From: Octopus bimaculoides
Lineage: Eukaryota
Reading direction: 5' to 3'
Length of the DNA stretch: 64,000 nt
Assembly (NCBI RefSeq): GCF_001194135.2
Contig: NC_068988.1
Coordinates: 31,833,462 to 31,897,461, forward strand
The notes below the pieces were generated by a model that saw nothing but the letters and a program-made list of their open reading frames with translations, was not told the origin of the DNA and ran no database searches. Positions 1 through 64,000 of this stretch are shown piece after piece. Each line of letters opens with the position of its first letter. The first letter of the stretch is position 1. Both the position numbers and the translations under genes were made by a program.

Positions 1-112
1 CTCCTCCTCCTTCTTCTTCTTCTTCTTCTTCTTCTTCTTCTTCTTCTTCTTCTTCTTTTTCTTCTTCTTCTTCTTCTTCTTCTTCTGCTTCTTCTTCTTC
101 TTCCTCTTCTTC
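1..112. repeat. (CTT)n trinucleotide microsatellite
   Basis: Near-perfect CTT array running from the window start. Confidence 0.95.
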
Positions 113-453
113 TTTGCGCACTTCCCCTTCCTCGTCTTTCCTTTATTCATGCCAAAGAAGGAAAATTAAATACTACATTACTTTGCGTTAAATATTGCAT
201 TCATATAACCAGCACGTCCTTCATCCTTGTCCTTCTTGTCGTCGTTGTCGTCGTCATTGTCATCCCCCTCTTCTTCCTGCTCGTCATCATCATTCTCCAC
301 CTCCTCCGCATCAACATCAGCAGCATCATCACCGTTATCATAACCAGCGCTAGCCGTTTTGTCTTCCCGACACAATCATGGCTTAATTGTGTACTCTCTT
401 TTAAATCTCTTACTGCCCCTTTTCCCTTCACAATTTTTCTTCCGACTATATAT

Positions 454-1096
454 TACTCTTTTACTCTTTTACTTGTTTCAGTCATTTGACTGCGGCCATG
501 CTGGAGCACCGCCTTTAGTCGAGAGAATCGACCCCAGGACTTATTCTTTGTAAGCCTTGTACTTATTCTATCTCTCTCTTTTGCCGAACCGCTAAATTAC
601 GGAGACGTAAACACACTAGCNNNNNNNNNNNNNNNNNNNNNNNNNNNNNNNNNNNNNNNNNNNNNNNNNNNNNNNNNNNNNNNNNNNNNNNNNNNNNNNN
701 NNNNNNNNNNNNNNNNNNNNNNNNNNNNNNNNNNNNNNNNNNNNNNNNNNNNNNNNNNNNNNNNNNNNNNNNNNNNNNNNNNNNNNNNNNNNNNNNNNNN
801 NNNNNNNNNNNNNNNNNNNNNNNNNNNNNNNNNNNNNNNNNNNNNNNNNNNNNNNNNNNNNNNNNNNNNNNNNNNNNNNNNNNNNNNNNNNNNNNNNNNN
901 NNNNNNNNNNNNNNNNNNNNNNNNNNNNNNNNNNNNNNNNNNNNTATATATATATATATATATATATATGTATACATATATACGACGGTCTTCTTTCAAT
1001 TGCCGCCTACCAAATCCACTCACAGGGCTTTGGGACTGAACTAGGAACTATTTGGTTGTTAAACAAGCTACTTACAACACAGCCACTCCTGCGCCT
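454..1096 (-). mobile_element. tRNA-derived SINE, family A, spanning a gap and with an internal deletion
   Basis: On the minus strand: tRNA-like head with A-box-like TGGCTGTGTTG and B-box-like GTTCAGTCCC at the right end, an internal (TA)n/gap, and a tail ending in TAAAAGAG repeats. The + strand signature CTTGTTTCAGTCATTTGACTGCGGCCATGCTGGAGCACCGCC recurs at about 28175 and 59919, and inverted at about 5145-5200. Confidence 0.9.
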
Positions 1097-1344
1097 TTAT
1101 ATTATGTAAGTTCACTAAATTACTCTCATAATAATTATTTTATATAGCACTGAAAAGAAAATAGCACGTGATAAGTATGTAGTGAGAGTAAAACGACACT
1201 AATAGATGACCTAAAATATATAACTTTCAAAATATTAAGCGAGACCATACCAGATGTATACTTTTGTTACATTTTCCTTCCAACTAACTATAGTTCCAAT
1301 TATACGACCGAAGTATTAACGATTAAATGAGTAAGAGAATATAC

Positions 1345-1414
1345 ATGTATACACAAAAATGTATACACAAAAATGTATACGCAAAAATGTATACACACAA
1401 ATGTATACACAAAA
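1345..1414. repeat. 14-bp minisatellite, 5 copies (ATGTATACACAAAA)
   Basis: Units start at 1345, 1359, 1373, 1387 and 1401 with 0-1 mismatch each. Confidence 0.9.
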
Positions 1415-1494
1415 ATTCAAAACCTAGATTAGTAGGGAGAAATATGTACGGTGATGGGTATGTAAGTTGTGAATTAAAATATGTATAGAGATCA

Positions 1495-2030
1495 AAGTTG
1501 GTTATGCGTGCATCTTTAGACATGTTCTATATTTTTCGATGAATAGATTTACTTTATTTAAACCTTCTTGTAGAAAAATTGTATCTTTGCACTGGAAGAA
1601 CGGGAAAACTGTGAAATTTGGTTTGATGTTACCTGCACATCTCTCTATGTGTCCACTTAAAGGAATCTTTCTGTATTGCGGGAATCGGATCTGATCTTTA
1701 TATAGAGTGGTTCTCCGTCTCATTGTCATACTCGTCTGTCATATAGTTGTGTCCACAACCCGAGCAGGTTCTCAGAAGCACAAGTGAAGTTGGTTTTAAT
1801 TGTGAACCTCTCTCGTTGTTTGAACATGAAATCCTAGCCTACAAGTAGGTTGGGGCAAGTTCCACAGATTGGGCGTCGAAATCTTTTTAACAGTTGGTTT
1901 CGTGGTTGTGTAAAACTTCGCATTTGTTCGAATTCTCTTTAGCGATTTGTGTTGCTTTTGCATTTGATAAACTTATGTGTTTTCATGATGTTGTTCATTC
2001 TAGGGTCTCTGGTGTGTATATTTGTAGGCG
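1495..2030 (-). mobile_element. Penelope-like retroelement remnant: RT-EN linker plus GIY-YIG endonuclease (Neptune-like CxxC linker)
   Basis: Frameshifted minus-strand translation: TRDPRMNNIMKTHKFIKCK/QHKSLKRIRTNAKFYTTTKPTVKK/RRPICGTCPNLLVG*DFMFKQRERFTIKTNFTCASENLL/GCGHNY/QTSMTMRRRTTLYKDQIRFPQYRKIPLSGHIERCA...FIEKY. This fits the PLE linker KRQPxxLKxIL, CxxC and GIY-YIG layout. Confidence 0.8.
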
Positions 2031-2693
2031 CGTGCGAGTTTGCAATCAAATGGCGGTGGGATAAACCTGAACAGAGCTTAATATCAATATCTAAGACTTC
2101 ACAATTTGCTGTTCTTTTGAACACTGCACAATTCAGTTTCCTTTTTGGTATACATCTATTTCATCATTGCCAAATGCACCATTATTATCATGCTTATCAC
2201 AATTTATTTATTGTTGTTACACACCTTTTACTTTTTTCGATCTTCTACTTCGTATTTTCTTGCTGTTGTTGCTGTTGTCATTATTACATAATTTCGCTTC
2301 CTTTCTTTTGTTTTTCCCACCTTTACTTTTTATCAATGTTCTTCTATTGCTATCTCCACCTCCCGTTCTCCTTAATTTCCTGTTACCACGCTCTTGAAAA
2401 TTCCATCATTTACTAATCAAAGATATGTTATTCCTCTCGGAAGAAGTGGCAGATGTAAACGTAATACAAACAACTACTACTAATAAAAAAAATCAAAACA
2501 ATGACAAATTCCACAACAAAAGCAACAGCAAATACAAAATCTTAAAACCACAGCATAACGAAATATATAGAAGATTTAAATAGTTAAATTCCCGAAAAGT
2601 GGCAAAAGCAACATAATAATTGATATATTACTGAGATAAAATGGAAAATATATAAAAAGATATTAAATTGAAATACAATCACAAAGATTTGCA

Positions 2694-2694
2694 G

Positions 2695-2773
<79 letters not shown>

Positions 2774-2842
2774 GATGTGCATGAACATATATATATGTGT
2801 GTGTGTGTGTGTCTGTCTGTGTGCGTGTGTGTGTGTGTGTGT
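2694..2842. repeat. Compound (CA)n / (TG)n microsatellite
   Basis: Long perfect CA run followed by a TG-rich run. Confidence 0.95.
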
Positions 2843-3033
2843 TTGTGTTCGTGTTAACTGATTCCATCTCCTCATTGGCAGAGTGTGTAATTCTTCTTAG
2901 TAATGTGACTACAACTGTCCAGCAGGTAAATATATTTTGGCACCACATCACAGGAATAATGGAAAAATATTCAGCAAACTTTCAGATATGTTATTACATA
3001 CTTAGTCATATGTGTACATATAAACACGTACAC

Positions 3034-3082
<49 letters not shown>

Positions 3083-4056
3083 CACACATACACACACAAA
3101 CACAAACACACACAAACACAAACACATAGGCACACATAATTACGTGCATATCAATATATATTAGTATATATCAAGATATACACTTATATATATATTGATA
3201 TACTATCCGTATGATATAAGTACGTATATGCATATATGTACGTATAGATTTTATATATGAAAATATATACGTGTATATACCTAGTTATGCAGTGCTACAT
3301 CTAATAGCTTTCATTAAGTGTTATACATACATATGTATAATACTTAAGGGACAAATTAAATGCTTATACAATCATTTTCTTTATTGCCCTCATTTCCGCC
3401 TCCGTTTTTCATCTTGGTGTGGTTCAACTTATTTAGTTTCTTTCTTTTCGCTTCCAGTCGCCATTTCTCTTCCTTTCATCTTCCTTCATTATTAGCATTA
3501 TTATTTATATCATCATCTTCATCATCATTTTTCACAACTGTTAATATCGCTATTAGCATTACGTTGGTGATTGTACTGCTGCTACTGCTGCTACAACTCA
3601 TTTGGAACTGACGCACGTGTCTGAAATTTTTGTAGAAGAGCTATAGTCAATTAGATTCGCCCTGAGTAAACGTTTGATAATCATTTTATCGAAGAATGTA
3701 ATTACTTCTGTCTGAGTAAACTGGGTACGGTCTACCTAGAGGAAGAAAAAGCAGTTTAATAACAAACTCGTTCTATCCTATGATGAGGGAATTAATAAAA
3801 AATTGGATATGTTTCTCTGTTAGAGAAATAAAGAGCAGCAGTTCTTTAAAATTTCATCTGACACATTCCAAGTTCATGCTAAAAATGTGTTACGTAAAAA
3901 GTTAGTGCTGAAATAACCAATGTTTTTGATCAATGGACCGATACAGTAAACATAAAAAATAGTTGAAAGAAGACGATAGAAATTGTTAAGAATTGTGTGT
4001 GTGGGGTTGCAAGCAGGAATCCTTTGATCTGTCGCTGACACTAGTGCAAGTAACAT

Positions 4057-4265
4057 TGAAAAGTTCCTAGTTTTAAGGGTATCGCAAAAGGCCTGGTTCG
4101 ATGCCCAACCTTCTGAGTTATTTTACAAGGCGTAGAAAAACTGAAGGAGCGCTGCAATAAGTGTGTTAATTTGAGAGTGGAATATGTTGAATAAAATCAT
4201 AATTAACTATTTCTCCTGTATTTTCTTGTACCCAAAGCCAGAAACTTTTCAGCACAACCCTCATA
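4057..4265 (+). mobile_element. Short non-autonomous mariner derivative carrying the transposase C-terminus
   Basis: Inverted ends TGAAAAGTTCCTAGTTTT (4057-4074) and AAAGCCAGAAACTTTTCA (4234-4251), 15/18 match. Internal translation KAWFDAQPSELF/QGVEKLKERCNKCVNLRVEYVE* (stop at 4192-4194) is a typical mariner C-terminus. Confidence 0.8.
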
Positions 4266-4718
4266 TCACCAAATTATATCCTATAACATTAAAAGAAAAA
4301 GCAGACGTTAGATAATGTTAATTAAAATTACAAATATTGACGTAAGATTATGTAAGTATACGTACACACTTAAAATGAATGTGCATTCACACATATGTTA
4401 GTTGCACATGTAAAACATAATTCAGGGTTCGGACGATATGGTTTTGAAATATCGCAGAAAATAAGATCAAAAATATAAACAAAATGTGCAACGGATTGTT
4501 ATAGAAATGGGAAAGCAATTCTGCGAATTATTTTTTGGAAAAAAAAGCAACAAAAAAAAAGACAATTTGTGATTAGAAACCTACATGGAAACATACCGTA
4601 TTACACTCATGTGAATCGCTTGCAACTGATGAGATAAAAATCAATATTTTTGATTTGAAATAGATAAAGAAACGTTGGTGTTTTATTGAAGAAAAGGGAT
4701 GTAATTAATGGAATTTAG

Positions 4719-4875
4719 CCCATGCCATATCGCAGTTCACCTATCGCGGTTTATTATTTAAGCTTACACCGATTCCTCCATGGTGTTTTTTCACGTTTAT
4801 AATAAAATAAATATATACAAATTATAAAAATAATAATAAAATACAGACGGAAACGGAAACTGAAAGAATCCCGTC

Positions 4876-4927
<52 letters not shown>

Positions 4928-5285
4928 ATGTGTGTGTGTGTGTGTGTGTGCGTGCGTGTGTGTGCGTGCGTAGGTGTGTTTATATATGTTTGTGTGTCTG
5001 TGTTTGTCCCCCAAACGTCGCTTGACAATCGATGCTGGTGTGTTTATGTCCCCGTAATTTAGCGGTTCGGCAAAAACGACCGATAGAATAAGTAATAGGC
5101 TTACAAAGAATAAGTCCCGGGGTCGATTTGCTCGATTACAGGCGGTGCTCCAGCATGGCCACAATCAAATGACTGAAACAGGTAAAAGAGTAAAAGAGTA
5201 CAGTACTGTTTCTACTTCGCGGATTGTCGCCTATCGCGGGGGAGGGGGTTGGAGTGCAACACCCGCGGTAGTCGAGGGATTACTC
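4719..5285. mobile_element. Non-autonomous pogo/Tigger-like DNA element interrupted by a SINE
   Basis: The right end CGAGGGATTACTC followed by TA resembles CAGTAATCCCTCG-type TIRs. CCTATCGCGG is repeated at 4740-4749 and 5230-5239. The left end is degenerate. Confidence 0.55.
4847..5200 (+). mobile_element. 5'-truncated family A SINE with internal (TA)n(TG)n
   Basis: ACGGAAACTGAAAGAATCCCGTCG, microsatellite, then GGCGGTGCTCCAGCATGGCCACAATCAAATGACTGAAACAGGTAAAAGAGTAAAAGAGTA. It is the reverse complement of the copies at 454-1096 and 28175-28500. Confidence 0.9.
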
Positions 5286-5835
5286 TAAAACGTTTCTTGA
5301 TATCAGTTGCCTCGGGCTAATACCTTGCTGTACACTAGTTGTTATGAGGAAAGCGATAATGTAAGGAGATACCATGTATTATGATACAGCAACTGCCGCG
5401 GCTAAAGAGATATGGAAAAGTTATGAACATTGTATCTAAAGTTTGAGTTATTTTTAGAATTATTCAACCAACAGATTCTTCCTTTAGCCTAAAACGCCGT
5501 TATTAAGTTCACGAGCAATACAATAGATGAAGTCTGTAGTGAAGTGTTTGAGGTTGACAGTGACATGGAAGTGGGATTTCGTACTGATTGTGTTGACAGG
5601 TGTAAAGAGGAGAGTAAAGTGTCTTGGTCGAAAACATTCAAGAAGTGCAGTTCAAATTAAGTCGGTTTTAATATAGGTCCTTAGCAAAATCATACATTTT
5701 CAAGGGTGAAGGTTGCGAAAGTTCTGACGATTTCAGGTACAGAGATTTACAAAGTGAAAGTCGAAAAAGATAATCAATCGTAAATCATAGCTTTTGGATG
5801 GAAAGTAAGAAAACGGAATTGGTTCTGAAGGTGCA

Positions 5836-6030
5836 CGCAGGCACGCGTATATTTGACTGTGTGTACGTGTGCGTGTGTGTGTAACTGTGTGTGCGTGTGC
5901 GTGTGTGTGTGTGTGCGTGTGTGTGTGCGTGTGTGTGTGTGACTGTGAATATGTGCACATGTGTAACTGTGTGTGCGTGCGTATGAGTGACTGTGTGTGC
6001 GCAAGTGTGCGTGACTGTATGTGCGTGGTT
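5836..6030. repeat. Degenerate (TG)n array
   Basis: TG/CG-rich dinucleotide array. Confidence 0.9.
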
Positions 6031-8009
6031 GTGTCAGCATTAGCAATACAATGTTTATGAAGTAATCTCTGGTCCCATTTTACAGATAAAATTTCTAAGT
6101 GGAAGAATAAACTCATGCAAGATTTTTCTTAAAGTTTACATGTATATTATCGTTGTTTTCATCCAAATTGCAGGTCTAGAGCTTTCATTATTTGTTAGAA
6201 ATGAATTTTTCCTTTCTGCCGAGAATTCTAATGCATGAAGAATAATAACGTACATAAATACATACATTAATTTGTTTTCTTTAGGCTGAAATCGATAAAT
6301 GTGTTAACACAAGGTAAAAAAAATTAACGAAGTCAAAATAAGCGAATATGCAGTTCTGTTTCGTGCATGATCACAGTCAATGAAACAAAAGACAGTATGT
6401 CCATTTTTTTTTTTAGTGCGTCAACTATCGACATGGATGTGTGAAAGTCAAATTGACGTCAATAAAGACCCGAGTGGTTGAAACTAAAAATATGAGACCT
6501 TTTGTCCACTGATTCTTTTTCCATTGCCTTCATCATCTATTTGGTAATAAGTTCTTACTTTACTCAATACAAAAGCATAAAAAGAAAATTGTTGAAAAGA
6601 CTGGTTTAACCAATCTACAAAACTTAGTGTGAATGCTCTAAATTAACAGATAGCGTTTCTAGGCAGTGTATTCTACTTTGCAGATTGGGTACTAAGTCGA
6701 AAAAATTTACAACAGTAAATTTATAATGAAAAGGCATGAAAACCTCGTGTCTCGGTTCTATTTCTCTATCAATTTATTAATTTTGTTATAATAAAAATCA
6801 TTAATACTAATCACTGTAAGATAGTAAAAACACAGCCTTAAAAATATCACTCGCAGTAAGATAGTTAAAAGATATAAAATAGACTGTTTTAAAATGTAGA
6901 ATGGTGTTCCTGTTTATTACGTTACTATGACATCAAAACAATATAAGATGTTTATGTTCAGAAATTTCAAAGTAACATCACTAAAACAGAAGCATTATTG
7001 ACTGCAGTTTGAAAAATGCGAAATTTGCAGGTTGTTTGATATTTTTATTATATAATAATATGATAATAGGAGTTCTCATGAAAAAGTCGATTTTGTGAGA
7101 AGAGTTATAAACAAGAATGGAAGATAGAGATAATAAAACCACCTATCATTGCAGGCAAGTTCAGCCTGTCTGCCTGGTTATTGTAATACAAACACAGAGA
7201 TAGACGAACATACACATTAAGAAATAAAAGGATGGGTGGGGGTAAACACACACGCCCACACACATATTAAGTGGAATACTGACACAGCGAAATTTAAAAT
7301 AGATTAATAAACACGGTTACAATAATATTCTTTATCCTTTACACTTTAACTAGCTTTAACTCGAAAGCTGCGGCCATGCTGGGACACCACTGTTAGAATG
7401 TCCTCAAAGAAATACAAACGAGACTTCCAGAGATTGTATTTGTTTAATGATCTTGGGCTAAAAAAATAAGGCAAACAAAAGAACAACGAGAAGAGGGCTT
7501 ATCGAATGACTAGGTGTCTTCTGCATTTATGAAGTTCTTCTCAGACTTTGCCTCATTCCTCGCCCTCCAAGAGCCTGAAAATGTATTTAATCAAATAGAC
7601 GAGATAATAGATTAGCCTAGGTTCTTTCAACAAATTTCATGTCATTGTAAGGTGATATATTTCTTTATCAAGTACATAGAGATCTACAAGTTTTTAACAC
7701 GTTCGTGTTTCCATCAACGATTTAAAAGTAACTTATTTAAAATAGAAAAAAATAAAGATGGAAAAATAAACCGATTGTAGTTTAGAGAATGGTATTTCCA
7801 ACGCATGAAAATTGCTTACATTGTAGAGTTAAAGACGAATACTAGCTGTCATGTAAGATACACATCCATATATTTTATTGCTGAATACTAATAAATGGGA
7901 TTATTGTAGAAATAGTTTCAAAACAAGCACTGTGCTTTGCAAAAAGCACAGATAAGGCTTGTTATCCATGCATAGAACTCAGTCAAAATGTTAAGTTATA
8001 GGCCCAATA

Positions 8010-8750
8010 GAAAAAAGTTTATGTGAGAGGCTCGGATGCTTTACAAAATAAGGACTGGATTGAGCATGCTCATAGTCAACAAGAAGTATAAAAATGAAAA
8101 ATTATGATGTGAATTTGCTCTCTTATAAACCAAGCGTAAGGATCCAGGATATTTTCTAGTGTTCTCGTTACGTATAAGGAGAGAAAATGTATTTTATGAT
8201 GATTAAGGTACCTTAACGGTGGCATGAATATTTTAGTGAAGTGCTAAATCGTTCAGCTACGTTTGACAGATCGTTTTTTTAGAACTCAATCAGATTTCCA
8301 AAGGAAATATTTTCGATGGTCCATCTATTTTCAATAAATTATGAGGTGCTTTGCAACAAATTAAAAACATAAAAATCCCCTTGCATTCATGGTACGTGTC
8401 AGAGAGTGTTGTAAGGCGAAATAGGATGTAAAATTTTCAACAAATTTGTATGCATATATTTTCTAAGAAATGGCTTCTGTTCCCTAAGTTTTGAAAGACA
8501 AGTTGTTGGTGGCGATGTGGAGACAAAAGACTGGCTTAGGCATATGCAAAAATCATCGTAGCCTATCGATCCCCAGCCGTGTAGGAAAATATTAAGCGTA
8601 AATATTCTTGATAGACTCATTGAACACATTCGGTTATACCGTCTACCTGAGTCAGAAGCAGGGTCTCGCGCGTGAAGGTGGAACGCTGACGGGATATATA
8701 CCACTCGACCACTACATTAGCAAATGCTCAGAGCTTAGATTCGGTGACTC
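8010..8750 (+). mobile_element. Decayed RTE-clade LINE fragment (region before RT and RT N-terminus)
   Basis: Frameshifted peptides QNKDWIEHAHSQQE, RWHEYFSEVLNRS, GK/ILSVNILDRLIEHIRLYRLPESEAGSRA and ADGIYTTRPL/KCSE resemble the RTE motifs RWxEHFxxVLNR, GKILARILLNRL, LPESQCGFR and DMIFxxRQLQEKC. Confidence 0.75.
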
Positions 8751-9420
8751 CTGCTGCATCAGTCACCTCATTTTGGTGTTTGGTTCAATGAATGATTACG
8801 ATGTATGTAACTTATATTTTACTTGTTTCAATCATAGGAATGCGGCCGTTTTGAGGCAATGCCTTGAAATAGTTCGTGTGCAGTCACTTTACACGGTACT
8901 TTGTATATAAGTGAACACACACAGAGATGTGCGGGGAATCTCCAATCAAATTCCACTGTTTTTTCCCGTTTACCAAAGCACGGAAGCATATCTAGACAAC
9001 AACGATTAAATAAAGAGAATATAGTTATTGAAAAATACGAAATCCGTCTGAATATGAACACATAAACAATTTTGGATTTTGTGAATATTTTAATTCATAA
9101 ACTTATAACTTAGTAATGTAAATACTATCAATTCACTCCTTCACCAAGGTAAAGTGTAATTATCACCTCTGCATCTTATAATAACACTCACTAATTAATT
9201 ACCCTTAGATTTATTTACCTAAAGATTCATATACAAAACTTTCCTGCTACTAACATGGACTAAAACCTTCTTATGATACCATGAAATTATAATATTTCGT
9301 TAAATTATTTGTCATGATTAGCAAAAGAGGATCTAGTTGACTATGTAAATATTTTATCTCATATATAGATTCTGTGCATTTCCCTCTCTTTATATTTGTC
9401 ATTGAAGTTCAAAACGGGGG

Positions 9421-9458
<38 letters not shown>

Positions 9459-10519
9459 GTGTGTGTGTGTGTTAAATAAAATGAGACAACAAAGCTAAAG
9501 CTGTGTGGAACTTCTGGGACTTTTATAAAGAGAAAGGTAGTCTTACATCTGTTTCTGGGATATTAAGGATATCAATTCATTAGACACGATGTGAGAGAGT
9601 TAACTATACGGAAATAGTAGAGTTCAATATAAAGAGTTATTTTGGAAAAGGGTGGGTATAGGAAATACAACGGGAAATAAGAGAATAAAAATAGAAATAA
9701 AAATGAAAATATATGTAGGGTATTACCGTTGCAGTACCATTATCCAAGGAAAGTGCTGTGTAGAATGAGTAGAAATGCTGCTTGTCAATGGTATATAGAT
9801 TCCGATATGAGTTCATATTTTGTTATTAAAAATGGATACTGTGTAGACATAAATTCCATGTGTTGTTCGTTCAAAGGTATCTTGTGATGTGGATGAAAGT
9901 TTTAGGACATACTGGTAGGGGTAAGTAGATAGAGAGAAGAGAATAGATACCTACATTAGGAGGAGAATGGCATTAGTCAAAGAGAATAGGGGAGGAAAGA
10001 AGAAAGAGAGAAGGAAAGAAAGAGGAAGAGAAAATGTAAAAAAGGTGTGCTAGATGGTGTTCAAGATATTGTTAGTGGGATGAGAAAGAAGAGCTATCAA
10101 GATGAAAGAATAGGGGGGATAGAAGGAAGAGATAAGAAAGTAAGGAAGGGATATGTGTGAGAAGTGGGATGTGGGGTGATATGTTTGAAAGGAACTAAGA
10201 TAATGAAAGGCACTAGGTAAAGAAAGTTGTACGGGGACGGGTGTACTTAAAGTAAGTAGCAAACTTCAAAAAGGAAGGGAAAAATAGTAAGGTATAATGG
10301 TCAACACTCTAAAAATATTCAAAAGTGATAATGGCGAATGATGAATCAGAAAGAGAAAGAAAGATGTGTATCTAGATATTCATACATATACATGTAAATG
10401 TGCATAAGCACTATTATATAGGCCCGCATACTTATGTACCTATACCATACGCATATATGCGTATACACACACGCACATATGTATATATACATGTATACGC
10501 ACGTGCATAAATCTATATG

Positions 10520-11780
10520 CAGGGTACGACGGGTACTTGAAGACATTTCGTTTTTAGTTCATTCACAGCTTCAAATTATTTAGTGTATCATTTGTTTTTA
10601 CAGATAACCCTCTCAAGATATTCTAACTCAAGAAGTGAAAAGACGTGACGTACAGCCAAAGTTGTTATACATGCAATCCACAGTGATTTAGAAATTAGCA
10701 ACTTTGTAAATGTTACAAGATCATTTGTACAGGAAGTTTGGTTGGAATTGGAGGCATGTGTTGGTAACTTCTCACCTGTATCAAAGGAAAAAAAAAAAAG
10801 ATTCACAATGTTCCGACAATAAAAGGACACCGAAATTATACATGTTCAAAACATTATTAATGAAAACCGATAGAAGATCAGTGAGGTCCATTGCTAATGA
10901 ACGTCACGTGTCAAAGTAGACTATCAGAACTGTGGTACAAGGTGACATTCGATACAAGTCCTATGTAATAAGGGAAGGCCAATCCGTGTCTGCAAAGACA
11001 CAGGAAAGCCGTCTTATAAGTTTAAAACAAAGTGAAAAATCCTCATGAAGATGGCATGCTTTGCTTTTCCTCTGAGGAAAAAAAAACTTTGATCAGGATC
11101 AAAAGTCTAACCGAAGAAGTGTCAGGTTGTTATGTGCAGATCCTTCTGAAATGCCCAGAGTGAAATCTACGAAATTTCCAGCAACTGTGATGATTTTAGG
11201 AGTGGTAAGTAGCGATGGTAATGTGATGCCACGCCAATTCTTTTCACAGGGTCTTAGAATTAATGATGCCGTATACAATGAAGTATTGGAAATTGTTATT
11301 AAACCCTGGATTAATGAAGTATGCAATGGTAGGTCATACGTATATCAACAAGACTAGGCACCTTTTCACAAGGCCCTAGTCACCCAAGAATGGTTTTCAG
11401 ACAATGTTTACGATTATGTAACGTCCAATATGTGTTCTCCAAACTCGTCACATTTGAACCCTATGGACTACCACATGTGGAGTACTGTTGAAAAGGAGAT
11501 TAATCATAATCCTCATAATACCATAGATTCGCTGAAGGCTGCCATCCTCCAGGTGATGACCGAAATGAATAAGAACTATATAGTGTCAGCATGCCAGTGG
11601 TTTCGTTCTCCCACTGAAGCAGTCACCGAAGCAGAAGGCGGTTTCATAGAATAATTTGCTTAAAAGAATCATTATCACAACTAATTGCAGAAATATTTAT
11701 TCAAATACATATTTATTTATGCTGAAATATATTTGTTTTATTGCATACCAAAACTGTCCTCAAATAGCCCTCACATTCTG
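10520..11780 (+). mobile_element. Near-full-length DD37D (maT/Bmmar1-like) Tc1/mariner transposon, inactivated
   Basis: Degenerate TIRs: CAGGGTACGACGGGTACTTGAAGACAT at 10520 versus the reverse complement of the end at 11780 (about 19/27), with TA at 11781. Transposase remnants run from about 10608 to 11654. QQD*APFHK...LNPMDY gives exactly 37 residues between the 2nd and 3rd Asp. Confidence 0.92.
10608..11654 (+). pseudogene. DD37D transposase pseudogene
   Basis: The first catalytic Asp reads SEE instead of SDE (11071-11079), there is a frameshift in the A-run at 11078-11086 and a TAG at 11355-11357. ORFs 11127-11357 and 11430-11654 are in the same frame and end in EAEGGFIE*. Confidence 0.9.
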
Positions 11781-11820
11781 TATATAACATGATCCAATAT
11801 CTCTCGCATTCTGTATAAAA

Positions 11821-12184
11821 CATGATCATTCGTCGGTCACGAATGATCATGCGTCTACCTAAGAGGTTCCCGATAAGGGTACAAGTCTGGGAGTAAAGTC
11901 GCCTCACCGGCGAACGCACAGGCTAGGGTTGCTTTATGGAAGACCAGCAGTCACCCATGCATACCGACCTCCTCTCTCCACGCCATCGATATTATCCAAG
12001 GGGAAAAAAGGTCGATACTGCTTGGCACCAGTGACGTCGTGACTCATTTCTACAGCCGAGTGGACTGGAGCAACATGAAATAAAGTGTCTTGCTCAAGAA
12101 CACAACACGCCGCCCAGTCCGGGAGTCGAACTCACAATCTCACGATCGTAAGCTCAACGCTCTAACCACTGATCTATGCACCTT
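11821..12184 (-). mobile_element. tRNA-derived SINE, family B (CORE-like central segment)
   Basis: Minus strand: A-box-like AGATCAGTGGTTAGAGCG, B-box GAGTTCGACTCCC, then GTTGTGTTCTTGAGCAAGACACTTTATTTC. Related heads occur at 27500-27554, 34365-34473 and about 49857-49960. Confidence 0.88.
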
Positions 12185-12432
12185 ATGTACATATACACAC
12201 ATACACATATGTTTATATGTGTATTATTAACCAATTAAAGAATTAAAATTGAAATTGTAAAATTAAAAATAATAAGCAAGCTATTTACCACACAAACGAA
12301 TTATAAATTCTAATAGTCTGTCATATAAAATTATAGGTAGAGTTGGAAACTGAATTTGAAATTTACGCCACTTCAACCGTTTAGGCGGAACTTTGCAATG
12401 ACGTGAAATACTAGGAGAGGAAAAATAAACAT

Positions 12433-12449
12433 CCAAAATTGCACACAGG

Positions 12450-12487
<38 letters not shown>

Positions 12488-12535
12488 CACATACACACAC
12501 ACACGCACACACGCACACACACACACATACACACG

Positions 12536-12576
<41 letters not shown>

Positions 12577-12600
12577 GCACATAAATGTATACATACGTGC
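12433..12600. repeat. (CA)n-type microsatellite
   Basis: CA/CG/TA dinucleotide array. Confidence 0.95.
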
Positions 12601-13885
12601 ATGTGTTTTGCTCCTCCCATTCTATGGTTAGTGTACATGATACATTGACCTTGCAATTTTAAGATCAGAGATACATTATTGTTAATCTACTGTTCATATC
12701 GTACAAATCTAGCATCTGAATATCAGAAAATATACATATGTTATTTTGTGCTTCTATGATATTGTTCATGTTTATTTCCTTTATCCTTGATTCTTCGAAT
12801 GAAAGCAGTGATTCTCACTAGTAATTCTAGGAACAATTCAATTATGTATAATTATAGGAATGTATGTTGTGGACTATTGCCCAAAATTTAATATATTGCA
12901 AGGGGGAGTTTCATCGTGTACTCAGAATTACAAACAGATTTACACTAGATAAATTTACGAAAACAACCCATGAAACGTGTTCGTAAATTATTGTTAACAC
13001 AAATATTTAGATTATATCTTTGTTATTTATTGAACTCTAGAAATGAATAAATGTCTTATTTAACGAATATCTATTGAATACTTAGTATACTCAGTGTATA
13101 TAAATATAATTTTGTTACTCTACCAATATTAGTTTATGATATTAGATGCATCATTATATTCAATGTAGGTTATATTTACCAGAGTAAAACAAAAATATGG
13201 TCTACAGTGTTAAAATATGTATAAAAAGAAAGCAAATGTCTTCTCCACTTGAGAAAGACACTACCGGGTTTCCTGCAGCAGCAAGGTCGGGCTTCCGGTC
13301 AAGATCAAGGCGGTGTCCGAAGATAATCCCAGGGTCTCGACTCAGTGAGAGACGTGTGCGCCAGGTTCAAGATCCGCTTTGAGACTGTTGCATCAGCATA
13401 TTGTCGTAAGACAAAAAATCTATGGAAGACCTGAAAGAAGTATTATCCTTCCAGAATTAGACCTCCGTAGGTATAATAGATATAACAAGATGCAATAAAC
13501 CAAGAACCAGGAAACCAAGAAACCTAGGAACCAACTTGAAACAAGAGAACATAAGAAACGAAAGATTTATGGTCAACAAGTACATCAAACGTATAGATCT
13601 CATCTCTAGATAGTATGCTTGCTAAACCTGACCATTACCAATTGAACACATAATCGCTGATATGGGAGTTGGTGCCTGAATGGTCTTTCATTGTGGCGTT
13701 GCCGCATGTCGTTTGGATATACACAACGACTCTTATAATCCGTTTGTTTAAAGCTGTATATTTACAATTAGACCAAACCTCTCTTGTCGTACATCCCTAA
13801 CATATATAGAGGTACATGATATAATACACGGTAATGAGTAACTAAGAACGCAGAACTCAGTTATATAAAGTAAAATATTACAGAA

Positions 13886-14007
13886 GGGTGGATGTTACTG
13901 TTGCTTTTAGCCCCAGGAGGACAATACAAACAGGACACAGTAGTGTGTCGATAAGCCAGCTGGAGGAGATGTCCTCCTGGGGCTAAGAGCAACAGCAACA
14001 TCCACCC
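13886..14007. repeat. 38-bp inverted repeat with a 46-nt spacer (MITE-like hairpin)
   Basis: Arms 13886-13923 and 13970-14007 match at 36/38 positions. Confidence 0.9.
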
Positions 14008-14479
14008 CTAGGGATCAGCCACACTTAAGTGGCAATATACTTCACTATATATATATACATATATATATANNNNNNNNNNNNNNNNNNNNNNNNNNNNNNN
14101 NNNNNNNNNNNNNNNNNNNNNNNNNNNNNNNNNNNNNNNNNNNNNNNNNNNNNNNNNNNNNNNNNNNNNNNNNNNNNNNNNNNNNNNNNNNNNNNNNNNN
14201 NNNNNNNNNNNNNNNNNNNNNNNNNNNNNNNNNNNNNNNTATATATATATATATATATATATATGAGTGTGTGTATGTGTATAAATATATGTATATATGC
14301 ATAAATATATGTATATATGTATATATAGAATTGATAGAGGTTTATAAAAGTCACAGAGGGTACTGACTAGCACCTGTTTTGCTAAAATTAAGAGTTAAAA
14401 CAGCTCAAAAGGTACAAAAGTACTGAACTTAATGACTGACAAACGAGGGTAACACCCCAGAGTACATAGTCAAATCGAC

Positions 14480-14815
14480 CACATTTCTGCGAGCACATCA
14501 CACCTAACTTCTGGCCATCTAACTCCCCAACTGCAAACTGTTGTTTATTATGTGAGGGGTTCAGCTGAGCGAAAGACTAACAAAACTCTTTGTAACACTA
14601 AACATAAACAAAAGTTGAATAGTATAGCAGCATCCCCCAATTAAACCAAGGAGACCGTCCAGAAGAGTTGCAAGAAATTCCGAAATCATCTGGAGTACTC
14701 TTTAGTATTTCAAGATATTTTTATGTAATTTTGGTAACTATATCTGTTAAAATAAAATGTGAGTGCTATTTTCATTTTTGCATAATTTAGACGATAGTTT
14801 ATTCACCGCACCCTG
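14480..14815 (+). mobile_element. 3' fragment of a second maT/DD37D-type transposon
   Basis: Frameshifted FCEHITPNFWPSNSP/YYVRGSAERKTNKTLCNTK...KETVQKSCKKFRNHLE, ending in the TIR-like TTCACCGCACCCTG followed by TA (14816-14817). Confidence 0.8.
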
Positions 14816-15275
14816 TATATATCCATATACATACCTATACATAAGTGTGCGTGTGTGTGTGTATGTATCTAGCTGTATTTCTATCTATCTATATAACATA
14901 TGTGTGTGCTGTGTGTCTGTGTATAAGTGATAAGGGGATTATGTATATGTGTTATTATGCACCTATATGTACATGGACATGCAATTCCTAAATATTGTTT
15001 AAAGGTGTCTGTGAACCTTTTGTTGCCATGTTGACCTTTCTTTTAGAAACCACTGAGAATAGAAACGTTATGATAAATTTCAAACGTTGGGTATCTTCCT
15101 GACTTTGAGCTAATAACCTTTCCTATTCTTCTTCCTCCGTGGCGTGGATATTAATGATTCTGTGGAAAACTAATGCACGAACGTATACTTATAGCTGTTT
15201 AGATGCTATACACTTTGTGTATATCACCTTTTTACAGAAGTATATATATATCTATAGTATATATATAAGTATATA

Positions 15276-15307
<32 letters not shown>

Positions 15308-15668
15308 NNNNNNNNNNNNNNNNNNNNNNNNNNNNNNNNNNNNNNNNNNNNNNNNNNNNNNNNNNNNNNNNNNNNNNNNNNNNNNNNNNNNNNNNNNNNN
15401 NNNNNNNNNNNNNNNNNNNNNNNNNNNNNNNNNNNNNNNNNNNNNNNNNNNNNNNNNNNNNNNNNNNNNNNNNNNNNNNNNNNNNNNNNNNNNNNNNNNN
15501 NNNNNNNNNNNNNNNNNNNNNNNNNNNNNNNNNNNNNNNNNNNNNNNNNNNNNNNNNNNNNNNNNNNNNNNNNNNNNNNNNNNNNNNNNNNNNNNNNNNN
15601 NNNNNNNNNNNNNNNNNNNNNNNNNNNNNNNNNNNNNNNNNNNNNNNNNNNNNNNNNNNNNNNNNNNN

Positions 15669-15722
<54 letters not shown>

Positions 15723-16148
15723 AATTATATCAACGCACAGTATGAATACACTACAGAGCGTACAAATTTGCGTTATTTTGCGCAGGATTTTGTGTGCATA
15801 TGTGTGTGTGCGTGCGTAGATTTGTGGAGCATTATAACGGATCTATTAGTAGTGGGTTATTTAATTATATCACGCACTTCTTCATCAAAAAGTTCAATCT
15901 GTCAGAGAGTGAAGAATTTGGAGGAGGTGGGGGAGAATATATGTCGAAGAACATAAAGAAGACAAAGGAGAAAGGGGAGAAAATTAAAGAAATTAAAGAA
16001 GAAACATATGAAGGACAGAAGAGATGAGAAAATAAGACAACGAAGGAAAAAAAGAAGAGCTCAATGAAGAGAAAAAATGAAGGAAGAAAGAAGACGAAGG
16101 AGCAGAAAGAAAAAAAAAAATAAGAAGAAATGAAAGGACGGTGTGGAT

Positions 16149-16162
16149 GAATAATAATAATG

Positions 16163-16240
<78 letters not shown>

Positions 16241-16360
16241 TTAACAATGATAATAATATAATCATAATAATAACAATAATATAATATTAATAACAACGAC
16301 AATAATAATATAACAGCAACAGCAATAACAACAACACCGATAATAATAATAATAAGAAGA
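16149..16360. repeat. (AAT)n microsatellite with degenerate AAC/AAT extension
   Basis: Perfect AAT run to about 16240, then decayed triplets. Confidence 0.93.
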
Positions 16361-16547
16361 AGAATTACCAGAACGAGAAGGAGACTGTTGAAGAACCCGA
16401 AAATACAAAACAAAAACGGTAGCAAAGGGGATTTTAATGCGATGTTCATTTACCCCAAGTCTTTTTCACATTCAGTGCGCAAAGTTCGCAAAGTGTTACA
16501 CAAGTAAATTCTATGGATCAAAGGAATAACTCGAGGTTATGTACATT

Positions 16548-16560
16548 GCGCCACCTGGTG
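16548..16560. promoter_or_regulatory. Candidate CTCF-binding site
   Basis: GCGCCACCTGGTG is the reverse complement of CACCAGGTGGCGC, the CTCF core. It lies in sequence I could not assign to any repeat. Confidence 0.4.
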
Positions 16561-16990
16561 AACATTTTCCTTCTACAATTAATCACGTAAATTCACTCGT
16601 CTATCGCTATTGCTTTTGCGTTCTAAAGTTTTAAATAAGTTTATTTAACTATTTGGTATTTCTGTACAATTTGCTTTGACAGGCAAAAACGTTATTTTAT
16701 TTCTCTTTTTCTCTGGAACAGTAATTTTGTTTGTTATTTTACCTAATTGTATATTTGATCAGTTATTGGCCCAAAAAGATGAACAGCAGGACTGTATGCC
16801 ACATCACAACACTTTTAGCTCCCACGACATCATCTGCACCGCTAACTATTTTCCTACGTGTAACAGTCTTTGTATATTAGGAAATTAAGAGTGTGAAATA
16901 AAAGAGAAACGGTGAGAGATAAATATATGTATGAAGAAAAGGAAAGCTGGGTGAGAGAAAGAAAGAGATATAAATATAATGTATGTGCAA

Positions 16991-16992
16991 GG

Positions 16993-17044
<52 letters not shown>

Positions 17045-17046
17045 TA
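16991..17046. repeat. (GA)n microsatellite
   Basis: GA array. Confidence 0.93.
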
Positions 17047-17078
17047 GATTACGGGAGGGGGAGAAATTGGGAGTCTAG

Positions 17079-17294
17079 TATCCTTTTCTACTCGAGGCAC
17101 AATGCTCGAAATTTGGAGGGGGGGGGACGTCGATCAGATCGACCCAAGTACGCAACTGGTACTTAATTTATCGACCCCGAAATGATGAAAGGCAAAGTCG
17201 ACGTCGGCGGAATTTGAACTCAGAACATAAGGACAGACGGAATACCGCTAAGCATTTCGCCCGGCGTGCTAACGATTCTGCCAGCTCGCCGCCC
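17079..17294 (-). mobile_element. tRNA-derived SINE, family C, apparently full length
   Basis: Minus strand: GGCGAGCTGGCAGAATCGTTAGC head, GAGTTCAAATTCC B-box, central GACTTTGCCTTTCATCATTTCGGGGTCGATAAATTAAGTACCAG (resembles Meta-type SINE domains, from memory), and tail GTAGAAAAGGATA. Confidence 0.88.
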
Positions 17295-17654
17295 CTAATT
17301 GAAAAATATCGAGAAGAAAGGAAAAAGATGGATGCAGAGATAAGATACTGGAATATCAATTTATGATTCATGAATTCATATCTTCTGTAAAAGTTTCATA
17401 AGTGAGTTTGAATTCATCTTCTTACACAGCAAGTAACTGATTGCGTCAACAAATTGAATTCTTCTAAAACTAACTGAGTCAGCAACATACTGAAAAATGC
17501 GTAGACTAGGTACAGCTTATGCTAAAGGAATAAACTCAGAGTTCTAATATGCTGATATTTTGCTGGAAACGTACAATAGTTGTCATTTCATTCAATACTA
17601 GGTTTGATCTAGTTAACCTACTCTGCCGCCTTCATTTTACAAGCAATGTAACTA

Positions 17655-17825
17655 GTATTGTTTTGCCTGTCTTTACGTTCTGAGTTCAAATTCCGGCGAG
17701 GTTCACTTTGCCTTTCATCATTTCAGGGTCAATAAATTAAGTACCATTTGCGAACTGGGGTCAATCTAATCGACTGGCCTCCTCTCCCAAAATGTCGGGC
17801 TTTGTGCCTAGAGTAGAAAAGAATA
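17655..17825 (+). mobile_element. Family C SINE, 5'-truncated, inverted relative to the copy at 17079-17294
   Basis: GTTCTGAGTTCAAATTCCGGCGAGGTTCACTTTGCCTTTCATCATTTCAGGGTCAATAAATTAAGTACC...GTGCCTAGAGTAGAAAAGAATA. Confidence 0.88.
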
Positions 17826-18420
17826 TAACTAGCAGTTATACGTAATGAGTAAGATAGATACATGCACGCACACACACACACACACACTCACTCACACACA
17901 CACGTGTATATAAGTGTGCATAAATTAATAGAGAGATCGTTGTGGATATACAGTTCACTTAATTCATGTCGCTGACTTCATATAATATTTATATTTTGGA
18001 GGAAACTATAGGTTTCCACAATCCTCTTTTCCTTCTCAGAGACCACTGTAATGGGGAAATACATGGTAGTCAAAGTGCATATCTATAAACAAAAAAATAA
18101 TTCTACTATTGAATTACAAATATGTTCGAAATTGAAGTTCAGATAATCATAAATTATGATAAATGTCCCTTGAGACCATTACAGAACGTTTGAAACTTCC
18201 CGGTGTGTAAAATTTGGTATTTATTTTATAGTTTATGTGAAATAGTTCTTTTATTGTAAAACGCTTTAATGCGTATGATATAAGATTCATACAGCTGGTG
18301 ATGTAGAAAATAACATTTGCAATATTTTGAAATATCTCTTAGTTGGAGAAAGAAGTATTAGCTTCTCTAAAAGTCAAGGGGGGAATATTAAGTAACTAAA
18401 TTTAGTAACTAAATAAAAAC

Positions 18421-18710
18421 TTACCGTTTGTTCCTTCGCGAGCTATGCCTGGCTCATAAGGGCCGGTTTCCCAGTTTCATTGGTGCATAGATTTCCCAAC
18501 TGGGCGGACGCCGTTCCTTCGCAGATGAGCTGCTAGGTGCAAGATTGAGGGTAAGTTGTGGCGAAAGAGTCAGCAGAAGTTAGCTATTAACTTCTGCCGG
18601 AGCCGCGTGGAGCTTAGGTGTTTCGCTCATAAACATACACATCACCCGGTCTGAAATTAGAACCGCGATCTCACGACCGCTGCTCTAACTGCTAGTCCAT
18701 GTGCCTCCAC
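18421..18710 (-). mobile_element. tRNA-derived SINE, family D
   Basis: Minus-strand head GTGGAGGCACATGGACTAGCAGTTAGAGCAGCG, degenerate B-box GGTTCTAATTTC, then GTTTATGAGCGAAACACCTAAGCTCCACG. The block is GC-rich in an AT-rich context. Confidence 0.7.
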
Positions 18711-19832
18711 AAATTAAGAAATAGTTACACAGAAAATTTAATTTTCATACTATATAATTTAGCCATTTTCATCCTTTTTTCTGTTTATCTTGTATGAAGT
18801 CTCGAGTGCCACCACTATGCAGATCATAGTTCCAAACTCAAAGTGGTTAAACATCTTCCCATTGCAGCTGAATCATTTAACGTTTTGCATATGTTTCCTT
18901 TTCTCTTCTCCTTTCTAAGTTGTGTCTTTATCGGCATTTTTCGCTTTCATTTCCTACGATGTTCTCGTCTTTCATTCTTGATGTCATGTCATTGTCTAAA
19001 AGGTGAATAGCGCTAGCTATCTCGCCATTAACCACGCACAAGTATTATATTAAATGTAACATAGTTTTGTGATGGAATGGCGGTATTGCGATAATGTGTT
19101 GCCAATATTACGATAATAATCCTTAACGTAAACTAATATCCATGAATATTTTTTTTTTTACCTTAATGTATATTTTCGGTATTACCAACATTTAAATGGC
19201 TATTCAGATTCAGAAATGTTTTCTCAACTGCAATGTTCCCACCGATTCGAAATTCATAATATCATAATGTACTATAATATACGATTTCTATCAAGAGCAC
19301 AAACGTTGTGGAAAGAAGAAAAGGTTATTAAATAGGATATGTGTTCCAATAGCAAGAATGCTATCTTGGTTCTATCAGGAAACTTCACAGAAAAGTTGGA
19401 CTATATTATGTTTGCCAAAGGAAAACAATCACTCAAGAATTTCTCTCCACGACGAACTATCCCGTCTTGAACACAAACCATTGAATATTTCATGATCACC
19501 ACTCTCAGTTGTATTGGGAAGTAATTCCTTTGCAAAATTTATTTTCAGATGTTAGCTGAAATGTTTGTTCCTGGTTTGTTCGAAGAGTACAGACCTTGCC
19601 ATATTTGTCTTAATGTCTTCCATTATTTGTCTTAACCCTCAATCTACCAGAGAACATGCATTTCACTAATTAATAACAGGGTCCAATGGACCCAATATTT
19701 AATTAAATTTTATTCAAGTTACATTATATATGACATCAGGTGAATGAAGAATTACTGTTTCTCACAAATTTTAATAAAAAAATACAGCTTATAGGATATA
19801 TTATAAATTTTAAAATTTATATAAGTACAGAA

Positions 19833-21537
19833 TTACAGCTCTTCATGACAGTGAATGCTGACAACATCGGAATGTTCTTGGCAAACATGGATTTACAATT
19901 CTTACATGATGTCCTTTTCGGGGCCACGCAAAGAACATCCTTTTTTTTCTTCTTTGGCTGAGGAATCTCAAATGAGGTTGAAGATCGTCTTCTTTTCTTG
20001 TTTGGTTAGAGAAATGTTAGCAGGACTAGAAGATTGTTTATCATATTCTTGTTGAGTATTAACTCCAGCAAGTTCCTTTCCTAACCGAATTAAGCACCAT
20101 CTTCTTTTATTCTTGAAACTTTGGAAGTGAAGCTGTTTAGCAACAATGAAAGCATTCACTGCTCTTATATCAATCGTGTTGTAGAATATAACCATAGGCC
20201 ATTTTCGAGACATTGTTTTGCAAGTGTATGTCCATACCAGCTTATCTAGGGTATTTACTCCTACTTTTGTTTTGTTGTAAAATGTAATAACTTCAAGTTT
20301 CTTTTTAGCACTCTTTGAATCAATTAAAGGCTGAGATGTATTGTACTCATAAGTGTGACTACGTAATTTTTCTTGGGACAATAAGATTGGATCATAGAAT
20401 CCTTTTGAAGTCGAAATATTGTGCTGTTGATATCTCTTTCTTTTCCATTTGTGAAAGTACATGGAAGTTCAACTCTGTCCTTTCTAATTGTTCCAACTAA
20501 AGTAGTCTCCTTGCTAAGCAGCTTTCGAGCTTGAAAAAATATCATCACAAGTTATATTGCGACCAGTATTTTCTATTTCTTTTACTAGGTCTTCAACAAC
20601 ATTTGAACCTTGATTTGTCTCTCTCCCTTTTACTGGATCTTTTCCAGTGTAAATTTACATTTTCCAGGCATAATATATTCCACTGTCGCATTTTGCCCAA
20701 ATTTTAATTCCATATTTCCCTGATTTTGAAGGCATATATACTCGGAAAGGGCAGCGTCCTCTGAATGAAACTAATTCTTCATCAACTGTCAGGCATGGAC
20801 ATGGAACATATCCATCTTGCAAATTCTGATTCCACATTTCAAATACTCCTTTTATGGGCTCCATTTTATCATCACTTCTCTTTTTTCTTCTTGCACTAGC
20901 ATCATCAAAACGCATTACTTGTAAAATTTGTTGATATCTTCCCCGGCTCATACATTTGTTGACTATTGGGTGTGGGGTCATCTTCTTGACTCCATCATTC
21001 TGTGACATTTTCATGTTTAGATTTATAAACACCTATAAAAATAATTAGACCCATAAATTTCTTTAGTTCAAACTGATCAATTTCCTTCCATTTGTATTTG
21101 TAAACAACCTGACCTTCAACATTTGTCCATTTACGAATTACTTCAAGAAGATTCTGGCGCATAAACATAGTAAAACATTTTTCAGTGTTATAGCAGGACC
21201 TTTTAGCAAAGCGGGATGGTCCACATTCTTGGCGCACACTATTGCAAGATAGGGTTCTTACTGCTGCTTGAGTAAGAAGATTAGAATGCCAAACTTTTTA
21301 TCGATCTTTAGGAACATATTGCTCATTCATAATTGGGTGGCTTGCAGAGAATTGATTTTGCGTATCTTCATTATCTGATGACACAGAACTGTCCAGCACA
21401 CAATCACTTTCGCCATCATCCCGAGAACAATAGACGGAATCACTACTATCTTCTTCCCATTCTTCATATAATTCCAATAACTTTTTCTATATTTGGTTTT
21501 CACTCAAGTTTTCACGTCTAGGCGTATTGGAAAGCAT
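19833..21537 (-). pseudogene. piggyBac (PGBD4-like) transposase pseudogene
   Basis: ATG at 21537 (MLSNTPRRENLSENQI*), acidic N-terminus, ELKKFMGLIIFIGVYK, MSRGRYQQILQVMRFDD, CLTVDEELVSFRGRCPFRVYMPSKSGKYGIKIW (1st Asp intact), NITCDDIF (2nd Asp intact), GVNTLDK (3rd Asp to Asn), RKWPMVIFY, and a Cys-rich tail (CKNC/VCQEH...C) stopping at 19835-19833. There are in-frame stops at 21489 and 21300 and several frameshifts. Confidence 0.93.
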
Positions 21538-21592
21538 AACAGAACTATATGAAACTTGATAGCAAACTAAAGGCATATATTGCTCTCTCACA

Positions 21593-21696
21593 TATTTATA
21601 CTCTCCTGAATGATGATGCAATATATTGTAAGGATTGCATCATCGCATAGAAATATTGCATCACGTTATAACCTAGCAGATTTAAGATGATGCAAT
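21593..21696 (-). promoter_or_regulatory. Putative transposase promoter: 4x C/EBP-ATF (TGATGCAAT) elements plus TATA box
   Basis: TGATGCAAT at 21614-21622 and 21688-21696; ATTGCATCA at 21634-21642 and 21655-21663; minus-strand TATAAATA at 21600-21593; ATG at 21537. Confidence 0.55.
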
Positions 21697-22327
21697 ACCA
21701 CACAAATTTACAGGGATATTTTTATAATTTTTCCTATTTTATCTAAAATTCAGCAACTAAATTGAATACGATTTTATCTATTTTATATCTGATAAATATC
21801 TAGGAAAATATTTTATACTACATTTATTCTGTTTAGAATAAGGGTATTGTCTGAATTCAATTCGGGGGTCCGATGGACCCGTACGTAATTAATGTATAAA
21901 GTGAAATTTTCTAGCTTTTATAAATATACGGAAAATTTCCCATTTGACAAAGAAAAGAGAGTCAAGTAAAAATAAGAGTCACGAGAAATCAGCAGAATCA
22001 AAGAATATAAACAGCAGGAAAGAGCAACTGAAAAGCACTGAAATGACTTTACTGGACCCATTGGTAAACGGAAGGTTAATGTCTTCACCTCGTTCACTAT
22101 GACTACTAGAGATAGGTTCCTTAGGTACCAAAGAAGTGATCATTTTAATATCTACCTCCAGGTTACCAGCATCTCGGGATGAAGGGAAACTGTCTAATTT
22201 GAAAATAAAATGTGAATGAAATAAAATAGAAAAACTTCCGACTTCATGGCAGTCATCATATCTAAAACGGAATATGAGATAATATGCATTTATAAGCAGA
22301 AACATCTAAAATCAAAAACAAACTGCT

Positions 22328-22480
22328 GGTGTGTTTACGTCCCCGTAACTTAGCGACAAAAAAGCCCTATAGAATACGTCCCGGACCTTTAAAACAATTA
22401 TTGGGGTCGATTCATTCAACTAAAATCTTTCGATGACGTGCCCCAGCATGGCTTCAGTGTAATAATGGAAACAAGTAAGA
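22328..22480 (+). mobile_element. Family A SINE 3' half, degenerate
   Basis: GGTGTGTTTACGTCCCCGTAACTTAGCG...GGGGTCGATT...CCCCAGCATGGC...GGAAACAAGTAAGA matches the tail of the copy at 4847-5200. Confidence 0.75.
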
Positions 22481-23733
22481 GAACAAAAAAAATAAAGAAT
22501 TTTTGATATCGTGTTAGACAGTTGGTGAGTAATGAAAAATACCTGACTGAGCTAACTAGAAGAACACAAAGAAATATCCGTTAATACAGACCAAATAGCC
22601 ATGTTGATTGTAACTTCGCAGAATTTAATCAATAAAGAATACATCAACAATCTTATACTGGACACTATACAAGTATTATAAATGCCTTCAGAAAATGCAT
22701 AACACATGCTGTGATGTGCTTCTGGGAATGCCAAAGTGAATGCTCTCTTAGAATATAACATTTCAGCAAAATATGGAGATTAAGGTAAATCGTCAAGATA
22801 TTATGGTGAAATATCTGGAGGAAACAGATGCCATTTAATCTTTGAAAGAATTCTAGCTTGCATCAATATATGCATACATGTAAAACACTTGGGTCCCGAA
22901 GTATCGGTTTCAACACTGTCAATACTGCAACAATCTGAAATTTAAACGAACATTATTAATTCTACGCCGCAAGAAACTCCTTAGAGCATAAGGATCGTAC
23001 AGAGCAACCGATTTTATATGCGCACCCTTCAATGATTGAAGAACTGCCAACCTTCATATCACATACACTCTTCGCATTCCACTCTCGTCACTTTCTACGA
23101 ATCCAGGCCAATCAGCTCAATACCGAGACTGGTCAGAAACTGAAAGTAAATGGTCATTGAGGTCTTCAATAAATCCGCAGAAATATCAAAATTGTTTTAA
23201 TCTATTGCTCGTTATCCGTTTATATGCCAATTACTTTGCACTTCTTCGAGAATTATGAAAACGGTGATGACAGATGAATTATGTAATTACTGACCCTGCA
23301 AAAGGATTCAGTCAAATCACCATCACTCATACTCATCTCCTTTAAACCGAAGGTATATCGAACAATGTAGATAAAAACAAAAACCAAACAAACAAACTCT
23401 AAAGCATGGACGCTACCGGTATATCATAGATCATCATGAGTCCGCTCAACAACAACTGACCAGTTGATCGGGGAGTTATAAACATTTCAGTAATGATTTG
23501 TATGTGGTCGCATGAAGTGTTTTAATGGTATTGTTGCCATTGCTGCAGATGTAAAGTAACTTTTCTCTATTATTGCATCATTAATTAGTAAGATGTTCTA
23601 ATGCCAGGTGCGGCAAAGTATAAATGGGTGTAAGAATAAACAAAACATTAAGCTCTGCGTGCATATGTATGTATATGAGATTTATGAAAATTGATTTTAA
23701 TAGGATAATGTTAAAAAGAAAACTGTAATGGTG

Positions 23734-23736
<3 letters not shown>

Positions 23737-23778
<42 letters not shown>

Positions 23779-23816
23779 TATAGATATATAAATATATAGA
23801 TATATAGATATGTGCG

Positions 23817-23847
<31 letters not shown>

Positions 23848-23895
23848 TTGTGTGTGCGTGTGTGTGTGTGTGTGCGTGCGCGCGCGCGCGTGTGT
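23737..23895. repeat. Compound (TA)n-(TG)n-(CG)n microsatellite
   Basis: Directly visible. Confidence 0.95.
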
Positions 23896-24004
23896 AAATG
23901 TGTGTTTCTGTGTCTATAACCATGCGCATTCACAGTTATTTCCCACCGGAAGGCAGCAAGAATATGATTCGAGGCGAGAAATAGCATATTTGTATATATG
24001 AATG

Positions 24005-25928
24005 TATGTCCTATTTTGCAATTATTATAAATCATCTACTAAGGAGGGAGCCGGTTTCCAACAAACATACAAGTCTCCATCTTTGGGATGTAGTTAAAAA
24101 AGACAAATTCACATTTGGAACTGGAGAAAAGTCTTGCATATTTTCAATGTTCCACTCACAGACTGCACTTTTATCCGGATTCTCCTATAAGCATTTACTA
24201 ACGAAACCTATTGCTCCAATTACTATTGGTATGAATATGAATCCATAGTCGGATATAGAAGCTAGCGGTTTCGAAGCAGTTGCCCAGATATCCTATTTTC
24301 TTTGATTTTTCATAGAGATATTATTGTCTGCAGTGCAGATTCCCTTTATGATGGTACATACATTTGCGCCTGTCCCAAACAACAATATCGGGCCTGTTAT
24401 TTTTATATTTGATAGAAGTTTTGATGGGAATATTCCATTAGTATTCTTTGAGTTGGTGCTTATTAATATATTCCATAACAGAGGTATTTTTAAAGTTTTT
24501 TTCAGGACAGTCTTTTTTGCGGATAACATTCTAAATTGTTTTAGCAACAACATCGTGGCACACAAAGTCATAGTACCGTGATGACATTTTAGGATTACTG
24601 CTAATCACATTTGTGATCTTTTCCACAGAAACATAACATAGCCTACACATGCGGTTCCACTTTGGCATTACAGGAGCGTCAGTGTTTCTCTTGAACACCA
24701 GGATCTCTGAGGCAATCTTCTGTTTCCGAATTGCAAATGCATAGCCTTCAGAGTGTGATGTGATATAGTGGTCTAATACCCAATCAAGCCTTCACTTCTT
24801 GTCATTTCTATTTTCTTCAATCCTCCAACAACACACCCATGCATAGTCCTTTTTTGTATGCTGAGTGCTTTCCATCCATGTCTTCTCTGAGATAAGAGAG
24901 CCCAGCTGTTTTGAGGCTGTATAGGAGATCATCAGAAGGTGAGTGTTTCTTGAAGAGCTCACTACCAACTCCTAGAATGTTGCTCACTTAACTTTTCAGC
25001 ACTGCATTTATATATTTATTTTTGCTGCTATTGTTTAGAAGGTGCTGTCTGAGTGATACCTTACGACATTCGAAGGCCATCTGCACTGATCGCAGGCCTC
25101 TATAGCCTTCATTTCTTCTTAAGTAGACGCTGTCAACATCACTGTTTCTGTGGAAGTTGGCAGCTGTCAGAATTTTGCGGGTTTTGATATCTATGGAGTG
25201 GATTTCCTCTGCAGACCAATCAAGTATCCCAAATGTTGGGATCAACACTGTTACTGCAAATGCATTGTGGGATATTGTTTTGTTTTATGAGGAGAGAACC
25301 GAATGTCATATTTTCCTGAGTCTGGTGTAATATTTTTGGGTCACTCTATCTTTATTCACAGTGCTTTCATATGATATATTTCCGTGTATGCCTAGTTACT
25401 TGTAACATTCTTTGTGTGGGATGTTCTATAACCAAATATTATTTCTTTTGTTCAAATTTCTTTTGTTCAAATTCCATGCCCATATCAGCTGAAAATGTTA
25501 TTAATTTCAGTTGTTTTTTGGGATTGTTGCAACTTTTAGCATCAATCTTGAGGCCGTTTACAAAGAAATTATGAGTTACATTGATATTTATTGCAGTTGA
25601 AGATTCTCGCATGTAACCATTTGTTTTCTACAGTAAGAATGATAATGGATTCAGTGTCAAAATGAAAAGAAGTACAGAAAGATTATCTCACTGGAATATC
25701 CCCTTTGAAATGTCTATAATATCAGAAACAATTATTCTTTTCTCAGTTGTAAGGGTAAGAGCTGTTGTTCCTGTCTTTGTGAGTCTCTTTATAGCAGCAA
25801 TTAATGTAGTAAGTAGTTTGCCAGATGTTGGCACTTCAGCAGCCATGAATGAGGGATATAGTCCAATGCTCTGCTATAGTAAAGCCATACTGTCAAAAGG
25901 TTTCTACGTTGTTTTCTTACTTCAGACA
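24005..25928 (-). mobile_element. R4/Dong-clade non-LTR retrotransposon (RT plus restriction-like endonuclease), copy 1, 5'-truncated
   Basis: Minus-strand peptides: SEVRKQRRNLLTVWLYYSRALDYIPHSWLLKC, KGIFQ*DNLSVLLFILTLNPLSF, THNFFVNGLK (FVDD decayed), IPTFGILDWSAEEIHSIDIKTRKIL...FHRNSDVDSVYLRRNEGYRGL, and an NRPDIVVWD-type PD endonuclease motif near 24390. Confidence 0.9.
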
Positions 25929-26003
25929 ATGCATGTATGTATGTATGTATGTATGTATGTGTGTATGTATGTGTGTATGAATGTATGCATGTATGTATGC
26001 ATG
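25929..26003. repeat. (ATGT)n tetranucleotide array between the two R4/Dong copies
   Basis: Directly visible. Confidence 0.92.
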
Positions 26004-27499
26004 TCTCTTATATTTTTTAATTATTATAAATCTTCAACTTAGGAGGGAGCCGGTTTCCAACAAACATACAAGGCTCCATCTTTGGGATATAGTTAACACA
26101 GACAAACTAACATTTGGAACTGGAGAAAAGTCTTGCATATTTTTAATGTTCGACTCACAGATTGCACTTGTAATCAGCTGGTCTATTTCTCATTCTGAAA
26201 ATCCCAGTTTACCCAGATTCTCCTATAAGCATTTACTAACAAAACCTATTGCTCTAATTGTCTGGATATAGAAACTGGCGGTTTCGAAGCAGTTATCCAG
26301 AGATATCTTCTTTTTCTTAGATTTTCATAGAGATATTTATACCTGCGTTGCAGTTGTCCTCTATGATAGTACATACATTTGCCCCTGTGTCTTAAACAAC
26401 AATATCCGGCCTGCTATTTCTACATGTGATAGAAGTGTTGATGAGAATATTCCATTAGTATTCCTTGAGTTGATTTTTATGAATATATTCCGCAACAAGT
26501 GATTTTCTAAGTTTACTTCAGAACAGTTGTTTTTTGCGGATGGTATTCTAAATTGTTTTAGCAACAGCATCGTGCCGCATAGGGACATAGTACCGTGATG
26601 ACATTTTAGGATTGCTGCTAATCACATTTGTGATGTTTTCCACAAAAACATGACATGGCTTACACATGCGGTTGCACTTTGTGATTACAAGAACGTCACT
26701 GTTTCTCCTGTTCACCAGACACTTTGTGGAAATCGCCTGTTTCTGGATTGCAAACGCATAGCCTTCAGAGTGTGATGTGATGTAGTGGTCTAATATCCAA
26801 CAAAGCCTTGACTTCTTGTCATTTCTTCTATTTTCTTCAAGCTTCCAGGCAACATAGCCATGCATATTCTTTTTTTGTATGCTGAGTGCTTTCTATCCGT
26901 GTCTTTCCTGAAGTAAGAGAGCCCAGCTGTTTTGAGGCTGTATAGGAGATAATCAGGAAAAGGGTTTTCGTGAGGAGTTCACTGCCAACTCGTTCAATGT
27001 TGTTTAGTAGCAATGAATGTAGTAGGTACTTTCGCGAGATGTATGCACTTCAACAGACATGAATGAGGGATAGAGTCGAACGCCTTCTTATAGTCTAGCC
27101 ATACTGGTACAGGGTTTCTATGTTTTCTTTTTTACTTCAGACATCACTTCTTTGTTTATTAAATGTTGTTCGGTACCTCCCAACAGTCCATTCTTTCCAC
27201 CAGCCTGTTCATCAGTCAAAATGTTATTGGGCTCACTATGGTTCTGGGGGAAATGGTTGGGGCAACTTGTGTACAGTTTGTACATAATATTTAGGCAAGC
27301 AATGGGACTGCAATTTCCTGCCATCGCCGTGATTTGGTTTTTCGCAACACGATTTGTCCTTGCTGTAGCAAACGAAGTTGGTATATCAGTCTGAACTTCC
27401 GAATGGTTTCTATAAAATGGCAGGTTCTTGTACCAAAACCTAACTATTAGTTCCCTTCCAAGTGCCTTCCTATTCTGTACTTTGCCTACTGCTATAGCG
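26003..27499 (-). mobile_element. R4/Dong-clade LINE, copy 2, with the RT core deleted
   Basis: 26035-26990 aligns with 24035-24985. Peptides: NRKALGRELIVRFWYKNL, PIACLNIMYKLYTS, ILTDEQAGGK, VWLDYKKAFDSIPHS, then a jump near 27000 to HGYVAWK...TSHSEGYAFAIQKQAISTK...MRHDAVAKTI. Confidence 0.9.
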
Positions 27500-27554
27500 A
27501 AGTGTCTTAGTGAAGAACACAACAAGATCTAACCACTGAGCCATGTGCCTTCAC
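27500..27554 (-). mobile_element. Internally deleted family B SINE head abutting the 5' end of LINE copy 2
   Basis: Minus strand GTGAAGGCACATGGCTCAGTGGTTAGA-TCTT-GTTGTGTTCTTCACTAAGACACTT; compare 12076-12184. Confidence 0.7.
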
Positions 27555-28174
27555 TAATATGTATATATATANNNNNNNNNNNNNNNNNNNNNNNNNNNNN
27601 NNNNNNNNNNNNNNNNNNNNNNNNNNNNNNNNNNNNNNNNNNNNNNNNNNNNNNNNNNNNNNNNNNNNNNNNNNNNNNNNNNNNNNNNNNNNNNNNNNNN
27701 NNNNNNNNNNNNNNNNNNNNATATATATATATATATATATAAGTGTCACTAAATGCGACTAGGGTGTTAGGAAACAACTATATTGCTAAGAATAAGAGCT
27801 CAACCACTCTAATGCTGCAGATAACGCAGATCGATGATAACAGATTAACAGCCGCTATAATCGCCCGAAAAATGCTCATTGAGAACTTTTAATGCTGACG
27901 CGTCAGTTTCGGCATTTTCCATTGGCTCATCAGTTAAGACAGCTCGACTTCGGCTCTTTTCGGACTCCTTTCGCCATTACTATTTATGTTTTCCTCATCC
28001 AAATAATTAGATGATTTAGCGAATCACTAGAATATTAGTCACATTTTTATATTAATTATATATATATATATATATATATCGATAGCTAAGTAGAGAGATA
28101 GATAGATACGTAAGCTTTGGATACCCTGTACATATCACTCTATGACCTATCATCTTATTCATCTTTTATGCTTT

Positions 28175-28500
28175 GCTTGTTTCAGTCATTTAATAACGGC
28201 CATGCTGGGGCACCGCCTTGAATAGTTTATGTCCAACAAATCGACCCTAGGACTTGTTTTAGGCCTAAACACACCAACACCGTTTGCCAAATTCTGGCGG
28301 GGATAAACACATACACAAAAATACACACACATTCATATATATATACGATGGACTTCTTTCAGTTTCCGTCTACCAAATCCACTCAGAAGATTTTGGACGG
28401 GCTAACGTTATGGTAGAAGAAACTTGCCCAAGGTGTTCACGCAGTGGGACTGAATTCGGAACTATGTAGTTGGGAAGCAAGCATCTTACCACACAGCTCC
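28175..28500 (-). mobile_element. Family A SINE, near full length
   Basis: Retains the head (GGGACTGAATTCGGAACTATGTAGTTGGGAAGCAAG), a CORE-like ACTTGCCCAAGGTG, a short internal CA/TA tract and the tail CTTGTTTCAGTCATTT. Confidence 0.88.
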
Positions 28501-30087
28501 CTTTAAAATGCCTTGAAGTAATGGAATCTAGTCTACATTATCCGGATATTTATTTTACACGGCGCTTTTTTTCCCACTCGTAATGAAATGTATGAAGCTG
28601 TATGAGAGTGAGCAGAAAGGGTTTGTGTACAATCGTATTTGAGTTTATAATTAGAAAAGATTTTGTTGAAGTTGTAATATGAAGAGAAGCAAATTAACCC
28701 GTATACTTCAACACGTGTTTTCAACAACAAATTTTATGAATAGTGCTGTTCGTAAGTTGTACAAATATCCATGTCCACTTCGTTGAAGAGAACATGTTTA
28801 ATTACAGCAGGTCAAAGCGTGGAAGACACAGCCTGAGATAAAAATACCGGGCGAATTATAGAATACTACGAATCGAAGTCGAAAATGGCAAATAAAAGCT
28901 AGGAATTCTTAAGGATACTTAAGGGCGATGTCAATTGGTTGATAAACAACATGGTTTTAAGCAAATGCCATTTAAAAATCAATTATCAAATTCAGCGTCA
29001 TACGTTCCAGTAATGACGGATAATACATTTGGTTCAAAGGGTAGATATTTACAAACACCGATATAGAATACCTAAGCAAATCTTGTATTCAACTACAAAT
29101 TCAAACATTTGAAGTGACTAACACATCTCAACAGGCGGGATTTAATATGCTTATATAGTAAATTATATTTAATACATTGAGGTTAAATGTTTGAAGGCAA
29201 TAAGAAAATATAATTAGCCGCAATGATGCAGAATCAATTAGATATAATCAGTCCTCGGTGACTCGAAAGAACGAATGAAAACATAACAATAATAATATCC
29301 TTCATAACCGCACGGCACTATCATACTATATATCACGTGTTGGCAAAGTCAAATCTAAATTTATCAAAGTCATTAGCATCTAGTCCTTTGAAAGATCAGT
29401 AAAACCCATTAGTAGCAAATCTTTCAAAGAAACGATTGAAACATACAGTAATTTCCACCCGAACATTTGAAGAAAATGAAAAGGTATTCTTCTTTGAAAG
29501 GATATCGATAAAAGGTCAAAATGGCTCATAATAATTTACATGCCAATACACAGCACAGTCGAAAAGCATTTAACGCACATACTTGCACACGCACCTCTTC
29601 TACTCAAGCCATTCAGCAAAGACTGGCCATCAGTTGATCTTTGAACCTATCAGTGTCCATTAAATAAATAGCCAGCAAATAGTCATCTATCAGTAACGAG
29701 TCAGTTAAGATGTAGTCAATGCTCTCGCTTGAACCATATCTAGTACTCAGCTGTTATTCTCACTATGTATTCTCTTCAATTTACGCACTTTTATAAACTC
29801 ATTATAAGAAAACTAATTATTCCCTGAAACAATATACAATTTAAAAACGTACGATTTCATAGAACGAATCATGATCCGCTATGGAATTCTTAAGAATTAT
29901 TTACCTGAATGAAGTGGTTAAATGATGAGACATATACGAAGTCAAAACATACAGGCCAAACAGTATTTGGGATTTGTCCCAGTGTTTCATTTATTTACTA
30001 TGTTGAGACGGTATATATATATATATATATAAATTAAGTCCAACAATTTCTATCGAAATTGTACAAACAAAAGCAATAACACCAAGA

Positions 30088-30089
<2 letters not shown>

Positions 30090-30155
<66 letters not shown>

Positions 30156-30216
30156 TAATAATAATAAGAAAACACAATAACAACAACAACAGCAATAATA
30201 ATAATAATAATAATAA
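30090..30216. repeat. (AAT)n / (AAC)n array
   Basis: Directly visible. Confidence 0.95.
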
Positions 30217-30249
30217 AACGTGAAAGATCACTCCATGATGAAAGTCGAC

Positions 30250-31066
30250 TGTAATGCCTTGATCAAGGAAAAGAAGAAATTCCGGGCTGGTTGACAAAGC
30301 CTGTAGAAGGAGACGCAGAAGTTCCAAAAATTAACTATTGTTTGATAAAATGATAATGCAAGATTGTAAACGAAGGAAACCAAATATGGGAGTGGCCTGG
30401 ATTGACTATCGCAAAGCTAATGATATGACACCATTTCGTTGACCATTTAGTACTAAGATCTGTTTCGATTGCGAGGAATGTCACGTGTTTCCTAAAGAGA
30501 ATCATGGTGGGAAGGAAAACTGAACTGACATCTTATGGAAAAAGCTTGCGCACCCTGGGTATGAGAAGAGGGATTTTTCAAGGTGATGGCTTATCTCCGT
30601 TGCTTTTTGTTCTCTGCATGACACCTCTGACCTTGGTAATTAGGAAAATGAACCTGGGGTACCAACTAAAGGAAACACCCGAAACAATCAACCACATCCT
30701 ATTCATGGGTGAATTGAAACTGTATGGCAAAGATGAAACAAAATTGAGTTCCATGGTGGACACGTTGCACTATTGTAGTACTGATGTTAGAATGGAATTT
30801 GGATTCTAAGAAGTGTGGAATAATCTACATGAAAAGAGGTAAGGTGCAGTCCCCAGCAGGAACAGAATTTCCGGATAGAGACTTGATTAAACGAATTGAA
30901 ATGGAAAGATACAAATACCTTGGTTTACTAGAGTTCAGCGAGATAATGGAAAAGGAAATGAAAGAGCAACTGAGGATGGAGTATTTCCGAAGATTAGGGT
31001 TAGTGTTGCGCTCAAAACGTGACTGAATGGAATAAAATCCAAGCAATTAAAACGTGGACGATAGCA
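30250..31066 (+). mobile_element. R4/Dong-clade RT fragment from a different family than copies 1 and 2
   Basis: CLDQGKEEIPGWLTK, LLFDKMIMQDCKRRKPNMGVAWIDYRKANDM, RRGIFQGDGLSPLLFVLCMTPL, INHILFMGELKLYG (FMDD decayed), MEFG/KCG, YKYLGLLE, EYFRRLGLVLRSK. Confidence 0.9.
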
Positions 31067-31067
31067 T

Positions 31068-31121
<54 letters not shown>

Positions 31122-31160
31122 ATAATAATAATAATGATAATAATAATAATGATAATAGTA
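31067..31160. repeat. (CTA)n-(AAT)n array
   Basis: Directly visible. Confidence 0.93.
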
Positions 31161-31369
31161 GTACTAATAATAACGATAATTGATATGCAGTTTGAGGGTA
31201 AATAAGAGTGCAGTTTAATCATGAAGAGAAGACCAACACTCACCCCACCGGCCACGAAAAAAAAAAATGATGGAATCTGATTTGATAAATTTTCCACAAG
31301 ATGATATTATCAGATTGCTGTAAAACTAACGAATGAATCTTCGAGAATTGTTGCAGTAAGATACAATGA

Positions 31370-31480
31370 TTGAAAGTGAAATTAGAAAATCTCTAAAGAG
31401 TAGAAAAAAAAGGTTCAGAAAATATTTGATACGAGACTAATTTCAGGTAATATCGTCAAAGCCATCAATATCAAGTTTAT
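31370..31480 (+). mobile_element. Small R4/Dong-like thumb-region fragment
   Basis: KE*KKKVQKIFDTRLISGNIVKAINI resembles KEYxRRVRKILxTKLxSxNxIKAIN. Confidence 0.45.
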
Positions 31481-31812
31481 GACAACATAGATATCAATTA
31501 CTAATTCTGTTATTTATTCCATCTATACTCTCTTAAATCTCACTGGTTTTCTGAGCCAGTGCTTAAGATGGAAGTGGTAAAGGCTGTTGAGACGTCTTAG
31601 AAGAGCGTCTGCACGAACTTTAACCCGAGATACCTGAAGAACTCATATTGTCGCAGGAGGCACAAAGAAGTTCAGTTCCGCTCAACTCGCTCCTTCACCA
31701 GAAACGGTACAGAAAGGAAACTTAAACACAATGAAATCCGGTGTTCCAGCAGAACTTCAGGCTCTGGCCAAAACTAGTAGAAGATAAAACATATAACTAT
31801 ATCTGTAGTGCA

Positions 31813-31907
31813 TATGTATGTATGTATGTATGTTTGTATGTATGTATGTACGTATGTATGTATGTATGTATGTATGTATGTATCTATCTATCTATCTATC
31901 TATCTAT
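31813..31907. repeat. (TATG)n-(TCTA)n array
   Basis: Directly visible. Confidence 0.93.
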
Positions 31908-32944
31908 AAATACATAGATGCATATATACAAACATACATATAGATATTTATGTAAACGTATGTGAATAGGTAAACACACAAACACACAGCTCCCATTATG
32001 TACTTGTATATATATATATATATATATATATNNNNNNNNNNNNNNNNNNNNNNNNNNNNNNNNNNNNNNNNNNNNNNNNNNNNNNNNNNNNNNNNNNNNN
32101 NNNNNNNNNNNNNNNNNNNNNNNNNNNNNNNNNNNNNNNNNNNNNNNNNNNNNNNNNNNNNNNNNNNNNNNNNNNNNNNNNNNNNNNNNNNNNNNNNNNN
32201 NNNNNNNNNNNNNNNNNNNNNNNNNNNNNNNNNNNNNNNNNNNNNNNNNNNNNNNNNNNNNNNNNNNNNATATATATTTATATATATACAGACACGCATA
32301 TACGCATCTGGAGGTAAGAGAGAGAAGAGTGAGTGGAAGATGGAGAAAAAACGTGATACAAAGTCAGATATGGAGATCAGTACAACAATTCTCTGTTCAC
32401 GTAGTTGAATAATGCACATGTTGATCACATATCTGGCTAGAAATGACAAGACAGGAAGTTCCAAAATGGTTTTCCTATTTTTCTTTTTGTCAGGAAAGTA
32501 CATAATATTGTTTGCGTTGCTACAGTAATGTTCGTCATACACGGATATGTAAAGTTCAGCTAGGAGTGCTTTGAGTTTCACGCCGGTGTTTTTGTTTATT
32601 TTATTTTGTTTTTTTCATTCATCTTTTTTTTTATGTGTTATATTCTGTTTTCAGAGCTTCAATGATTTGGATAATATATGAGTAAACGTTAGTGATGTAA
32701 TATAAAACATAAACAAATAAAATTGACTTTCAAATTTTGCAGTTAACACAAGCTTTACTTTTTGCCACGCAGTACATTAGCACACATGCAGGACCTGAAG
32801 AAAAAGGCTGCATGCAAATATATATATATATATANNNNNNNNNNNNNNNNNNNNNNNNNNNNNNNNNNNNNNNNNNNNNNNNNNNNNNNNNNNNNNNNNN
32901 NNNNNNNNNNNNNNNNNNNNNNNNNNNNNNNNNTGTGTGTGTGT

Positions 32945-32981
<37 letters not shown>

Positions 32982-33003
32982 CGTGTGTGTGCTTGTGTGT
33001 GTG

Positions 33004-33038
<35 letters not shown>

Positions 33039-34089
33039 TGTATATATACATTGTATATATATATATATTGTATATACATATATATGTTTCTATGTATATA
33101 TATATTATATGTATGTATTATGTATGTATGTATGTATGTATGTATGCGTGTGTGTGTGAGTGTGTGGACAGAGAGATAGATAGATGTTATAGCAAATAAA
33201 ATGTTCTAAAATTAAACGGAAACCCACAGATGAACAAGCGGGCAATTCACACATGAAACGAGGGCGTGGCTCATTCCTCGTCAGTTATCAACCAAAATCC
33301 TCAAAATTTCACGCCTATGACGATGACACTGTTCATCATTTTTTGTTGTTTCGTCAACGGATGGAAGCTGCTGGGAATATCGAGGGAACTTTAAGGGCAG
33401 TGACAAAAACAAACTCGAGACAAATATGAATATAAGAACAAAATAAATATACAATATACAAACAAAATGAAGTCGTGCGACTCTAAGACCAGACGAATAT
33501 ATGAGTAACGTAAATGAAAGGAAAATGTTTTATTGCACTAGAAAATAAAAGGGGAAAGATCAGATGAAAACAAGAAACGGTGAAAAAACAAACTATGCTG
33601 AAGTTAGAAAGAAACGGGAGAAAGGTGGCTGAACGAACCAAATGGACAAACGAAAAGTTCACACAAGAGACAAGTACATTGTTCATTTATTTGGCGAAAA
33701 ATTGTAAGCATCCTTTGGACGAAGCATGAACAACATCCGTGTCTCGTGTGTGAATTTTCTGTGTTCCTTCATTGTGTTTCACACACACACAAACACACGC
33801 ACACACACAACGTCCCCACACGCACTATTGGTTCTTTGTGTTTGTATAGGTATCCCCACTGCTTGACGACAGGCTTTGAATTGTTTATATCCCCGTAACA
33901 GTGATTCCTAAATATAAGTACTGGGATCGATTTCTTCAAATCAGTGAACGGAAAACAAAAACTAAATAATAATTACGGGGAAGTAGGCACATGCACACGC
34001 ACGCATGCACGCACACGCGCTCACACCCACACACACACACCCACATACACACACACACACGCACACACACACACCCACACATACATGTC

Positions 34090-34473
34090 TAGTCTAGTCA
34101 AATTGTGGCCTCCACTTTGGCAGGTCCTGTGCATGTGGGCCTCTGTCATTCTCGATACAATCTGGGTAGGCCCGTAACCTTCCATACCACTGTTAGCTAG
34201 ACTACTGGAAAACTGTCTGCCATGACAACACTTGGGAAGGATTCTGGAGAGGTTTGCCGTTGCCTTTACGAACAAAGTAGGATTTGAATTCAGAATGTAT
34301 ACAGCTGGAATATATGCCGTAATCCATCTCCGCCGTCGCGCCAACGATTATACTTCTCTTCTCCATGCAGAGCAACATGAATTGAAGTGTTTGGCTTATG
34401 AACAAGATACGTCGCTCGGCCTGGGGATCATACTTGAATGAACATCTCTAACTCCTGGGCCGCACACCTTCAC
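34090..34473 (-). mobile_element. Composite SINE-like element: family B head, family C head, RTE-type tail
   Basis: 34365-34473 aligns with family B (12066-12184). 34278-34349 aligns with the family C head (17208-17280). 34231-34266 reads AAGGCAACGGCAAACCTCTCCAGAATCCTTCCCAAG on the minus strand, similar to BovB/RTE-type tails. Confidence 0.6.
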
Positions 34474-35714
34474 ACTCACACACACACACACGATATATAT
34501 ATANNNNNNNNNNNNNNNNNNNNNNNNNNNNNNNNNNNNNNNNNNNNNNNNNNNNNNNNNNNNNNNNNNNNNNNNNNNNNNNNNNNNNNNNNNNNNNNNN
34601 NNNNNNNNNNNNNNNNNNNNNNNNNNNNNNNNNNNNNNNNNNNNNNNNNNNNNNNNNNNNNNNNNNNNNNNNNNNNNNNNNNNNNNNNNNNNNNNNNNNN
34701 NNNNNNNNNNNNNNNNNNNNNNNNNNNNNNNNNNNNNNNNNNNNNNNNNNNNNNNNNNNNNNNNNNNNNNNNNNNNNNNNNNNNNNNNNNNNNNNNNNNN
34801 NNNNNNNNNNNNNNNNNNNNNNNNNNNNNNNNNNNNNNNNNNNNNNNNNNNNNNNNNNNNNNNNNNNNNNNNNNNNNNNNNNNNNNNNNNNNNNNNNNNN
34901 NNNNNNNNNNNNNNNNNNNNNNNNNNNNNNNNNNNNNNNNNNNNNNNNNNNNNNNNNNNNNNNNNNNNNNNNNNNNNNNNNNNNNNNNNNNNNNNNNNNN
35001 NNNNNNNNNNNNNNNNNNNNNNNNNNNNNNNNNNNNNNNNNNNNNNNNNNNNNNNNNNNNNNNNNNNNNNNNNNNNNNNNNNTATATACATACACACAGA
35101 CATAGCTGCATACATGCATATATATATATATATGCAGATATAACATTATTGTTCTTTCTTACGAAATATATAGAACTGCTAGAAAGCTGTGTCTTGAACC
35201 CGAGACAAAAGATAAGGATTAAGATACAAACAGTATCAAGAATGAGATTTTATAAGGATAGCTTTCCTGAGAAAGGGGACATAGTTCACATGGCTTGTAA
35301 GATCTATTAATTTTCTTACCATGACATGAACTCTAGTAATGGCCGTTGAAAGAGAAATTCCTCCAACTGTATTATATACTTCATATACCATTTATATTTT
35401 AAAAAACACACCGATCTCTATGGATCTTTTAATTGAGATTCTTAACCGCTCTTAATTTCAGTACAGAAAATCATTTTTCACTCCTCTTTTTATCAGCCCT
35501 CTTTTTCACACACTCCCTTCCATACGTATCCTACATGGATTTTATTTACATGTATTTTTATGTATATTTTTATTTTATAAATATTTATAAAAATATTCAT
35601 ATGTGTCGATATGTATACGCATTCATATCTGTCGATATATGTATATGCACTTTCAGTCGAATTTATAAATGTATGAGTATGATTGCCTAATTTGAGTTTA
35701 TACCTTAATCCTTA

Positions 35715-35938
35715 TATATATATATCTTATGTCCGGCATTCGCCATGATAGATCGCTGACCACTACATTTATATATTTTTTTCTCTTTGTTTCTCTCCTT
35801 ATTTGTTTCTGTGTTCCTTTTAGTTGAACAGCGTAGCTCGAAACGTCAAAGACTTTCCCTATTCCCGAGCGTTATACTAATACATTCATTTGTTGTTTAC
35901 ACCACCTGTCTTCGTCTGTTGTTTTCTTCGTAAATTCT
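35715..35938 (+). mobile_element. Dispersed repeat, probably derived from a Penelope terminal repeat, copy 1
   Basis: Aligns with 62000-62176 (CACTACA, GCGTA-GCT-GAAACGT-AAAGACTTT, CGAGCGTTA-ACTAATAC, TACACCACCTGTCTTCGTCT). Carries a hammerhead-like motif. Confidence 0.65.
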
Positions 35939-35942
35939 CTCT

Positions 35943-35994
<52 letters not shown>

Positions 35995-36807
35995 CATATA
36001 TACATATATTTATATATATACATTCATATANNNNNNNNNNNNNNNNNNNNNNNNNNNNNNNNNNNNNNNNNNNNNNNNNNNNNNNNNNNNNNNNATATAT
36101 ATACATGTGTGTGTGCGCGTGCGCACTAAAATGACTAGATATTTTTCCTTCTGATATTGTCACATAACTGTTTCATTTTAGCACAAAGAAAAACGCAGCA
36201 AACATATGGTATATAACATCCGCTTTAACATGACAAGTTAAGTACAGTGGCAAGTGTATGTGACGAAAGCCGTATATATGCTACTGCATACATAATACAT
36301 ATAGAATTAGCAAAAGCTTTATTATTGGCAGTAAGATAAATTTTGTATACCTTCATTTGTGTATACGTTATGTAAATACACTAAGATGCAGGAAATTCAA
36401 ATATGATCTTATTCATAGTATTCTAATATTACTTCTGTCTGCAAGATGAGCAATCAGTACATAAGTGGATCAACTAGTGGAAACTAGAAGAGTTCTTTTA
36501 GATTTGATCTTGCAAACAGACATTGCTGTTGAAACGTTGGGTCTGTTTAGAAAAAGAAGGTGAATATGTATTTATTAGACGCTTAAAAGTGAATCTATGA
36601 AAATATTTCCAATTGATGTATGGATAGTGCCTTTCTAGTGTACACAAAGAAGACACATATATACAATTCCACAAACACGATTGTACAATTACGCACACTC
36701 ACTCACACGGGCGCGCACACACGGGCACAAAGATACAATTACAGGCGCGCACATATATACATGTAATGAGTATACGTGGATATGTATACACATTTTTTCG
36801 ATATCTT

Positions 36808-36940
36808 TCTACCTACCTACCTACCTACCTACCTACCTACCTACCTACCTACCTACCTACCTACCTGCCTGCCCGCCTGCCTGCCTGCCTGCCTGTCTGC
36901 CTGCTTGTCTGTGTGTCTGTCTGTCTGTCTGTCTGTCTGT
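36808..36940. repeat. Compound (CTAC)n-(CTGC)n-(CTGT)n array
   Basis: Directly visible stepwise change of repeat unit. Confidence 0.95.
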
Positions 36941-37123
36941 CATCATCACACTTTATGTCTGTGAGTGAGTGTACGTATAAAACGCTGATATATAATAGAC
37001 ATGCTGATTTCAAATTGCATACAAATGTGTAGAACTCATTTGTATTGAACATGCTGCTATGTCACAAAAAACCATTTCATTTCACTAATTACTGTCTTTA
37101 TTCGCGCGACTACACACCTGTAC

Positions 37124-37163
<40 letters not shown>

Positions 37164-37341
37164 CACACACACACACACATATACACGCACGCACGCACAC
37201 ACAGACACTCATGCACACGGCCATATACGTCTATGTACACACATGTATGTATACATACACATATTGATATACATGTATAAAATAAGTGTTTGTCATCATA
37301 TCTTTGTCACCGGACGCTACGCTTATGTATGTGTGTGTGTT

Positions 37342-37384
<43 letters not shown>

Positions 37385-39087
37385 TTGTATGTTATTATGT
37401 ACATATAGCATACCATCTTCGACTGTCATAGAGAGGAATCTGTTGTTTTTCTTTTGTATGCGCTTTAATAATGTACACGACTGTATCATTGATGACGTAA
37501 ATTCGTCTGAATGACATGACAGGAAGTTCTTTCATTTCCTTTTTTTGTCCAGAAACCATTCCTGCATTGTTTGTATTATTTCAGTAACTTTCATTAGATA
37601 TAGTTATCTAATGTTCAACTAGAATATTTTCCTTGCTCGTTAGTGTTTGGTTTTGTTTTCCTCTGCTATGTGAGGGTATCAACTTCAAACTTGATGAATC
37701 CTGTAGTGTTTAGATAAGTATCATCTAGTGAATGTTAATTTTCTGTTTTGTTATTGACATGTGTACAGTAAGTTTTTTACACATTTTGTTTTGATTTCGT
37801 TATCACCTTTTTCTACGTAAATACATTTGACGTCAAAATGTACAAAACAACTCTTACTTTTAAAGGAAAATATAACTGAAGAAATTTCTTTGAGGAGTAA
37901 ATTCATACGCACTGGGAGTCAAAGTAAAATTATGGAATTACGATAAAGGATGTACGACTGGAAATTGTCAAAATATTAAGAGAATTGGTCTAATATTGGA
38001 AGAGTCGTTATGGTAACAAGATATATTTAGAAAAAGTTTCGTCTCAGGTCATGGCAAATTTAATAGCACCACCTGGAAAGTACATTTAATGATATTTCAC
38101 ATTACTGTCATTCTTTGGGCACCATGGTCAATTGTAGTAAATAGTTATTGTTCCCAAAGATATATCCGGGTGTAGGAGGTTAATCTGGAAATTACAGGAG
38201 ATATTCATCCAGAAACCGTTTGAATGTCATTAGATATTTGTCTTCTCTTATGTTCCTTGTCATGTTAAAGACAGTAGGGCCAGTTAATTTGAAACAATTC
38301 AGCCTTAGTAGTGTTATGAGACGCAATCATACTTTTTATGGAATTTGGATGACAAGGGAAACAAGACATTAGCATAGATAAAGCAACAAATACTAATCAA
38401 GAATATTAAATATTATGAAATCTTGTGGCATATGATAAATATGATACGATATATGCAAATGGATGCACAATTATTATAATAGGAATACTAGTCAAGTGTA
38501 ATATGAAGAAGAGGTCTCCTGAATAGCCCTAAATATAAATAAGGAATTTAGCAATTATGAGCCAACAGAATGATATCGCTTCTCATCTGTGTTATGAACT
38601 GTTCAGAATATCTGCAGGAAAATTGTTCCTAACAAACAAAGACTGTATGGAAAATATCACTAAAAAAATAAGTAATGAAAGAATCGCTGCTAAAATACAA
38701 CGATATCACCATTTTATAACCGTTTTCATATCTTTGAGTGTAGGGTTCTACTCAATTAGTGTGCCAGCCGTGGGGATGAGCTGTGTGGATGTTTGCTAGG
38801 TACCTTTGTGTTCGTGTTCTTCACCATGATTCGTTTTTGTGCTTGGTGTGCTGACAGTGTTGAGATAGGGAATGTAAGTGAAATCGTCCCGAATGATGGT
38901 AGATAAACATTAACAAATGTAGCTGATTAAGCGAATGACGGAACGGTTAATCAAGCAATCGATTGAATGTTAACCATGTGAGTAATAATAACAGGAGTGA
39001 AACAGAACCAGTGCATGTATTTATTATTGGTACAATGACGCTTCTAAGATGAAACTAAATCTGTTCAACAATGAACATATACATTAT

Positions 39088-39230
39088 CTACATTTGACGG
39101 ATATTTTCTCCTCATCTTGTTTGTTGTCAACACAACATTTCGACTGATGTACTCTTTTCAGACTTCTTCAAGTATATTGAGAAAATTTCGAGCGTGGGTT
39201 CTTATTTGGAAGGTGTTTTTCGATCTTCTT
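39088..39230 (-). mobile_element. Inverted Penelope terminal-repeat segment with a decayed minimal hammerhead ribozyme
   Basis: Minus strand 39177-39129: ATATAC-TTGAAGA-A-GTCTG-(12 nt)-CAGTC-GAAA-TGTT-GTGTT. It lies directly upstream of, and opposite to, a Penelope ORF remnant. Confidence 0.6.
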
Positions 39231-39235
39231 CTTCA

Positions 39236-39550
39236 CGAAGAAATGATCAAGCACAGTAACAATATATTAAGCAACAACTACCCCAAAAACATACTATTCA
39301 CTCCAATGATGAAGAAAAGAGTGGATGAAACCAATAAACTATCCACAGTCTGTCTACCCTATGTGAAAGGTCTCTCCGAAAAGATACAAAAGATATGCGG
39401 CCCTTAGGATATCAGGACAGTATTCAAGAGTAATACAACACTTCGCAAATATCTCCTTCGAGTAAAACCACCAATAGAAGAGATTATGACCAGAAACTAC
39501 ATGTATTTCATCCCACCCCGCAGGATCTTTAGAGGAATTGAATATTAGCG
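39236..39550 (+). mobile_element. Penelope/Poseidon-type ORF remnant (RT C-terminus to the start of GIY-YIG)
   Basis: In frame across one stop: LSNNYPKNIL...STVCLPYVKGLSEKIQKICGP*DIRTVFKSNTTLRKYLLRVKPPIEEIMTRNYMYFIP. Confidence 0.88.
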
Positions 39551-42257
39551 ACGAAAGCAGTATAAATAAGGAATAGCAATTTTTATACCATAATTAGCGT
39601 GGATAGGGTCCTGAGATATTTGCAATCAGAGAACCTCTAATACAAGAATAAGATTCGTATTACATCGCTGATATCAGAACCCCTCATATCAGCACACATG
39701 ATCTTCATCAGTATCAGGCGTACACGCACCACATTCCAGCCATTCGGTGCTAAAACTGCCCTCTTGAAAATATGAAATATTTTCCAAACCTTTCGGATAT
39801 TCGCTTCATTGTTAGCTGCTTACTCACTGTGTTTCTATATATGGTTGGCAGAGGGATTTGTCAGGCAAGCGGTGAGAGAGCGCCTGCAATCGATGAAGCT
39901 TTTATACACAAAAATAACGTGAACTAGCAGTTCGCCACACTCCCGTGCCTGCTAAGAACATATCAGCGTATTTTTTGTACTATATAGTTTTTCTATGAGT
40001 ATCTCTCCAGGTGAAGGCCGCAGTAAAACAGTATTCTAACAACACATCCACGTTAAGTAGAATACATACAGAGACACACATATATAATCATTATTTAACG
40101 TATGTTTGTATGTATGTATGTATGTATATATGTATGCATGAATGTGTGTATGTATGTACGTATGTATGCATATTTGAACATGTGTACGTAGTTAGCTCAT
40201 AGTAATCAAATGTCTGCGCTCTACATTAGATCACTCGCTCCATCAAATTCACTTTGCCTGCAAGGTGCACGGTGTGCCACATGTGACATATGCACCCCCT
40301 CAACACACACTCACGTGCAAGGAAGCTTTATTCTTATATCAGTTTTAATGTGAACGTTTATTTACACACTAATATCGTTGGTTTGCTAATCGTGAGGATC
40401 CATTTCTGCGATTTGATACGATACTTCACTAGTTTTGTCACTTAAAGAAAAAAAAAATTATATCTGCAAGTTGTCCATTTGTAGTCACAGGAAACAATAT
40501 TCTTAACGAACTTATGTGGGTTATTGGAAATCCAAATGATGCAAACTGGCTTCCGTTGTTTTCATCCGTTTAATGAGAAACAAAATACGAATGAGTAGAG
40601 CTGCAATGTGAACTACAATTCCGTGCTATGTGACATCATGATGGGTTTATCAGAAACTGAGGAGTTGGTTATGTGTAGCATTTTATCAGCCATATTAGAG
40701 CATGGATTTATGACCTGTTGCTATCTTGCATTTTCCCTTGCAAAGTGCACCTAATACTGCGTTGTTATACCGCGTATCCCTATTGTAAGACATTTCTTTG
40801 TGACTTGAAATATATTATGGCTGCTATGTTAAGCAACTGGAGAAGCTGCGAAGAGGTTCCATCTTTGTATGATATTTCTCCACGACCTCACAAGTGCCAT
40901 TATATTAGCAAAGAATATGTTCTTGTTTTTTTTGTTGTTTAATCGGGAGAGGATGTATCGATCATAAATCTGATTAAATGACTTAATCGTGAGTGTCCCA
41001 TTGTTTTAGATGTAATACACTGTCCTTCCACTATTTTCAAATGAATGATTTAGTTGATATCTCTAGAAGATCTAGTAACCAGAAGGACATTACCTGGTCA
41101 CTCTTATAACAGAAATTATAGAGTGAACTCTTCATATCGACAGAGCCTCTTTCTAATTCACCGTACGAGATATTATTCATGTGTATTCACTGGTAATACT
41201 ATCCAAAAACAGAAAAAAATATATAATATATTATACCCAGGGCTGGTAATATGAAATTTGATTAATTGTTCTTATCTATTTTCTTAAAATTATTAGAACA
41301 TTACATTTAATAAATATTTCTCAATCCGAAATTCATTTAACTGTAATCTACAAGATTTCTTCGAGTACAACGTATCGCAAATTATTTTGGAAGGACATAA
41401 TTTGAAATCTACGTTGAGAGAACAAAACTGTCCAATAGCTTGCAAAATGAATTATTGGAACAGTGATAAAATTTCAGTTCATCATCAAATCTGAATCGGA
41501 TATTCTGCAAACGGGTAATGCAACGTTTATACAACCCCGTACACAACAATATAATAAATATTTGGCGTAAAACAAATATAATTATTAATTGGAATAGGAC
41601 ATCATACATATAGTTTCATGTCCTATCACACGCAGGATAAAACTACACTGATTTCCCAATGAAAAGGAATGCGTTAATATCGTTGTTAACAAACCAGATA
41701 TATTGATAGCTGACTTCTTCATTATTAGTAAAGTCAAAACTAAGAATCATGATTATCCAGTGTAATCATTTGTAAACTCTTCCGGACGTATTAAACTACT
41801 TATAGACTTCAGATATAATGTCTCATCAGAATATATCATCATGATATATAATGATTTAACATATCGAAGTAAATACTTCTACATCATTAAGATCTTCAGA
41901 AGTGATAATTATGTATGTTTCATCAAGTCAAGTTTAACATTTTCCCCTGAAGTCCATCTTTGGGTTCTTATTAAGTTTCCGTGTAAATTAACGGCTTCAC
42001 GCTTCACATATTTTAAACCGTACAGTCTCTTTTGATTTTATCTCTTCCTTACAGCTATTATCCCTTGTCTTTGGTTCATCTTCGTAGGAAGTATCTCTCT
42101 AGATATTTTAGAAGTCATTATAGAACATCAAAAACAATCACAAAGACGCAAAATATCAGCAAAAATAAAATGTTTTGATATGTTATTAAAATGTTTGTGC
42201 TCAACATATATATTTATAAATTGAAAGTACAATACAAATATAAGTTTCACTGCCGCT

Positions 42258-42394
42258 GTCTCTGTCTGTCTGCCTGCCTGCCTGTCTGTCTGCCTGCCTG
42301 CCTGCCTGCCTGTCTGTCTGCCTGCCTGTCTGTCTGCCTGCCTGCCTGTCTGTCTGTCTGACTGCCTGCCTGCTTGTCTCTGTCTCTGTCTCTG
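42258..42394. repeat. (CTGC/CTGT)n array
   Basis: Directly visible. Confidence 0.95.
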
Positions 42395-42456
42395 CATATA
42401 TTACAAATTAAAAGGGTAGNNNNNNNNNNATATATATATATATATATATATATATA

Positions 42457-42740
42457 CCTGTCATCGCCACAGATGGAGGAAGTAGGTTTCGTAGGGGATT
42501 GGGAACACATGTTCTGCATGAAGAATTTAAGCGTGCTGTTCAAAAGCGCACTGCTAGTGTAGTGAATGGGAAAACCCTGGTTTGCAATGTTTGCAGTCGT
42601 GTATGCTTGTCAAGAGCAGGGCTCATTAGCCACCAACGGAGCCGCAAATGCAAAATATGAGTAAGTCCTAGATCGCACAATGTTCCTAAAGTTGAGCAAT
42701 AGTCTTCGTCGGTCACGAGTGGACGGCCATCATCATTATC
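42457..42740 (+). mobile_element. 3' end of an RTE-clade LINE (C-terminal zinc finger, 3'UTR, ATC-type tail)
   Basis: Open frame 42457-42660 ...KRAVQKRTASVVNGKTLVCNVCSRVCLSRAGLISHQRSRKCKI*, with the RTE-type CxxC-x3-C-SRxGLxSH terminus. The short UTR ends in CCATCATCATTATC. Confidence 0.85.
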
Positions 42741-44161
42741 ATGTGTGTGCGTGTGTGTGTGTGCGTGTGCGCGTGTGTAAATGTGTGTATTAATATATTA
42801 ACATATGATCCTACATTAATATGCATTAGTATATTGCGTATACTGCTCCCCAGCTCCTTCATTATAAATCAATTATATTATAATGAATCAGGATATGTTA
42901 TTAAGGCCACGCCGTTTAACTAGACTGGTTTCAAATACCTAATTCCCACATTTTTTCTTGCTTGGCATTCGTTGTGATTTTTATGTCAGGATATTACACA
43001 GACTTCGCATTGTTTGGATACGAATTATGTATAGTGTTCGCAAAATTCTCGTACCGATACTAAACACTCTATTTACTCTGTAATGTGATAAGTTTGACAT
43101 GTTTGTCATTGTAAAATATTTAGCGATCAAAGCACTACGATTTTAGAACCATTACTAGATATTGCAAATGGTGTCTTCCTTTGCCATAAAATAGTGTGAT
43201 CAATCTGCAGGAGTACTACTGCGAAATGTGAATGCATTTCTTATGCCATTCGGGATGTAGTAGAATCGAAAGTAGTACTACGATGTAGCACTGCACTTAA
43301 ATTGATATAGTTGTCATTAAATTGAAACTTTCTTGGACATACTAATTTTGTAGTGTCATTACACAATTCCACGCTCTATTCAATTCTTAGGATTAATATA
43401 ATATAAGTTTTTTCATTCACACTCCTTCATATTTATACGTTAGTTAGACCTTAGAGAAACAATGAAATTTCACTGGAATGTACCAATTTATAAATAGTTC
43501 AACAGCTTAAACATGATTGGCATATCTCTGTCATGTTAAGTCATTTGCTCATGTGGAGTGGGTCAGCGTACGACAAATTTAGGGGAAATACTAGAGAATT
43601 CTTAGCAAAAGACGAACCAAATATCCCGGAGCCAAAAGACTGAAGCACCCTTCTTCGAGATAATGCAATTATAAATATAACAAAAGCATTTCTAAATTTC
43701 TCTAATTATCTATGTCTGTGAGATCCCTGGCTTTAAAAAGAGGATGACAATAGAGAGGAAAGTGTTATCGAATGAATGTTTTAATAAAAAAATGGGTAAA
43801 TGTGGCAAGAATGGTAAGTACGAAAGACGACACCAGTTAAAGCATAAGCATGTAAGAAAAAGAGACAAAGAGAGAAATGGGCTTACTTTCATGTACCTTT
43901 TTAAAAAATTGCCTAAGGTGAACCTGGTCTTTTCCGTAGACTTTTTTCTCCACGGATAAACATAATATGTTGCCCCATTTTACATTGACTGCGATACACG
44001 ATCCCCATTGATCGGCTTTTCCCTTTTGATCGAAATTCTACCCCACTTCCTTTTTCTTTCCCCAAAAGAAAAGCCCATACATTGTATTTTGTCCACTTTC
44101 TGTATTTAGCCCTGCGTGGCCATAATAAAAAGATATCTATCTATTTATCCACACCCAAACG

Positions 44162-44165
<4 letters not shown>

Positions 44166-44258
<93 letters not shown>

Positions 44259-44270
44259 GTGTATATATAT
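44166..44270. repeat. Long gap-free (TA)n array
   Basis: Directly visible. Confidence 0.95.
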
Positions 44271-44984
44271 ATGCATTTATATGAACATACATATACACAA
44301 ATACGAATACACATTCGCTCATATGTATAAGATCACATTTATAGAATTTGCAATAACTTGTGCTTGCAATAATATTTCATACTATTTTTCTTATACTACT
44401 GTGTAACAGATTTAGCTATATCTGTGGCCCAAAGGAATACATATTTCACACATATATCAAGATAATGGACACATCATATTTTTAAATTCTGTCACAATTT
44501 TCTCGATGCCAGAATAAATTGACAAGTGACATTGATGCTAAATATATAACTCGTTTGCCCGAGTTAGAAAATAGAGATGGCAAAGCAATGCATTGTATAT
44601 ACAAGATCTATTTATTTAAAGAATACAATTATGGAATTCATTAGGTAAAATATAAATGCTTGTTTGAAACCGAAAGAGATATTTGGTTTCAATTTAGGGC
44701 AGTATCTTGAAAGAATATGATGATGTTGCAAACACTGAGCGAACGGCGGTTAACTTGTTATGCAATGTTTTAGAAGGATAATAATTTTCACAATCAATGA
44801 AGAAGAGTGCCAGTCAAAAACTGGAAACGGTTGCGGTGGACTACATCCAAACTAGAAAAATAATTGGGATCGGGCGATTATGCACTAGATAAGAAACAGG
44901 AAAAAGAAACAGGGTGTAGTGAATGAGAGAATAGTAAAGTACCAGATGAAGTGATTTGTAGTATTTTAGCTATCTTCAATAGCT

Positions 44985-45176
44985 CCGAGGTTGCAGAATC
45001 GTTAATATATCGAACTATTGCATACCACGGCTTCTTTCACTTCTTTACATCCAAAGTTCAAATCCCACCGAGGTCGACTTTACATTCCATCCTTTCGGAG
45101 TTGATAGATAAAATAAGTACCAACTGATCCCTGGTGTCTATGTAATCATCTGACCCACTTCCCATTAAAATTTGCT
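44985..45176 (+). mobile_element. Family C SINE, diverged
   Basis: GCAGAATCGTTA...AAGTTCAAATCCCACCGAGGTCGACTTTACATTCCATCCTTTCGGAGTTGATA...AAATAAGTACCA. Confidence 0.8.
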
Positions 45177-46266
45177 AAAAGTAAAAAGGACTACTTTTGC
45201 TTTGTGTAATTTTGTTATAGCGTTTGTTTAAATAATCGCTTCCACCTTATTGTACCTTAATATTCGTATTTATCAACATCCTGCGAATGTATATTAAATG
45301 TTAGCTGACGTTTCAGCGTTTTGAAAAACATTCAGCGTAACTATTAGAAAGTTGTAATGAGTTAATATGTCTGCAAATGCGATGTATGAACAACACTCGT
45401 GTATCGCTCGGGGATATAATACGCTACGGTGATGCTCTAATCAGTCGTTATGAAATTATATCCATCCGATAGATTTGTAAGTTTCCCCTTCCAAATGTAC
45501 TTGTTCTTAGATAAACTGCTAGGTATCTTTTTGTTTTCTTTTTAGATCTCTGACACGGCTAGAACGCCATTTTTTTTCGGAATTAGTTGAATGCAAAATC
45601 TCTCAAAATTATGTTCTTCAACCCCAATTAGCTGACTGCATAACCTCTCAACATGATGTTCTTCAACCTTATTGTTATCTTCTCTTTCAAACCTGAAACA
45701 TAACATCTCTAGAACTCACTCGCAGCGCTTATTGTTGTACGTTCTTGTTAGAAATTCAATACTTTGGAATCCCCTTAACCATTCCAATTTGACAAAGTGA
45801 TATAACATGGCACATGATTCGAAACTGAACAGTAATCTTCTATGGCATGCAATCGTTCTAACCACTGCATCTTCTTCATTGATTAATCTAACAAATATAA
45901 GTCATATTTCATCTGTTTGAATGTCTTCATTTCGATGAGTAATTGAGAAGTGTAAATAAGTAATTTTGATAATTAAGACAATTAGGGACTTTTCAAGTAA
46001 TCATTCTATTCGAGGTACGATGCTTTCCAATGTTTACACCGCTGAATACCCGTATATCTTTCTCAGTCGGCTGGAAGCTAGTGAGGGGTTGTACAACAAA
46101 AGCGATGCTGCAACTGAGGCTCTTGAAGATCACTTTTAAGAAAGGTTTAATTAATGTAGGCTTCGCATGTACCTCTTTTGATTTAGCTGACTAATCTTTT
46201 ATATGAAGCTTGCAATGATCTTGGATTGATATGGCAAAGAGACACACGCGCAGATGTGCGTAAGCT

Positions 46267-46304
<38 letters not shown>

Positions 46305-47659
46305 GTGTGTGGGTATGCGTGTGTGTGTATATATATGTGTGTGTAAAACAGTTAATTATGAACGATATTACTTTATAGAAGTTAAAAGAAAAGGAGAAAA
46401 TAGTGTGTGCACCATTTAAAGACCCTACAATATCGCGTGAGTCGAGAATCAAGAAGTGCGGTAATTCCAGTATAGAATGGGTGTCAGAATTTTCTATCTC
46501 AATTTCATATGCCTCACATCGCTGGTTTAGCAGATAAGAAGGCAACATAGTAGTGCTTTGTGAACTTGAGGGAGTATAAGAGAACCAGTAAACCTGAGAA
46601 CAAAACAAACGAACTAAATAAATAATTTATCATCAATGACTGAGACGGAAACAGGTGAAGTGTTATTGGTTCCTGTCTGGGCTTAGTCTCACGTGATTTC
46701 AGGGATTATATATTCTACATTTTCGTGTGACAAAATATTCCAGTCCGCAGCTTTTGTGTGTAAAATACATCCTTCCGATTTCCAAGTGACATGAACAGAT
46801 TACCTGAAACTGTGTATTGATATAATATTACTTCTTTAGATGCAGACACCACATCGATCGTTTGGAGGTAGGCTGGAATTTGTGGTCAAATGAATAGAAA
46901 ATTTCAAACATTCCCTTCCCTGGTGTATAATGAAGCTTCCCAAAACGGATTTTAATAATGCACACAAAGGAGTAACCTAAAATGCATTACATCTAAGTTT
47001 TAGACATGTTTAGACTTATGTTTAATCATGAGAAAATTCAAAGATGGACCTGAGGAATAGCAACGATGAGTATTCAGTAAACCAGTTTTAGTTCCAATAA
47101 CACGGCTGTAAAAAAAGATATTTCTTCACCCAAATAAATCTCCTTCTATAGATATACAGCCACATACAATTTAATGGACAGGTATTATGTATAATGTCGA
47201 ATGGACACGAGTATTTATATCATTATTCTTTAGACACTGAATTCTATCCTTCCAAGTTTTGTTTCTGCTGGTGTGCATTACATTCGAAGTAGTAATCTTC
47301 AGGGAATTCAGTTCGAGATGTTAGAACAAAATACAAAATGAAGGCATGTTATGTGATACGTGAAGTCTCAGATATTGTATCCATTTACCCATCGCCAAGC
47401 AAGAGTGAGATAGTAAGCATTTGACGATGTAGCCTGAAACAGATATATTATATGTATCTTTCTGTTCTATATTAAAGGAACGCGTGTGAATATTTTACAT
47501 TTCTCTGTAGTAAAACAAATTGTACATACTAAAATAATACCAGTCGAGTTACACTTAATCGTATAATGTAAGTGCATGTTATACATTAAATGATTTTAAA
47601 GAACAAAAAGAAGTAACTAATCCCATTGTTTGAACACACACATACATTCATAGGAAAGT

Positions 47660-47760
47660 ATTTGAGTGGTTAAGCATACAGGTTCCAGACCACGAACCCA
47701 CGGGTTCGATTCCACGACGTGACACATTTACAAAAGTATTTACCATAGACTAGGTTCCCT
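47660..47760 (+). mobile_element. Degenerate tRNA-derived SINE head (family A-like)
   Basis: A-box-like TGAGTGGTTAAG and B-box GGTTCGATTCC; no cloverleaf acceptor stem. Confidence 0.5.
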
Positions 47761-49176
47761 TCAAGATGTTTGAGAGAATTTTTTGTTGCTAGAAATGGTT
47801 TAGAATGATTTGGGATTGGTTACATTTAATAATTCAAACCATCATCCTTATCACGCGGTGCCATGCTGATTGCACGTCGAATTACGTTAAGAGTATTCAC
47901 GTCTGTAGAATATTCAACCACTAAGCAATCTTACTCGTAGTGCACGTCATGAAATTGTTCTTACACTGGCCTTTCATACGTCCAAATGGACGAAAGTATT
48001 ATCAATACACACATACATATAAACACACGTGCGCGCACACGCATGCACATCTGTATATAATTGGTCAAAAGTTATATAACTACATAACAATTGTAGTAGA
48101 GATTGTAATTGAAAATGAATAGTTCTATTTATCTTGGTAAATATCGATGTTTTCTCTACAAAGAATATATTTATATATTTCGCCAAAAGTGTAAAATTGT
48201 TATTTTTGTAATGAACTGGCTTGAACTCCTTTTAAAGTGTCTATAAGATATTATATTCTTAAGACAATAAGCAAAGACAAATCTTTCGTTTTGAATAATG
48301 ACTATCATTTTTCTATTAATTATATACTAACACGTAAATAACAAAAATCAGCTATTTATTTGAGAAACTTAAGAGCACCTCCACATGGTTGTAAAAGTGT
48401 ATTATAGATCTTTAGGAATTCTGCCGCACTTATTCATATGAAAGAAAATCAATCACATGTGAAGCGTTATGAACACGTATGATATCTCCTAATTGATAGC
48501 GACATCCTATTGATAATTTAATATAATTCCTTTTGAGTTGAGAAGTCTTTCAATCAAGACATCATAGATAATCATAACAGATAATCATAACAATGAAAAA
48601 CCTATATTTTATTGTTTGATGAATTATTATGGTTATGCTTATCGGCAACGTAATATCGGAGGTGATAGTGTACTTCTTTGTCTAAATATATACGCTTATC
48701 ATTTTGCTACTTGAATGTTGAAAGCGGGAAAGGTCTTCACATGAACATGTTTGCGCCCTTATAGTGATTCTCATATTGAACATACAGTGTTTGTTCCACC
48801 TGGCACACATATCTGTAAGCTGTATGTTTTTCTATCGGATTTCACGTATACACACAAACGGAACTGATGAACACACATTCTCTTCGGCTATCTGTTGGCT
48901 TCGCTTTTCCCACTTATGGGTGTGTGTGCGTGTACTTGTGAAAGTATGTGTGTATATGTATATATATATATATATATNNNNNNNNNNNNNNNNNNNNNNN
49001 NNNNNNNNNNNNNNNNNNNNNNNNNNNNNNNNNNNNNNNNNNNNNNNNNNNNNNNNNNNNNNNNNNNNNNNNNNNNNNNNNNNNNNNNNNNNNNNNNNNN
49101 NNNNNNNNNNNNNNNNNNNNNNNNNNNNNNNNNNNNNNNNNNNNNNNNNNNNNNNNNNNNNNNNNNNNNNNNNNNN

Positions 49177-49225
<49 letters not shown>

Positions 49226-49584
49226 ATGAGCCAAGGTTTGAGGTATAGGAAGAAAGTTATCTAGCGTCAAGCTATCCGTAGTTAGTATAAAAAGCAACTT
49301 TCAGCGACAAAAGTGGTTTATTGAGACGGAAGGTTGTGGACTTTTCGTATCGTAGTCCGATAAACTGTAAAGAGTGCTTTTTTATATTTCATGTTATGCG
49401 ATTAGGGTTGTCGGGTATGCAAATAGGACCTTAGGAATGAAGGAGGTAACATCCGGGCTACATATGTTTCGTAGCGAGCGGACCTTCGGTAGTGGTAAAC
49501 ATCGGAGAAAAGTCTGTATACACACACGTTCACACACACACACACACATACAAAAACACACACACACACACACACACACGTACA

Positions 49585-49617
<33 letters not shown>

Positions 49618-49650
49618 TGATACGAACAGTTGAACAATACTTATGTCTTG

Positions 49651-49714
49651 TACAGATGTATTTTACATATGATGTATTTTACTGTACAGATGTATTTTAC
49701 AGATGTATTTTACA
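49651..49714. repeat. Short minisatellite, about 4 copies of GATGTATTTTAC
   Basis: Directly visible. Confidence 0.75.
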
Positions 49715-49856
49715 TATTCATACGTCGAACTCGACGTGTGAATATTCAGCATTTTGCCGAACTGATTTGTTTATAGTGATGAAATTGACCTTGCCTGAAC
49801 AAGTGCATGGTGTACCACATGTCAGATGTCGAAGTAATCGAAAACCTACGTGAGAT

Positions 49857-49960
49857 GAAGTGTTTTGATCGAGAACGCAACTCACCACTCAGTCTAGGAA
49901 TTGAAACAACAAACTCACTATCGTGAGTACAGCACCCTAACTATTAGGCCATGCGTGTGT
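49857..49960 (-). mobile_element. Degenerate family B-like SINE head
   Basis: AAGTGTTTTGATCGAGAACGCAAC...GGAATTGAAAC...CCCTAACTATTAGGCCATGCG parallels 12076-12184. Confidence 0.55.
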
Positions 49961-49962
49961 CC

Positions 49963-50028
<66 letters not shown>

Positions 50029-50729
50029 ATATATATTTATATAAATAAGGATAAGATCGGTATTTAAAATATTGATCTTATCAAGTGGTCAGCATGGGAA
50101 TAAAAACCATCGAAGGTAATAATTATTTAAAATTATAATATAGGGTATCANNNNNNNNNNNNNNNNNNNNNNNNNNNNNNNNNNNNNNNNNNNNNNNNNN
50201 NNNNNNNNNNNNNNNNNNNNNNNNNNNNNNNNNNNNNNNNNNNNNNNNNNNNNNNNNNNNNNNNNNNNNNNNNNNNNNNNNNNNNNNNNNNNNNNNNNNN
50301 NNNNNNNNNNNNNNNNNNNNNNNNNNNNNNNNNNNNNNNNNNNNNNNNNNNNNNNNNNNNNNNNNNNNNNNNNNNNNNNNNNNNNNNNNNNNNNNNNNNN
50401 NNNNNNNNNNNNNNNNNNNNNNNNNNNNNNNNNNNNNNNNNNNNNNNNNNNNNNNNNNNNNNNNNNNNNNNNNNNNNNNNNNNNNNNNNNNNNNNNNNNN
50501 NNNNNNNNNNNNNNNNNNNNNNNNNNNNNNNNNNNNNNNNNNNNNNNNNNNNNNNNNNNNNNNNNNNNNNNNNNNNNNNNNNNNNNNNNNNNNNNNNNNN
50601 NNNNNNNNNNNNNNNNNNNNNNNNNNNNNNNNNNNNNNNNNNNNNNNNNNNNNNNNNNNNNNNNNNNNNNNNNNNNNNNNNNNNNNNNNNNNNNNNNNNN
50701 NNNNNNNNNNNNNNNNNNNNNNNNNNNNN

Positions 50730-50766
<37 letters not shown>

Positions 50767-51314
50767 TATATGTGTGTGTGTGTGTGTGTATATATATAAG
50801 GCTCAAATATACACACAAGCGCACACACTTGAACAGATACATAGTATCATATATGCGTTTGTACACGCTCATATGTACCGTATTGCATATATGAACACTA
50901 TATAACGCATTCGGTTTCATTAAAAGTCGGAAATATATAACAAACGGTACATACATTATTGTTAAGTTGAGAGATATAGTAGTAGATTCACAACGTCTGT
51001 GAATCGTTTTTGTCGCAATACTTTTAATTTGCTTATAGATTGCCCTTCTATAAGATGTTGCACAAACGCTTAGTCCTGTTTCTTATAGGAAAAATGAACC
51101 GTTAGCGAAGGAATATGTTTAGGAAATTTCTGTTCTTTTGTCACTTTTCAATTGATATTATGCCTTGTACTTTTCTAACGCTGTATTCGAAAGCAGTGGT
51201 TCTTAACCTTTTATGTAGTTGTTATGAGTAGCGTTCACCTAAGAAGCGAGTGAGTTATCACAACTAACGATGGAAGATGGTTATAAAATTTACTCAAACA
51301 GTTCGTTGTATAAG

Positions 51315-51345
<31 letters not shown>

Positions 51346-51477
51346 NNNNNNNNNNNNNNNNNNNNNNNNNNNNNNNNNNNNNNNNNNNNNNNNNNNNNNN
51401 NNNNNNNNNNNNNNNNNNNNNNNNNNNNNNNNNNNNNNNNNNNNNNNNNNNNNNNNNNNNNNNNNNNNNNATATATG

Positions 51478-51730
51478 TTAGTCGAATATATGAACCCAGT
51501 ACGTGTTTTTTTAAAAGGCCGGTACTTATTCTATCGGTCTTTTGCTGAACCACTGGCACCAGTTCTCAAGTGGTAGTAGTGGAACAAACAGGCACACAAA
51601 GACACGCACACATATATTCATCTATAAACCAGACTTCTTTAAGTTTCTACCAAATTCACCTGCAAGGCTTTGGCTGGCTCGAGTCTATAGCAGAAGCCGC
51701 TTGTCAAGGTGCACTAGGAAATGAATTGAG
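51478..51730 (-). mobile_element. Family A SINE, diverged and partial
   Basis: GTACTTATTCTATCGGTCT, GACTTCTTTAAGTTTCTACCAAATTCACCTGCAAGGCTTTGG and CTATAGCAGAAG...CAAGGTGC match the other A copies. Confidence 0.8.
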
Positions 51731-52432
51731 CGATTTTTTTTTTATCACTACGATTGTTGCGATACATAAGATAGTGCAAAACGGAATGAAGAATGTAATA
51801 AAATTCAGCGTTTAGAAGTAACAAAGCGTTAAAGTGATGAGGCTCGAACATTTTTGTGCTAATCAACTGTTTCTTTGAAGGATCTAAATTACTTTCTGCT
51901 TTTCACTGGAAATGAACGTCTCCATGCAACACTCGAATTAACCTCTATTTAACGTTAATTTATGACCATCTAAATGATACTATCTTGAAATAATTAGAAA
52001 AAGGTAAATAGGCATATCCACCTCCATATACATACATATTCTTTCATATACCCACATAAAAGGTAATATATATAGTCTTATATATGTACTTACATATCTA
52101 TTCATATATGATCACGTATACGTTTACTACATTTATCCTTACTGTGTTTTTTTTTTACTGTTTACATCAATATCGATATCTTGAGTTGAAAGTCTAACTC
52201 ATATATAAAGTGATGTATATACATTTATAAATACATAGATACACGTATTTATTCTATTTATATATACACACATAATCCCTTCTTACATACATCTTTCCTA
52301 TTTAAAAAAGTAATAGAAATTAAAAGAAAAACATACATCTGCATATCTATTTATATATATGCACACGTTCCAGTCTTTCCTCTATTTCTAGTTTTACTAT
52401 ATTGTTTGTGTTGTTATTAGTAATGCTGTTGA

Positions 52433-52860
52433 TAAATTCCGCTGAGATGGACTTTGCCTTTTATCCTTCCGGTGTCGATAATAAAAGTGTCAGTTGAATA
52501 CTGGGCCCGATGCAATCGACTAGTCGCCTCCCCCAATATTTCAGGCCGTATGCCTTTATTGGTAAGGATTATTAGAGCTGTTGATATACCCTTCATTGTT
52601 GCTATTCCCAGTACTACCATTATTGAGATTTCTAACATTTCCATTATTTCCATCATTACTTTTGCTACCTATAATATTATTTCTATCAGAATTATGAGGA
52701 TGGTCTTGATTATTGTATTCCTTAGTATTCTAAACCTTATTTCAAGGATTATTTCTATCTTTACCAACCACTGAAGTTGTTAGTGGTCTTCAGGGTTTCT
52801 CATTATTAAGATTATGGATATGATATTCTAAGTTATTTGATGGTGCTTACGATAATTTCA
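52433..52860 (+). mobile_element. Family C SINE 3' part (to about 52570) followed by a long decayed (ATT)n tract
   Basis: AAATTCCGCTGAGATGGACTTTGCCTTTTATCCTTCCGGTGTCGATAA...GATGCAATCGACT...TTTCAGGCCGTATGCC, then period-3 ATT-like sequence. Confidence 0.7.
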
Positions 52861-52937
52861 CCATATGTTCATTAAAAATATCGTGGTACTCATTAGAGGT
52901 ATGAAAAGAAGACTCTAGCAATCTTGAATGGTGCATG

Positions 52938-52979
<42 letters not shown>

Positions 52980-54820
52980 CAGAATTTGAAAATGCACTGC
53001 GAATAGTTAAAATGCAGTCATTATGTTTCACGATTTAACCGGTTTTATGGTATACGCTGATTTTCAAAAGTTGAGATAGAAAGACGCGGGTTATACCGCA
53101 ATTGTCTTGCTTCTGGTTAGTATTTGAAGTTTGTCGTATTTTTAAGGGGGTTATATATCTGAAAATAGTATATATACTATTCTCAGTGCATTGTCTACTT
53201 CTATTTTCTGTATATTNNNNNNNNNNNNNNNNNNNNNNNNNNNNNNNNNNNNNNNNNNNNNNNNNNNNNNNNNNNNNNNNNNNNNNNNNNNNNNNNNNNN
53301 NNNNNNNNNNNNNNNNNNNNNNNNNNNNNNNNNNNNNNNNNNNNNNNNNNNNNNNNNNNNNNNNNNNNNNNNNNNNNNNNNNNNNNNNNNNNNNNNNNNN
53401 NNNNNNNNNNNNNNNNNNNNNNNNNNNNNNNNNNNNNNNNNNNNNNNNNNNNNNNNNNNNNNNNNNNNNNNNNNNNNNNNNNNNNNNNNNNNNNNNNNNN
53501 NNNNNNNNNNNNNNNNNNNNNNNNNNNNNNNNNNNNNNNNNNNNNNNNNNNNNNNNNNNNNNNNNNNNNNNNNNNNNNNNNNNNNNNNNNNNNNNNNNNN
53601 NNNNNNNNNNNNNNNNNNNNNNNNNNNNNNNNNNNNNNNNNNNNNNNNNNNNNNNNNNNNNNNNNNNNNNNNNNNNNNNNNNNNNNNNNNNNNNNNNNNN
53701 NNNNNNNNNNNNNNNNNNNNNNNNNNNNNNNNNNNNNNNNNNNNNNNNNNNNNNNNNNNNNNNNNNNNNNNNNNNNNNNNNNNNNNNNNNNNNNNNNNNN
53801 NNNNNNNNNNNNNNNNNNNNNNNNNNNNNNNNNNNNNNNNNNNNNNNNNNNNNNNNNNNNNNNNNNNNNNNNNNNNNNNNNNNNNNNNNNNNNNNNNNNN
53901 NNNNNNNNNNNNNTATATATATATATATATATTATTGTGTGTTGGGTGGGCCATTGCGCCAAGAATAATAACACACGTACTGGTAGTTGCACACCTACAT
54001 TAGACATTGAACCAAGGGTCTCGTCATTTATATTACAGCTGAAACCAGTGTCTTTGAATTCACGGGATATTATTGATATGCGTGTTGCGGTAAATTATCT
54101 TCCTATTTCCTGATCAAAACCCTTCTATTGTATAGATTTCTATCACAATAGTAAAACATCAAAATTTTTAAGCTTGCATAGTCAAATATCAGGAATACTC
54201 GTGTGATGTTCCTGTTAGCTCGAACCACATCTCAAAGGTCACTCCACTTCTTCGTTGTAATATTGATAAATTGGATGCTGTATTTATTTACCGCACAAAA
54301 GATCAGTAATACAACATTATGCTTAGTGTATCTTATTTAACGCTTCATGAGAAGAATTAATGATCAAATATAAATATCAGTTTAGTTGCAACCTTCAGGA
54401 ATTTCGTACACAATATCAATGTTGTGATTAATTCAGTGAACAAATTAGTAACGGTCGATTGGAGAGACGAACGCTACTCTCCTGGAGAGATTTTATTTAG
54501 AATTCAATGTTTCATCCGTTGAGATATTAAATATTGCTTAGAGTAGGGATTGTGTTCTACTTGAGAAAGCCAAAACCAGAAGATTCAACGTGCGCTTGTG
54601 CACACACACACACTTATTTTATAGAGTTATTTTTCAGTGTGTTTAATGTGATGGGACTTGACTGTTGCATCTAACATATCAAGCGTATGGCACACAAACA
54701 CATTGATAAATGTACAGAAACGGGACGAGCATATTTAAGTCAAGATTAGTGAGAGTAAGAATCAAAGATAGTAATTCGACTTTACACGCATCACACGCTT
54801 AAAGGGAGGGGAATAAAGAT

Positions 54821-54821
<1 letters not shown>

Positions 54822-54888
<67 letters not shown>
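54822..54888. repeat. (GA)n microsatellite
   Basis: Directly visible. Confidence 0.96.
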
Positions 54889-54891
<3 letters not shown>

Positions 54892-56562
54892 GAAGAGAGA
54901 GGTAGAGACAAAGAGATATGGAGAGATACACCCAGAGAGAGAATGAGAGAGCGGCAGAGAAGAAAGAGAAAAAAGTGGGGAGAGAATGATTTCGTTGTAC
55001 TAAACGAAGGGAGTTGTTGATTGATGTTCTATAATTTATTGAGATCTGTAAATTATAACACTCTAGCTGTGTATTTCAAAGGCAAATAAAGTAGCTTGTA
55101 TATTCAAAATGTTATATATATTATTAACAATATTATTAGTAATAAAGCAGTCTGACAGAAATGCGTATAGTTTTAGCCTAACGAATTGTGCATATATCTC
55201 GATAGCATTTTTTAACATATAATAACGTTTTTGCTTAAATGAAATTGTTTATGCTAGTGTTATTAAGTCCATAAATTCTGGAACTAATTATGCAAATTAT
55301 GGTGACAAATATGTAGTAAAATATATAGTAAAATACTATATAATAGCTAACAATCTAATACCTAAGAGAGAAATTATCATAAATGCAGGAAGAATATTTT
55401 ATCACAATAGAACAATAATAATAATAATAACGTTATTTTGTATGATATATTGGTGTTGTAAGTGTAAGTGAGGAATATACGTATGAAATAAAGAAAAGGC
55501 AATATTGTGCCAGATATCTAGATGAAGACATGGGAGTAAAAAATTGACGAAGAAATAAAGCATAATATGAGAGGTTAGAGAGAATGTAAGTTGCGAATAG
55601 AGTACGTGTGCTAAAATAAAATTTGAAATAAAAGTGTGAATACTTAATCATACTGGTGGCTGATATATTGGCAGTGTTTAAAATACTGCTTTTAAACTTT
55701 CCTTTAACCGGTGTGGGATTTAGACATGATGAGGCACTAAGTAATGTAAAATTTAAAGATCCAGTACCAATAACAATCAGTGGAAGACGTAAAATATGCC
55801 TTTTAAATATTTGAAGATTACAAGACTCTCATTTGACGTGTGTTTATATTAATCAACTGCGACTCTGATTTTAGATGATAAATATTTTTGCGAATGTATA
55901 ATTAATGCTATATATTGAGGTTAGAAATAGCGTTCCGAGAAAGATGTTGAGGAATGCTGTTCCTATTAAAAAGAAGATTGGGGTTACTAGGAACTTAAAA
56001 CCAACGCGTGTGCTTATATTAAAAAAATGTTTCATGTCATTAGTTGTATGCCTTATAAATATTCATTTTCTTTTATATCAGATAAGGTGGCTTCCGATCT
56101 TTTTTTTATGACGAACGTTTTTAGAACTGCGGTGTAACATTAAAAAAAAAAAGACATTTTTAACTTCTCACCTTCAATGTATATTGCTATTCATTTCACT
56201 TCTTCATTTAATCACGCATATATATATATATATATTGGGAGTTCTTGTCATTTTTCTCATTATTTCAATGATTCAAAGATGAAACGATAGATATTTCGTA
56301 AATAACTTGCCTTCAGCTGAAATGAACTTTACACACGCACGCATGCACGTGTACACACACACACACACACACAACACACACACGCACACCATATACTCAC
56401 ACATACACTTACACTTTTATGAATTGTGTTGATATATGCACACGCATATATGCATATATATATATACGCATATATGTATATTTACATATGTGTATGCAGA
56501 AATACATATATTCATGCATACATACAAAGATGCATATCTATCAATGTATCTATCTATCTATG

Positions 56563-56635
<73 letters not shown>

Positions 56636-56944
56636 NNNNNNNNNNNNNNNNNNNNNNNNNNNNNNNNNNNNNNNNNNNNNNNNNNNNNNNNNNNNNNNNN
56701 NNNNNNNNNNNNNNNNNNNNNNNNNNNNNNNNNNNNNNNNNNNNNNNNNNNNNNNNNNNNNNNNNNNNNNNNNNNNNNNNNNNNNNNNNNNNNNNNNNNN
56801 NNNNNNNNNNNNNNNNNNNNNNNNNNNNNNNNNNNNNNNNNNNNNNNNNNNNNNNNNNNNNNNNNNNNNNNNNNNNNNNNNNNNNNNNNNNNNNNNNNNN
56901 NNNNNNNNNNNNNNNNNNNNNNNNNNNNNNNNNNNNNNNNNNNN

Positions 56945-56993
<49 letters not shown>

Positions 56994-57386
56994 CAGATTT
57001 TCTACTAAAACTACAAAAAAGTTGTACAAATAGTAGAAAAAGAGGGAAGGGTGTAAAACATAAACCATAACAAAATTATAAAAATACTTCAAATGTAGAA
57101 CAAATGTATATTTGTTTGATTTCTAAGTTGAATGTATCACGATAGAGAGCTTCATACATTAGAACAAAGTGTTGAAATGTTGACAGCCAATATTCTGACG
57201 CATTCTGCAAACTAAAACTATATTTTTATGCTTCCATAGTACATTTATGACACCATCACATTTTTATTCTAGCGCCATATATATTCATTCGAATAATAAT
57301 TTCAAACATCAAACCTAGTACGCTGGCATTTAATCCAAACCTGTAAAATATATATTTGCTTTGGCAATCGCACATACATGCATACA

Positions 57387-57420
<34 letters not shown>

Positions 57421-59429
57421 CATACATACGTACGATACACATATATATGCATATATGTATATACATAGATATTTATATATANNNNNNNNNNNNNNNNNNN
57501 NNNNNNNNNNNNNNNNNNNNNNNNNNNNNNNNNNNNNNNNNNNNNNNNNNNNNNNNNNNNNNNNNNNNNNNNNNNNNNNNNNNNNNNNNNNNNNNNNNNN
57601 NNNNNNNNNNNNNNNNNNNNNNNNNNNNNNNNNNNNNNNNNNNNNNNNNNNNNNNNNNNNNNNNNNNNNNNNNNNNNNNNNNNNNNNNNNNNNNNNNNNN
57701 NNNNNNNNNNNNNNNNNNNNNNNNNNNNNNNNNNNNNNNNNNNNNNNNNNNNNNNNNNNNNNNNNNNNNNNNNNNNNNNNNNNNNNNNNNNNNNNNNNNN
57801 NNNNNNNNNNNNNNNNNNNNNNNNNNNNNNNNNNNNNNNNNNNNNNNNNNNNNNNNNNNNNNNNNNNNNNNNNNNNNNNNNNNNNNNNNNNNNNNNNNNN
57901 NNNNNNNNNNNNNNNNNNNNNNNNNNNNNNNNNNNNNNNNNNNNNNNNNNNNNNNNNNNNNNNNNNNNNNNNNNNNNNNNNNNNNNNNNNNNNNNNNNNN
58001 NNNNNNNNNNNNNNNTATATATATAATGGTATATAATTTCTCTTATATATCAATTTAACAGTTACCCTCAAAACAATGATAGACTAAACACTGAAAAGAA
58101 ATAAAACTATTTGGATTTAATTTATTCAAAGTTCGACTGCATGAATATCTATAAAAAGAAGCAGAAATATTATTGAGGAAGTTTTTACTTTGTCACTCTA
58201 GCAGCTAAACGTAAGAGCCAATACTTTAATACCAAATTCCGTATTATTGCTAAAATAAAGTCGAATAATTTACTTAAAAATATCGTATGATGCACAATAA
58301 ATATTTATTGGATGCGGATGGGGCTTTGATCGAATTCTGTTTTAGTTTATGTAAGTTGACGAATCGTAGAATTTGGTAGTACCATATGAATATCGATGAT
58401 AACGATTAAAACGGTAAAGTATTCGGGGAGAACTCCTTTTAGGACCTGTTATACATGCAGAAATATCAACCAAATCAATGATAAGATGCTTCGTCTCCGT
58501 ATAAGAAATATAATGGTAATTGATGTATTATATCTGCAAATACGCAAAACTTGACGCGCTGGTTTGAGTGAAATGCATGCATTCAATTGACTTGCTGAAT
58601 GAAATCTAACCCTGGAGGTGAATGGACTCTAAATGACAGTATAAACTCATTGAATTAAACAGTAAAAAAATAATTGTTCTATTCGATGTGTGTACAACGC
58701 TAAGAAAATGATCGATGACCGATCCCAATATTTAATGATTTTAAAGGAAAAAGGTTCTCAGATAATATGTTCAGAGTTGAATTTTCAGCAGTCGAATCAA
58801 CCGAAGTTCGTGTTTCACGGAATTACAGTTGAGTGGTTGATTATCTCACATACACTCGTTAATTTACCTAATTGTTAGTTGGAATCGGCGTGACCCAGTC
58901 TGACAAGCCCTTTGAATTAGAGATACAAACCACCCGAGGTGTTTCTACACTGATTGCGTCAACATAGTTTCACTCGCAATGTTTGGGTCACCCAGAGGTT
59001 ATAGAAATGTCATTCACTCCGATTTCATGCAGTGGGATCGAACTCAAGCCACATGAACACATAAACACAGATGTGCGCTCACGTAAACTCGTCGTTTACT
59101 CTCATCCCTATCTGGTCTTCTCAGTAAACACACATATACATACACATATACATGCATACATATACACACATGCATAAGACCAATTCTCAGACAGACCCAC
59201 AGCAGACATTGAAGACTGAGGGTAAGTCACTGTGAAGGTCTCAAAATGTGAATGGACTTTGGTTAATAAACAACCTATTAATCTTTTAACCAGCACGTTG
59301 AAGAAAAGATCGATTTGTTATCTGGTGAGATATATAACCAACTCTCTAACAATACATAAGTCATATCGAACCAGTGCTTGCGTTATTAGTGACGTAATAG
59401 TCTTCCCAAGACACTTATACACACACATA

Positions 59430-59726
59430 AGAAAATGGAGGGGAATATGAGGTACTCATCAACTTGCAGACACTGTATTGCGTTGATTAATCTGTTTATT
59501 TTAAAACCAAAATGACAAAAAGGACAATATACAGTCACTTAAGGCATACCATGTCATATCAACAATTAAGATTTCAAATTTAACGGACTTAATTGGTGAT
59601 ATGACACGGTATGTCATAAGTGACTGCATATTGTCCTTTTTTCATTTTGGTTATAAAATAAACAGATTAATCAACGTAATACAGTGTATGCAGTTGATGA
59701 GTACCTCGTATTCCCCTCTATTTTCG
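59430..59726. mobile_element. 297-bp foldback (palindromic) element, probable MITE
   Basis: Arms 59431-59570 and 59588-59725 are inverted with 10 substitutions and 2 single-base indels (about 91% identity). The loop is 17 nt. TA lies on both flanks (59428-59429 and 59727-59728). Confidence 0.85.
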
Positions 59727-59918
59727 TATTGCTATATAAATTTTGGGTAAAAAAACCCCTTTTACCCGCACCCACTTATTACATTTGGTTAACACTAGTG
59801 TAACAAATTGGATATATATTATCCCTTAGTGGGTAGGATCCTCAACCCCTAACTCACTTGGATTATATGTATATATATATATATATACATATATATTCTT
59901 TTATTAGTTTAGTCATTT

Positions 59919-60053
59919 ACTTGTTTCAGTCATTTGACAGCGGCCATGCTGGAACACTGCCTTGAAGGGTTTTATTCGAAGAAATCTACCCAGGACTCAT
60001 TATTTGCTAGCCTAGTACTTATTCTATCCTTCTCTTTTTGCCAACCCAGAACT
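59919..60053 (-). mobile_element. Family A SINE tail, running into (TA)n and a gap
   Basis: ACTTGTTTCAGTCATTTGACAGCGGCCATGCTGGAACACTGCC...CTAGTACTTATTCTATC. Confidence 0.85.
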
Positions 60054-60829
60054 ATATATATNNNNNNNNNNNNNNNNNNNNNNNNNNNNNNNNNNNNNNN
60101 NNNNNNNNNNNNNNNNNNNNNNNNNNNNNNNNNNNNNNNNNNNNNNNNNNNNNNNNNNNNNNNNNNNNNNNNNNNNNNNNNNNNNNNNNNNNNNNNNNNN
60201 NNNNNNNNNNNNNNNNNNNNNNNNNNNNNNNNNNNNNNNNNNNNNNNNNNNNNNNNNNNNNNNNNNNNNNNNNNNTATATATATATATATATTGGATAAT
60301 TTACGAAAAAAACAAGTATCTTCCACCTGCTGACTCCAGTGGCTATAATGCAGTCTTTCGAAATTCTGATATATCAACGTACATACGACTGTAATACAGA
60401 GGTGATTTTCGACCTTCCAGGTCCAATAACCAGTTAGAGACACTCTCATTTGCTCCTCAAACTATATTTTACTGCTGCTCATGTAATTCAGTACCTTGTC
60501 AACCATGTTTGAGCACACCTTTAATAAAAGAAATGCGAGGCGTAACAAGACCATTATTTTTCTTTTTCCCACAATGTTGTGTACATCTAGGATGTGTTTA
60601 TGCATTTTCCCCTTTCTTATATACAGTGGGAGTGTTATCTGAGGAAGAATTTGACTTCTATTTCCAACGGATCACAGATAGAAATAGTCTCGCTATTTAA
60701 CTCATAATATGATTAACAAACGTGTAGAGGAGTTTTGAAGATTTAATCCTATGACTCACATGATGAATTGTAGAGAGTTTCTGTTAACAACCAATGCAAA
60801 ACCATTACCTATTTAAAGCATACTATATA

Positions 60830-61320
60830 CGAGGTGACATCAAAAAGTTCTTCGACTAGTTATGTTTAACAAAACATAACTTATTTACTTAAATCGCCTT
60901 CTTCTTCGCCTTCGAAATAGTGACCTTGCGCAGCAATACACCTCTCCTAGCGTTCCTGCCACTTTTGGAATCCGGCATGGAAGTTGTTTTCCGTAAGCAA
61001 GTCGAGGATTTCCTGCGATTCGCTCAGCATACCGACAGACAACATTGTTAAAACTCTGAGCTTTGAGCGGCAATTTCATCTTGGGGATGAGATGGAAGCA
61101 CTCGTACATTATCGACAGAACAAGGTCCTTCAGTTCAGAAAGTACCAGCAATCGAGATCCCTATAAGCTCGGCCTTGTGAATGGAGGCCATCAAGAAGTT
61201 CATCATAAACTGACCAATAACCAGGCTCGAAGGCGTGTGAACGTTTGCAATGAACTGCAAGCAAATCCTCGAAATGCCTGTTTTACGGCGTCGAGGACAT
61301 TCTGCGATTCGCTCTGAATA
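60830..61320. mobile_element. Rearranged mariner remnant
   Basis: TA followed by the TIR-like CGAGGTGACATCAAAAAGTTC at 60830. Minus-strand C-terminus FHLIPKMKLPLKAQSFN/SESQEILDLLTENNFHAGFQKWQER*ERCIAAQGHYFEG (stop at 60883-60881). A plus-strand linker-like HHKLTNNQARRRVNVCNELQ lies near 61200-61262. Confidence 0.75.
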
Positions 61321-61587
61321 CCGACAACAGAATTAAAACTGTGACCTTAAAACTGAGGATGAGCAATGAAATTGTATTCATAATAATGATAAAACAAATC
61401 AGCGGCTTTGTTCATGCCAGAGTTTTAAAATCGTTGCTAAAAAGAGCGTCTTGAAAAGAAGGTCGTATTATGAGTTTAGGAGAATTTCAGTGGGGGTGGG
61501 GGGGTGGCTTGCACTTACAGCTACTACAGATAGTCATACTATCACCGCCTAAAAATATTATGCGCAACACATCCACCGGGTATATGA

Positions 61588-61955
61588 TGCTTTGAATGCC
61601 CACTTTCCGGCATTGATCAATCGAAGACGTGTGCTCCTACATAATAACAATGTCCTAGAGCACATTGCCAAAATGACCAAGATCAAACTTAGGGACCTTG
61701 AAGGTTTGGAACCAACTTTTCTGAGTTGTGCTCATTTTGTGCCAGGACATAAGTTCAACAATGGATATAAATGGTTGCAGGACGGTTTTTGCCTGTAAAC
61801 CAGTCACATGGTATGAACGTGGAATTGATATTATGGCATAACAATGCTTACAGACAATAAAATATGGTACGATATATAAACATTTTTCGTATGTATTCGT
61901 TTTAACGATTAATTGCGAATTGAAATACCCAAAAAATGTTTGACTAAACCTGGTG
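61588..61955 (+). mobile_element. Mariner transposase 3' remnant (another family)
   Basis: PALINRRRVLLHNNN (HDN decayed)..HIAKMTKIKLRDLEGLE, AHFVPGHKFNN, GCRTVFACKPVTWYERGI. The third-Asp segment is deleted. Confidence 0.75.
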
Positions 61956-61999
61956 TATACATACATGCGTACACACACACACACACACATAAATATGTG

Positions 62000-62176
62000 T
62001 CGTTAGCCACTACACATTCTTTATTTTCTCTCCTTGTTTATTTCTGTGATCCTTTCTGTGTGAGAGCGTAAGCTTGAAACGTTAAAGACTTTTTACTTCT
62101 CGAGCGTTAAACTAATACGTCTCTCTGTTGTCTACACCACCTGTCTTCGTCTTTTGTTTTTTGTGAATTGTCCCTA
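62000..62176 (+). mobile_element. Dispersed repeat, probably derived from a Penelope terminal repeat, copy 2
   Basis: Aligns with 35715-35938; hammerhead-like motif at 62052-62088. Confidence 0.65.
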
Positions 62177-63056
62177 TATATATATNNNNNNNNNNNNNNN
62201 NNNNNNNNNNNNNNNNNNNNNNNNNNNNNNNNNNNNNNNNNNNNNNNNNNNNNNNNNNNNNNNNNNNNNNNNNNNNNNNNNNNNNNNNNNNNNNNNNNNN
62301 NNNNNNNNNNNNNNNNNNNNNNNNNNNNNNNNNNNNNNNNNNNNNNNNNNNNNNNNNNNNNNNNNNNNNNNNNNNNNNNNNNNNNNNNNNNNNNNNNNNN
62401 NNNNNNNNNNNNNNNNNNNNNNNNNNNNNNNNNNNNNNNNNNNNNNNNNNNNNNNNNNNNNNNNNNNNNNNNNNNNNNNNNNNNNNNNNNNNNNNNNNNN
62501 NNNNNNNNNNNNNNNNNNNNNNNNNNNNNNNNNNNNNNNNNNNNNNNNNNNNNNNNNNNNNNNNNNNNNNNNNNNNNNNNNNNNNNNNNNNNNNNNNNNN
62601 NNNNNNNNNNNNNNNNNNNNNNNNNNNNNNNNNNNNNNNNNNNNNNNNNNNNNNNNNNNNNNNNNNNNNNNNNNNNNNNNNNNNNNNNNNNNNNNNNNNN
62701 NNNNNNNNNNNNNNNNNNNNNNNNNNNNNNNNNNNNNNNNNNNNNNNNNNNNNNNNNNNNNNNNNNNNNNNNNNNNNNNNNNNNNNNNNNNNNNNNNNNN
62801 NNNNNNNNNNNNNNNNNNNNNNNNNNNNNNNNNNNNNNNNNNNNNNNNNNNNNNNNNNNNNNNNNNNNNNNNNNNNNNNNNNNNNNNNNNNNNNNNNNNN
62901 NNNNNNNNNNNNNNNNNNNNNNNNNNNNNNNNNNNNNNNNNNNNNNNNNNNNNNNNNNNNNNNNNNNNNNNNNNNNNNNNNNNNNNNNNNNNNNNNNNNN
63001 NNNNNNNNNNNNNNNNNNNNNNNNNNNNNNNNNNNNNNNNNNNNNNNNNNNNNNNN

Positions 63057-63191
63057 GTGTGGGCGTGCGTGCTTCTGCGTGTGTATGAGTGTGCATGTGT
63101 GTGTGAGTGTGTGAATGTGTGAGTGAGTGTGCGTGTGCCTATTTCTGTGTGTGTGTGTGTGAGTGAGTGAGTGTGTGTGTGTGTGCGTGTG

Positions 63192-63228
<37 letters not shown>

Positions 63229-63240
63229 GTGTGTGTGCGT
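63057..63240. repeat. (TG)n-rich array
   Basis: Directly visible. Confidence 0.93.
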
Positions 63241-63651
63241 TTAGAAATGAATGACAGTATATCGAGAGTGACAAAAATCAAATCACGCAGTACTAATAAA
63301 ATTTTAAGTTCTCCACAATAGCAAGAAGCTTTATCTTTCTTTTCCTTTGAAATAATTTACACTTAAGTTCCTTCATCGATTTTTCATGTAAGGTATCTAT
63401 ATATTGTAATAAATAACTTTTTATCTTTACTAGATTCCCATATCTGGAACACATCACCATTATTAGTCAGAAACTCAATATAATAATTTATAAATGAGTG
63501 TTCTATATATTCTGTCTCTTATTTTTCACGCTAATCTTTCACCAGTTCTCTATCTGTATGTGTGTGTGTGTGTGTGTTTGTATGTGTGCATGTATGTGTA
63601 TATAGATGAACTCATAAAGGTTAAGCACACAAACATGTGTGAAGATATAAA

Positions 63652-63690
<39 letters not shown>

Positions 63691-63889
63691 NNNNNNNNNN
63701 NNNNNNNNNNNNNNNNNNNNNNNNNNNNNNNNNNNNNNNNNNNNNNNNNNNNNNNNNNNNNNNNNNNNNNNNNNNNNNNNNNNNNNNNNNNNNNNNNNNN
63801 NNNNNNNNNNNNNNNNNNNNNNNNNNNNNNNNNNNNNNNNNNNNNNNNNNNNNNNNNNNNNNNNNNNNNNNNNNNNNNNNNNNNNNNNA

Positions 63890-63938
<49 letters not shown>

Positions 63939-64000
63939 ATGTGTGTGTGTGTGTATGTATGTGTATGTGTGTGTGTGTGTGTGCATATGTGCGTGTGTAT

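What the first reader, a model, noticed from the sequence alone, without database searches (positions are those of the whole stretch)
21537..21696. Four perfect C/EBP-ATF4 response elements plus a TATA box upstream of the piggyBac transposase: candidate stress-inducible transposon promoter
Seen: TGATGCAAT or its reverse complement occurs four times in 83 bp (21614, 21634, 21655, 21688), 77-159 bp upstream of the ATG at 21537. A correctly oriented TATAAATA begins 14 bp downstream of the nearest copy. All four copies are intact although the coding region is riddled with lesions. I saw no other perfect copy in the window and none at the opposite end of the element, which argues against terminal binding repeats. 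Established: ATTGCATCA is the amino-acid-response (CARE) core bound by ATF4-C/EBP heterodimers in the integrated stress response, and molluscs have both partners (Aplysia CREB2/ATF4 and C/EBP act in long-term plasticity). Inference: the element wired its transposase to host stress or plasticity signalling, or the host has kept the cluster as an enhancer, and family copies could have spread ATF4-responsive modules.
Basis: partly seen in the sequence, partly recalled or inferred. Interest (0 to 1): 0.8.

Follow-up and report, generated by a model that had tools for sequence, protein, structure and literature searches.

The report
Octopus piggyBac promoter with bZIP sites
A dead octopus "jumping gene" still carries what looks like its own on-switch: four binding sites of the kind used by stress-linked C/EBP–ATF4 regulators, next to a TATA box. 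The sites were inherited from the family's ancestor, and nothing shows that the host has kept them.

Summary
TGATGCAAT or its complement occurs at 21614, 21634, 21655 and 21688, and TATAAATA (21600-21593, minus strand) lies 14 bp downstream. It is the only non-tandem 9-mer clustered like this in the window. The element is a 2,440-bp piggyBac pseudogene (19636-22075) flanked by TTAA.

Six independent same-family copies from Octopus vulgaris and O. sinensis carry all four sites, the TATA box and an initiator-like motif at matching positions. The cluster is therefore ancestral, not a local duplication.

Corrections:
- The family consensus of site 3 is TGACGCAAT. The window's "perfect" copy is a CpG-to-TpG change.
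- The ATG at 21537 is private to this copy. The ancestral start is at 21525-21523.
- A fifth perfect motif lies at 23572.
- The motif columns are not significantly better conserved than their flanks (p=0.13).

Four related families (47-58% amino-acid identity) keep the terminal repeats, a GGGTCCAATGGACCC palindrome at both ends and a TATA box, but have no such sites. The palindrome is the likelier transposase-binding site.

Best reading: a family-specific upstream activating region of the transposase promoter, built from C/EBP–ATF-type bZIP sites. Binding by ATF4 and induction by stress remain untested. Moderate interest.

The parts
19632..19635 (.). TTAA target-site duplication at the 3' end of the element
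   Evidence: Read directly. Homology to the other copies stops here.
19636..19652 (-). 3' terminal inverted repeat (on the + strand: CCCTCAATCTACCAGAG)
   Evidence: The family consensus 3' end is ...CTCTGGTAGACCAAGGG|TTAA. Related elements in L002 and L015 have similar repeats.
19679..19693 (.). 3' subterminal palindrome GGGTCCAATGGACCC, the likely transposase-binding site
   Evidence: It is conserved in family copies and in families with only 47-58% amino-acid identity (L001, L006, L015; variant in L002-5).
19833..21537 (-). piggyBac transposase pseudogene with several stops and frameshifts. The ancestral ATG corresponds to 21525-21523.
   Evidence: PF13843 hits on four ORF fragments. Three-frame translation. 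Family alignment showing GTG at 21537 and ATG at 21525 in the other copies.
21564..21570 (-). Initiator-like TTAGTTT (consensus TTAGTCT, fits YYANWYY). The predicted +1 A is at 21568, 32 nt from the first T of the TATA box.
   Evidence: Read. Conserved in the family consensus. No transcript data.
21593..21600 (-). TATA box TATAAATA
   Evidence: Intact in 5 of 7 aligned copies. All four related families have a TATA box in the equivalent 5' region.
21614..21622 (-). bZIP composite site 4, ATTGCATCA (extended form ATTGCATCATC)
   Evidence: Consensus ATTGCATCA, intact in 4 of 6 independent copies.
21634..21642 (-). bZIP composite site 3. TGATGCAAT in the window, TGACGCAAT in the family consensus.
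   Evidence: Four of 6 independent copies have CG here. The CpG decay rate in the family is 30%.
21655..21663 (-). bZIP composite site 2, TGATGCAAT
   Evidence: Intact in 4 of 6 independent copies.
21688..21696 (-). bZIP composite site 1, ATTGCATCA
   Evidence: Intact in 4 of 6 independent copies.
21866..21880 (.). Inner 5' palindrome GGGTCCGATGGACCC
   Evidence: Family consensus GGGTCCATCGGACCC. Relatives have a second palindrome about 180 bp inside the 5' end.
22044..22075 (-). 5' terminal inverted repeat with the decayed palindrome next to it. Family consensus: CCTTCTGTCTACCAATGGGTCCAATGGAC.
22076..22079 (.). TTAA target-site duplication at the 5' end
   Evidence: In all six independent copies the flanks become unrelated exactly outside this TTAA.

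Best explanation
The cluster is the upstream activating region of the transposase promoter of an extinct Octopus piggyBac family.

In the ancestral element, four composite bZIP sites sat about 45-130 bp upstream of a TATA-plus-initiator core promoter. Three were TGATGCAAT and one was TGACGCAAT. Their orientations were mixed and their spacing was 33, 21 and 20 bp. The transposase ATG lay about 42 nt downstream of the predicted start site.

A host bZIP dimer of the C/EBP/ATF class would bind these sites and drive transposase transcription. The ATF4-C/EBP(gamma) type is the best sequence match. [quoted passage not shown]

The copy in the window is a neutrally decaying relic, not a maintained regulatory element.

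Shown: the anatomy, the ancestry in the family, the family specificity and the match to the motif. Inferred: promoter function, the identity of the bound factor and stress inducibility.
For: - Motifs, TATA box and geometry were read directly.
- The cluster is unique in the window and far beyond chance.
- All four sites, the TATA box and the initiator-like motif sit at matching positions in six independent copies from O. vulgaris and O. sinensis. Each copy is about 6-10% from the consensus.
- The cluster lies only on the 5' side, between the inner palindrome and the TATA box. T. ni piggyBac has its promoter in the same region (PMC1919496).
- Four related families keep the terminal repeats, palindromes and TATA box but lack the sites. 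In the octopus family the palindrome-to-TATA spacer is 150-220 nt longer and holds the sites, which suggests an added regulatory module.
- The shared flanks (G at -2, R at -1, A or C at +1) extend the match. Human ATF4 prefers ATGATGCAAT (PMC10637723).
- ATF4 pairs with a C/EBPgamma homologue in Drosophila (PMC13585082).
- C/EBP, CREB2 and ApAF heterodimers exist in a mollusc, Aplysia (PMC2064337).
Against: - There are no expression, binding or chromatin data.
- The bound factor is assigned from a motif match alone, and other bZIP dimers could use these sites (C/EBP homodimers, C/EBP-PAR, CREB/ATF).
- In Aplysia the ATF4 homologue is described as a repressor.
- A transposon needs germline expression, and nothing shows that these factors act there.
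- Only six independent copies were available. All came from species other than the window's, so a subfamily difference at site 3 cannot be separated from private decay.
Confidence: 0.55

Rival explanations
1. The sites bind a host bZIP factor that helps transposition or repair of the donor site rather than transcription. [quoted passage not shown]
For: A C/EBP-class heterodimer is the sequence-specific binder of P-element terminal repeats, and IRBP18 also pairs with dATF4 (PMC6946401; PMC7776569). From memory, unverified here: the outer P-element repeat, CATGATGAAATAAC, contains a TGATGAAAT motif of the same type.
Against: The octopus sites lie 380-460 bp from the 5' tip and are absent from the 3' end and from the terminal repeats. 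They abut a TATA box. Related families transpose without them.
Confidence: 0.1
2. The sites are accessory binding sites for the element's own transposase. They would serve autoregulation of its promoter or assembly of the left end. The match to the bZIP motif would then be coincidental.
For: The sites form two inverted pairs, and three of them share an 11-mer (ATTGCATCATC). Other transposons carry subterminal transposase sites near their promoters; the P element has 10-bp sites.
Against: The sites are on one end only. They are absent from four related families whose transposases are 47-58% identical. The GGGTCCAATGGACCC palindrome, in contrast, is conserved at both ends in all of those families and is the obvious transposase site. 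From memory: this parallels the palindromic 19-bp internal repeat of T. ni piggyBac. The flanks fit the bZIP preference.
Confidence: 0.1
3. The host has kept this particular cluster as an ATF4- or C/EBP-responsive enhancer.
For: All four motifs read as perfect sites in this copy although the ORF is broken.
Against: Motif columns are not significantly better conserved than the rest of the 5' region (6.0% against 10.2%, p=0.13) and are equal to their immediate flanks. The chance that three ancestral sites survive is about 0.13, and the fourth change is a routine CpG decay. The other copies have lost one or two sites each.
Confidence: 0.03
4. The cluster is a chance occurrence or a recent local duplication.
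For: None beyond the AT-rich, repeat-rich context.
Against: The window-wide probability is about 1e-7, and this is the only non-tandem 9-mer cluster in the window. The sites differ in flanks and orientation. They are present at matching positions in six independent copies in other species.
Confidence: 0.01

Closest known systems
Promoter in the 5' terminal region of T. ni piggyBac
   Same: The transposase's own promoter lies inside the 5' end, upstream of a single ORF, in an element with TTAA duplications and asymmetric subterminal repeats (PMC1919496).
   Different: This is a different piggyBac lineage. Here the upstream region holds four clustered C/EBP-ATF-type sites that four related families lack. 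I found no report of such sites in a piggyBac promoter in the searches run, which were limited.
C/EBP-ATF response elements (CARE/AARE) of ATF4 target genes such as CHOP, ASNS and aminoacyl-tRNA synthetases
   Same: The core is identical, TGATGCAAT, and the flanks fit the preferred ATGATGCAAT (PMC10637723; PMC5175342 listed).
   Different: Cellular genes usually carry one or two such sites. Here four sit within 83 bp in a transposon. The consensus of one site is the CpG form TGACGCAAT. No binding or induction has been shown.
IRBP18/Xrp1 bZIP heterodimer bound to P-element terminal inverted repeats
   Same: A C/EBP-class host bZIP factor recognises a DNA transposon. The same C/EBPgamma homologue partners with ATF4 (PMC6946401; PMC13585082).
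   Different: In the P element the sites are inside the terminal repeats at both ends and act in transposition and repair. Here they are internal, on one end only, and next to a TATA box.
Transposable elements whose promoters carry stress-responsive factor sites (plant ONSEN and Tnt1; Drosophila elements with stress-factor sites)
   Same: The concept is the same: a mobile element borrows a host stress pathway for its own transcription and can scatter the sites (PMC7329337 and PMC6649756, listed).
   Different: Those cases are mostly retrotransposons and use other factors (HSF and others). The octopus case is a DNA transposon, and the factor is only predicted.

Membership tests
piggyBac superfamily transposon | DDE_Tnp_1_7 (PF13843) transposase | tested here: met
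   Four ORF fragments hit PF13843, with E-values down to 3e-24. Homologues are named piggyBac-derived.
piggyBac superfamily transposon | TTAA target-site duplication and terminal inverted repeats starting with CC | tested here: met
   TTAA at 19632-35 and 22076-79. In six copies the flanks diverge exactly outside TTAA. Repeats: CCCTCAATCTACC and CCTTCCGTTTACC.
piggyBac superfamily transposon | Cysteine-rich C-terminal domain | tested here: inconclusive
   A C/H-rich tail is visible in the window and in the consensus but is broken by stops. It was not modelled.
[quoted passage not shown] | Core sequence TGATGNAAN | tested here: met
   Four exact TGATGCAAT in the window. The consensus has three of these plus TGACGCAAT.
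[quoted passage not shown] | Flank preference (A or G before TGATG; ATGATGCAAT is the preferred form) | tested here: met
   In the family consensus the base at -1 is G, G, A, A and the base at -2 is G in all four sites. Compared with PMC10637723.
[quoted passage not shown] | Bound by ATF4-C/EBP heterodimers | not testable with these tools
   Needs gel-shift, DAP-seq or ChIP with Octopus proteins.
[quoted passage not shown] | Confers induction by amino-acid limitation, ER stress or eIF2alpha phosphorylation | not testable with these tools
   Needs a reporter assay or RNA-seq.
[quoted passage not shown] | The host encodes both partners | not tested
   Literature only, for another mollusc: Aplysia ApC/EBP, ApCREB2 and ApAF (PMC2064337). 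Octopus genes were not searched.
TATA + initiator Pol II core promoter | TATA box about 30 nt upstream of a YYANWYY initiator, on the gene's strand | tested here: met
   TATAAATA at 21600-21593. TTAGTTT with its A at 21568, which puts the first T of the TATA box at -32. Both are in the family consensus.
TATA + initiator Pol II core promoter | A mapped transcription start | not testable with these tools
   No transcript data available.
Transposase-binding subterminal repeats | Present at both ends and conserved among related elements | tested here: not met
   No TGATGCAAT-like site in the 3' end or its consensus. None in L001, L002-5, L006 or L015. The GGGTCCAATGGACCC palindrome does meet this test.
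Host-factor site in transposon ends (P-element IRBP type) | Located within the terminal inverted repeats of both ends | tested here: not met
   The sites lie 380-460 bp inside the 5' end only.
Exapted transposon-derived enhancer | Motifs better conserved than neutral flanks | tested here: not met
   6.0% against 10.2% divergence, permutation p=0.13. The immediate flanks are equally conserved. Only six independent copies, none orthologous.

The most novel reading that the evidence does not exclude
An Octopus piggyBac lineage added a module of four ATF4-C/EBP sites to its promoter. Transposase expression, and so transposition, was then switched on by the integrated stress response. Its scattered copies seeded ATF4- or C/EBP-responsive elements across cephalopod genomes. 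To my knowledge this would be the first DNA transposon shown to be wired to that pathway.
Probability: 0.2. Interest if true: 0.65.

Novelty: new member of a known kind. Interest (0 to 1): 0.35.

Why it matters
Little is known about how animal cut-and-paste transposons control their own transcription. Here the family comparison separates two parts. One is shared by the whole clade: terminal repeats, palindromes and a TATA box. The other was added by one lineage: a block of C/EBP-ATF-type sites. If those sites work as predicted, they give a concrete example of a DNA transposon coupling its mobility to a host stress or C/EBP pathway. They would also be a possible source of dispersed responsive elements in cephalopod genomes. 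This copy is a decaying relic, so its value is as a record of the ancestral promoter, not as a functional locus.

Tried and rejected
- **Other copies in the window:** none found (blastn).
- **First guess at the 5' end (about 21920):** wrong. Homology among the copies runs to 22075.
- **Exact look-up of seven window ORFs in the protein collection:** none found.
- **Search with the full-length transposase:** gave only relatives of 60% amino-acid identity or less. A second search with the N-terminal 178 aa was needed to reach same-family Octopus copies.
- **Extra conservation of the motifs:** not significant.
- **The motif in relatives:** absent from the 5' regions of L001, L002-5, L006 and L015. 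The near-matches in L015 lie in coding sequence.
- **Majority consensus of the ORF:** open for only 368 aa before a frameshift. Too few copies for a reliable full consensus.
- **Literature:** searching the bare motif returned mostly primers. The Francis et al. 2016 paper on IRBP was not held. I found no paper on piggyBac elements native to octopus.
- **Neighbouring ORFs and a nearby repeat:** no Pfam or tRNA hit.

Full report
**1. The observation**

Exact TGATGCAAT or ATTGCATCA occurs at 21614(+), 21634(-), 21655(-) and 21688(+). Read on the minus strand, which is the transposase strand, the order is ATTGCATCA, TGATGCAAT, TGATGCAAT, ATTGCATCA. After 13 nt comes TATAAATA (21600-21593), and then the window's ATG at 21537. 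Three sites share the 11-mer ATTGCATCATC.

The dinucleotide shuffles give about 1.7 matches per window, or about 0.002 per 83 bp. Four or more in one such span, anywhere in the window, has a probability of about 1e-7. ATTGCATCA is the only 9-mer outside tandem or microsatellite arrays with at least 4 non-overlapping copies in 83 bp. One-mismatch variants are not enriched window-wide (24 found, 31 expected).

**2. The element**

ORF fragments on the minus strand between 19968 and 21237 hit PF13843, the piggyBac transposase domain. The reading frame is interrupted by several stops and frameshifts. The window holds no second copy.

Comparison with other copies places the ends at TTAA|19636...22075|TTAA. 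In all six independent copies the flanks become unrelated exactly outside the TTAA. The element is 2,440 bp.

A palindrome, GGGTCCAATGGACCC, occurs three times:
- next to the 5' terminal repeat, decayed in the window;
- about 200 bp inside the 5' end (21866-21880);
- about 45 bp inside the 3' end (19679-19693).

The motif cluster therefore sits 380-460 bp inside the 5' end, between the inner palindrome and the TATA box.

**3. Family copies**

The full-length conceptual protein found only relatives of 60% amino-acid identity or less. A search with the N-terminal 178 aa found annotated fragments from Octopus vulgaris, O. sinensis and O. bimaculoides at 61-84% identity. The window is therefore from an octopus. 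Its many N-gaps flanked by microsatellites fit a draft assembly, but the species was not verified.

Fetching the loci gave these copies at about 81-87% nucleotide identity:
- full or nearly full copies: L007, L009, L011, and L014, which holds two tandemly duplicated copies;
- partial copies: L010, which keeps the 5' region, and L008, L012 and L013, which do not.

In the alignment of the 5' region all four sites, the TATA box and the sequence downstream are at matching positions. The consensus sites are ATTGCATCA, TGATGCAAT, TGACGCAAT and ATTGCATCA. Each is intact in 4 of 6 independent copies. The cluster is therefore ancestral to the family, not a local duplication.

**4. Corrections to the finding**

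- *Site 3.* It is TGACGCAAT in 4 of 6 independent copies and TGATGCAAT only in the window. CpG decay to TG or CA affects 30% of consensus CpG cells in the family, against 6.8% substitution elsewhere. The window's fourth 'perfect' motif is most simply a CpG decay. With only one copy from the window's species, a subfamily difference cannot be excluded. Both forms are C/EBP-CRE/ATF composite sites.
- *Start codon.* The window's ATG at 21537 is GTG in every other copy. The consensus ATG (ATGCCTAGACGT...) aligns with window 21525-21523, which is now ACG.
- *Conservation.* Motif columns diverge by 6.0%, against 10.2% for the rest of the 5' non-coding region. The permutation p is 0.13, and neighbouring columns are equally conserved.
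- *Intactness.* This copy is 7.3% from the consensus. Three ancestral 9-mers all surviving at that divergence has a probability of about 0.13. Intact motifs in a broken element are therefore not evidence of selection.

**5. Core promoter**

Thirty-two nucleotides downstream of the first T of the TATA box lies TTAGTTT (consensus TTAGTCT). It fits the metazoan initiator pattern YYANWYY. The predicted +1 is at 21568, about 42 nt upstream of the ancestral ATG. The centre-to-centre spacing of the sites is 33, 21 and 20 bp, close to whole helical turns. All of this is sequence-level only; no transcript data were available.

**6. Related families**

Four related families were examined: L001; L002-L005; L006; and L015 (47-58% amino-acid identity). 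All of them have:
- the TTAA|CCCT...GTCTACC terminal repeat;
- the palindrome next to the 5' repeat, again about 180 bp inside, and at the 3' end (GGGTCCAATGGACCC, or the variant GGGGTCAAATTGACCCC);
- a TATA box downstream of the inner palindrome.

None has a TGATGCAAT-like site in its 5' region. The near-matches in L015 lie in coding sequence. They carry other short repeats instead: TCAAAAGAGTT three to five times in L001-L005, and GTGACATCA twice in L006.

In the octopus family the spacer from inner palindrome to TATA box is about 270 nt, against about 45-115 nt in the relatives. The extra sequence holds GATA-like repeats and the four sites.

Two conclusions follow. The palindrome is conserved at both ends across the clade, so it is the likely transposase-binding site. 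By analogy from memory, it resembles the palindromic 19-bp internal repeat of T. ni piggyBac. The bZIP cluster is a lineage-specific addition in the place where a promoter is expected. T. ni piggyBac has its promoter in the 5' terminal region (PMC1919496).

**7. What binds**

TGATGCAAT is the C/EBP-ATF composite core. An MPRA and ChIP study of human ATF4 reports ATGATGCAAT as the preferred 10-mer (PMC10637723). In the family consensus two sites have A and two have G before TGATG, and all four have G at -2. In Drosophila, ATF4 (crc) needs the C/EBPgamma homologue Irbp18 (PMC13585082). Aplysia has C/EBP, CREB2 (the ATF4 homologue, described there as a repressor) and ApAF, which heterodimerise (PMC2064337).

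Assigning the sites to an ATF4-C/EBP dimer is therefore reasonable, but it rests on the motif alone. C/EBP with other partners would fit nearly as well. Stress inducibility is a further inference.

**8. Rivals**

- *A host bZIP factor aiding transposition.* IRBP18/Xrp1 does this at the P-element terminal repeats (PMC6946401). It is an interesting precedent for C/EBP-class factors on a DNA transposon. The octopus sites, however, are internal, on one end only, and next to a TATA box.
- *Accessory transposase sites.* The inverted-pair layout allows this. The sites are absent from the 3' end and from the relatives, and the palindrome is the better candidate.
- *Host exaptation of this copy.* No support (section 4).
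- *Chance or local duplication.* Refuted (sections 1 and 3).

**9. Verdict**

The cluster is a real, ancestral, family-specific module beside a canonical core promoter, and its sequence is that of C/EBP-ATF sites. Dependence on ATF4, stress or plasticity coupling, and retention by the host are untested or unsupported.

Transposable elements that carry host, stress-linked factor sites in their promoters are a known kind (reviews listed). A piggyBac with such a block appears to be a new member of that kind. Interest is moderate (0.35).

Noticed in passing
window 21732-21795 (minus strand); family consensus positions 286-352: GATA-like repeats lie just upstream of the bZIP cluster: TTATCAGATA, then AGATAAAAT twice. 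They are conserved in the family consensus and lie in the extra spacer that related families lack. They may be a second class of factor site in the same module.
   Followed up: partly
window 21535-21537 and 21523-21525: The window's ATG (21537) is a private GTG-to-ATG change. The ancestral ATG, four codons downstream in the same frame, has become ACG in this copy.
   Followed up: yes
window 23572-23580: A fifth perfect ATTGCATCA, about 1.5 kb outside the element. An isolated match is unremarkable given the shuffles (about 1.7 matches per window).
   Followed up: yes
L002 587-680, L001 320-365: Related piggyBac families carry three to five direct copies of TCAAAAGAGTT just upstream of the transposase ATG and downstream of their TATA box. 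This is a different lineage-specific short-repeat cluster of unknown role.
   Followed up: partly
L014 3077-5529 and about 6477-8742: In O. sinensis two copies of the element, with identical 5' flanks, lie about 3.4 kb apart. This is a tandem segmental duplication that includes the transposon, not two insertions.
   Followed up: partly
window 22324-22498: A stretch next to the element matches several places in the Octopus loci (L007, L008, L013, L014) at 66-78% identity. It is probably an interspersed repeat. ARAGORN found no tRNA gene in 22100-22700.
   Followed up: partly
window 17112-17236 and 17667-17791: A 125-nt inverted repeat (84% complementary) with 430 nt between the arms. Possibly a foldback or MITE-like element, or two inverted copies of a short repeat.
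   Followed up: no
window, many sites (e.g. 15300-15700, 34500-35100, 53200-53950, 62200-63100): Numerous runs of N flanked by TA, CA or CT microsatellites. GC is about 33-35% outside the gaps. This is typical of a draft cephalopod assembly.
   Followed up: no
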